A DNA stretch of 32,141 nucleotides, taken from positions 1 to 32,141 of the forward strand of contig JAAXHB010000028.1 in the NCBI GenBank assembly GCA_012271125.1, given 5' to 3'. Of this stretch, positions 1 through 32,141 are shown piece by piece. Position numbers and translations under genes: made by a program. Within the stretch, counting starts at the first letter, position 1; each line of letters opens with the position of its first letter. The notes below the pieces were generated by a model. It saw only the letters and a list, made by a program, of their open reading frames with translations. It had not been told where the DNA came from and searched no databases. Origin of the DNA: Actinomycetota bacterium. GTDB lineage: Bacteria; Actinomycetota; Acidimicrobiia; Acidimicrobiales; Aldehydirespiratoraceae.

Positions 1-2
1 GT

Positions 3-335
3 TTGATAGTGCTCGACGATCCCCGCTGGCCAAGGTCGTTGCTGGAGTCACTGCGACACGCCGGAGTGCGAGACATAGACGTCATCGTTGCCCCCGACGG
101 CGACGCAACCGACGCCTATGCGGTGCTTACCTTGCTTGAACGATTTGACCCGCAACTGGTGCTTGCCCCGCCGATGCATCGAGTCCCGCACGCTCGCACA
201 ACCCAAGCTGGAGACCTCTGGCCACTAGGCAACCCACATCTAAGCAAACCACACCAACCCACCGCGCAACTAGCAATCATCGCCGACATCCCAAGCCTCG
301 AAGTTCAAGTCGTCGCAGCCAATCCCCAAGTTTGA
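3..335 (+). CDS. 5'-truncated CDS, probably the C-terminal end of a ComEC/Rec2-like protein with a degenerate metallo-beta-lactamase-fold tail
   Basis: The ORF is open to the window edge. It sits directly upstream of holA, as in the actinobacterial comEC-holA-rpsT-lepA order. The peptide VLDD..GVRDIDVIVAPDGDATDAY..LVLAP resembles the MBL tail but lacks HxHxDH. Confidence 0.4.
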   Translation: MIVLDDPRWPRSLLESLRHAGVRDIDVIVAPDGDATDAYAVLTLLERFDPQLVLAPPMHRVPHARTTQAGDLWPLGNPHLSKPHQPTAQLAIIADIPSLEVQVVAANPQV

Positions 336-435
336 ACCTATGCCACAGCGGTGACATAACATTCGCCTATGCCAAACAAGCAGACAGAAAATCAATAATG
401 GGCAGAAAACAGATTTTGGGAATGGCTAGCCAATC

Positions 436-1446
436 ATGAGCGTGTATCTCATCACCGGTGACGACCCAGTGCTCGTCTCCCAAGCCGTTGAAAAACTCAC
501 TGACGAACTCCTCGGCGACGAAGACCGCGCCCTAGCCCTAACCAGGCTCGACGAAACCAACTTCGACACAGAAGAAGCCCTAACCGCAGCCCCACTAATC
601 GCCGCTGCCCAAACCCCACCATTTTTGTCAGACAAAAGAGTCATCGTGGGCCGCCACCTCGCCCGATTGAGTCGAGCCGAGCTCTACAACCCACTAGTCG
701 ACTTATGTGGCGACCTTTTAGACACCAACGACGTCGTTTTCGTCTGGGAACGCGGCCAAGACACCGCCGCCAAAATGCCAGCCCTGCCAAAAGCTCTAAG
801 CGAAGCCGTCACCAAAGCCGGCGGACAGGTCATCTCCACCGACCGCCCGATGCGCAAACAAGAAGCCACCAAATGGCTCAAAGACCAGATCGTCCAAAGC
901 GGCCTCAAATTCGACGCAGCGGCAACTAACGCCCTCGCAAATCTCGCCGGCACAGACGGAGGCATCGTCGTTGGCTGCTTACGCACCCTCGAAGGTGCCC
1001 TCGGCCCCGGCGCTCAAGTCACCGCCGAAGACGTCACCACATACGGCGGCACACCCGGCTCAGTCGTGCCTTGGGAACTCGACGACGCCATCGACGCCGG
1101 CGACATCGCCCAAGCAATCGCAGTTCTACAACGCCAACTCCCAGACCGCCACCCGTTCCAAATAATGGCGTCGCTGCACGGGCGCTATGAACGAATGCTG
1201 CGTCTTGACGGCTCCGGCGCAACCAGCGACGCACAAGCCGCGCAAGTACTCAACATGAAAGGCTCAACCTTCCCGGCTAAAAAACTCCTAAACCAAAGCC
1301 GCAAACTTGGCACAAAAGGCGTCGGCAAAGCCATGAAACTGCTAGCCGAAGCAGACCTATCCCTGCGTGGCGATCAGGTGGCGTGGCCCGAAGAGCTAGT
1401 CATGGAAGTGCTAGTCGCTCGACTAGCCGCGCTATCTAGAAAGTAG
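436..1446 (+). CDS. holA: DNA polymerase III subunit delta
   Basis: 336-aa ORF with a typical HolA N-terminus (VYLITGDDPVLV) and length. Synteny with rpsT and lepA supports the call. Confidence 0.8.
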   Translation: MSVYLITGDDPVLVSQAVEKLTDELLGDEDRALALTRLDETNFDTEEALTAAPLIAAAQTPPFLSDKRVIVGRHLARLSRAELYNPLVDLCGDLLDTNDVVFVWERGQDTAAKMPALPKALSEAVTKAGGQVISTDRPMRKQEATKWLKDQIVQSGLKFDAAATNALANLAGTDGGIVVGCLRTLEGALGPGAQVTAEDVTTYGGTPGSVVPWELDDAIDAGDIAQAIAVLQRQLPDRHPFQIMASLHGRYERMLRLDGSGATSDAQAAQVLNMKGSTFPAKKLLNQSRKLGTKGVGKAMKLLAEADLSLRGDQVAWPEELVMEVLVARLAALSRK

Positions 1447-1474
1447 TTGGCACGTAAATACTTGCCAGCGCTAA

Positions 1475-1744
1475 CTATTTGGAGTCTTGCAGACCCTTGA
1501 TCTGAGCATGAAGGCGACTCTTGCGACGAGCCGCCGTATTCTTATGCAAAACCCGCTTAGCAGCAGCCTTATCAATGCGCTTAATCGCCGCCCGCAGCTT
1601 CTCCTCAGTGTCGGCACCACCGGAAGCCGCAGCCGCCAAAGCAGCCTTGGTGCGGGTGCCCAACTCTGAACGCACAGCCTTGTTACGCAGCCGGCGCTTT
1701 TCGTTTTGACGATTGCGCTTGATCTGAGACTTTATGATTGCCAC
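1475..1744 (-). CDS. rpsT: 30S ribosomal protein S20
   Basis: 89-aa basic protein starting (GTG)[22 protein letters not shown], the canonical S20 N-terminus. It is divergent from lepA. Confidence 0.95.
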
Positions 1745-1830
1745 AGCTTTCTAGGCTAGAGCCTGCGCCAGCAAAAAACGCGGGCAGATGCGCCAAATCT
1801 CCGATGCGAGAAAGAGATACCCAGAATCAG

Positions 1831-3612
1831 ATGGACCTAAACCGCATCCGCAACACCTCAATCATCGCCCACATCGACCACGGCAAATCCACCCTCGCGG
1901 ACCGCATCTTGGAACTAACCGGTGCCGTCGACGCCCGCGACATGCGCGAACAATTCCTCGACTCAATGGAACTCGAACGCGAACGAGGCATCACCATCAA
2001 ACTCCAATCAGTGCGACTCAACTGGGCAGACCATGTCATCAACCTCATCGACACCCCCGGCCACGTCGACTTCTCATATGAAGTCAGCCGCTCTCTCGCA
2101 GCGTGTGAATCAGTCATCCTCGTGGTCGACGCCGCCCAAGGCATCGAAGCCCAAACGCTTGCCAACTGCTACCTTGCCATGGAAAACGACCTCGAAATCG
2201 TCGCCGCCTTAAACAAAATCGACCTCCCCGCCGCCGACCCCGACCGTTGCGCTGCAGAAATCGAACAAGTTCTTGGCATTGCCGCCGAAGACGTCTTAAA
2301 CATCTCAGCCAAAACCGGCGAAGGCGTCAAAGAACTCCTCGACGCCATCGTCGAACGGACCCCAGCTCCCAAAGGCGACCCCGACAAACCCCTCCAAGCC
2401 CTCATCTTCGACTCGCACTTCGACCAATACCGAGGCGTCGTCTCCTCGCTGCGGGTCATGAACGGCGTGCTCCACAAAAACACCAATCTGCGCTTCATGC
2501 AAGCCAACACCCGCCACGAAGTCCACGAAATCGGCGTGCGCCTACCCGACCACACAGCCGTCGACAAGCTCGGCCCAGGCGAAACCGGCTACCTAATCGC
2601 CGGCATAAAAAACGTCTCCGAAGCCCGCTCCGGCGAAACCGTCACCGATGACACCAACCGAGCCGACCAACCCCTCGAGGGCTACTCCGACCCTAAACCC
2701 ATGGTCTTTTCCGGCCTCTACCCAACCGAAGGCGACGAATTCGCCAACCTAAGAGTCGCCCTAGAAAAACTTCGCCTCAACGACTCCGGCTTCAACTACG
2801 AACCTGAAACCTCAGGCGCACTCGGTTTCGGATTCCGCTGCGGCTTCCTCGGCCTACTCCACATGGAAATCGTGCGAGAACGCCTCGAACGAGAATTTGA
2901 CCTGTCACTCATCTCAACCGCACCCTCAGTCGAATACCGGGTCACCAAAACCGACGGCGAGCTCAAAATCGTTTCCAACCCCTCCGAAATGCCCCACCCA
3001 TCCGAAATACTCGAAATCGCCGAGCCCTACCTCAACGCCTCCATCATCGCCCCCGCCGATCACACCGGCACGATCATGGACCTGTGCCAAACCCGCCGAG
3101 GCGAGCTCATCAAAATGGAGTACCTGTCACCAGAACGTGTCGAACTGCGCTACCGCCTACCGCTCGCCGAAATCGTCCTCGACTTCTACGACCACCTCAA
3201 AAGCCGCACCCAGGGCTACGCCAGCCTCGACTACGAAGCCGCCGGACACGACACCGCCGACCTGGTCAAAGTTGACGTGCTGTTACACGGCGAACCTGTC
3301 GACGCCTTCTCCACCGTCGTCCACAAAGACAAGGCCTACAACTACGGCCGCTCCATGACCGAAAAACTCAGCGAGCTAATCCCACGCCAACAATTCGAAG
3401 TCCCCATCCAAGCCGCCATCGGCGGACGCATCATCGCCCGAGAAACCGTGCGCGCCTACCGCAAAGACGTCACCCAAAAGCTCTACGGTGGCGACGTCAC
3501 CCGCAAACGCAAACTCCTCGAAAAACAAAAAGCCGGCAAAAAACGCATGAAAAGCATCGGCAGGGTCGACATCCCCCAAGAAGCATTCGTCTCCGCCCTG
3601 ACTTTGGATTAG
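1831..3612 (+). CDS. lepA: Elongation factor 4 (translational GTPase LepA)
   Basis: [20 protein letters not shown] (G1), DTPGHVDF (G3), NKIDL (G4) and the LepA-specific C-terminus [14 protein letters not shown]. The start is placed at ATG 1831 rather than the track's 1738 extension. Confidence 0.95.
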
Positions 3613-3614
3613 GG

Positions 3615-4697
3615 GTGACTACTAACATCGCGACGATGCCTAAGGATCTTCTCGACAGCAAACAACAGCTAGATCACCGCAAGGCAGCGATTCTCGAAGC
3701 GATCATCCGTGAATACATCTCAACCGCTCAACCAGTGGGATCAGGCAGCATTTCCGAAGCTCCCGGCGTTGAAGTCTCCTCAGCCACCGTGCGTAACGAA
3801 ATGGCAGCCCTAGAAAACGATGACTATCTCTGCCAACCCCACACCAGCGCCGGACGAGTGCCAACCCCCAAGGGCTACCGATATTTCGTTGACAAAATCC
3901 GTGGCATGGCACCCAACCTCGACACCGCCGACCGTCGCCAAGTCAGCGATTTCTTCTCTGTCGCCCACAACGAACTCTCAACCATGCTTAACCACACCAC
4001 CGGCCTGCTGTCGGACCTCACCGACTGGGCTGGACTAGTGGTAAGCCCCAGCCCAGTCAACGACACCGTCCGCTCAGTTCAACTCGTTGACATCGCCCCA
4101 GGACGGGTGTTGCTCGTGGCGGTCATGTCAAGCGGTGCCGTAGAGAACCGCGCCCTTGAAGTTGACCCAACAACGACATCAGAAGAAGTCGACGCCGCAT
4201 CCCAAGAACTCACAGCCCGCATCGTGGGACGTTCACCGACAACAGCGACGACTACAGCGACGACTACACCGACAACAACAGACGATTCCGATGCAACGTT
4301 GACAGTCAAAACCTCCACTCTTGCCGATACCGCCATCCGTGCCTTATCCAACAACATCGACCATCACGAAGTCTTCGTCGGCGGCACCGCCAAACTCGCC
4401 GCAGCGTTTGGTGCCGCCGAACAACTTCGTGAAGTCCTAAACGTTCTTGAACAACAGCTAGTTGTCGTCTCACTAATTCGTGAAGTCATAGACAGAGGCA
4501 ACCGTGTCGCCATTGGTGCTGAATCAGGCATCGGCTCTTTGTCGGAATGCTCGCTGGTGTTAGCACCTTATGAGGTCAGTGGGGGAGCAACCGGCACAAT
4601 CGGCATCCTCGGTCCGACCCGAATGGACTACCCCCAGGCACTCTCAGCTGTGGCGGTGGTCAGCGAACGCCTCAGCAGCGTGCTCGGCGACGGCTAA
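3615..4697 (+). CDS. hrcA: Heat-inducible transcription repressor HrcA, carrying a Thr-rich low-complexity insertion
   Basis: AILEAIIREYISTAQPVGSGSI and ATVRNEMAALENDDYLCQPHTSAGRVPTPKGYRYFVD signatures. It lies immediately upstream of dnaJ. The start is GTG 3615, with ATG 3636 as an alternative. Confidence 0.9.
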   Translation: MTTNIATMPKDLLDSKQQLDHRKAAILEAIIREYISTAQPVGSGSISEAPGVEVSSATVRNEMAALENDDYLCQPHTSAGRVPTPKGYRYFVDKIRGMAPNLDTADRRQVSDFFSVAHNELSTMLNHTTGLLSDLTDWAGLVVSPSPVNDTVRSVQLVDIAPGRVLLVAVMSSGAVENRALEVDPTTTSEEVDAASQELTARIVGRSPTTATTTATTTPTTTDDSDATLTVKTSTLADTAIRALSNNIDHHEVFVGGTAKLAAAFGAAEQLREVLNVLEQQLVVVSLIREVIDRGNRVAIGAESGIGSLSECSLVLAPYEVSGGATGTIGILGPTRMDYPQALSAVAVVSERLSSVLGDG

Positions 4698-4752
4698 GCC
4701 CAAACACATCTCAAAAACATCTTTGGCCCACAAACATCATTACAACCCCTAG

Positions 4753-5862
4753 ATGAGCGACCATTACGAAACCCTTGGCGTTTCCCCCGACTGCACAGAC
4801 GAAGAACTAAAACGCGCCTACCGCAAACTCGCCCGCCAACATCACCCCGACGCCAACCCCGGCGACACCCAAGCCGAAGCACGTTTCAAAGAAATCCGCT
4901 CCGCCTATGAAGTGTTGTCAGATCCGAAACGACGCTCGTTCTACGACCGCTACGGCACAGACGACCCCTCCGCCGCATCAATGTCAGACCCCTTCTCCGG
5001 CGGACTAGGTGGACTCTTTGATGCTTTCTTCGGCGGTGACTCACCCTTTGGCGGAGGCCAACGCCGCTCCGGACCACCCCGAGGCGAAGACCTTGAAACC
5101 CACGTCGACCTAGACCTTCAAGATGTCATCTTTGGTGCTGAACGCGAAGTTCAAGTCCGCACCGCAGTGCGCTGCGAAGAGTGCCAAGCTTCAGGCGTAG
5201 CCCCCGGCACCCAACCCATTCGCTGCGGCACCTGCCAAGGAACAGGTCAAGTCACACAAGTCGCCAAAACCATGCTCGGCCAGTTCCGCACCGTGACCCC
5301 TTGTAACCAATGCCGCGGTGAAGGAGAGGTCATCAAGAACTATTGCCCAACCTGTGAAGGCAACGGTCGCCGCATCGAAGAACATGACTACCCCATCAAG
5401 GTGCCCGTTGGCGTTGACGACGGCACCACCTTGCGTCTCGAAAGCAAAGGCGCAGTCGGCCCCAGAGGCGGCCCTGCTGGTGACCTATTCGTGCGCATCC
5501 GAGTCCGCCCCCATGAACGATTCAAGCGTGACGGCGATCACCTAGTCCACGACTACCACATCGGCTTCACCCAAGCTGCTCTAGGCAGCGAGTTTGAATA
5601 CGAAACCTTCGACGGCACCCAACCGCTCAAGATTCCCGCCGGCACCGAAGCCGGCACCGAAATCCGACTCAAGGGCAAAGGCGTTCCCAACGTGCGCACC
5701 CACCGGCGTGGTGACATTTACGTACGCGTAGTTGTCGACATCCCCGACGATCTCACCCCAGAGCAAGCCGACCTAATCCGCCAACTAGCCGAACTACGTG
5801 GCGAAGACGTTGCCGAGCCAAGCGAAGGACTGTTCGACAAGGTCAAATCCGCTTTCCGCTAA
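4753..5862 (+). CDS. dnaJ: Molecular chaperone DnaJ
   Basis: J-domain with HPD (ARQHHPDANPG), a G/F-rich region and four CxxCxGxG zinc-finger repeats (CEECQASG, CGTCQGTG, CNQCRGEG, CPTCEGNG). Confidence 0.95.
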   Translation: MSDHYETLGVSPDCTDEELKRAYRKLARQHHPDANPGDTQAEARFKEIRSAYEVLSDPKRRSFYDRYGTDDPSAASMSDPFSGGLGGLFDAFFGGDSPFGGGQRRSGPPRGEDLETHVDLDLQDVIFGAEREVQVRTAVRCEECQASGVAPGTQPIRCGTCQGTGQVTQVAKTMLGQFRTVTPCNQCRGEGEVIKNYCPTCEGNGRRIEEHDYPIKVPVGVDDGTTLRLESKGAVGPRGGPAGDLFVRIRVRPHERFKRDGDHLVHDYHIGFTQAALGSEFEYETFDGTQPLKIPAGTEAGTEIRLKGKGVPNVRTHRRGDIYVRVVVDIPDDLTPEQADLIRQLAELRGEDVAEPSEGLFDKVKSAFR

Positions 5863-6596
5863 TTCGGCAACATCAACACCACCCCCGGGGTCAAGTGCTG
5901 ATGATCAGAACCCAGCCGATAAGCGTTCAGCTCAACTAGCTCCATCCAATATGTCAACACATCGTGAGGCTCCATCAACCCACTCCGAGACTGCACAACA
6001 TCAGCAGCAATGCCCCAAAGGTTTTCACCTGGCATTACCAACCAAGTCCGCCCTAACGGACCCGCCACTTCAAAATCGTCATCAAATTCATCCCAGTCAA
6101 GCTCATCTGCACCTTGGTTGATTTGATACTGCTCAAGTTCAGCGACCGGTTCTGGCTCAGACGAATGAGTAGGGGAGTGGTGATATGTCAGCTGCCGTTG
6201 ATCGGTTACTAGTTCAACAGCAGCCACGTCATCGTGGGCATCGGCAACAGATGGAGCAACCGCTGCCCCCAACGCAACTGCAAATGTCCCCGACACGACC
6301 GCTCGCCGAAGCAGCGGCGCAGCAAACCAACTCGAAACGTCAAGCATCCAGGTCCAGCGCGTGGCAGTAGCCACAAACACCAACGAGCTAGCTATTGCCA
6401 AATAACCACACAAGACCAGTCCCAGCAAACGTGCCAGCGCCACCGTTGCCATCGGCGTGCCAACCGACGTCCACCAGCTCTCCAACTGCGTCGGCTTGCC
6501 CAACGGGGGAGTGCTGACCTGAACGCCTAGCCGCACGAGCACCAGAAAACCAAGCAGTCCCGCAGCTGCTGTGAATAACGACCTCTTGCCGCTCAT
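5859..6596 (-). CDS. Membrane protein with about 3 TM helices, an acidic linker and a C-terminal LysM-like domain
   Basis: Hydrophobic segments (LFTAAAGLLGFLVLV, LLGLVLCGYLAIASSLVFV, AVVSGTFAVALGAAVA). The C-terminus WLVMPGENLWGIAADV...ELNAYRL...PGVVLMLPN fits the LysM pattern. ATG 6596 overlaps the upstream stop (ATGA), and the track's longer start at 6659 was rejected. Confidence 0.6.
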   Translation of the reverse strand: MSGKRSLFTAAAGLLGFLVLVRLGVQVSTPPLGKPTQLESWWTSVGTPMATVALARLLGLVLCGYLAIASSLVFVATATRWTWMLDVSSWFAAPLLRRAVVSGTFAVALGAAVAPSVADAHDDVAAVELVTDQRQLTYHHSPTHSSEPEPVAELEQYQINQGADELDWDEFDDDFEVAGPLGRTWLVMPGENLWGIAADVVQSRSGLMEPHDVLTYWMELVELNAYRLGSDHQHLTPGVVLMLPN

Positions 6597-7507
6597 GACA
6601 CAGCTTGTGTGTTCGAGGCGAGCGAAACATCGGTTTGTGACGCATTTGATGGGTGACATACGTCACCAACACCGCCAATGCCATCGCCGGCATCAACACC
6701 GTTGCCAAGCACCAGAACTGTGGCAAACAGAAACCCCATAACGCCAACACCTCCAACGAGCAGATTCCTCTTTGGCAGATTTCGCTTTGGCAGATTCCGC
6801 TTTGGCAAATCCCTTTTTGGCAGATTCCTTGTTTCCGTATCCGGCTTTGACATGTTGCGTCTCTGCCCAAACAGCCGAGCCGGCCTCAACTCCCGCAATC
6901 GTGTTTTTCGCTTAGAGCGAACCAGCTGAGCGGCAACAGAGCGAGCAGTGCGTGCGTTCAATGTCTGATCCAAACGCAACGCCACATCACGAGCCCCGAT
7001 CTCGCCAGCCCTCAACTCACCGGCAATCGCAACCAACCTCTCACCGACAGCACCCCGACTAGAGCGACTCTCACCGCACGCCAAATGCGCCAACGCCTCA
7101 AGATCGGCACGCCGGTTCTCGTCGCTGGCGTCACCAGCTGCGCTAAACCCGCACAACACCGGACGGTCACGCTCGCCGTGCAACACATGACTTGCGTTTA
7201 GTTGACAATGAGCCATGCCCATGTCGTGCAAGTCCGCAATCACACCAGCTAAGGCAGCAATCGCTTCGACTCGCTCACCAGGTTCACCCAGCGGACGACT
7301 AGCCCAGGTGTCAGAGCTCACAAACAATGTCTGCAAGACCCGCCCACCATCTGAGGTGTGTTCGAGCCCAACGAGTCGCACCACGCCAGGATGATCAATC
7401 CGATCCAAAACCTCAGCCTCGTGATCTGCCTTGGCAGCCAGCTCAGCCGAAAGCTCCTTAACAGCAATCAGCTGGTCATTGGATCGGCTAACCGTCACCG
7501 CCGGCAT
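6593..7507 (-). CDS. Membrane-anchored Ser/Thr-kinase-like pseudokinase with (LPKRN)x5 juxtamembrane repeats
   Basis: Kinase-fold landmarks are present: IAVKEL (VAIK-like), EAEVLDRIDHPGVVRL (helix C / HPN-IV-like) and DLHDMGMAHCQLNASHVL in place of HRDLKPxN. CGFS replaces DFG and there is no GxGxxG loop. A C-terminal TM helix LLVGGVGVMGFLFATVLVLG follows. Confidence 0.6.
   Translation of the reverse strand: MPAVTVSRSNDQLIAVKELSAELAAKADHEAEVLDRIDHPGVVRLVGLEHTSDGGRVLQTLFVSSDTWASRPLGEPGERVEAIAALAGVIADLHDMGMAHCQLNASHVLHGERDRPVLCGFSAAGDASDENRRADLEALAHLACGESRSSRGAVGERLVAIAGELRAGEIGARDVALRLDQTLNARTARSVAAQLVRSKRKTRLRELRPARLFGQRRNMSKPDTETRNLPKRDLPKRNLPKRNLPKRNLLVGGVGVMGFLFATVLVLGNGVDAGDGIGGVGDVCHPSNASQTDVSLASNTQAVS
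6761..6835 (-). repeat. 5 x 15-bp tandem repeat inside the pseudokinase CDS, encoding LPKR(N/D) units
   Basis: Plus-strand units are cagattcctctttgg / cagatttcgctttgg / cagattccgctttgg / caaatccctttttgg / cagattccttgtttc. Confidence 0.9.
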
Positions 7508-7522
7508 GACGCCAAACCCTTC

Positions 7523-7554
7523 AATGTCATGTATATAAATGTCATGTCAATGAC
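7523..7554. promoter_or_regulatory. Candidate operator in an AT-rich divergent promoter region: AATGTCATGT direct repeat plus an inverted ATGAC
   Basis: AATGTCATGT occurs at 7523-7532 and 7538-7547 (15-bp spacing), followed by CAATGAC at 7548-7554. TATATAA and TATACA -10-like boxes are present. The site lies in the 152-bp AT-rich spacer between divergent genes. Confidence 0.35.
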
Positions 7555-7659
7555 TATACACATCGGCTATGACAAAATCAAATCGTAGAAAACCACACTA
7601 AACGCTCCTATATTCAAGCGCAAATCCAACCCCCATCCTCAAAGCGGTAGCCTTCAAAC

Positions 7660-9213
7660 ATGGCAAACAGCACGCCGAGCACGCCAACCAAGATGGCCCA
7701 GACCGCCAGCTCCAAGACCGCCAAAATCGCCGCCGTAGAACCTGGCTCACCCGCCGAGCGTGCCGGCCTCATCGCCGGCGAAGAAATCCTCACCGCTGAC
7801 GGCAAACCAGTCCGAGACGTCATCGCTTGGCAAGCCCTAATCGACCAAACCGAAGTCCCCCTCGAAATCACCACCAACGGCAAAACCCGCCAAGTCGAAG
7901 TCCGCCGCAACTGGGGCGAAACCTTCGGCGTAGAACTCGACACCGCAGTGTTCGACGGCGTCCAAACCTGCGACAACCACTGCGAGTTCTGCTTCATCCA
8001 CCAACTCCCTAAAGGCATGCGCCGCTCGCTCTACCTCAAAGACGACGACTACCGACTCTCATTCCTCTACGGCAACTTCACCACCCTCACCCGCTTCACT
8101 GAAATGGACTACGAACGTGTCCTCTCCGAAAACCTCTCACCCCTATACGTCTCCATCCACGCCACCGACCCCGACATCCGCGCCCAAATCCTCCAAAACC
8201 GCCGAGGCGCACTCTCGCTGCGATGGCTGCGCCTGCTACTCGATGCCGGCATCGAAATCCACGGCCAAGTCGTCGTCTGCCCCGGCGTCAACGACGGCAC
8301 CGTCTTGCAAGACACCCTCTGTGGCGTCCTCGACCGCTACCCCGAACTCGCCTCGCTGTGCGTAGTGCCTCTCGGCGTCTCGGACTACAACCGCCAAGCC
8401 CGCATGCGCCCCCACACCCCAGCCGAATCCGCCGCCGTGCTCGCCGAAGTCCACCGCTGGCAAGACCAATACCTCAACGTCTTAGGCCGCCGCCTCGTCT
8501 ACGCCGCCGACGAGTATTACTTACATTGCCAACAACTCTTCCCTGCTGCTGAAACTTACGAAGACGTAGACATGTGCGAAGACGGCATCGGCATGGCCCG
8601 CTCCTTCATTACCGAATTTCTTGGGGTGTCAGAGCGCGGTCACAACGAGGGGGACGTGGCGTCGGCCCATAGGACGACGCCCATCAACAACAGCTCCGCG
8701 CCGCGTGCTGGTTTTTTCGCTTGGGTTGATGGTGCGCCCGCTGAGGGCTACCGCGCCCCCCGCAACGACGACACTCCAGTACAAATCAAACCATCAGCAG
8801 ATGCTCCTATCGGCATTCTCACCGGCGAACTCGGCGCCCAAGTCCTTAAGCCCCTTATCAACAACGACAACGGTGGCATGCCAGAGCGCGGACACAACGA
8901 GGGATCCGTGGCGTCGCACCATAGTGCGACGCCCATCAACAACGACAACAACAACATTCGGGTTATTCCCGTTAAGAACGACTTCTTCGGCGGCAACATT
9001 GGCGTAACCGGCCTAATGACCGGTGCCGACCTAACGACAACACTCAACAATCAGCCCGAAAACCACCGCTATCTACTGCCCGACGTCTGCCTAAGCCGAG
9101 GCAAGTTCCTAGACGGACTCACCCCAGCAGACCTGCCACGCCCAGTTGAAGTAGTCCCAACCCACGGCGCAGCCCTCCGCCAAGCAATAAGACCCCAAGC
9201 CCTAAAACAATGA
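7660..9213 (+). CDS. PDZ domain / radical SAM / DUF512-type protein carrying two in-frame repeat-element insertions
   Basis: PDZ-like IAAVEPGSPAERAGLIAGEEIL, radical-SAM CDNHCEFCF (CxxxCxxC), and C-terminal blocks EDGIGMARSF and VIPVKNDFFGGNIGVTGLMTGADL typical of DUF512. Confidence 0.8.
   Translation: MANSTPSTPTKMAQTASSKTAKIAAVEPGSPAERAGLIAGEEILTADGKPVRDVIAWQALIDQTEVPLEITTNGKTRQVEVRRNWGETFGVELDTAVFDGVQTCDNHCEFCFIHQLPKGMRRSLYLKDDDYRLSFLYGNFTTLTRFTEMDYERVLSENLSPLYVSIHATDPDIRAQILQNRRGALSLRWLRLLLDAGIEIHGQVVVCPGVNDGTVLQDTLCGVLDRYPELASLCVVPLGVSDYNRQARMRPHTPAESAAVLAEVHRWQDQYLNVLGRRLVYAADEYYLHCQQLFPAAETYEDVDMCEDGIGMARSFITEFLGVSERGHNEGDVASAHRTTPINNSSAPRAGFFAWVDGAPAEGYRAPRNDDTPVQIKPSADAPIGILTGELGAQVLKPLINNDNGGMPERGHNEGSVASHHSATPINNDNNNIRVIPVKNDFFGGNIGVTGLMTGADLTTTLNNQPENHRYLLPDVCLSRGKFLDGLTPADLPRPVEVVPTHGAALRQAIRPQALKQ
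8630..8691 (+). repeat. In-frame palindromic repeat element, copy A (hairpin 8658-8681)
   Basis: cagagcgcggtcacaacgagggggacgtggcgtcggcccataggacgacgcccatcaacaac aligns with copy B over 62 nt. It encodes ERGHNEGDVASAHRTTPINN. Confidence 0.85.
8882..8943 (+). repeat. In-frame palindromic repeat element, copy B (hairpin 8910-8933, perfect 10-bp stem, CATA loop)
   Basis: cagagcgcggacacaacgagggatccgtggcgtcgcaccatagtgcgacgcccatcaacaac encodes ERGHNEGSVASHHSATPINN. It is flanked by the 15-bp direct repeat ATCAACAACGACAAC (8857-8871 and 8935-8949). Confidence 0.85.
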
Positions 9214-10556
9214 CCCTGCCCGTAGTCGCCGTTGTCGGACGTCCCAATGTTGGCAAGTCCACCCTTGTCAATCGCATTATTGGACGCCGCGAAGCCATCG
9301 TAGAAGAACGCCCCGGTGTAACCCGAGACCGCAAATCCGTAGCCGCCGAATGGCAAGGCAAGCAGTTCACACTCGTCGACACCGGCGGCTGGATGGCAGG
9401 CGGCACCGCCCTTGACACCAAAGTCGCCACCCAAGCCGAACTCGCCGCCCAAGGCGCCGACGCAGTGTTATTCGTCGTCGACGCCACCGTCGGCTTCACA
9501 CACGACGACCAAGAAGTCGCCCAAGTCCTCTACCCAATCGAAGCCCCAGTCATAGTCGTCGCCAACAAGGTCGACAATGCCAGTCAAGCCGACGCAATCT
9601 GGGAACTCCTCGGCCTCGGCCTCGGCGACCCCGTCGCCATCAGCGCCCTTCACGGCAAAGGAACCGGCGACCTCCTCGACCTACTCCTAGACAGTATTAA
9701 TGGCAGCGACGCCACGAGCGCCGCTGCCGCCACGAGCACCAGCACTAATGAGGGGTCAGTGGCGTCTCCCCATAGGGAGGCGCCCATCAGCACCGACTTC
9801 TCCGTCGCCCTCGTCGGACGCCCCAACGTCGGCAAATCCACCCTCTTCAACCGACTCATCGGCGAAGACCTCTCCATCGTCCACGACCAACCCGGCACCA
9901 CCAGAGACAGCGTCGACACCGTCGTCAACACCCAAGCCGGCACCATCAGATTCATCGACACCGCCGGCATGCGCCGCAAAGCCCGCATCGACTCTGGCAC
10001 CGAGTACTACTCCCTGGTGCGAGCCCTGCGCTCAGTCGACCAAGCCGACGTCTCCTTGCTAGTCATCGACTCAGCCATCGGCGTCACCCACCAAGACCAA
10101 CGCCTCGCCGAACGCATCGACGCCGCCGGCTCCCCAATCGTCGTCATCTGCAACAAATGGGACATCCTCACCACCGAAGCCAAAGAAAAAATCGCCGAAT
10201 CCCTCGAACACAAACTCAGCTTCATCGGCGGCGCACCCACCCTGCGCATGAGCGCCCTGCATGGCAAAAACGTCGACAAACTCTGGCCCGCCCTTCAAGA
10301 ATCCCTCACCGCCTACCGCACCCGCATACCCACCCGAGCCGTCAACGAAGCCATCCGCGCTGCCCAATCCGCCCAACCCGCCCCCGCCGGTGCTCGCATC
10401 CTCTACGCCACCCAGGGCGCAACCGACCCCCCCACATTCACCCTGTTCGTCAACCGAGACCTGCCCCGCACCTACCTGCGTTACATCGAAAACCAACTCC
10501 GCCACGCTTTCGACCTGACCGCCACCAGCATCAAGCTGCGAGTACGCCGCCGCTAG
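9210..10556 (+). CDS. der: Ribosome-associated GTPase Der (EngA), with a repeat-element insertion in the inter-domain linker
   Basis: Two tandem GTPase domains, each with GRPNVGKSTL, then DTGG / DTAG and NKVD / NKWD, plus a KH-like C-terminus. The ATGA overlap with the upstream CDS suggests translational coupling. Confidence 0.95.
   Translation: MTLPVVAVVGRPNVGKSTLVNRIIGRREAIVEERPGVTRDRKSVAAEWQGKQFTLVDTGGWMAGGTALDTKVATQAELAAQGADAVLFVVDATVGFTHDDQEVAQVLYPIEAPVIVVANKVDNASQADAIWELLGLGLGDPVAISALHGKGTGDLLDLLLDSINGSDATSAAAATSTSTNEGSVASPHREAPISTDFSVALVGRPNVGKSTLFNRLIGEDLSIVHDQPGTTRDSVDTVVNTQAGTIRFIDTAGMRRKARIDSGTEYYSLVRALRSVDQADVSLLVIDSAIGVTHQDQRLAERIDAAGSPIVVICNKWDILTTEAKEKIAESLEHKLSFIGGAPTLRMSALHGKNVDKLWPALQESLTAYRTRIPTRAVNEAIRAAQSAQPAPAGARILYATQGATDPPTFTLFVNRDLPRTYLRYIENQLRHAFDLTATSIKLRVRRR
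9747..9794 (+). repeat. In-frame palindromic repeat element, copy C core (hairpin 9761-9784)
   Basis: aatgaggggtcagtggcgtctccccatagggaggcgcccatcagcacc aligns codon-for-codon with the 48-nt cores of A and B. It encodes NEGSVASPHREAPIST. Confidence 0.8.
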
Positions 10557-10572
10557 CGTTATTTTCGCGCCG

Positions 10573-11673
10573 ATGGTTTCAATAGTTCTCTACATCCTCG
10601 CTGCTCTCGCTGCGGCCGGTGCGGTCGTCTACCTGCGCGCCGCAGGACATCGCCGCGACCTCATGACCCTCATCGAAACCCGCTCAGCCGAAGCCGGCCA
10701 AGAAAAAGGCAACGCCTACTCACTCGCCATGGCCGCCTACCGCAAAGAAATGCACGCCGCAATCCTCTACATGATCCTCGTGCCGGTCATGGTCCTCGTC
10801 GGTGCCCTCAGCGACTCAACCTGGCGCCTGTTCTTCGTCGCTTTCACCATCCCAACAGGCCTATCCATATGGTGGTCACGCCTAGCGGTGTCCGAAGCCC
10901 GCATGGCCCGCAACCGCTACGAAGTCGAAAGCCGCTACCACCAAGCCCTCGAACAAAAAGACCTTGCCCCCAAAGCCTGGGCCGCCCGCCTAGCCCCCGA
11001 ACAAGTCCCCGACTTCACCGGTTTCGAAATCGGACGGGTTTACGAAGCCGGCTCAGGCCTCATGTCCGGCGACTTCTTTGACGTCCACCGCCTCAGTGAC
11101 ACCCGAGTCGCCGCCGTCATCGGCGACGTCGCCGGTCACAACATCGAATCCTCCCTCACCGCCTTCCAAGCCAAATACCTCCTGCGAGTCTTCTTACGCC
11201 AATTCCGAGACCCCGCCCAAGCCTTCGAAGAACTAAACGAACAGCTCGCCACCGGCGGCGACCGCCACGAAGAGTTCATCTCCGCCTGCGTGGTCGTATT
11301 CGACACCGAAGCCGGCACCCTGCGCTACGCATCCGCCGGCCACCCTGCAATCCTGCTATTCCAACAAGACGGCGTACAATCCCTGCGCTCCACCGGCCCG
11401 CTTTTAATGCTCGACCCCCACGGCACCTACTTCTCCAAAGAAATCCAAATGGAAACAGGCGACCTCGTCATCATGTACACCGACGGACTCTCCGAAGCCC
11501 GAGCCACCAGCGGCGGCACTATGTTCAGCGAATCCCGCATCATCAAATCAGTAGAACGTGAAATCAACGCCGCCCCCGACGTCTTATGCAAAATGCTCCT
11601 CGACGCTGCCAAAGACTTCGCCCGCGGCACCATCGAAGACGACACTGCCATCATGGCCGTTCGCCGCGACTAA
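10573..11673 (+). CDS. Membrane-bound PP2C/SpoIIE-family Ser/Thr phosphatase
   Basis: N-terminal TM helices followed by PPM motifs SGDFFDV, IGDVAGHN, MYTDGLSE and DDTAIMAV. Confidence 0.8.
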   Translation: MVSIVLYILAALAAAGAVVYLRAAGHRRDLMTLIETRSAEAGQEKGNAYSLAMAAYRKEMHAAILYMILVPVMVLVGALSDSTWRLFFVAFTIPTGLSIWWSRLAVSEARMARNRYEVESRYHQALEQKDLAPKAWAARLAPEQVPDFTGFEIGRVYEAGSGLMSGDFFDVHRLSDTRVAAVIGDVAGHNIESSLTAFQAKYLLRVFLRQFRDPAQAFEELNEQLATGGDRHEEFISACVVVFDTEAGTLRYASAGHPAILLFQQDGVQSLRSTGPLLMLDPHGTYFSKEIQMETGDLVIMYTDGLSEARATSGGTMFSESRIIKSVEREINAAPDVLCKMLLDAAKDFARGTIEDDTAIMAVRRD

Positions 11674-11683
11674 CACCACATAG

Positions 11684-11893
11684 ATGCCTTGGTGTCAAAC
11701 TTGCGAGCAGTACCTAGCGCCGGCAACACTTAAAGAACTAGAGCGTTGTCCTGCTTGTGACAACGTCGTCGACAACCCAAAAGAAAAAACATCAACAGAG
11801 CGCATCCCCTGGCACTTCTGGGTATTGGTAGCAGCTGCGGTTATTTATTTAGGTTGGCGTGCCATTCAAGGGGTTGGACTTTTATTTTGGTGA
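11684..11893 (+). CDS. Small (69 aa) zinc-ribbon protein with a C-terminal TM helix, hypothetical
   Basis: CQTC...CPAC pair followed by WHFWVLVAAAVIYLGW. The second half of the ORF is G/T-rich, opposite to the window's background, so coding status is uncertain. Confidence 0.4.
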   Translation: MPWCQTCEQYLAPATLKELERCPACDNVVDNPKEKTSTERIPWHFWVLVAAAVIYLGWRAIQGVGLLFW

Positions 11894-11950
11894 CTACCTA
11901 AACGTCGGGCTGACTACCCTTGAGCGCACGGGCTGCGATGCAGTCTGTTA

Positions 11951-12025
11951 CGGGCTGTGGCGCAGCTTGGTTAGCGCGTCGGTCTGGGGGACCGAAGGTC
12001 GGGAGTTCAAATCTCCCCAGCCCGA
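11951..12025 (+). tRNA. tRNA-Pro (anticodon GGG), 75 nt, CCA not encoded
   Basis: Folded by hand. Acceptor cgggctg/cagcccg, D stem gcgc/gcgc, anticodon stem tcggt/accga with loop ctGGGgg, variable loop aggtc, T arm gggag-ttcaaat-ctccc, discriminator A. Confidence 0.9.
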
Positions 12026-12031
12026 CAAGCA

Positions 12032-12811
12032 ATGACGAAATATCCAGAGCCTGATTCGTATCTACCAACGTTCGAAACGGTCGAAGAAGAACGCACCCAC
12101 CGCAAACAACGCCTCGCAGCTGCTTACCGCATATTCGCACAACTCGGCTACGAAGACGGTGCCGTCGGCGCAGCCGGTCACATCACCGCACGCGACCCAG
12201 AGCACCCCGAAACCTTTTGGGTCAACCCCTGGGGCGTGAACTTCGCCAGCATCACCGCATCAAGCCTCGTTCGGGTCAACGAAGCCGGCGAAATCGTCGA
12301 AGGCGAAGCCTTCATGATCAACGGTGCCGCCTTCGCCATCCACTCACAACTCCACGCCGCCCGCCCAGACGTGATCGCCGCCGCCCACGCCCACTCCATG
12401 TACGGCAAAACATTCTCCACGCTCGGCCAGCACCTCCGCCCGCTAACCCAAGACGCCTGCGCCTTCTACCAAGACCACGAAATCTTCGACGGCTACAGCG
12501 GCGTCGTGGACGAACTCGACGAAGGCAAACGCATCGCCGCCACCCTCGGCGAACACAAGGCCGTCATCTTGAAAAACCATGGCCTCCTCACGGTCGGCAC
12601 CTCGGTCGACTCAGCCGCAGCAGCCTTCATCAGCATGGATCGAGCCTGCCGAACACAACTCCTGGCACAAGCTGCCGGCACACCCGACGACATCACCGCT
12701 GACGTGGCTCGCGACACCGCGGAACTGGTCGGCTCTCAGCTAGCCATGTGGTTCACCTTCCAACCCCTATATGACCAGATCGTCAAAGAACAACCCGACC
12801 TACTTACCTAA
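12032..12811 (+). CDS. Class II aldolase/adducin-family protein
   Basis: RKQRLAAAYRIFAQLGYEDGAVGAAGHITARD, AHAHSMYG and ILKNHGLLTVG are typical of the class II aldolase/adducin N-terminal domain. The ATG lies only 6 nt after the tRNA 3' end. Confidence 0.75.
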   Translation: MTKYPEPDSYLPTFETVEEERTHRKQRLAAAYRIFAQLGYEDGAVGAAGHITARDPEHPETFWVNPWGVNFASITASSLVRVNEAGEIVEGEAFMINGAAFAIHSQLHAARPDVIAAAHAHSMYGKTFSTLGQHLRPLTQDACAFYQDHEIFDGYSGVVDELDEGKRIAATLGEHKAVILKNHGLLTVGTSVDSAAAAFISMDRACRTQLLAQAAGTPDDITADVARDTAELVGSQLAMWFTFQPLYDQIVKEQPDLLT

Positions 12812-12835
12812 TAACGACAACACCTGCTGCGCCGG

Positions 12836-13864
12836 CTAACTCACCCGAATCTTTCCGGTTCCATCGACGACAACACCGACGACAGCCACATGATGACCTG
12901 ACTCAGACAACTCAGCAACAACAGCCTGAGCCGGCCCTTCCCCGACGACGCCTAACAGCAGCCCACCTGAGGTCTGCGCATCAGCCATAAGCGTCAAGGT
13001 TTCCTCGTCCACCCCATCACCAACATCTAAGTGCTCCCGCACCCACTCCAAATTGCGCTGCGTCCCCCCAGGCACATGCCCAAGCAGCTCCCGCACCCCA
13101 TCCAAAACCGGCACCGACCCCGCGTCAATCACCAAATCCACCCCCGACTCCTGAGCCATACGCAACCCATGCCCCAACAACCCAAAACCGGTCACATCCG
13201 TCGCCGCGGTCGCACCATGACGCAACCCCGAAGCCGCCGCCGCAGCATTCGTTCGCATCATCTCAAAACAAGCCGCCTCCACCACATCATCACCAGCAGC
13301 CCCTGCCTTAATCGCAGTAGCCACAATCCCCATCCCCAACGGTTTCGTCAACACCAGATGATCTCCAGCCCGCAGCCCCGCGTTTGTCAATATTCGATTC
13401 GGATGCACCTCACCCAAAACCGCCATCCCGTACTTCGGCTCAGGATCATCCACGCTGTGCCCGCCACCTATAACAAAGTCACATTCACCAGCAATGTCAG
13501 AACCCCCAGCCAACACCTCGCTCAAAATGTCGCTCGACAGCTCTGCCGCATTCCACGCCACAAGGTTGAGCGCCATCAGCGGACGCGCCCCCATCGCATA
13601 CACATCAGACACCGCATTGGCAGCAGCTATCCGCCCCCAAGTGCGAGCATCATCAACAACGGGCGTGATGAAATCAGCCGTCAAAACCAGGGCGCGCTCA
13701 GGCTCAAGCACCCACACAGCGGCGTCATCGCCGGTGGCGGTGCCCACAACCAGTTCGGAGGCTTCAATTTGAGTGAGGCTGCGCACAACTTGCGCTAACT
13801 CGCTAGGAGCGAGCTTGCAACCTCAACCAGCGCCGTGACTGAACTCAGTTAACCGCTTCGCCAT
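12836..13864 (-). CDS. selD: Selenide, water dikinase (selenophosphate synthetase) with in-frame UGA = selenocysteine at 13823-13825
   Basis: Extending the track ORF (GTG 13786) upstream in frame gives ATG(13864) MAKRLTEFSHGAG-TGA-GCKLAPSELAQV. This matches the SelD motif SHGAG(C/U)GCK. A GGAGG Shine-Dalgarno lies 6 nt upstream of the ATG. The rest matches SelD (DDAAV, TADFITPVVDD, GRIAAANAVSDVYAMGARP). Confidence 0.9.
13790..13822 (-). promoter_or_regulatory. SECIS-like stem-loop immediately 3' of the selD UGA
   Basis: The minus-strand RNA reads UGA-GGUUGCAAGCUCGCUCCUAGCGAGUUAGCGCAA. CUCGCU pairs with AGCGAG (6 bp), extended by G-U and A-U pairs and an outer UUGC/GCAA helix. Confidence 0.55.
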
Positions 13865-13962
13865 AGGTCACCTCCGTTTCTCAATTGCCTGTCCTTATCG
13901 TCCACTAAGCCTTCTGCCCGCGTCGATCTATGGCGCTATTTTGCCCCATTAGCGTCACCTAG

Positions 13963-15075
13963 GTGAGCAGCCCCCAACTCAACACTGCTGCCACTGAGCT
14001 ATTCGGCGTCCGCTATCCCATAGTGCAAACCGGCATGGGCTGGGTCGCCGGCCCCTCCCTAGTTGCTGCCACAGCCAACGCTGGCTGTCTCGGCATCCTC
14101 GCCTCAGCCACAATGACCATCGACGAACTACGCCAAGCCATCGCCGACATTCAACAACGAACCGACAAGCCCTTCGGCGTCAACATGCGTGCCGATAGCG
14201 CCGACCTCGGTGATCGCATCCAAGTTCTTATTGCTACCAATAACGACGACGACAACAACACCGACGACGACAACAACAATGCCAACACCGACAACAACCA
14301 GATACGCGTAGCTAGTTTCGCCGGCGCACCCGCAGCCGACGACATCAAACAACTCCAAGACGCCGGCATCGCAGTAATGCCAACAGTCGGCGCGGTGCGT
14401 CACGCAGAAAAAGTCGCCGAACTAGGCGTCGACGTCATCATGTGCCAAGGCTCCGAAGGCGGTGGCCACACCGGAGTCGTCCCCACATCGCTGCTATTAC
14501 CACAAGTCCTTAACGCTGTTGACGTGCCTGTCATCGCCGCCGGAGGCTTCACCGACGGACGCGGCCTCGCCGCAGCCCTTGCCTGGGGTGCCAGCGGCAT
14601 CGCCATGGGCACCCGCTTTTTACTGACCCAAGAATCCAAAGTTCCAGCCAACATTAAAACCGCCTACCTCAACTCCTCGGTCACAAACACAGTCGTCACA
14701 GACCGAATCGACGGCTCACCGCAGCGAGTCATCAAAACCAAACTCGTCGACACCCTCGAATCACGCAACCCTTTGCGCTGGCTCTTAACCCTCGTCCCAT
14801 TAACCCTCGTCAACGCCCTGCGTTTCAGAAAACTCATCGGAATGCCCACACGACAACTCCTGCGCGAAGCCCGCTCAATGAAACGCAACATGTCGCTGCA
14901 GCAAACCTTGATGGCACCAAACGCCGCCATGCTCACTCGTGCCAGCCTCGTCGAAGGCAACCACAGCGGAGTCCTACCCACCGGTCAATGCGTAGGACTC
15001 ATAGACGACCTCCCAACGTGTGAAGAGCTCGTGCAGCGCATAGTCACCGACGCTCAAGTCGCCCTCACCCGCTAA
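13963..15075 (+). CDS. Nitronate monooxygenase / 2-nitropropane dioxygenase-family FMN oxidoreductase with an N/D-rich insertion
   Basis: YPIVQTGMGWVAGPSLVAATANAGCLGILAS, GSEGGGHTG and VIAAGGFTDGRGLAAALAWGASGIAMGTRFL match the NMO/FabK-like TIM-barrel pattern. GTG start. Confidence 0.8.
   Translation: MSSPQLNTAATELFGVRYPIVQTGMGWVAGPSLVAATANAGCLGILASATMTIDELRQAIADIQQRTDKPFGVNMRADSADLGDRIQVLIATNNDDDNNTDDDNNNANTDNNQIRVASFAGAPAADDIKQLQDAGIAVMPTVGAVRHAEKVAELGVDVIMCQGSEGGGHTGVVPTSLLLPQVLNAVDVPVIAAGGFTDGRGLAAALAWGASGIAMGTRFLLTQESKVPANIKTAYLNSSVTNTVVTDRIDGSPQRVIKTKLVDTLESRNPLRWLLTLVPLTLVNALRFRKLIGMPTRQLLREARSMKRNMSLQQTLMAPNAAMLTRASLVEGNHSGVLPTGQCVGLIDDLPTCEELVQRIVTDAQVALTR
14239..14298 (+). repeat. 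GAC/AAC triplet low-complexity tract (NNDDDNNTDDDNNNANTDNN) inside the NMO CDS
   Basis: aataacgacgacgacaacaacaccgacgacgacaacaacaatgccaacaccgacaacaac. Confidence 0.9.
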
Positions 15076-15114
15076 CCACCCGTTCCCTGCTCAACGACAA
15101 CTATTTTCTGACTC

Positions 15115-15855
15115 ATGTGTGGCAGATACGTCAGCTCAACCCCACCAGCTGAGCTAGCCGAACACTTCAACGCCCTCGCCGCACCTGGAATAGTCGACAA
15201 GAGCTCTGCCAAGTTCAACCCCAACTTCAATGCCGCCCCCACCCAAAGCGTTTTCGCCATTTACGAACCCGCAACTAAAAACTCTGGCAAAGATGCCAAA
15301 GACTCAGAACTTGCCGGAAAACGCCTCCTAGACAAGTTCCACTGGGGTCTCATTCCCTTCTGGGCTAAAGACCCAAAAATCGGCAACCGCATGATCAACG
15401 CCCGCGCCGAAACCATCACCGAAAAGAACTCCTACCGAGTGCCGCGAAGTCGCCGCCGTTGCATAATCACCGCCGACGGCTTCTACGAGTGGTTTAAACC
15501 CGCAGACGCGAAAAATAAGACCCCTATGTACATCACCCGCACCGATGGCGAACTCTTTGCCTTCGCCGGCCTCTGGGAAACCTGGCGCCCCGATCCTGAT
15601 CAACCCACTATTCAATCTTGCACAATTATCACCTGCGAAGCCAACGACAAGATGGCAGAAATCCATCACCGCATGCCGGTGATCCTGCCATCCACACTCT
15701 GGGACGCTTGGCTCGACACCGAAAACACCGACTCCGCAGCAGCAGCCGACATGCTCATCCCAGCCCCATCAGGACTAATTCAATTCCACCCCGTATCCAC
15801 CGACGTCAACAACATCCGCAACAACTTCGCCGAACTAATCACCCAAGCCGACTGA
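15115..15855 (+). CDS. SOS-response-associated peptidase (SRAP/YedK family, abasic-site processing protein)
   Basis: N-terminal MCGRY with catalytic Cys2, plus WGLIPFWAKD, NARAETI and the ADGFYEW..F block. Confidence 0.9.
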   Translation: MCGRYVSSTPPAELAEHFNALAAPGIVDKSSAKFNPNFNAAPTQSVFAIYEPATKNSGKDAKDSELAGKRLLDKFHWGLIPFWAKDPKIGNRMINARAETITEKNSYRVPRSRRRCIITADGFYEWFKPADAKNKTPMYITRTDGELFAFAGLWETWRPDPDQPTIQSCTIITCEANDKMAEIHHRMPVILPSTLWDAWLDTENTDSAAAADMLIPAPSGLIQFHPVSTDVNNIRNNFAELITQAD

Positions 15856-15856
15856 G

Positions 15857-15895
15857 CCCCTAAGACTTCCCCCTAAGACTTCCCCCTAAGATTTC
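15857..15895. repeat. 3 x 13-bp tandem repeat (CCCCTAAGACTTC) filling the gap between the convergent SRAP and HIT genes
   Basis: Units at 15857-15869, 15870-15882 and 15883-15895 (last unit cccctaagatttc). The third unit contains the HIT stop codon. Confidence 0.9.
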
Positions 15896-16284
15896 ATTGC
15901 TTCTGACAGCTGTGCCGCTAACGCATCTAAATCGTCGCCATCTGGCTCGGTATCAGCTTGGGCAAAATCCAAATGCTCCATATGATCAATCGGCACTACA
16001 TGCAAATGCGTATGCGGCACCTCAAATCCGGCGATCATCAAGCCCACCCGTGTCGGTGCCAGCAACTTCATCTGTGCTTGCGCCACCCGCTGCGCCACGC
16101 CCATAAGGTGCGCCGCCAAATCAGTCTCAAGGTCAGTCCAATGATCCACCTCAGCTCGAGGCACCACCAGCACATGACCTCGATTCAGCGGCCGCACATC
16201 TATAAAGGCAACACAGTGCTCGTCTGTCCAAACAAACCGAGCTGGTATTTCACCATCGATGATCTTGGTAAAGATTGACGCCAT
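15886..16284 (-). CDS. HIT-family (histidine triad) nucleotide hydrolase
   Basis: MASIFTKIIDGEIPA N-terminus, GHVLVVPR and the histidine triad HTHLHVVP. Confidence 0.9.
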   Translation of the reverse strand: MASIFTKIIDGEIPARFVWTDEHCVAFIDVRPLNRGHVLVVPRAEVDHWTDLETDLAAHLMGVAQRVAQAQMKLLAPTRVGLMIAGFEVPHTHLHVVPIDHMEHLDFAQADTEPDGDDLDALAAQLSEAMKS

Positions 16285-16927
16285 GGGAGCAGACTACGCC
16301 AACCCTCAACCCACCCCTAATTCCGTCGACCCCTCACCCCCGTCCGACTTCGGGCGCATCTTCACCTTCCCCAACTTCATCTCCATTGCCCGCCTCGCCA
16401 GCATCGCCGTGTTCATATGGCTCCTGTTCGACGTCGGCGACCGTTGGACAGCCGCCCTGCTATGGGGTGCCCTCGGTGCCACCGACTGGGTCGACGGCTG
16501 GTGGGCACGCCGTTTCAACTCCGTCAGCGAACTCGGCAAAATCCTCGACCCAGTCTCAGACCGAGTCGTCCTCATCGTCGCCGTCTTCGCAGTCGGCATC
16601 GACGGCTCTGTCCCATGGTGGCTCGTGATCGCAACCCTCGCCCGCGAAGTCTCAATGTCAATTATCATCCCAATCCTCAACGCCATGGGCGTCCCCCGAC
16701 TGAATGTCACCTGGTGGGGCAAATGCGCCACCTTCGGCCTCTACTTCGCTTTCCCGTTACTGCTCGCCGGTGCCGCCGACCCTGCCCACCTCAACGCCTC
16801 TATCGCTGAGGCAATGCGCATCGCCGGCTGGGTATGTGCCGCACCCTCGCTCATCTTCAGCTATGCCTCAGCCATCCAATACCTAAACATAGGCATCGCC
16901 ACCTTGCGCCAAGCCCGCTCCACCTGA
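16283..16927 (+). CDS. pgsA: CDP-alcohol phosphatidyltransferase (PgsA-like)
   Basis: The motif DWVDGWWARRFNSVSELGKILDPVSDRV matches D(x2)DG(x2)AR...G(x3)D(x3)D, and the protein is multi-TM. Its position upstream of gcvH matches Mycobacterium Rv1822. ATG 16259 is an alternative start. Confidence 0.8.
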   Translation: MGADYANPQPTPNSVDPSPPSDFGRIFTFPNFISIARLASIAVFIWLLFDVGDRWTAALLWGALGATDWVDGWWARRFNSVSELGKILDPVSDRVVLIVAVFAVGIDGSVPWWLVIATLAREVSMSIIIPILNAMGVPRLNVTWWGKCATFGLYFAFPLLLAGAADPAHLNASIAEAMRIAGWVCAAPSLIFSYASAIQYLNIGIATLRQARST

Positions 16928-16999
16928 ACCTAAACCTGCCTCAAACAATCCACCTAAACCTGCACCCAACTATCCACCTAAATCTCCACTCTCCGACTT
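16928..16999 (+). repeat. About 3 x 24-bp G-free tandem repeat in the pgsA-gcvH spacer
   Basis: acctaaacctgcctcaaacaatcc / acctaaacctgcacccaactatcc / acctaaatctccactctccgactt. The third unit matches only in its first half. Confidence 0.8.
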
Positions 17000-17034
17000 C
17001 TCCAAAACACGCTCTCTCAGGTAACTTTTGCCAT

Positions 17035-17418
17035 ATGGACGTTCCAGAAAATCTCCGTTACTCAAAAGACCATGAATGGGCTCTCCTCGAAGGTGACATG
17101 GTCAAGATCGGCATCACTGACTTCGCCCAAGACGCACTTGGCGACGTCGTCTATGTCGATCTCCCCAACGTCGACGACAACGTCTCCCAAAATGAAGTCT
17201 TCGGCGAAGTCGAATCCACCAAATCTGTCTCTGAGCTCTACTCACCGGTCAGCGGCACCGTCGCCGAAATCAACGAAGATCTCCTCAGCTCCCCGCAACG
17301 TCTCAACGAAGACCCATACGGCGACGGCTGGATTTGCGTCGTCAAAACCTCAGACGCCGCCGAACTCGACAACCTCCTAGACGCCGATGGCTACCGCGCC
17401 CTCACCGAAGATAGCTAG
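17035..17418 (+). CDS. gcvH: Glycine cleavage system protein H
   Basis: LRYSKDHEWA and the lipoyl-lysine motif GEVESTKSVSELYSPVSG. The start is at ATG 17035; the track's 16834 start runs through the intergenic repeats. Confidence 0.95.
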   Translation: MDVPENLRYSKDHEWALLEGDMVKIGITDFAQDALGDVVYVDLPNVDDNVSQNEVFGEVESTKSVSELYSPVSGTVAEINEDLLSSPQRLNEDPYGDGWICVVKTSDAAELDNLLDADGYRALTEDS

Positions 17419-17819
17419 TGAGTGAACCAACCGTCCCGCATCAACTCTCCGACGACGACGCCTCATCGGGCCCAAATCAATCAGGCACAGTTGTCGTCGA
17501 CCGCTCCGCCTTTAGCCGCAGCGACGGACTCTTCGTCATTAACCAGGGACCCAAAGCAGGTGCACGCTACGCCCTCGACACCGACCCGGTCACCCTCGGA
17601 CGCCACCCGTCCAACGACATTTTCTTAGATGACATCACCGTTTCGCATCACCATGCCGAGGTCTTCCGAGCCGATGCCACCTTTCGCATCCGTGACCTCA
17701 GCTCACTAAACGGAACTTATGTCAACTCCAAAATCATCGAAGACACTGAACTCGCAGAAGGAGATGAAGTGCAGATAGGCAGATACAAAATGGTTTTCCT
17801 CCATGGAACGGCGGATTAG
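17418..17819 (+). CDS. garA: FHA-domain protein (GarA/OdhI-like)
   Basis: The FHA core reads TLGRHPSNDIFLDDITVSHHHAEV...IRDLSSLNGTYVN...GDEVQIGRYKMVF. Its position after gcvH matches Rv1827. The GTG start overlaps the gcvH stop. Confidence 0.8.
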   Translation: MSEPTVPHQLSDDDASSGPNQSGTVVVDRSAFSRSDGLFVINQGPKAGARYALDTDPVTLGRHPSNDIFLDDITVSHHHAEVFRADATFRIRDLSSLNGTYVNSKIIEDTELAEGDEVQIGRYKMVFLHGTAD

Positions 17820-18974
17820 ATGAACGCAGCAATAATCCAACCCGCTGACTCAAGCCCGCTCAACCGCGGTGCCGTCAGTCAGAGTCAAACCCTGTCCGAT
17901 CCAGTCACCTCTAACCCAATGGAGCCCAAGACAACCGCCGACAACTATCACTCCATCGGCGACGTGTTAACCCTGCTCGGCAGAGAACACCCCGACCTCA
18001 CCGTCTCTAAAATCCGTTTCCTAGAGGCAAAAGGGCTCATCGTTCCGCAGCGCACCCCTTCAGGTCATCGTCGTTTCTTTGACGCCGACGTCGCTCGCCT
18101 GCGCTGGGTTCTCAATCAGCAGCGTGATCGCAGCCTGCCATTGCGTGCCATCCGCAGCGAACTCAAGGATCCGGCACTTGTCGAGTCCTTCGAAACCGGC
18201 GAATACCCCGCCATTCAAGACACCCGAACGGAGCCCGTCTCTATGACAATGGACACAGGGACACTGGACACCGGGACACTGGACACCGGCGAATCCGACG
18301 CTGTCGGATTTTTTGATCCCGACGAACCCACAATGCCCGACACGTCAACCGTCTCCGAGGAACCGACTATCGATCCCACCCCACTCAGCGAAGGCGATAC
18401 TAAAAGCATGGACACCGACGAGCTTGAAGAAACCACATTTGAAGAGACCCCATTTGAAGAGACTGTTGCCGAAGTAGCTGAGCAACCTGAAATAGTCCCT
18501 GAAATAGTCCCTGAAATAGTCGAGGAAGTTGCTGAAGAAGTGATAGAGGAAGTTGTAGAGGATGTGGTTGAGGAAGAAGAGATAGAACCGGAACCGGCAA
18601 CTATCGAAGGCTCGGTCAGTCTCAACCTTGAGGAACTTGCCAGCATCACCGGCACCGAGTCCCATGAGCTCAAGGAGCTAATCCGCATGGGCCTGCTTGC
18701 CCCAATGAGCAACGATGCAACCTTTGACCACCGAGCAGTCCTCATGGTTCAAATCATCCAGCGTTTCACCGAACTAGGCGTCGAACCGCGAGTGCTACGC
18801 ATGTACAAGGTCGCAACCGACCGTGAAATCGGCATGTATGAGCAGCTCTTGGCGTCACAAGTTGCCCGAGGCGACTCAGCCACCGTGCGTTCGCAACTTT
18901 CAGAGCTAGTAAACCTCTCCGAACAGCTTCGCCGCGGCTTGTTGCAGCATCATTTCTCCCCACACCTGGATTAA
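17820..18974 (+). CDS. MerR-family regulator (FtsR/Rv1828-like) with a long acidic repeat-rich insertion
   Basis: MerR HTH YHSIGDVLTLLGREHPDLTVSKIRFLEAKGLIVPQRTPSGHRRF. The C-terminal domain reads LNLEELASITG...LGVEPRVLRMYK. The true start may be the internal Met (MEPKTT). Confidence 0.75.
   Translation: MNAAIIQPADSSPLNRGAVSQSQTLSDPVTSNPMEPKTTADNYHSIGDVLTLLGREHPDLTVSKIRFLEAKGLIVPQRTPSGHRRFFDADVARLRWVLNQQRDRSLPLRAIRSELKDPALVESFETGEYPAIQDTRTEPVSMTMDTGTLDTGTLDTGESDAVGFFDPDEPTMPDTSTVSEEPTIDPTPLSEGDTKSMDTDELEETTFEETPFEETVAEVAEQPEIVPEIVPEIVEEVAEEVIEEVVEDVVEEEEIEPEPATIEGSVSLNLEELASITGTESHELKELIRMGLLAPMSNDATFDHRAVLMVQIIQRFTELGVEPRVLRMYKVATDREIGMYEQLLASQVARGDSATVRSQLSELVNLSEQLRRGLLQHHFSPHLD
18258..18287 (+). 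repeat. 2 x 15-bp tandem repeat (gggacactggacacc), plus a partial copy upstream, encoding (DTGTL)n
   Basis: Full units at 18258-18272 and 18273-18287. Confidence 0.9.
18486..18521 (+). repeat. 3 x 12-bp perfect tandem repeat (cctgaaatagtc) encoding (PEIV)3
   Basis: Units at 18486-18497, 18498-18509 and 18510-18521. Confidence 0.95.
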
Positions 18975-19002
18975 CGCTTCACAACCGATTAATTCACCCA
19001 CC

Positions 19003-19497
19003 ATGATTGAAATGGAAATAGTCGGCGTGCGCGTCGAAATGCACTCCAACGCACCCATCGTTTTGCTTCGAGAAAAGACCCCATCTGCTCGCTTGCTCCC
19101 CATTTTTGTCGGCATGTCTGAGGCAACCGCGATAGCGCTTTGCCTCGAGGGAAAACAACCCCCACGTCCCATGACTCACGACCTCATGATCCAAGTCCTT
19201 GGCGAACTAACCGCCGACCTTGAACGCATCGTTGTCACCGAACTTCGAGACAAGACCTTCTTCGCCGAAATCCACCTCAACTCATCGGCGGGCACCTCTG
19301 TCATCTCCAGCCGACCGTCCGATGCCATCGCTCTCGCGGTGCGCTCCGGTGCTGCCATCTTCGTAAATGAAGATGTCGTCGGCATAGCTGGCTACGCGGG
19401 CACCAGAGGAGATCAGCAGCTCGACTCTGAAGAAGTCGTAGAACAATTCAAAGAGTTCATCGACTCCGTCTCACCCGAGGACTTTGCCCAGAGTTAA
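19003..19497 (+). CDS. Bifunctional nuclease-family protein (DUF151, Rv1829-like)
   Basis: MEIVGVRVEM...PIVLLRE...LPIFVGMSEATAIA..L.G...PRPMTHDL matches the DUF151 pattern. It lies between the two MerR genes, as in mycobacteria. Confidence 0.8.
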   Translation: MIEMEIVGVRVEMHSNAPIVLLREKTPSARLLPIFVGMSEATAIALCLEGKQPPRPMTHDLMIQVLGELTADLERIVVTELRDKTFFAEIHLNSSAGTSVISSRPSDAIALAVRSGAAIFVNEDVVGIAGYAGTRGDQQLDSEEVVEQFKEFIDSVSPEDFAQS

Positions 19498-19610
19498 TTA
19501 AGCACAGAGCTAAACCAATTCACACGCTGGTAGTTTCCCCTATGAAATTTGTTTGGGAAATTGTTTACCCTCACAGGTGACATTCCCACGGCCTCATAAA
19601 GGAGACTCCA

Positions 19611-20159
19611 ATGGCTATAAAGAAAACACCAGCTAAGAAAATCACTTCTAAAACTCCTCCAAAGGTCGACCGAAGTCACGGCTACAACAGCATGTGCGCA
19701 TTTGAGCTCGCCAACATCACCTACCGTCAGCTCGACCACTGGGATCGCATCGATTTCGTCAAGCCCTCCCTTGAAGAGGCAATCGGCAGTGGCAGCCGAC
19801 GTCTTTACAGCTACGGCGACATCGTCAAGCTGCGTGCCATCAAGGAACTCCGCGACGCCGGTCTGAGCGTCAAGAGCATCCAGATCGTCATGGACAATCT
19901 CAAGACCGAATTCAACGCCGACCTTGCCACATCCAACCTCGTCATCGACGGCAAAACCCCAATCTTGGCAACCGACGACGAGCTAGTCGATCTCATCAGA
20001 GGCGGCCAACGAGTCCTCAACGTGTTGCCGATGGCACCGGTGCAACAAGAGGTCGACGCCAAGATCATCCAGCTCTTCCCTGAGCACAAGCTCTCCGAAA
20101 AGCCAGCCAATAAGACATCTGTCAAACCTGTTGCCAAAGCCGCGGCTCAGAAGGCATAA
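19611..20159 (+). CDS. MerR-family transcriptional regulator (Rv1830-like)
   Basis: ITYRQLDHWDRIDFVKPS...GSGSRRLYSYGDIVKLRAIKELRDAGLSVKSI. A strong AAGGAG Shine-Dalgarno lies upstream of the ATG. Confidence 0.8.
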   Translation: MAIKKTPAKKITSKTPPKVDRSHGYNSMCAFELANITYRQLDHWDRIDFVKPSLEEAIGSGSRRLYSYGDIVKLRAIKELRDAGLSVKSIQIVMDNLKTEFNADLATSNLVIDGKTPILATDDELVDLIRGGQRVLNVLPMAPVQQEVDAKIIQLFPEHKLSEKPANKTSVKPVAKAAAQKA

Positions 20160-20172
20160 CCCGCGCTCACCT

Positions 20173-21267
20173 ATGGCAAATAAGCAATCGCCGCTTCATG
20201 ATGTCCATGTAGCTGCCGATGCCAAGCTGGTCGACTTCGGCGGCTGGGACATGCCTGTCGCTTATCCCTCCGGCACGGTTGCTGAGCACATGGCATGCCG
20301 CAACGACGCCGCCATCTTTGACGTCTCACACCTCGGCACGGTTCGAGTCACCGGCGCAGGCGCTCACGACGCCCTCCAATGGTCGCTTTCCAATGACCTG
20401 AACCGCATCGCTGCCGGTGCCGCCCAGTACACACATCTCTTAGATGCCGACGATGCCTCGGTCACCGACGACATCATCGTCTGGTGGCTCAGCGACGACA
20501 ACAGTGACGACAACAATGGCGGCATCTACGACGTCATCCCCAACGCCTCTAACACCGACCGAGTCACCTCAGTCCTGAAACAAGCCGCCGACAACATCAG
20601 CGTCGAAGATGTCACTTCAACTCGTGCCCTGCTCGCCATCCAAGGCCCTAACGCTCGCTCCAAACTCGCCGAAGTGTCACCTGAAGCCGCCGCTGTTGGC
20701 AGGTTCAAGGTCGCCGAAGTTGCCATCAACGGCGTAGACACCATCGTCGCCGGCACGGGCTACACCGGCGAAGACGGCGTCGAAATCGCCATCCCCGTTG
20801 ACGCCGGCGAATTAATTTGGAACGCTCTGGTCACCGCAGGCGTCACCCCCGCCGGTCTCGGTGCCCGTGACACTTTGCGACTTGAAGCAGGCCTGCCTCT
20901 TCACGGTCACGAGCTCGGCCCCGGCATTACCCCGCTTCAAGCCGGTCTTTCCTGGGTTGCCCGCTTCGACAAGGGCGATTTCCGCGGCAAAGCTCCCCTA
21001 GAAGCCGAACAACAAGCCGGCCCTCATCGCATTATGCGAGGTTTGCTATGCGACACGCGACGTCCGCCTCGTGATGGCTGCGAAGTCCTTCGCTCCGACG
21101 AAAGAATCGGCACTGTTACTAGTGGCAACTTTTCACCAGTTCTCGGAGTGGGTATCGCCCTCGCTCTTCTCGATCCTTCAGTAGAGCTTGGCGAAGACGT
21201 CATTATCGACGTTCGCGGCAAGGAAATGCCCGCCAAGGTCGTAAAACCCCGATTTGTAGGTAACTAG
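20173..21267 (+). CDS. gcvT: Glycine cleavage system aminomethyltransferase T
   Basis: [40 protein letters not shown] and [21 protein letters not shown]. The start is at ATG 20173. Confidence 0.9.
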
Positions 21268-22367
21268 GGCAACTCCAGCAAAGGTGCCAGCACATCCACG
21301 CTGCGTTGCATCAGCCAATGATCCGCCAAGGTCAACAGCGCCATGGCTTCAACCATCGGCACCGCCCTCGGTAACACACACGGATCATGTCGCCCCTTGG
21401 CTTCCAAGGTCGTCGCTTCACCAGAGCGAGTCACCGTGTCCTGCTCTGATGCAATCGTCGACGTTGGCTTGAACGCCACCCGAAACACAATGTCAGCCCT
21501 ATTGGAAATGCCGCCCTGTATACCCCCTGAGTGATTTGTTCTCACATCGACTCCTGAAACACTGGGCACAAACGGGTCATTGTGTTCGCGTCCGGTCATA
21601 GTCGTTGCCGCAAACCCTGTGCCTATCTCGATCCCCTTAGCCGCCGGCAGCGACATCATCGCCGCCCCTAGCCGAGCATCGAGCTTGTCAAACACCGGCT
21701 CCCCAAGACCAGCCGGCACATTGCGACACACACACTCCACCACACCACCCAAAGAGTCCCCATCACGGCGAGCATCCTCAATCGCCTCAGCAATCCGCTC
21801 AGCTACAGCCACATCCGGGCAGCGAGTCGGACCCGCCTCAACATCATCCAAACTCACAGTCGCCGCATCCACTTCAGCCACATGTTCGTGAACTGATCGC
21901 ACCCAGGCCAGCACCTCTATACCAGCCCCTACCCTCAGCAATTTGCGAGCCACCGCCGCGGCAGCCACTCGTCCGATGGTCTCTCGCGCCGAGGCACGCC
22001 CTCCGCCTGTCCAGTTGCGAAACCCATACTTAGCGTTGTAAGTAAAATCCGCATGCGAAGGCCGATACACGTCCTTTAGATGCTCATAAGCCCCAGGCTT
22101 GGCATCGGTGTTGCGCACCAAAATCCCAATCGGCGTCCCAGTCGTATACCCACCAAACACCCCCGACAAAATTTCTGCAGTATCTGCCTCCTGACGCTGC
22201 GTCACCAGACTGCTTTGCCCAGGCCGTCGCCGATCCAAATCGCTTTGAATATCTGCTTCGCTCAACTCCAACCGAGGCGGACACCCGTCAATCACAACTC
22301 CAACGCCACCACCATGGGATTCCCCAAACGTCGTCGCTCGAAACACCGACCCAAACGTGTTACTCAT
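21264..22367 (-). CDS. aroC: Chorismate synthase
   Basis: [39 protein letters not shown] and [14 protein letters not shown]. Its stop overlaps the gcvT stop on the palindrome CTAG. Confidence 0.95.
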
Positions 22368-22383
22368 CACCGCGATCTTAGGA

Positions 22384-23757
22384 TCACAACTCAAGCAGAG
22401 CTTGCTCTACCACCTCAGGCAACGCCGGATGTATGTAGTACTGCTGCGCTGCCATCTGATCCACCGTCAAATCAAATGCCATCCCCTGAATTAGTTGCTG
22501 TATCAAAGTCGACGCCTGCGGCCCAATAATGTGCGCACCCAGCAGTCGCCGAGTGTTCGCATCGGCAATCACCTTCACAACGCTCGTCGTGTCCTCCAAT
22601 GCCCACCCATATGCACAAGCCGCATACGGATGCACTTTGGGCACGTAGCTATAGCCACCCTCGGTGCACTCCCGTTCGGTCAGTCCCACGCTTGCCACCT
22701 GCGGATGTCCAAACACCGCATGAGGAATAAAGCGATGATCCACCGCCTTTAAATCTGCCGGATGCGTCAAATTGTGGCGTACCACCCTTGCCTCATGGTT
22801 GGCAACATGTTTTAGCTGAACCGGATTGGCAATGTCGCCGAGTGCCCACACTCCAGGCGCAGTGGTCTGGCAATACTCATCCACAAGCACATAGCCAGCG
22901 TCGTTGGTATGGACGCCTCCAGCAGAGGGATTCAGTCCCGCACTGTTTGGTATGCGCCCTGTTGCCACCAGCAACGCATCGCCTCGCAGTTCACTCACAT
23001 CACCCGGTCCATCAACATCCAACACGATTTCTGATTTTTTGGGTTCTTCACCTTCCCGCCGCGCACTACGCACCGACGCATCGGTCACCACCTTGTACTT
23101 CTCTGACATGGCTTCGGTGAAGCGACTGCGTATGTCTTCATCTTCACGTCGCAAGAACGTGTCTCCGCGCAACACAAAGGTCACATCAGAACCCAATGCC
23201 CCCATCACTCCGCCCAGCTCGGCTGCTATGTAGCCGCCGCCAAGCACCAGCAGCCGTTCCGGCAGTTCATCGAGGCGCATGATCGTGTCGGAGGTGTGAT
23301 ATCCGCAATCTTCTAGCCCTTCAATGTTCGGCACCGCCGCCCTCGCGCCCGCAGCAATCACAATCTGTTGAGCAGTGACGGTTTCTCCGCCCACGTCCAC
23401 TTGTTTTGGTCCCACAAAACGTGCCGTGTTCTCAAAAACCGTCACATTGTCAAGCCCATGTCGCCATTCCAACCCCGACTGCGCTATCGGATCAATCCGC
23501 CCAAACACCCGATCCCTAATCGCCGCCCAATCCGCACCTTCCATGCGGGTATGCACCCCGTAGCGCCCACCATCAGCGGCTATCTCAGCCACCTCAGCGG
23601 CATACACAAACATTTTCGACGGAATACACCCCACGTTCAGACACGTCCCGCCAAACAGCCCATGCTCAGCAATGGCAACATTCCAGTCGTCATGCTCTGG
23701 CCCCAGCACCGAGTTCCCCGACCCCGCCCCAATAATCAACAAATCAAACTCCCGCAT
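22384..23757 (-). CDS. mtr: Mycothione reductase-like FAD/NAD(P)H disulfide oxidoreductase
   Basis: IIGAGSGNS, the redox-active [32 protein letters not shown] and a C-terminal dimerisation domain with HPALPEV. It closely resembles my recollection of M. tuberculosis Mtr. Confidence 0.8.
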
Positions 23758-23815
23758 CCCCGCACATTACCCACCCCTACCTCAGACTATCCCACCTGTC
23801 GGCAATAATTAGCCC

Positions 23816-24811
23816 ATGGGGTCAACCACCCGCGCCCAAAAATCTTCATCTCAAAAACCTTCGTCCCAAAAACCGTCATCCCAAAAATCTTCGTCTAAGT
23901 CTTCAACTAAGACAGCAACATCGTCGTTTGGTACTTCTAAACGTGAAGGCCACAACGCCGACGCCTTCTACGAGCGTTTCCCCACGCCAAACCAAGACCA
24001 AGAACTCACACCTCAACCTCCCGAAAAGGTCGACGAGCTCCTAGTCGGCGACTCTCGCAACATGAAAGAACTTGCCGACAACTCCGTCGCACTTGTTGTC
24101 ACGTCGCCGCCGTATTTCGCCGGCAAGGAATATGAGCTAGAGCCCGGTTCTAACGGCGTGCCTGCTAGCTATATCGAATATTTGAAGATGCTCGCTGACG
24201 TTTTCAGCGAATGCTGGCGTGTTCTCGAACCTGGCGGACGCATCGCCGTCAATGTCGCCAACCTCGGCAGACGCCCTTACCGCTCCCTAAGCGCCGACGT
24301 TGCCCGCATCCTCCAAGACGATGTCGGCTATCTCCTGCGTGGCGAAGTCATTTGGCAAAAATCCGCAGGCTCAAACTCCAACTGCGCCTGGGGTTCGTTC
24401 CAATCCGCCGCCAACCCAGTGCTCCGTGACGTGACCGAGCGTGTGATTATCGCCAGCAAACTCCGCTTTGATCGTGCTATGTCACGTAAGCAACGCCAAA
24501 AAGACGGCCTCCCGCACGAAAACAGCATTTCTAAAGAGGATTTCATGGAGTGGACGCTCGATGTATGGCAGATCGCTCCTGAGTCGGCACGCCGAGTCGG
24601 TCACCCAGCTCCGTTCCCGGTGGAGCTTCCCAAGCGCCTGATCGAGCTCTACACCTACGAAAAAGATTTAGTCCTAGACCCTTTTGTCGGTGCCGGCACA
24701 ACCGCCCTCGCTGCCAAAGACACAAACCGCCATTACTGGGGCTACGACACCGACTCCAGCTACATCACCCTCGCCGAAAAACGCCTCCAGCCCCAACAGA
24801 AGAACAGCTAG
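23816..24811 (+). CDS. Orphan beta-class DNA methyltransferase (N4-cytosine or N6-adenine; N4/N6 MTase domain) with an N-terminal (SSQKP)n tail
   Basis: Motif IV VVTSPPYF precedes motif I LDPFVGAGTT (beta-class order), with HPAPFPVELP between them. No endonuclease-like ORF is adjacent. Confidence 0.85.
   Translation: MGSTTRAQKSSSQKPSSQKPSSQKSSSKSSTKTATSSFGTSKREGHNADAFYERFPTPNQDQELTPQPPEKVDELLVGDSRNMKELADNSVALVVTSPPYFAGKEYELEPGSNGVPASYIEYLKMLADVFSECWRVLEPGGRIAVNVANLGRRPYRSLSADVARILQDDVGYLLRGEVIWQKSAGSNSNCAWGSFQSAANPVLRDVTERVIIASKLRFDRAMSRKQRQKDGLPHENSISKEDFMEWTLDVWQIAPESARRVGHPAPFPVELPKRLIELYTYEKDLVLDPFVGAGTTALAAKDTNRHYWGYDTDSSYITLAEKRLQPQQKNS
23837..23896 (+). repeat. 4 x 15-bp tandem repeat encoding (Q)KxSS units at the MTase N-terminus
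   Basis: caaaaatcttcatct / caaaaaccttcgtcc / caaaaaccgtcatcc / caaaaatcttcgtct. Confidence 0.9.
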
Positions 24812-24863
24812 CTGGGCTGGCGGGCTTAAATGCGCGCCCGAAGTTAGTAACAGGTAGAGGCGA

Positions 24864-24984
24864 ACTTGGCAAGTTTCTTTCGGGAACGTCGAGCCGTAGC
24901 AAGAGACTGGGTAGTGCTAACGGAAGAGACGGAACGCAGGCTCGAAGCGTAAAGCGGCGAGGTGACAGAAAAAACTTGCCAAGT
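24864..24984. ncRNA. Candidate structured RNA or MITE-like element: about 121-nt purine-rich segment with three nested inverted repeats
   Basis: The outer helix pairs 24864-24881 with 24968-24984 (17 bp, one bulged C). The middle helix pairs tcgagcc (24889-24895) with ggctcga (24939-24945). The inner hairpin is gtagca/tgcta-a-c around a 13-nt loop. It lies between convergent stop codons, and its family and strand are unknown. Confidence 0.3.
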
Positions 24985-24995
24985 GAGGTCCGAAA

Positions 24996-25793
24996 TTAAG
25001 TGTTAGTAAAAACGGGAGGGCGTTTTTCGGCAAAAGCACGCGGCCCTTCTTTGGCGTCATTGGATTTGAGCACAGCCTGCCCGTAGTCCCATTCGTAGCG
25101 CAGCCCCTCATCAAGCGTCATCCCATCAGTCTCATGCAAAGTCTTCGTAATAGCAGCCACAGCAATCGGCCCGCAAGAAGCAACCTGCTCAGCCAACTCC
25201 ATTGCCTTGTCCAGAGCAGTCCCATCAGGCACAACATGGCCAATCAAGCCAATATCCAACGCTTCCTGTGCCGAAATGTGCTTACCCGTCAACAAAAGCT
25301 CAGCCGCATGCGTATAAGCAATCTGACGCGGCAGCCGCACCGCTGAGCCTGCCATCGGATACAACGACCATCGTGCCTCGCTCACGCCAAAGCGAGCAGA
25401 CTCACCAGCAACCCGTATCTCAGTAGCCGCCAATAGTTCAGTCCCACCTGCAATAGCCGCACCTTCAACAGCAGCAACAATCGGCTTAGTCGGCCGATAA
25501 TGACGAAACATTGCTTTGTAAATCAGATCAGGATCTTCAGTCATCCGCGCCTTGGTATCAAGCGGATCATCACTTTTGGCATCCCCCGCCATCGCCCGCA
25601 AATCCGCCCCAGCACAAAAGTTCCCACCAGCACCCGTCAATACCAGACACCGCACATCAGGATCGTTGGACGCCTCCTCGCAAGCATCATGAAAACGGAT
25701 CAGCATCGCCCCGGTCAGCGCATTGAGACGCTCCGGCCGATTCAACGTCACCACCACAACAGCCCCACGCCTCTCAACTAGAGCATCTGGCAT
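24996..25793 (-). CDS. Enoyl-CoA hydratase/isomerase (crotonase) family protein
   Basis: VVVVTLNRPERLNAL, GAGGNFCAGADL and AIAGGTELLAATEIRVA. It lies 3 nt downstream of the gcvP stop, so the two are probably co-transcribed. Confidence 0.9.
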   Translation of the reverse strand: MPDALVERRGAVVVVTLNRPERLNALTGAMLIRFHDACEEASNDPDVRCLVLTGAGGNFCAGADLRAMAGDAKSDDPLDTKARMTEDPDLIYKAMFRHYRPTKPIVAAVEGAAIAGGTELLAATEIRVAGESARFGVSEARWSLYPMAGSAVRLPRQIAYTHAAELLLTGKHISAQEALDIGLIGHVVPDGTALDKAMELAEQVASCGPIAVAAITKTLHETDGMTLDEGLRYEWDYGQAVLKSNDAKEGPRAFAEKRPPVFTNT

Positions 25794-25796
25794 CTC

Positions 25797-28691
25797 CTAA
25801 GACGCCAATAAATCCATTGGCGGGCAGCTACAGACAATGTTGCGGTCACCGTAAGCACCATCAATTCGCGAAACAGGAGGCCAGTACTTGTTGATCTGAT
25901 CGCTACCAGATGGAAACGCCGCCTCCGAGCGCAAATACGGATGCGGCCAATCGTCAGCAGTTACGTCCTCACATGTGTGCGGCGCATTCACCAGCGGATT
26001 GTCATCAGCAGGCCAGTCCCCAGAACCAACCCGCTTAGCCTCAGCAGCAATCGCCAGCATCGCCTCACAGAAACGGTCAAGCTCCGCCTTGTCCTCAGAT
26101 TCGGTCGGCTCCACCATCAGTGTCCCCGCAACAGGAAAGCTCATCGTCGGCGCATGAAAGCCGTAGTCGATAAGCCGCTTGGCGATGTCGTCAACAGAAA
26201 CCCCGTACTCGTCTTTCAAAACACGAGTATCGAGAATGCACTCATGAGCCACATACCCGTTAGTCCCCGAATACAAAATCGGATAAACCTCAGCCAGCCG
26301 AGTAGCAACATAGTTGGCGTTCAGGATCGCTATCTCAGTCGCGCGACGCATCCCCTCAGCACCCATCATCCGTATATACATCCACGGAATCGCCAAAATC
26401 CCAGCCGAACCCCAAGGCGCAGCCGCAATCGGACCCGGCCCTGTCGGAGGCCCAGCCACAGGAGTCAACGGATGATTCGGCATAAACGGCGCCAAATGCT
26501 CAGCCACACCAATCGGCCCAACCCCAGGCCCACCGCCGCCGTGAGGAATGCAAAACGTCTTGTGCAAGTTCAAATGCCCAACATCGGCACCGAACTGCCC
26601 AGGTCGAGCCAACCCGACCATCGCGTTCAGGTTCGCCCCGTCCAAATACACCTGCCCGCCATGCTCATGTACAACGTCACAAATGTGACGAATCGCCGGC
26701 TCAAACACACCATGTGTCGACGGATAAGTAATCATCAACGCCGCCAAAGAATCCGAATGCTCATGCGCGAGCCGTTTCAAGTCGTCAACGTCGACATTGC
26801 CGTTGTCGTCGCACTCAACGACGACAACACGCATCCCTGCCATCACCGCACTCGCCGCATTCGTGCCATGCGCCGACGACGGAATCAGACAAACATCACG
26901 ACCCGCATCGTCACGACTCTGGTGATAAGCACGAATCGCCAATAACCCCGCCAGCTCACCTTGCGCCCCGCTGTTGGGCTGCAACGACACCGCCGCATAA
27001 CCGGTGATCTCCGCCAACCAGTTCTCCAGCTGATCCATCATCAGCTGATACCCAGCGGTCTGATCAGTCGGCGCAAACGGATGAATGTCAGCCAACTCCG
27101 GCCAACTCACCGGCTCCATCTCGATAGCAGCATTGAGCTTCATCGTGCACGACCCCAGTGGAATCATCGACCGATCCAGCGCAATGTCACGATTCACCAG
27201 ACCCCGCATGTAACGCACCAAATCGGTCTCACTGCGATACGCACTAAAAATCGGATGCGACAACGGTGGCGTCGATCGCTGATACCCCGAAGGAATCGAC
27301 TCCGCCACAGCGTCCAAATCGTCAACGTCGGCATCAATCCCGAACGCCGACCACACAATCTGCACCTCACGCCGAGTAGTGGTCTGATCCAACGCCGCCG
27401 CAACCGTGTCAACGTCAACTCGACGCAAGTTCACACCCTCAGCCAACGCCAAAGCAATGACCTTGTCGGCCCGCCCTGGTACCCGAGCACACACCGTGTC
27501 AAAAAACTCGTCATGCACAATCTCAACGCCGCCGTCACGCAACCCCTGCGCTAACACCCCCGCCAAACGATTGACACGCTCCGCAATACGGCGCAACCCG
27601 CTCGGCCCGTGATACAGCGCATACATCGACGCCATCACCGCCAACAACACCTGCGCCGTGCAAATATTCGACGTCGCCTTCTCCCGACGAATGTGCTGCT
27701 CACGTGTCTGCAACGCCAACCGCAACGCCTGACGTCCTTTCGTGTCAACCGACACCCCGACTAAACGCCCCGGCAACGACCGCGCATTGTCCTCGCGCAC
27801 CGCGATATACGCCGCATGCGGCCCCCCGAACCCCATCGGCACACCAAATCGCTGCGTTGACCCCACCACAACGTCCGCCCCCAATTCACCCGGCGGTGTC
27901 AACACACACAGTGCCAACGGATCAGCCGCCACCGCCACCTGCACACCAGCGGCATGCGCCCGTTCCACCACCGCCGCCAAATCCACGATTGCGCCGGTCG
28001 TGCCCGGATACTGCACCAACATCCCGTAAGCCCCGTCCAAATCCGCGGTCGCCGGATCACCCACAACGACATCCAATCCAATCGGCTCCGCCCGAGTGCC
28101 CACCACCGCAATCGTCTGCGGATGACAATCCGCATCCACAACAAAGCGCAACCCCTTCGCCTTGCGATTCGTCCGCTGCAGTAAGGTCATCGCCTCCGCC
28201 GCCGCTGTCGGCTCATCCAACAAAGACGCATTGGCAACATCCATGCCGGTCAACTCCGCCACCATCGTCTGATAATTCAGCAACGCCTCCAACCGACCCT
28301 GCGAAATCTCCGGCTGATACGGCGTGTAAGCCGTATACCACCCCGGATTTTCCAACACATTGCGCCGAATCAGCGCCGGCGTAATCGTCTGGTGATACCC
28401 CATCCCAATCATCGACGTCACCAGCAAGTTCTTGCGAGCCATCTCCCGCAACTCATCTTGCGCGAACTGCTGCCGACACGCATCGGGCAAATTCAACGCC
28501 TCGCGCTTGCGAATGTCATCAGGCACAACCCGATCAATCAGCTCACCGAGATCACCCACACCAATCGTGTCCAGCATCTGCTGCACCGCCTGCGCCCCAG
28601 GCCCAATATGACGCCCCGCAAAAGTATGACGAGCATGCAGGTCATCAAGCGTCAACCGCTTGCCCGATTCTTGATTTAGTCCACGTGACAT
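25797..28691 (-). CDS. gcvP: Glycine dehydrogenase (decarboxylating), single-chain P protein
   Basis: About 960 aa with [32 protein letters not shown] and the PLP-lysine region [16 protein letters not shown]. The start is placed at ATG 28691; the track start at 28718 is a TTG. Confidence 0.95.
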
Positions 28692-28717
28692 AGCGCTCAC
28701 GCTACCCACGACAATCA

Positions 28718-28734
28718 ACGATTTTCAAAATCGT
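28718..28734. promoter_or_regulatory. 17-bp palindrome ACGATTTT-C-AAAATCGT in the gcvP / DUF35 divergent spacer (candidate operator)
   Basis: Perfect 8-bp arms, followed by the direct repeat GTCACA-A-GTCACA at 28735-28747. It sits in a 77-bp spacer between divergent starts. Confidence 0.4.
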
Positions 28735-28768
28735 GTCACAAGTCACATAGAAGATTTACGATGACAAT

Positions 28769-29191
28769 ATGCGCCCCGCCCTAGACGGCTTCTTTGCTTA
28801 CGACGACAACGGCGACGCCTACCTAATCGGTGGCAAATTCAAAAACACCGACTCCTATTTCTTCCCCAAACACCTCGGCGGCACCGACCCTGACGTCGGC
28901 GCAAATGCCGAAATCGAAGAAGTCGCCCTAAGCCGCTACGGAACCCTCTGGTCATACACCACCAGTCACTACCAACCCCCCGAGCCGTTCATCGCAGCAA
29001 CCGACACTTTTGAGCCAATAACAATCGCCGCAGTAAAGCTAGAGCACGAAAAAATGGTCGTCTTAGGTCAATGCCCTGCCGGTATCACCCCCGATGACCT
29101 CCATATTGGTATGCGCATGGAACTAATCATCGACAAGCTCTACTCAGACGAAGATGGTGATTACTCAGTATGGATGTGGATGCCCGCATAA
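28769..29191 (+). CDS. OB-fold DUF35-type protein (thiolase-associated), lacking the Cys4 zinc ribbon
   Basis: 140 aa with a TLWSYTT...AAVKLE...V.GQ OB-fold pattern. It is coupled (TAATG) to the downstream thiolase-like gene, the usual DUF35/SCP-x thiolase pairing. Confidence 0.7.
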   Translation: MRPALDGFFAYDDNGDAYLIGGKFKNTDSYFFPKHLGGTDPDVGANAEIEEVALSRYGTLWSYTTSHYQPPEPFIAATDTFEPITIAAVKLEHEKMVVLGQCPAGITPDDLHIGMRMELIIDKLYSDEDGDYSVWMWMPA

Positions 29192-30387
29192 TGACTATCG
29201 ATCCCATTGCCGTAATAGGCGTCGGCATGCACCCCTGGGGCAAATGGGGACGCAACTTCGTCGACTACGCCATAACCGCCGCCACCAAGGCCATCGCCGA
29301 CGCCCAAATCAACTACAAAGTCAACTACAAAGACATTGACTTTGTCTCCGGTGCCATCACCGTGCGCTGCGGTTACCCCGGATACGTCGCCGGCTCAACC
29401 TTTGCCCGAGCTCTCGGCTTCACCGGCGCACAAATCGCTAGTAGCTACGCCGCCTGCGCCTCCGGCACCATCGCCCTGCAAGCCGCCCGAGGCCAAATCC
29501 TCGCCGGCGCATGCGACGTCGCACTCGTAATCGGTGCCGACACGACTCCCAAAGGCTTCCTTGCCCCAAACCCCGGCGAGCGCCCCGACGACACCGACTG
29601 GCTGCGCTTCCGACTAATCGGCGCAACCAACCCCGTCTACTTCGGCCTCCACGCCCGCCGCCGCATGGACCTCTACGGCGCCACCACCGACGACTTCGCC
29701 CAAGTCAAGGTCAAAAACTCCCGCCACGCCGCAACCAACCCCAACGCCCGCTTCACATCCGAATACAGCCTCGACGACGTCCGCAACAGCCCCATCGTCT
29801 CCGACCCGCTGCGCCTGCTCGACATATGCGCCACATCCGATGGTGCAGCGGCACTAGTGGTCGCCTCGATGGAATGGGCAAAAGCCCACGGCCACCCCAA
29901 CCCCGTCAAAGTTGCAGGCATTTCCACCGCTTCGCCCACCTACCCAGACCCGGTAATCGATTTGCCCTACATCGCCTCCGACTCCGCCGCAACCAACAAC
30001 ACCTCCTTTAAAGACTCGATCCCCCTAAAGGCATATGCCGAAGCCGGCCTCGGCCCCGATGACATGGACTTAGCCGAGGTCTACGATCTCTCAACAGCAC
30101 TCGAGCTCGACTGGTACGAACATCTCGGCTTTTGCCCCAAAGGAGAAGCCGAAAAAATGCTCCGAGACGGCGAAACCAGCATCGGCGGACGCCTTCCCGT
30201 CAATCCCAGCGGCGGATTAGGCGCTTTTGGCGAAGCCGTGCCGGCTCAAGCCGTAGCCCAAGTCTGTGAAATCACCTGGCAACTCCGAGACCAAGCCAAA
30301 GATCGCCAAGTCCAAGGCGCATCCGCAGGCATCACCGTAAATCAAGGACTTTTCGGCCACGGCTCGTCTGTAATTCTGCGGCGATAA
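29191..30387 (+). CDS. Thiolase-like protein (SCP-x / lipid-transfer type)
   Basis: IAVIGVGMHPWGKW, SYAACASGT (nucleophile Cys region), ICATSDGAAALVV and NPSGGL. The start is at ATG 29191. Confidence 0.85.
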   Translation: MTIDPIAVIGVGMHPWGKWGRNFVDYAITAATKAIADAQINYKVNYKDIDFVSGAITVRCGYPGYVAGSTFARALGFTGAQIASSYAACASGTIALQAARGQILAGACDVALVIGADTTPKGFLAPNPGERPDDTDWLRFRLIGATNPVYFGLHARRRMDLYGATTDDFAQVKVKNSRHAATNPNARFTSEYSLDDVRNSPIVSDPLRLLDICATSDGAAALVVASMEWAKAHGHPNPVKVAGISTASPTYPDPVIDLPYIASDSAATNNTSFKDSIPLKAYAEAGLGPDDMDLAEVYDLSTALELDWYEHLGFCPKGEAEKMLRDGETSIGGRLPVNPSGGLGAFGEAVPAQAVAQVCEITWQLRDQAKDRQVQGASAGITVNQGLFGHGSSVILRR

Positions 30388-30601
30388 TCCACCGCATGCT
30401 TTCGTTTTAAAGTGCTAAATCGCTCTTACCCGCCAAATCCCTAGTAAATCCAACATCGCAACCCCTTTGTGGGCTAATGTTTGAGCAACCCCAACGCTTG
30501 TTTTCACGGTCCAACCCTGAAATCAGGTCCCAAAAGTGTCTTCAGCAGTAAATACCCAACAGTAAATACGGCTGTGACATAGCGCCAGAAAGGAGCGCCA
30601 A

Positions 30602-30880
30602 ATGAATAAAGGTGAACTCGTCGCAGCAATGGCGGGTCAAGCCGATGTCTCTCAGGCTGATGCTGGAAGGTGTCTCGACGCCTTCCTGTCAACAGTTGAG
30701 GACGAAGTATGCAGCGGCGGCGACGTAAACATCTCGGGTTACCTAAAGTTTTCCCGTACTCGCCGCAGCGCACGCACCGCCCGCAACCCAAGAACGGGCG
30801 AAACCGTCAATGTGCCAGCGACAAACGCAATGAAGGTGCAAGTCGGTTCCAAGCTCAAGGCTGCTGTTAAAGCTTCCTAA
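30602..30880 (+). CDS. hup: HU/IHF-family nucleoid-associated DNA-binding protein
   Basis: MNKGELVAAMA and the RTARNPRTGE arm motif, 92 aa. A GAAAGGAG Shine-Dalgarno lies upstream. Confidence 0.9.
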   Translation: MNKGELVAAMAGQADVSQADAGRCLDAFLSTVEDEVCSGGDVNISGYLKFSRTRRSARTARNPRTGETVNVPATNAMKVQVGSKLKAAVKAS

Positions 30881-30886
30881 AGCAAT

Positions 30887-30917
30887 GGTGGGTACCGGCA
30901 AGTCGCCGGTACCCACC
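30887..30917 (+). terminator. Perfect 13-bp stem / 5-nt loop hairpin after hup (I-shaped terminator, no U-tract)
   Basis: ggtgggtaccggc-aagtc-gccggtacccacc begins 6 nt after the hup stop. Confidence 0.6.
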
Positions 30918-30990
30918 CAAAGCCTGCGCAATCACCCCAGTTATGGGCACCCAAATCATGGGCTTCTCTAGCGCAGCTTTGTAAACACTT

Positions 30991-31416
30991 ATGCCCATCA
31001 ATCCGGCTGACGTAATCGCACACCGCGACCCGTTCCTATTCGTTGATGAAATAACAGAACTGGTTCCCGGGGTCAGCGCCCGAGGCACTTGGCACCTAAC
31101 CGGCGACGAAGCCTTCTTCCAAGGACATTTCCCCGAACGCCCCACCCTTCCAGGCGTTCTAATGTGTGAAGCAATCGCCCAACTTGGTGCCGTCGCCTTG
31201 CTAAGCGACGACCGTTTCAGCGGCAAACTCCCCTTATTCGGCGGTATCGACTCCGCTCGCTTCCGTCATCAAGTCGTCCCCGGCGACACTCTCGAACTTT
31301 CAGTTGAAATGACCAAACTCAGCGCCCGAGCCGGCAAAGGCAAAGGCAGCGCCACTGTTAACGGCAAAACCGCCGCCGAAGCCGGCCTCATGTTCATTAT
31401 CGCCGACACCGCATAA
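30991..31416 (+). CDS. fabZ: 3-hydroxyacyl-ACP dehydratase
   Basis: HRDPFLFVDE and FFQGHFPERPTLPGVLMCEAIAQ (hotdog-fold catalytic His/Glu context). Confidence 0.9.
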   Translation: MPINPADVIAHRDPFLFVDEITELVPGVSARGTWHLTGDEAFFQGHFPERPTLPGVLMCEAIAQLGAVALLSDDRFSGKLPLFGGIDSARFRHQVVPGDTLELSVEMTKLSARAGKGKGSATVNGKTAAEAGLMFIIADTA

Positions 31417-31449
31417 CGACGACGTTTTCAACGACGACGTCTGCGGCTA

Positions 31450-32141
31450 CTAAGCCGGGCCGATTACCAAAGTCCCGTTATGTCCGCCAAATCCAAACGA
31501 GTTTGAAATAGCAATCCCCGGCTCCCAAGAAGCCGCCTCACCGGAAACCACCTGAATCGGCGGCAACTCCGGGTCCTGCTCGGTAAGTCCAGCAGTCGGC
31601 GGAATCAAGCCCTTTTGAATCGCCAACACCACCGCTGCGGCTTCCAGCGCCCCCGCAGCCCCAAGCCCATGTCCGGTAACACCCTTAGTAGAGGTCACCA
31701 ACGGCCCTGGAGATGTCCCAAAAACCGCCGCCAAAGCCTGCGCTTCAGCCGCATCGTTCAAATCCGTCGATGTGCCATGAGCGTTCACATGCACCACATC
31801 ACCAGCATCCACACCCGCATCAGCCAACGCCTGGGTCATACACGCCGCCGCTCCCGCACCGCCAGGTGCCGGTGCTGTGATGTGATATGCATCAGTATTT
31901 GATGCCGACCCCAGCACTTCGGCCAAAATCGTCGCCCCTCGACCTTGCGCCTGATCCCATTCCTCCAACACCAAAATCGCCGCACCTTCGGTCATCACAA
32001 ACCCGTCACGGTTCGCATCAAAAGGCCGACTAACCCCGCTCGCGCTCAAAGCCGTCATATTCGTGAACCCCGCCACCGCGGTCGGCGTAAACGGTGCTTC
32101 TGAACCACCGGCAAGCATCGCATCACAACGCCCGTCAGCGA
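31450..32141 (-). CDS. fabF: 3-oxoacyl-ACP synthase II (KAS II), N-terminus outside the window
   Basis: NAHGTSTDLND, TKGVTGHGLGAAGALEA and SNSFGFGGHNGTLV. The frame stays open to the window edge. Confidence 0.9.
   Translation of the reverse strand, partial: ADGRCDAMLAGGSEAPFTPTAVAGFTNMTALSASGVSRPFDANRDGFVMTEGAAILVLEEWDQAQGRGATILAEVLGSASNTDAYHITAPAPGGAGAAACMTQALADAGVDAGDVVHVNAHGTSTDLNDAAEAQALAAVFGTSPGPLVTSTKGVTGHGLGAAGALEAAAVVLAIQKGLIPPTAGLTEQDPELPPIQVVSGEAASWEPGIAISNSFGFGGHNGTLVIGPA

Follow-up and report, generated by a model that had tools for sequence, protein, structure and literature searches.

A candidate REP-like palindromic element occurring three times, in frame, in the adjoining DUF512 and der genes of an uncultured Acidimicrobiia bacterium

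Introduction

What kind of sequence is a hairpin repeat that stands three times, on the same strand and in the same reading frame, inside two adjoining genes of an uncultured Acidimicrobiia bacterium? The repeat was found on a contig of 32,141 nucleotides, analysed at its full length and hereafter called the window. The two host genes, encoding a DUF512 protein and the double GTPase Der, are co-oriented, the stop of the first overlapping the start of the second. A preliminary description had presented the repeat as an element inserted into tolerant loops, with the Rickettsia palindromic elements (RPEs) as its closest precedent.

The answer bears on how palindromic DNA enters coding sequences. 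"REP-decorated proteins" have been documented so far mainly in Proteobacteria, Verrucomicrobia and Rickettsia. If the repeat belonged to a dispersed family, in-frame palindromic insertions would extend to Actinomycetota, and to a free-living lineage. If it were only a local triplication, it would be a small curiosity illustrating how hairpins may seed insertions that become new protein loops.

Three copies of one hairpin repeat

The three known copies, whose peptides read NEGDVASAHRTTPINN, NEGSVASHHSATPINN and NEGSVASPHREAPIST, all fall within 1.2 kb as direct, intragenic singletons (Table 1). Their strand, frame, coordinates and peptides, as first described, were confirmed by the sequence itself, by pattern matching and by a covariance model. 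Indeed, the pattern GTGGCGTCNNNCCATAGNNNGRCGCCCATCA matches three times with no mismatch, against 0.00 matches expected from 100 shuffles, and the model scores the copies at 74-80 bits, against 10.6 bits for the next-best match in the window. The alignment of copies 1 and 2 is real as well, although it spans 70 nt rather than the 62 initially given, with 59 of the 70 positions identical (84%), and includes a 22-nt left arm lying beyond the hairpin. Depending on the copy, the unit measures 42 to 70 nt. All three copies conserve an AAYGAGGG leader, GTGG at the 5' foot of the stem, the CATA loop and, after the stem, CC(CAT); the conserved 5' leader counts 12 nt, AAYGAGGGNNNN. The element is also, as reported, G-rich relative to a C-rich strand: its GC skew is near 0, that of the contig -0.23.

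Each hairpin consists of a 10-bp stem closed by a CAUA loop in the transcript, with 29 of the 30 stem cells paired over the three copies. The fold of copy 2 in RNA reaches -27 kcal/mol (z = -4.6). The internal hairpin is the only palindrome of the unit, and the folds pair nothing else. The last two G of GTGG can pair with the CC of the tail, so that the stem counts 8 bp if GG and CC are assigned to a tag and a tail.

Table 1. Positions of the host genes, repeat copies and flanking direct repeats in the window
Feature	Position	Strand	Description
Host gene 1	7660..9213	+	PDZ / radical-SAM-like / DUF512 protein (TIGR03279 family)
Copy 1, 70-nt unit	8622..8691	+	Within DUF512 gene; 78.6 bits; left arm, AACGAGGG, 4-nt spacer, hairpin, CATCAACAAC; translated ...GVSERGHNEGDVASAHRTTPINN
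Copy 1, hairpin	8658-8681	+	GGCGTCGGCC / CATA / GGACGACGCC; 9 of 10 pairs, one G.A mismatch
Direct repeat flanking copy 2, left	8857..8871	+	15 nt, perfect; ATCAACAACGACAAC
Copy 2, inserted segment	8872-8934	+	63 nt
Copy 2, 70-nt unit	8874..8943	+	Within DUF512 gene; 80.1 bits
Copy 2, hairpin	8910-8933	+	GGCGTCGCAC / CATA / GTGCGACGCC; perfect 10-bp stem
Direct repeat flanking copy 2, right	8935..8949	+	15 nt; first 9 nt, ATCAACAAC, also the 3' end of the copy 1 unit
Host gene 2	9210..10556	+	der (engA), double GTPase with KH-like domain
Direct repeat flanking copy 3 core, left	9740..9745	+	CAGCAC, 6 nt; read from the sequence
Copy 3, covariance match	9743-9794	+	73.8 bits
Copy 3, core	9746..9787	+	42 nt; linker between the Der G-domains; translated (T)NEGSVASPHREAPI
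Copy 3, hairpin	9761-9784	+	GGCGTCTCCC / CATA / GGGAGGCGCC; 10 pairs including one U.G wobble
Direct repeat flanking copy 3 core, right	9788..9793	+	CAGCAC, 6 nt; read from the sequence

Insertion sites in DUF512 and Der

Copies 1 and 2 are absent from all 18 DUF512 orthologues examined, namely 17 orthologues and that of the syntenic closest relative, L230. This sequence comparison shows them to be clear, lineage-specific insertions between conserved DUF512 blocks. In the predicted structure, both inserts fall in coil (pLDDT <50) between confident secondary-structure elements, so that the view of insertions into tolerant loops stands for these two copies. Copy 3 does lie between the two G-domains as described, in a Der segment (residues 162-198) that does not align to solved structures, but a net insertion cannot be shown there because Der linkers are hypervariable among relatives, the distance from G1 to G1 ranging from 174 to 322 aa against 193 in the window. 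The Der protein of the window is 64-67% identical, equally, to clades with quite different linkers.

The figure of 48 nt describes the core as its reader had delimited it, and is not the size of the inserts. By comparison with orthologues, copy 1 adds about 18 aa and copy 2 adds 25-26 aa (63 nt plus a 15-nt duplication). Copy 3 can be parsed into 42 nt and a direct repeat of 6 nt. Among the short-range exact direct repeats of the contig, the 15-nt one around copy 2 is the longest, and the DUF512 site without the 78 nt of this copy would read PLINNDNNNIRV. The 6-nt repeats of copy 3 stand exactly 48 nt apart, and copy 1 has no flanking duplication.

Judged from these junctions, copy 2 was apparently templated locally on copy 1. 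The three insertions in one frame of the preliminary description come down to about two independent events, since copy 2 duplicates 70 nt of sequence with copy 1 in it. Nor does the common frame carry significance, two of the three sense frames and up to two antisense frames being open.

Constraint on nucleotides rather than on the peptide

Several observations support a conservation that follows the nucleotides, or the nucleic-acid structure, and not the peptide. Invariant columns are spread evenly over the codon, being 12 of 16 at the first position and 11 of 16 at each of the other two. In the core stand very rare codons, accounting for 1-9% of synonymous usage among the genes of the plus strand (GGG 2%, AGG 1%, GCG 5%, ACG 7%, TCG 9%), copy 1 being the most G3-rich among 5,706 windows and copy 3 having the second-lowest codon score. 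The loop and the flanks left unpaired, AAYGAGGG and CAUCA, do not vary, whereas the stem interior co-varies. At two stem pairs both bases have changed in a compensatory way, with replacement of the encoded amino acid (A/H/P and T/A/E); this covariation is drawn from three sequences only, and 21-55 of 500 shuffles score equally well. Finally, 38 core positions are free of the 11 differences that separate copy 2 from copy 1 (P ~6e-5, with position classes chosen after the fact), the differences crowding into 10 positions, whereas neutral duplicates are expected to diverge uniformly.

The strand skew of the contig is extreme and lineage-specific, G3 on the plus strand being driven to about 0.10. 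Should the repeat prove to be a dispersed family, it would make a notably clean study case, this strand-specific mutation pressure acting as a built-in clock by which constrained nucleotides can be told from unconstrained ones.

Searches for further copies

The preliminary description had proposed a search of relatives for additional copies. None was found in 80 Acidimicrobiia loci (1.27 Mb in total) or in the syntenic L230, and strict and loop-independent DNA patterns returned 0 matches in the GTDB species genomes, the JGI metagenomes and IMG/VR. The covariance model found no further copy in the other 31 kb of the contig, about 20 intergenic regions included. A loose hairpin pattern gave 74, 71 and 4 matches in the same three collections, respectively, which were rejected as chance: GAGGG and ATCA flank none of them, and most either lack complementary stems or are generic GC hairpins. 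The left arm was matched three times, in Chloroflexia, Miltoncostaeaceae and Verrucomicrobiae, each time without a hairpin downstream, and these matches were also attributed to chance.

At the protein level, a profile search of 1.84 billion protein-cluster representatives found the motif in none of them, two repeat proteins merely summing weak stretches; this search is low-powered because inserts in conserved proteins are hidden behind the cluster representatives. A composite four-frame profile yielded six word-sharing candidates, of which none scored, and a concatenated peptide query returned no candidate and missed the window's own protein too, i.e., its positive control failed. Among the 24 proteins of the window compared with Pfam, there is no RAYT/IS200-type or other transposase. 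The same strain is present in ENA ERZ23495589 (100% identical over 3,841 nt) and ERZ27298218, the contigs of which end at window position 7815, short of the element. Exact look-up of seven other window proteins found them not on record. The claim of a mobile repeat family is unsupported, the three known copies being those of one 32-kb contig.

A REP-like element and its relation to known repeats

The reading that has about an even chance of being correct is that the repeat is a small palindrome of REP-like nature, of which copies have entered the coding DNA of DUF512 and der at three sites. REP families are normally high-copy, dispersed and mostly intergenic, and often occur as inverted dimers. 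RAYT-type mechanisms are not expected to leave a flanking duplication.

Four parts make up a REP, namely a terminal tag, 6-9 bp of stem, a loop and a tail; REP families are divided into sub-families in which alternative stem residues remain complementary and G.T pairs also occur, and most GTAG-20 units of Opitutus terrae carry the tag GTGG (PMC3733652). Intragenic REPs tagged with GTAG or CGTC occur in several phyla, with two insertions in one ORF in some cases, and intragenic units, RPE-4 and RPE-6 of R. conorii among them, lie where the protein has a flexible linker or loop (Di Nocera et al. 2013, PMC3733652). By analogy, the succession GTGG, 8-bp stem, CATA, stem and CC(CAT) would match this published layout, in a phylum that would be new for it; the word 'Actinobacteria' is absent from the main text of that article (PMC3733652). 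Like O. terrae GTAG-20 and RPE-4/RPE-6, the element displays a conserved tetranucleotide GTGG, a candidate terminal tag, a stem-loop with a stem of 6-9 bp or longer and a loop of 4-5 nt, and a short conserved tail, and it lies within linkers or loops of ORFs, twice in the same ORF, where it is read through as extra residues. From tag to tail it measures about 28-31 nt, as compared with the 20-40 bp of G+C-rich REP stem-loops, and its stem varies as in sub-families, with two pairs changed on both sides and one U.G. GTGG is found at the 5' foot of all three copies, partly pairable, and is not clearly an unpaired tag since its last two G can pair; CGTC is present but inside the stem.

Unlike intragenic REPs, the element is known from three copies in 1.2 kb, which count against a REP-like nature, with no intergenic copy in the contig: within 32 kb, it is neither high-copy, dispersed and mostly intergenic nor arranged in inverted dimers. 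Its unit also differs by the 12-nt 5' leader, the 22-nt left arm of two copies and the 15-nt duplication flanking copy 2, and its host is a member of the Actinomycetota, class Acidimicrobiia, without a RAYT in the window.

The RPE analogy of the preliminary description is fair, but the precedent is broader, as intragenic REPs are known in several phyla, which makes the element less novel than this comparison implies. RPEs are palindromic too and stand in frame in unrelated housekeeping genes, at fold-compatible sites and with a conserved peptide; here, two genes are occupied in one frame, with no stops, at coil or linker sites. RPEs, here of the RPE-1 type, measure about 150 bp, and their ten families total dozens of copies in an obligate intracellular alphaproteobacterium (Ogata et al. 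2000, 2002, via PMC10969869). From RPEs of about 100-150 bp with tens of copies per genome, a unit of 42-70 nt known in three copies differs in size and number. In-frame ORF fusions are also made by bacterial MITEs, such as Coxiella QMITE1, intragenic ERIC and Anabaena MITEs (PMC10969869, PMC5896051). The element resembles them as a small non-autonomous repeat able to make in-frame fusions, with direct repeats flanking copies 2 and 3. It differs from them by the lack of terminal inverted repeats, the termini TGGGGTG... and ...ATCAACAAC not being complementary, by inconsistent flanking repeats (a perfect 15 nt around copy 2 and 6 nt around copy 3, but none around copy 1) and by a size at or below that usual for MITEs.

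Should the repeat be REP-like, its tag, stem and loop would be the feature recognised by a propagation machinery on single-stranded DNA, or else the cause of replication stalling, and new copies would arise by copy-and-paste. At least one event, from copy 1 to copy 2 or the reverse, may have been a local templated copy of the 70-nt segment, re-annealed via the 9-nt microhomology ATCAACAAC and leaving the 15-nt flanking duplication; such junctions point to copy-and-paste and not to classical transposition. The ribosome would read through the element, adding 16-26 residues in disordered loops or in the linker, and the copies would persist because in-frame, stop-free loop insertions are tolerated.

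Alternative explanations

A local duplication that involves no repeat family is possible but rather doubtful. The neighbour gene would have received two copies of a single hairpin segment, which perhaps belonged originally to the der linker, by replication template switching or microhomology-mediated repair, the hairpin promoting stalling or switching without any function or dedicated enzyme. The confinement of all copies to 1.2 kb, the left arm common to copies 1 and 2, the 9 nt shared by the copy 2 flanking repeat and the copy 1 3' end, and the spacing of the copy 3 repeats all suit this explanation, as does the lack of net length gain at copy 3 relative to some relatives, the linker DNA of which shares GAGGG, TGGCG and GAGGCG. 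It is opposed by the piling of copy 1/2 differences into few positions with complementary stem changes, and by G-ending rare codons kept at invariant positions despite the G3 of the strand. The resemblance to the linkers of relatives is also weak. That copy 3 is itself the native der linker is only a minor possibility: these short words and a similar length are shared with relatives, yet the L230 linker is unrelated. A likeness of the 'HSATPND' of the L230 linker to copy 2 was discarded, having no nucleotide basis.

It is unlikely that selection maintains the hairpins as a cis-element proper to this locus, acting in the mRNA or the DNA of the gene pair, e.g., as a site for an RNA-binding protein or an RNase that sets transcript stability or processing, and lying in tolerant coding segments by coincidence. 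It is just as improbable that they are, instead of selfish DNA, putative binding or processing sites tied to the control of ribosome assembly by Der. Hairpins would in that case have been written into coding loops, and compensatory substitutions that change amino acids would have kept them intact in the face of a strand-specific mutational bias that ranks among the strongest seen in a bacterial contig. Such a role is consistent with the clustering of the copies, all sense, in one co-oriented pair with overlapping stop and start, with invariant flanks and loop around a co-varying stem interior, with the U.G wobble of copy 3, which pairs on the sense strand only, and with the persistence of a G-rich sequence against extreme mutational skew. 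A conserved operon feature is contradicted by the absence of the element from every relative, including the syntenic L230. In addition, Rfam 15 holds no family matching the element region, a permissive scan of 8550-9850 giving far-below-threshold matches only, and no precedent was found for regulatory hairpins added inside coding loops. The same conservation pattern is explained by a REP-type origin, through propagation from a master copy.

An ordinary peptide motif, NEGxVASxHxxxPI, acquired at the protein level and encoding the hairpin incidentally, is very improbable: although all three copies share their frame and nine invariant residues, third codon positions are conserved as much as first and second ones, the variable residues are exactly those encoded by the co-varying stem bases, the codons are the rarest synonymous choices, the motif is missing from the cluster representatives in that low-powered search, and the inserts are predicted to be disordered. 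An internal translation start producing truncated DUF512 and Der isoforms is scarcely credible, because, even though GAGGG, 4 nt and an in-frame GTG are invariant in all three copies, an SD-like motif stands within 25 nt of only about 3 of the 22 gene starts of the window, and the hairpin begins at the third base of GTG, where initiation would be occluded. A Rho-independent terminator is ruled out, since no T-tract follows the hairpins.

Other structures in the window

A look-alike near position 4540 (TTATGAGGTCAGTGGGGGAG) forms no hairpin, lies inside hrcA and was rejected. The sole gathering-level Rfam match of the window is a tRNA at 11951-12025, and the hairpin at 30887-30917 is an ordinary 3'-end stem-loop that follows an HU-like gene and is unrelated to the element.

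Three copies of one hairpin repeat

The 32,141-nt contig, a single metagenomic one, has an entirely housekeeping gene content, including holA, lepA, hrcA, dnaJ, DUF512, der, a SpoIIE-type phosphatase, gcvT/gcvP, and aroC. Repeat finding over this contig returned one family with three members (copies 1-3), two within the DUF512 gene and one within der. The pattern GTGGCGTCNNNCCATAGNNNGRCGCCCATCA matches the contig three times without mismatch and shuffled sequence not at all. A covariance model of 51 positions scores the copies at 74-80 bits; with filters off, no score in the rest of the window exceeds 10.6 bits. All three copies form a hairpin whose 10-bp stem is capped by a CAUA loop, lie on the plus strand, and are read in the host-gene frame. 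The three same-strand, same-frame hairpin repeats of the preliminary description are thus confirmed, and the peptides it listed are those encoded by the copies in that frame.

Positions of the repeat copies and of other features of the contig
Feature	Position	Strand	Remark
DUF512 gene	7660-9213	+	PDZ / radical-SAM-like / DUF512
der	9210-10556	+	double-GTPase
Copy 1	8622-8691	+	in DUF512 gene
Copy 2	8874-8943	+	in DUF512 gene
Copy 3	9725-9794	+	in der
Copy 2 segment	8872-8934		63 nt
CAGCAC repeats	9740-9745, 9788-9793		at copy 3
Low codon score	4222-4291	+	in hrcA
Insertion vs L230	4269-4307		hrcA
Insertion vs L230	14233-14292		NMO gene
Insertion vs L230	15271-15312		SRAP
Insertion vs L230	16280-16351		CDP-alcohol phosphatidyltransferase
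Gene without Pfam match	6593-7507	-	304 aa
Tandem repeat	6745-6864		15-nt period
HU-like gene	30602-30880
Stem-loop	30887-30917		13-bp stem

Location within the host proteins

When 18 DUF512 proteins are aligned, the nearest being 65% identical, the window protein alone contains SERGHNEGDVASAHRTTP and GGMPERGHNEGSVASHHSATPINND, each flanked by conserved blocks. L230, the syntenic contig of the closest relative, has an identical gene order and lacks both segments, so that the orthologues bear out the proposed insertion of copies 1 and 2. In a predicted structure of moderate quality (mean pLDDT 60.6), both inserts are modelled as coil with pLDDT below 50, the first after helix 310-321 and the second between helix 390-401 and strand 433-438. 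As for Der, residues 3-161 and 199-448 align with the two halves of B. subtilis Der, and copy 3 (residues 180-195) indeed lies in the unaligned linker between the G-domains. Its status as a net insertion is not demonstrable, since the G1-to-G1 distance varies from 174 to 322 residues across 70-odd relatives and is 193 in the window.

Indels are concentrated, throughout Acidimicrobiia, in the DUF512 loop that runs from GYRAPR to the following strand (alignment A2, columns about 390-480). The G/A/S/D-rich insertions in this hot spot, seen in orthologues P0003, P0004, P0006, P0008, P0025, and P0036, reach about 90 residues. P0025 carries an internal tandem duplication in which ...ESAAEAVAAGPVDSRP... 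is present twice.

A perfect direct repeat of 15 nt, ATCAACAACGACAAC, borders the copy 2 segment on both sides; no exact repeat at short range in the contig is longer. Deleting the segment with one 15-nt repeat yields PLINNDNNNIRV, with a loop length near that of the orthologues' PL(I/V)xSLGRxDVRV. The first 9 nt of the 15-nt repeat are identical to the unit's 3' end in copy 1, and a 22-nt left arm is additionally common to copies 1 and 2. Copy 3 consists of 42 nt plus the 6-nt repeat CAGCAC; no flanking repeat was found at copy 1. Judged from sequence, the copy 2 junctions would match the trace of templated copying from a 70-nt donor with re-annealing by microhomology.

Distribution and origin

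By the covariance model, the contig's remaining 31 kb holds no further copy. None was found in 80 Acidimicrobiia DUF512 loci (1.27 Mb in total), in L230, or in GTDB genomes scanned with strict and loop-independent patterns. Two further ENA assemblies contain this strain, but only as short contigs that end before the element. The contigs are L232 (ERZ27298218) and L231 (ERZ23495589, ROBB19-1_SAMN11878276_METAG scaffold_18831), the latter being 100% identical to window 3975-7815 and breaking at 7815, within DUF512 upstream of the repeats. The element is therefore known from this contig alone. The unit has no Rfam match. Looser-pattern matches in genomes, JGI metagenomes, and viral contigs were unrelated hairpins devoid of the element's flanks, and left-arm matches were due to chance. 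P0121, a database match outside the window, is a predicted 'protein' of 524 aa in which a unit of about 85 aa occurs six times in tandem; it surfaced purely by summing many weak stretches, and its sequence (...SPDVASLIRATPVN...AFPGCRFAHPGY...) resembles translated REP-type DNA.

Di Nocera et al. (2013, PMC3733652) define REPs by four parts: the terminal tag, which is GTAG or CGTC, the stem of 6-9 bp, the loop, and a short tail. In the GTAG-20 units of Opitutus terrae the tag is mostly GTGG, and families are divided into sub-families whose stems use different but still complementary residues as well as G.T pairs (PMC3733652). The paper also records REPs within ORFs of several species, with O. 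terrae and R. conorii (RPE-4, RPE-6) having the largest share; some ORFs contain two, and the authors suggest that a location in flexible linkers or loops may make them neutral (PMC3733652). The present unit, GTGG / CGTCNNNC / CATA / GNNNGRCG / CC(CAT), is like them in layout and behaviour, its GTGG being a candidate tag whose last two G can pair with the CC of the tail. Many copies, a spread over intergenic regions, arrangement as inverted dimers, and association with RAYT, which are features of REPs, were not seen in the 32-kb contig. RPE-1-type elements are about 150 bp long and far more numerous (PMC10969869). Terminal inverted repeats, which a MITE would have, are absent from the unit, which thus falls outside that class. 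The preliminary description, which proposed RPE-like in-frame insertion into tolerant loops, was right in kind, but such insertion already has a wider published precedent (PMC3733652), and the repeat is at most a putative family.

The best explanation, held with about as much confidence as doubt, is a REP-like palindromic unit that would spread through copy-and-paste events, one or more of them local, and would be read through as loop residues. Purely local triplication is a rather doubtful rival.

Nucleotide versus peptide constraint

The three loop-proximal stem pairs vary among copies (GGC/GAC with one mismatch, GCA/TGC, TCC/GGA), complementarity being otherwise kept, and 29 of the 30 stem cells are paired. 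Two stem pairs show compensatory double changes and one pair is U.G, a co-variation for which the control is weak with three sequences (21-55 of 500 shuffles as good). Because the co-varying bases cross codon boundaries, they alter amino acids (A/H/P and T/A/E). The three codon positions hold invariant columns in equal measure (12/16, 11/16, and 11/16 for positions 1, 2, and 3). Copies 1 and 2 differ at 11 places, every one of them in the 4-nt spacer, a variable stem pair, or the left arm; the remaining 38 positions are free of differences (P about 6e-5, the classes of position having been picked post hoc). Invariant core codons are rare on the plus strand (GGG 2% of Gly codons, AGG 1%, GCG 5%, ACG 7%, TCG 9%); among 5,706 16-codon windows, copy 1 has the highest G3 and copy 3 the second-lowest codon score. 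Taken together, the repeat sequence is therefore kept, or recently delivered, as nucleic-acid structure rather than as peptide. A selected cis-element specific to this locus is an improbable rival. A peptide motif is unlikely given this constraint; an internal start site is unlikely too.

Strand asymmetry and other features

The contig skew is extreme (GC -0.23, AT +0.16 overall) and tied to the DNA strand, not the coding strand. Indeed, plus-strand genes have C3 of about 0.6 and G3 of about 0.1, and minus-strand genes the reverse (G3 0.35-0.5, C3 0.12-0.2). In L230 (67% GC) the skew is zero, so it is specific to the window's lineage. The C/A-rich strand, carrying 17 of 22 genes, would be the lagging strand by the usual rule.

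Several further lineage-specific insertions, identified by comparison with L230, consist for the most part of N/D/T-rich sequence of low complexity, e.g. ATNNDDDNNTDDDNNNANTD, with GAC/AAC/ACC codons; none of them contains a hairpin. Within hrcA lies the stretch with the bottom codon-usage score of all plus-strand genes, reading TTATTTATTTPT with rare Thr codons in the annotated frame and DNSDDYSDDYTDNN with preferred codons in an alternative one, which suggests a low-complexity insert originating in, or shifted from, another frame. The tandem repeat lies in the minus-strand gene without Pfam match and encodes (LPKRN/LPKRD)n, part of which is absent from the L230 orthologue. The HU-like gene is among the few with a clear SD motif, and a perfect stem-loop (GGTGGGTACCGGC AAGTC GCCGGTACCCACC) stands 7 nt past its stop codon. 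As no T-tract follows, the stem-loop probably serves to stabilise the 3' end or to terminate transcription without a U-tail.

Follow-up and report, generated by a model that had tools for sequence, protein, structure and literature searches.

REP and REPIN sequences are short units of 20-40 nt, each a single imperfect hairpin, which are mobilised by RAYT (HUH Y1) transposases. REPs are extragenic, are usually arranged as inverted doublets, begin with a 5' GTAG motif and occur in hundreds of copies beside a RAYT gene. Mobile GC clusters and hairpin elements are also found in the mitochondrial genes of fungi, sponges and placozoans, where they reach many copies in AT-rich organellar genomes. Palindromic repeats which have inserted into genes in frame have been documented as RPEs (Ogata et al. 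2000, 2002, as summarised in PMC10969869) and among some MITEs (PMC10969869), and the best documented cases are those of Rickettsia. It should also be noted that template switching can create and maintain perfect hairpins and thereby mimic compensatory substitutions (PMC8794818, PMC7202029).

We analysed a 32,141-nt stretch of DNA from a lineage of Acidimicrobiia (hereafter the window) and found three copies of a short hairpin, each in frame within one of two adjacent housekeeping genes. By function we read these copies as a lineage-specific in-frame palindromic repeat, which lies outside the RPEs by size, copy number and sequence and also falls outside the REPs and the classical MITEs. Our preferred explanation, to which we give slightly less than even probability, is that the element is a short, non-autonomous, RPE/REP-like hairpin repeat, for which the DNA hairpin is needed for copying and the encoded peptide is a passenger. 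If selfish hairpin DNA has independently found shelter in genes of a free-living lineage of Acidimicrobiia, coding sequence would seem to offer such a refuge more generally, and conserved proteins could gain new surface loops from these repeats. For now, three local copies on one contig are a curiosity, and a system of this kind is not yet demonstrated.

Three in-frame repeats in two adjacent genes

The first host gene (positions 7660..9213, + strand) encodes a 517-aa PDZ / radical-SAM-like / DUF512 protein, as identified with Pfam. The second (9210..10556, + strand) is der/engA, encoding a double GTPase of 448 aa which was identified by Pfam and by synteny, and its start overlaps the stop of the first gene (ATGA). 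The nearest homologues of the DUF512 protein are from Acidimicrobiia/Actinomycetota and are at most 65% identical to it. We recovered four syntenic loci (L006-L009) with the gene order lepA-hrcA-dnaJ-...-DUF512-der-spoIIE. No transposase was found among the genes of the window, all the others of which were ordinary housekeeping genes.

Two of the hairpins lie in the DUF512 gene and one in der/engA, all of them on the + strand and with the loop CATA. Hairpin A (8658-8681; GGCGTCGGCC-CATA-GGACGACGCC) consists of 7 bp, a G/A mismatch and 2 further bp, hairpin B (8910-8933; GGCGTCGCAC-CATA-GTGCGACGCC) has a perfect 10-bp stem, and hairpin C (9761-9784; GGCGTCTCCC-CATA-GGGAGGCGCC) has 10 bp including one T-G wobble. 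These coordinates and letters match those of the initial annotation exactly, and its translations of the peptides at the hairpins (SAHRTT for A, SHHSAT for B and SPHREA for C) are correct. When folded as DNA on the + strand the hairpins were predicted to be more stable than shuffled sequences, with energies of -11.8 kcal/mol for A (z = -4.4), -14.3 kcal/mol for B (z = -6.6) and -11.0 kcal/mol for C (z = -4.8). For both imperfect copies the antisense fold was weaker (A: -11.8 vs -9.7 kcal/mol; C: -11.0 vs -9.5 kcal/mol); on the - strand the T-G wobble of hairpin C becomes a C/A mismatch. The motif GGCGYC-N4-CATA-N4-GRCGCC was found at these three sites only in the window, a count which was reached in 0 of 100 dinucleotide-preserving shuffles. 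The number of perfect stems of ≥ 7 bp in a scan of the whole window was close to that expected by chance, and the stem of copy B was one of just three in that scan with ≥ 10 bp.

Each hairpin forms the core of a longer direct repeat of approximately 50-70 nt. Copy A (8622..8691, + strand) encodes GVSERGHNEGDVASAHRTTPINN in frame within the DUF512 gene and belongs to a direct-repeat family; the copy scores 64 bits by nhmmer and 76.4 bits by covariance model. Copy B (8874..8943, + strand) encodes GMPERGHNEGSVASHHSATPINN in frame within the same gene and agrees with A at 84% of positions across 70 nt. Copy C, which shares the core only (9748..9799, + strand; 76 bits by covariance model), encodes NEGSVASPHREAPIST in frame within the inter-GTPase linker of der/engA. 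The peptides of the repeat are ERGHNEGDVASAHRTTPINN in A, ERGHNEGSVASHHSATPINN in B and the one already given in C. Between C and the other two copies there is an ungapped core of approximately 52 nt, and farther upstream the similarity is weak and gapped; identity over 70 nt is 61%. The best conserved parts are the hairpin itself (19/24 positions identical) and the CCCATCA which follows it; in the 36 nt upstream of the hairpin just 16-17 positions are identical. The conserved flanks are asymmetric, with GAGGG-N4-GT before the stem and CATCA after it. The central hairpin is the sole inverted repeat, and the ends of the 70-nt unit of A and B are not complementary. We also looked for another conserved helix in the repeat's left half, which was unsupported.

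The copies share both the + strand and one reading frame, and each hairpin starts at a third codon position. Every copy holds a TAG in frame +0 and a TGA in frame -2, so that not every frame would be tolerated within a gene. The copies are in direct orientation, are spaced by 252 and 851 nt and are clustered inside 1.1 kb (p ~0.0035 under random placement in the window). A perfect direct repeat of 15 nt, ATCAACAACGACAAC, lies on either side of copy B, its left copy at 8857..8871 (+ strand) and its right copy at 8935..8949 (+ strand); the first 9-12 nt of the latter are also present after hairpins A and C. The spacing of the two 15-nt repeats, 78 nt (26 codons), roughly equals the gap seen when the orthologues are aligned, and these repeats may represent a target duplication, a part of the element or a co-copied flank. 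Neither A nor C has a flanking direct repeat.

The copies are insertions specific to this lineage. In an alignment against 15 DUF512 orthologues, all of which lack both copies, A is an insertion of 18 residues and B one of approximately 25 residues, and both fall where the length of the DUF512 family already varies. In Der, copy C falls within the linker which joins the two GTPase domains, and the length of this linker varies in the Der proteins of the four syntenic loci. In an AlphaFold model both inserts of the DUF512 protein (residues 326-377 and 405-429) were modelled as coil with pLDDT < 50 between structured elements; the model is of moderate quality (mean pLDDT 64) and is weak evidence for disordered loops. 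The initial annotation was sound with regard to the hairpins, and had overlooked that the copies are lineage-specific insertions clustered in 1.1 kb. A common core in which the hairpin and its immediate flanks are best conserved, the lack of A and B in the 15 orthologues and the position of C in a length-variable linker all speak for a hairpin repeat.

Under our preferred explanation, the functional core would be the 24-nt DNA hairpin (10-bp stem, CATA loop, and flanks of GAGGG-N4-GT and CATCA), three copies of which would have entered two housekeeping genes that are adjacent and co-oriented. The hairpin would fold from single-stranded DNA at the replication fork, making the sequence copyable; it may be recognised as a structure by a trans-acting enzyme, or it may promote strand switching. 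The copies would have survived because the length of each is a multiple of three, its frame is open and it has entered a loop or linker of variable length, where the extra 16-26 residues would be a tolerated passenger. Because it is the hairpin which would make the sequence copyable, complementary arms would be kept while the inner stem and the peptide drift. The repeat and its hairpins, the status of the copies as insertions, their common frame and clustering and the correlated changes of the arms are observations; that the repeat is mobile, that DNA and not RNA is the relevant form, and that the peptide is a passenger is what we infer.

Further copies and comparison with described repeats

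No further copy was detected in the 32-kb window (nhmmer, and a covariance model with filters off) or in 84 kb of syntenic DNA from the four Acidimicrobiia loci (covariance model), the best non-self score in these scans being 13 bits. Genomes and metagenomes were scanned with the pattern GTGGCG-N6-CATA-N6-CGCCCATCA, and IMG/VR with a looser one. This gave 2 hits in 185,579 species genomes, 3 in JGI metagenomes and 1 in IMG/VR, all of which lacked a paired stem and were rejected as chance matches for that reason. A blastn search with copy B against plasmid and phage collections returned nothing, and a six-frame concatenated peptide query returned nothing at E ≤ 10. When a profile of the peptide was compared to 1.84 billion representative proteins there were three hits, all to unrelated repeat proteins, and in a database of 5.8 billion clusters no protein shared three 5-residue words with the peptides. 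The source contig and its DUF512 and Der proteins are absent from the collections searched, and these negative results cover other known organisms alone. A local phmmer control gave 9e-14 as the expected score for the protein encoded in the window; it was not recovered, so the proteins of the window lie outside the searchable database. Within the collections searched, the element thus does not occur in other known organisms. A resemblance ('HSATP-ND') in the Der linker of locus L006 was put down to chance, as the DNA there has no hairpin.

Against our preferred explanation are the presence of three copies only, with none in the other 31 kb of the window; the absence of terminal inverted repeats and of a consistent target duplication, a direct repeat being found at B alone; and the absence of a transposase from the window and of copies from the genome, metagenome, viral, plasmid and phage collections. 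With all of the copies confined to 1.1 kb and alike in orientation and frame, local copying fits better than genome-wide transposition. A bolder proposal would be that these are members of a new family of approximately 50-nt, single-hairpin mobile elements in the Actinomycetota, found in frame at loop-coding positions of essential genes, whose hairpin is recognised as folded single-stranded DNA by a trans-acting enzyme and is kept by selection for mobility. We consider this unlikely; if true, the family would be an independent miniature analogue of the Rickettsia RPEs in a free-living lineage.

RPEs are the closest described counterpart. Like them, the element is a palindrome in frame in unrelated housekeeping genes, with a conserved but functionless-looking peptide at fold-compatible sites, and in both the conserved feature is the hairpin-forming nucleotide sequence. 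In-frame insertion at sites which are empty in orthologues was found here for A and B (missing from all 15), with C in a variable linker, and stable hairpins were predicted (10-bp stems, z = -4.4 to -6.6). RPEs are however approximately 100-150 bp long and are present in tens of dispersed copies in Rickettsia (Alphaproteobacteria), whereas the element is approximately 50-70 nt long with a single 10-bp hairpin and is known from three copies in 1.1 kb of an Acidimicrobiia lineage. The many dispersed copies of RPEs were not found, no DNA similar to the element was detected in the collections searched, and a similarity to an RPE family is not apparent.

The likeness to REPs and REPINs lies in a short hairpin unit which would be recognised as single-stranded DNA and whose stem may vary while pairing is kept. 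The differences are that the copies described here are all intragenic singletons in direct orientation, and that the stem is preceded by GT-GG (an invariant G-T and then the GGCG of the stem), with GTAG absent. No RAYT or Y1/HUH transposase gene was found among the ORFs of the window. MITEs such as ERIC, BOX and the Coxiella QMITE (PMC10969869, PMC5896051) resemble the element in being non-autonomous and in lying inside ORFs with the frame kept open. They are usually > 100 bp long with terminal inverted repeats and short target-site duplications, whereas the element has its palindrome in the centre, lacks terminal inverted repeats and is flanked by a direct repeat (15 nt) at B only. When target-site duplications were checked for, this 15-nt repeat at B was found to belong in part to the shared core, and A and C had none. 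Mitochondrial GC clusters are likewise short GC-rich palindromes within coding sequence, sometimes in frame, and differ in being organellar, in belonging to other sequence families and in having many copies.

Several other kinds of element were considered for the hairpins and rejected. A transcription terminator was excluded by the lack of a T run and by the location inside ORFs, a translational bypass or frameshift element by the open frame and the lack of a slippery site, and attC, dif and parS sites as well as an intein remnant on grounds of anatomy. Only a tRNA-Pro passed the Rfam gathering threshold in the window, and the best Rfam match in the region of the repeats, at the hairpin, reached 23 bits where the gathering score is 40 (E ~0.8).

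It is also conceivable, although in our judgement quite improbable, that the repeat is a cis-acting RNA hairpin in the DUF512-der mRNA, acting as a processing or stability signal or as a translational pause and kept in place by selection. The three copies do lie in one probable transcript, given the overlap of the der start with the DUF512 stop, the DUF512-der pair is syntenic in four relatives, and the imperfect copies A and C fold better on the sense strand, where T-G is a legitimate wobble. This asymmetry between the strands depends, however, on two base pairs; ribosomes unwind hairpins within translated regions, and there was no Rfam match above noise. Selection acting in place on an mRNA hairpin, which the initial annotation had allowed for, found little support, as relatives have the same operon without the element and copy A in a 79-nt RNA context was not more stable than shuffles (z = +0.5).

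Correlated changes of the stem arms and the encoded peptide

We compared the stems of the three copies pair by pair, counting from the outside. Pairs 1-4, 6 and 10 are identical in A, B and C, as is the loop. Pair 5 is T-A in A and B and a T-G wobble in C. At pair 7 (G-C in A and B, T-A in C) and pair 9 (C-G in A and C, A-T in B) both sides have changed with pairing kept, and at pair 8 (C-G in B and C, G/A in A) both sides have changed in A and the pair is broken. Two of the three doubly changed pairs are therefore compensated (7 and 9) and one is broken (8), and among the variable inner cells 8 of 9 are paired. The private substitutions of each copy hit partner positions (p = 1.5e-4 to 4e-4, random placement vs the majority sequence), and the pairing of 29/30 cells gave p values of 0.0008 to 0.019 under several models of random substitution. 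A column-shuffle control, with three sequences only, gave 18/500 for the number of cells paired and 63/500 for covariation. The arms of the stem clearly do not evolve independently. For conserved pairing the formal statistics with three sequences range from p ~0.0004 to 0.13 depending on the test, and are only suggestive.

The initial annotation had stated that the inner positions of the stem change on both arms together, which is borne out by pairs 7, 8 and 9, and that the CATA loop and the outer stem are constant, which we confirmed in all three copies with GRCGCC on the right arm. Its account had left out pair 7, which like pair 9 is compensated, and the double change at the broken pair 8. 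It had further concluded that selection appears to act on nucleic-acid structure. The correlation between the arms stands, but three copies are too few to establish selection on structure, given the results of the shuffles (18/500 and 63/500), the broken pair 8, the nine invariant residues of the peptide and the possibility of neutral template switching. The fact that pair 8 of copy A is unpaired, though changed on both sides, also counts against our preferred explanation. The locus is a clean small example of apparent compensation which could arise from structural selection or from neutral arm-to-arm template switching.

The latter process is part of the main alternative explanation, which involves no mobile element and which we regard as possible but on balance unlikely. 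A single founder insertion would have been copied nearby by replication template switching or microhomology-mediated repair, and correction of the quasi-palindrome from arm to arm would mimic compensation without selection. As in quasi-palindrome mutagenesis (PMC8794818, PMC7202029), the inverted repeats are short and near perfect, the arms change together, and the process would be local and would require no function encoded by the element. The copies are tightly clustered in adjacent genes in the same orientation and frame, the similarity of A to B and of B to C extends into the 15-nt repeat beside B (ATCAACAAC[GAC]) as if a flank had been co-copied, and slippage-prone AAC/GAC runs are abundant in the genome. 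Quasi-palindrome mutagenesis would however explain the upkeep of a hairpin and not by itself the arrival of a 50-70-nt unit with asymmetric flanks at three unrelated sites. C shares the core alone and is far more diverged (61% over 70 nt), the flanks have diverged around an unchanged loop and outer stem, and the doubly changed G/A pair of A is not predicted by arm-to-arm correction.

The conservation of the outer stem could alternatively reflect a double-stranded DNA site, in which a dimeric protein (perhaps nucleoid-associated or involved in segregation) reads the outer half-sites GGCGTC / GACGCC, 12 bp apart. We find this scarcely probable. It would account for conserved outer half-sites around a variable centre and for three sites in 1.1 kb, but the spacer of such a site needs no self-complementarity, yet 8/9 variable inner cells pair, and the symmetry of the changes in the inner stem is hard to reconcile with a protein operator whose spacer is free to vary. 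Furthermore, the CATA centre is invariant, and conservation extends asymmetrically to GAGGG upstream and CATCA downstream.

With regard to the peptide, there are approximately 4 synonymous vs 9-10 non-synonymous differences over the 16 shared codons (counted by hand), and constraint on the peptide looks weak. The initial annotation had described the amino acids as not conserved. This is true of the variable SAHRTT/SHHSAT/SPHREA segment, although nine residues are invariant in all copies (N-E-G-x-V-A-S-x-H-x-x-x-P-I), so that conservation of nucleotides and of peptide are inseparable at those sites. One could suppose that a His-rich peptide module, perhaps metal- or partner-binding, was selected as protein and that the palindrome is incidental. 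We think this very unlikely, despite the nine invariant residues and a stretch (ERGHNEG) which is unchanged from A to B across two synonymous differences. No homologous peptide was found elsewhere in the proteins searched, and with neither a homologue nor a protein sharing three 5-residue words the peptide does not appear to be a known protein module. Coding constraints do not yield a perfect 10-bp palindrome, the residues which alternate at the variable positions (A/H/P, R/S and T/A/E) have no chemical kinship, disorder is predicted for the segments and rare codons have been retained. The codon adaptation of the element falls between the 20th and 37th percentile of host windows, which is not significantly atypical and hence, the rare AGG/AGT apart, unusable as evidence of foreign origin. 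AGG, which makes up 2% of Arg codons, and AGT, with 7% of Ser codons, are both kept in place by the CATAG motif.

Direct repeats and N/D-rich runs

The second copy of the in-frame hairpin repeat (copy B, 8874-8943 on the + strand) is bracketed by a perfect 15-nt direct repeat, ATCAACAACGACAAC, which was found at 8857-8871 and again at 8935-8949, a spacing of 78 nt. No counterpart of this flanking repeat was found at copy A, which lies with copy B in the DUF512 gene, or at copy C in der/engA. The ATCAACAACGACAAC pair could be a target duplication, a product of slippage or a portion of the copied unit.

Low-complexity N/D-rich runs made up of AAC and GAC codons were found at 4222-4291, 14235-14300 and 20481-20538, and the residues surrounding copy B (INNDN...NNDNNN) are similar in style to these runs, which suggests that the genome is prone to slippage. 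The NMO-like gene of the window contains one such run, ATNNDDDNNTDDDNNNANTD, which is absent from its orthologue in L006, one of four syntenic Acidimicrobiia loci which we compared with the window.

Tandem repeats and a DNA methyltransferase gene

Two tandem repeats with a 15-nt period, both encoding pentapeptide repeats, are located within ORFs: 4.7 copies at 6760-6829, inside the ORF of a hypothetical protein on the - strand, and 3.9 copies at 23835-23895, at the N-terminus of an N6/N4 DNA methyltransferase gene (23816-24811; Pfam N6_N4_Mtase). No restriction partner for this methyltransferase was identified among the window ORFs scanned with Pfam, and it is possibly an orphan methylase.

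Other hairpins

The strongest hairpin in the window (30887-30917) has a perfect 13-bp stem and a 5-nt loop, GGTGGGTACCGGC-AAGTC-GCCGGTACCCACC, and follows an HU-like gene (30602-30880; Pfam Bac_DNA_binding), 6 nt beyond its stop. The hairpin lacks a T run and looks like a terminator of the T-tract-less type; such terminators are common in Actinobacteria. A further perfect stem, of 10 bp with a 7-nt loop (GTTGTCGTCG-CACTCAA-CGACGACAAC), lies at 26802-26828 within the - strand gene for glycine dehydrogenase (GcvP). This stem is composed of GAC/AAC codons, the same vocabulary as the N/D-rich runs, and is probably due to chance or related to slippage.

A database match and base composition

The database protein P0121, which came from the profile search with the peptide encoded by the three copies, consists of an 83-residue unit repeated six times in tandem, with SPDVASLIRATPVN within the unit. 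It appears to be the translation product of a tandem DNA repeat in another organism and was rejected as a relative of the element's peptide, the resemblance being by chance only.

GC skew is negative throughout the window (1-32141), ranging from -0.08 to -0.35, and AT skew is positive almost everywhere. Most of the genes are carried on the + strand, and the coding strand is markedly C- and A-rich over the entire window.
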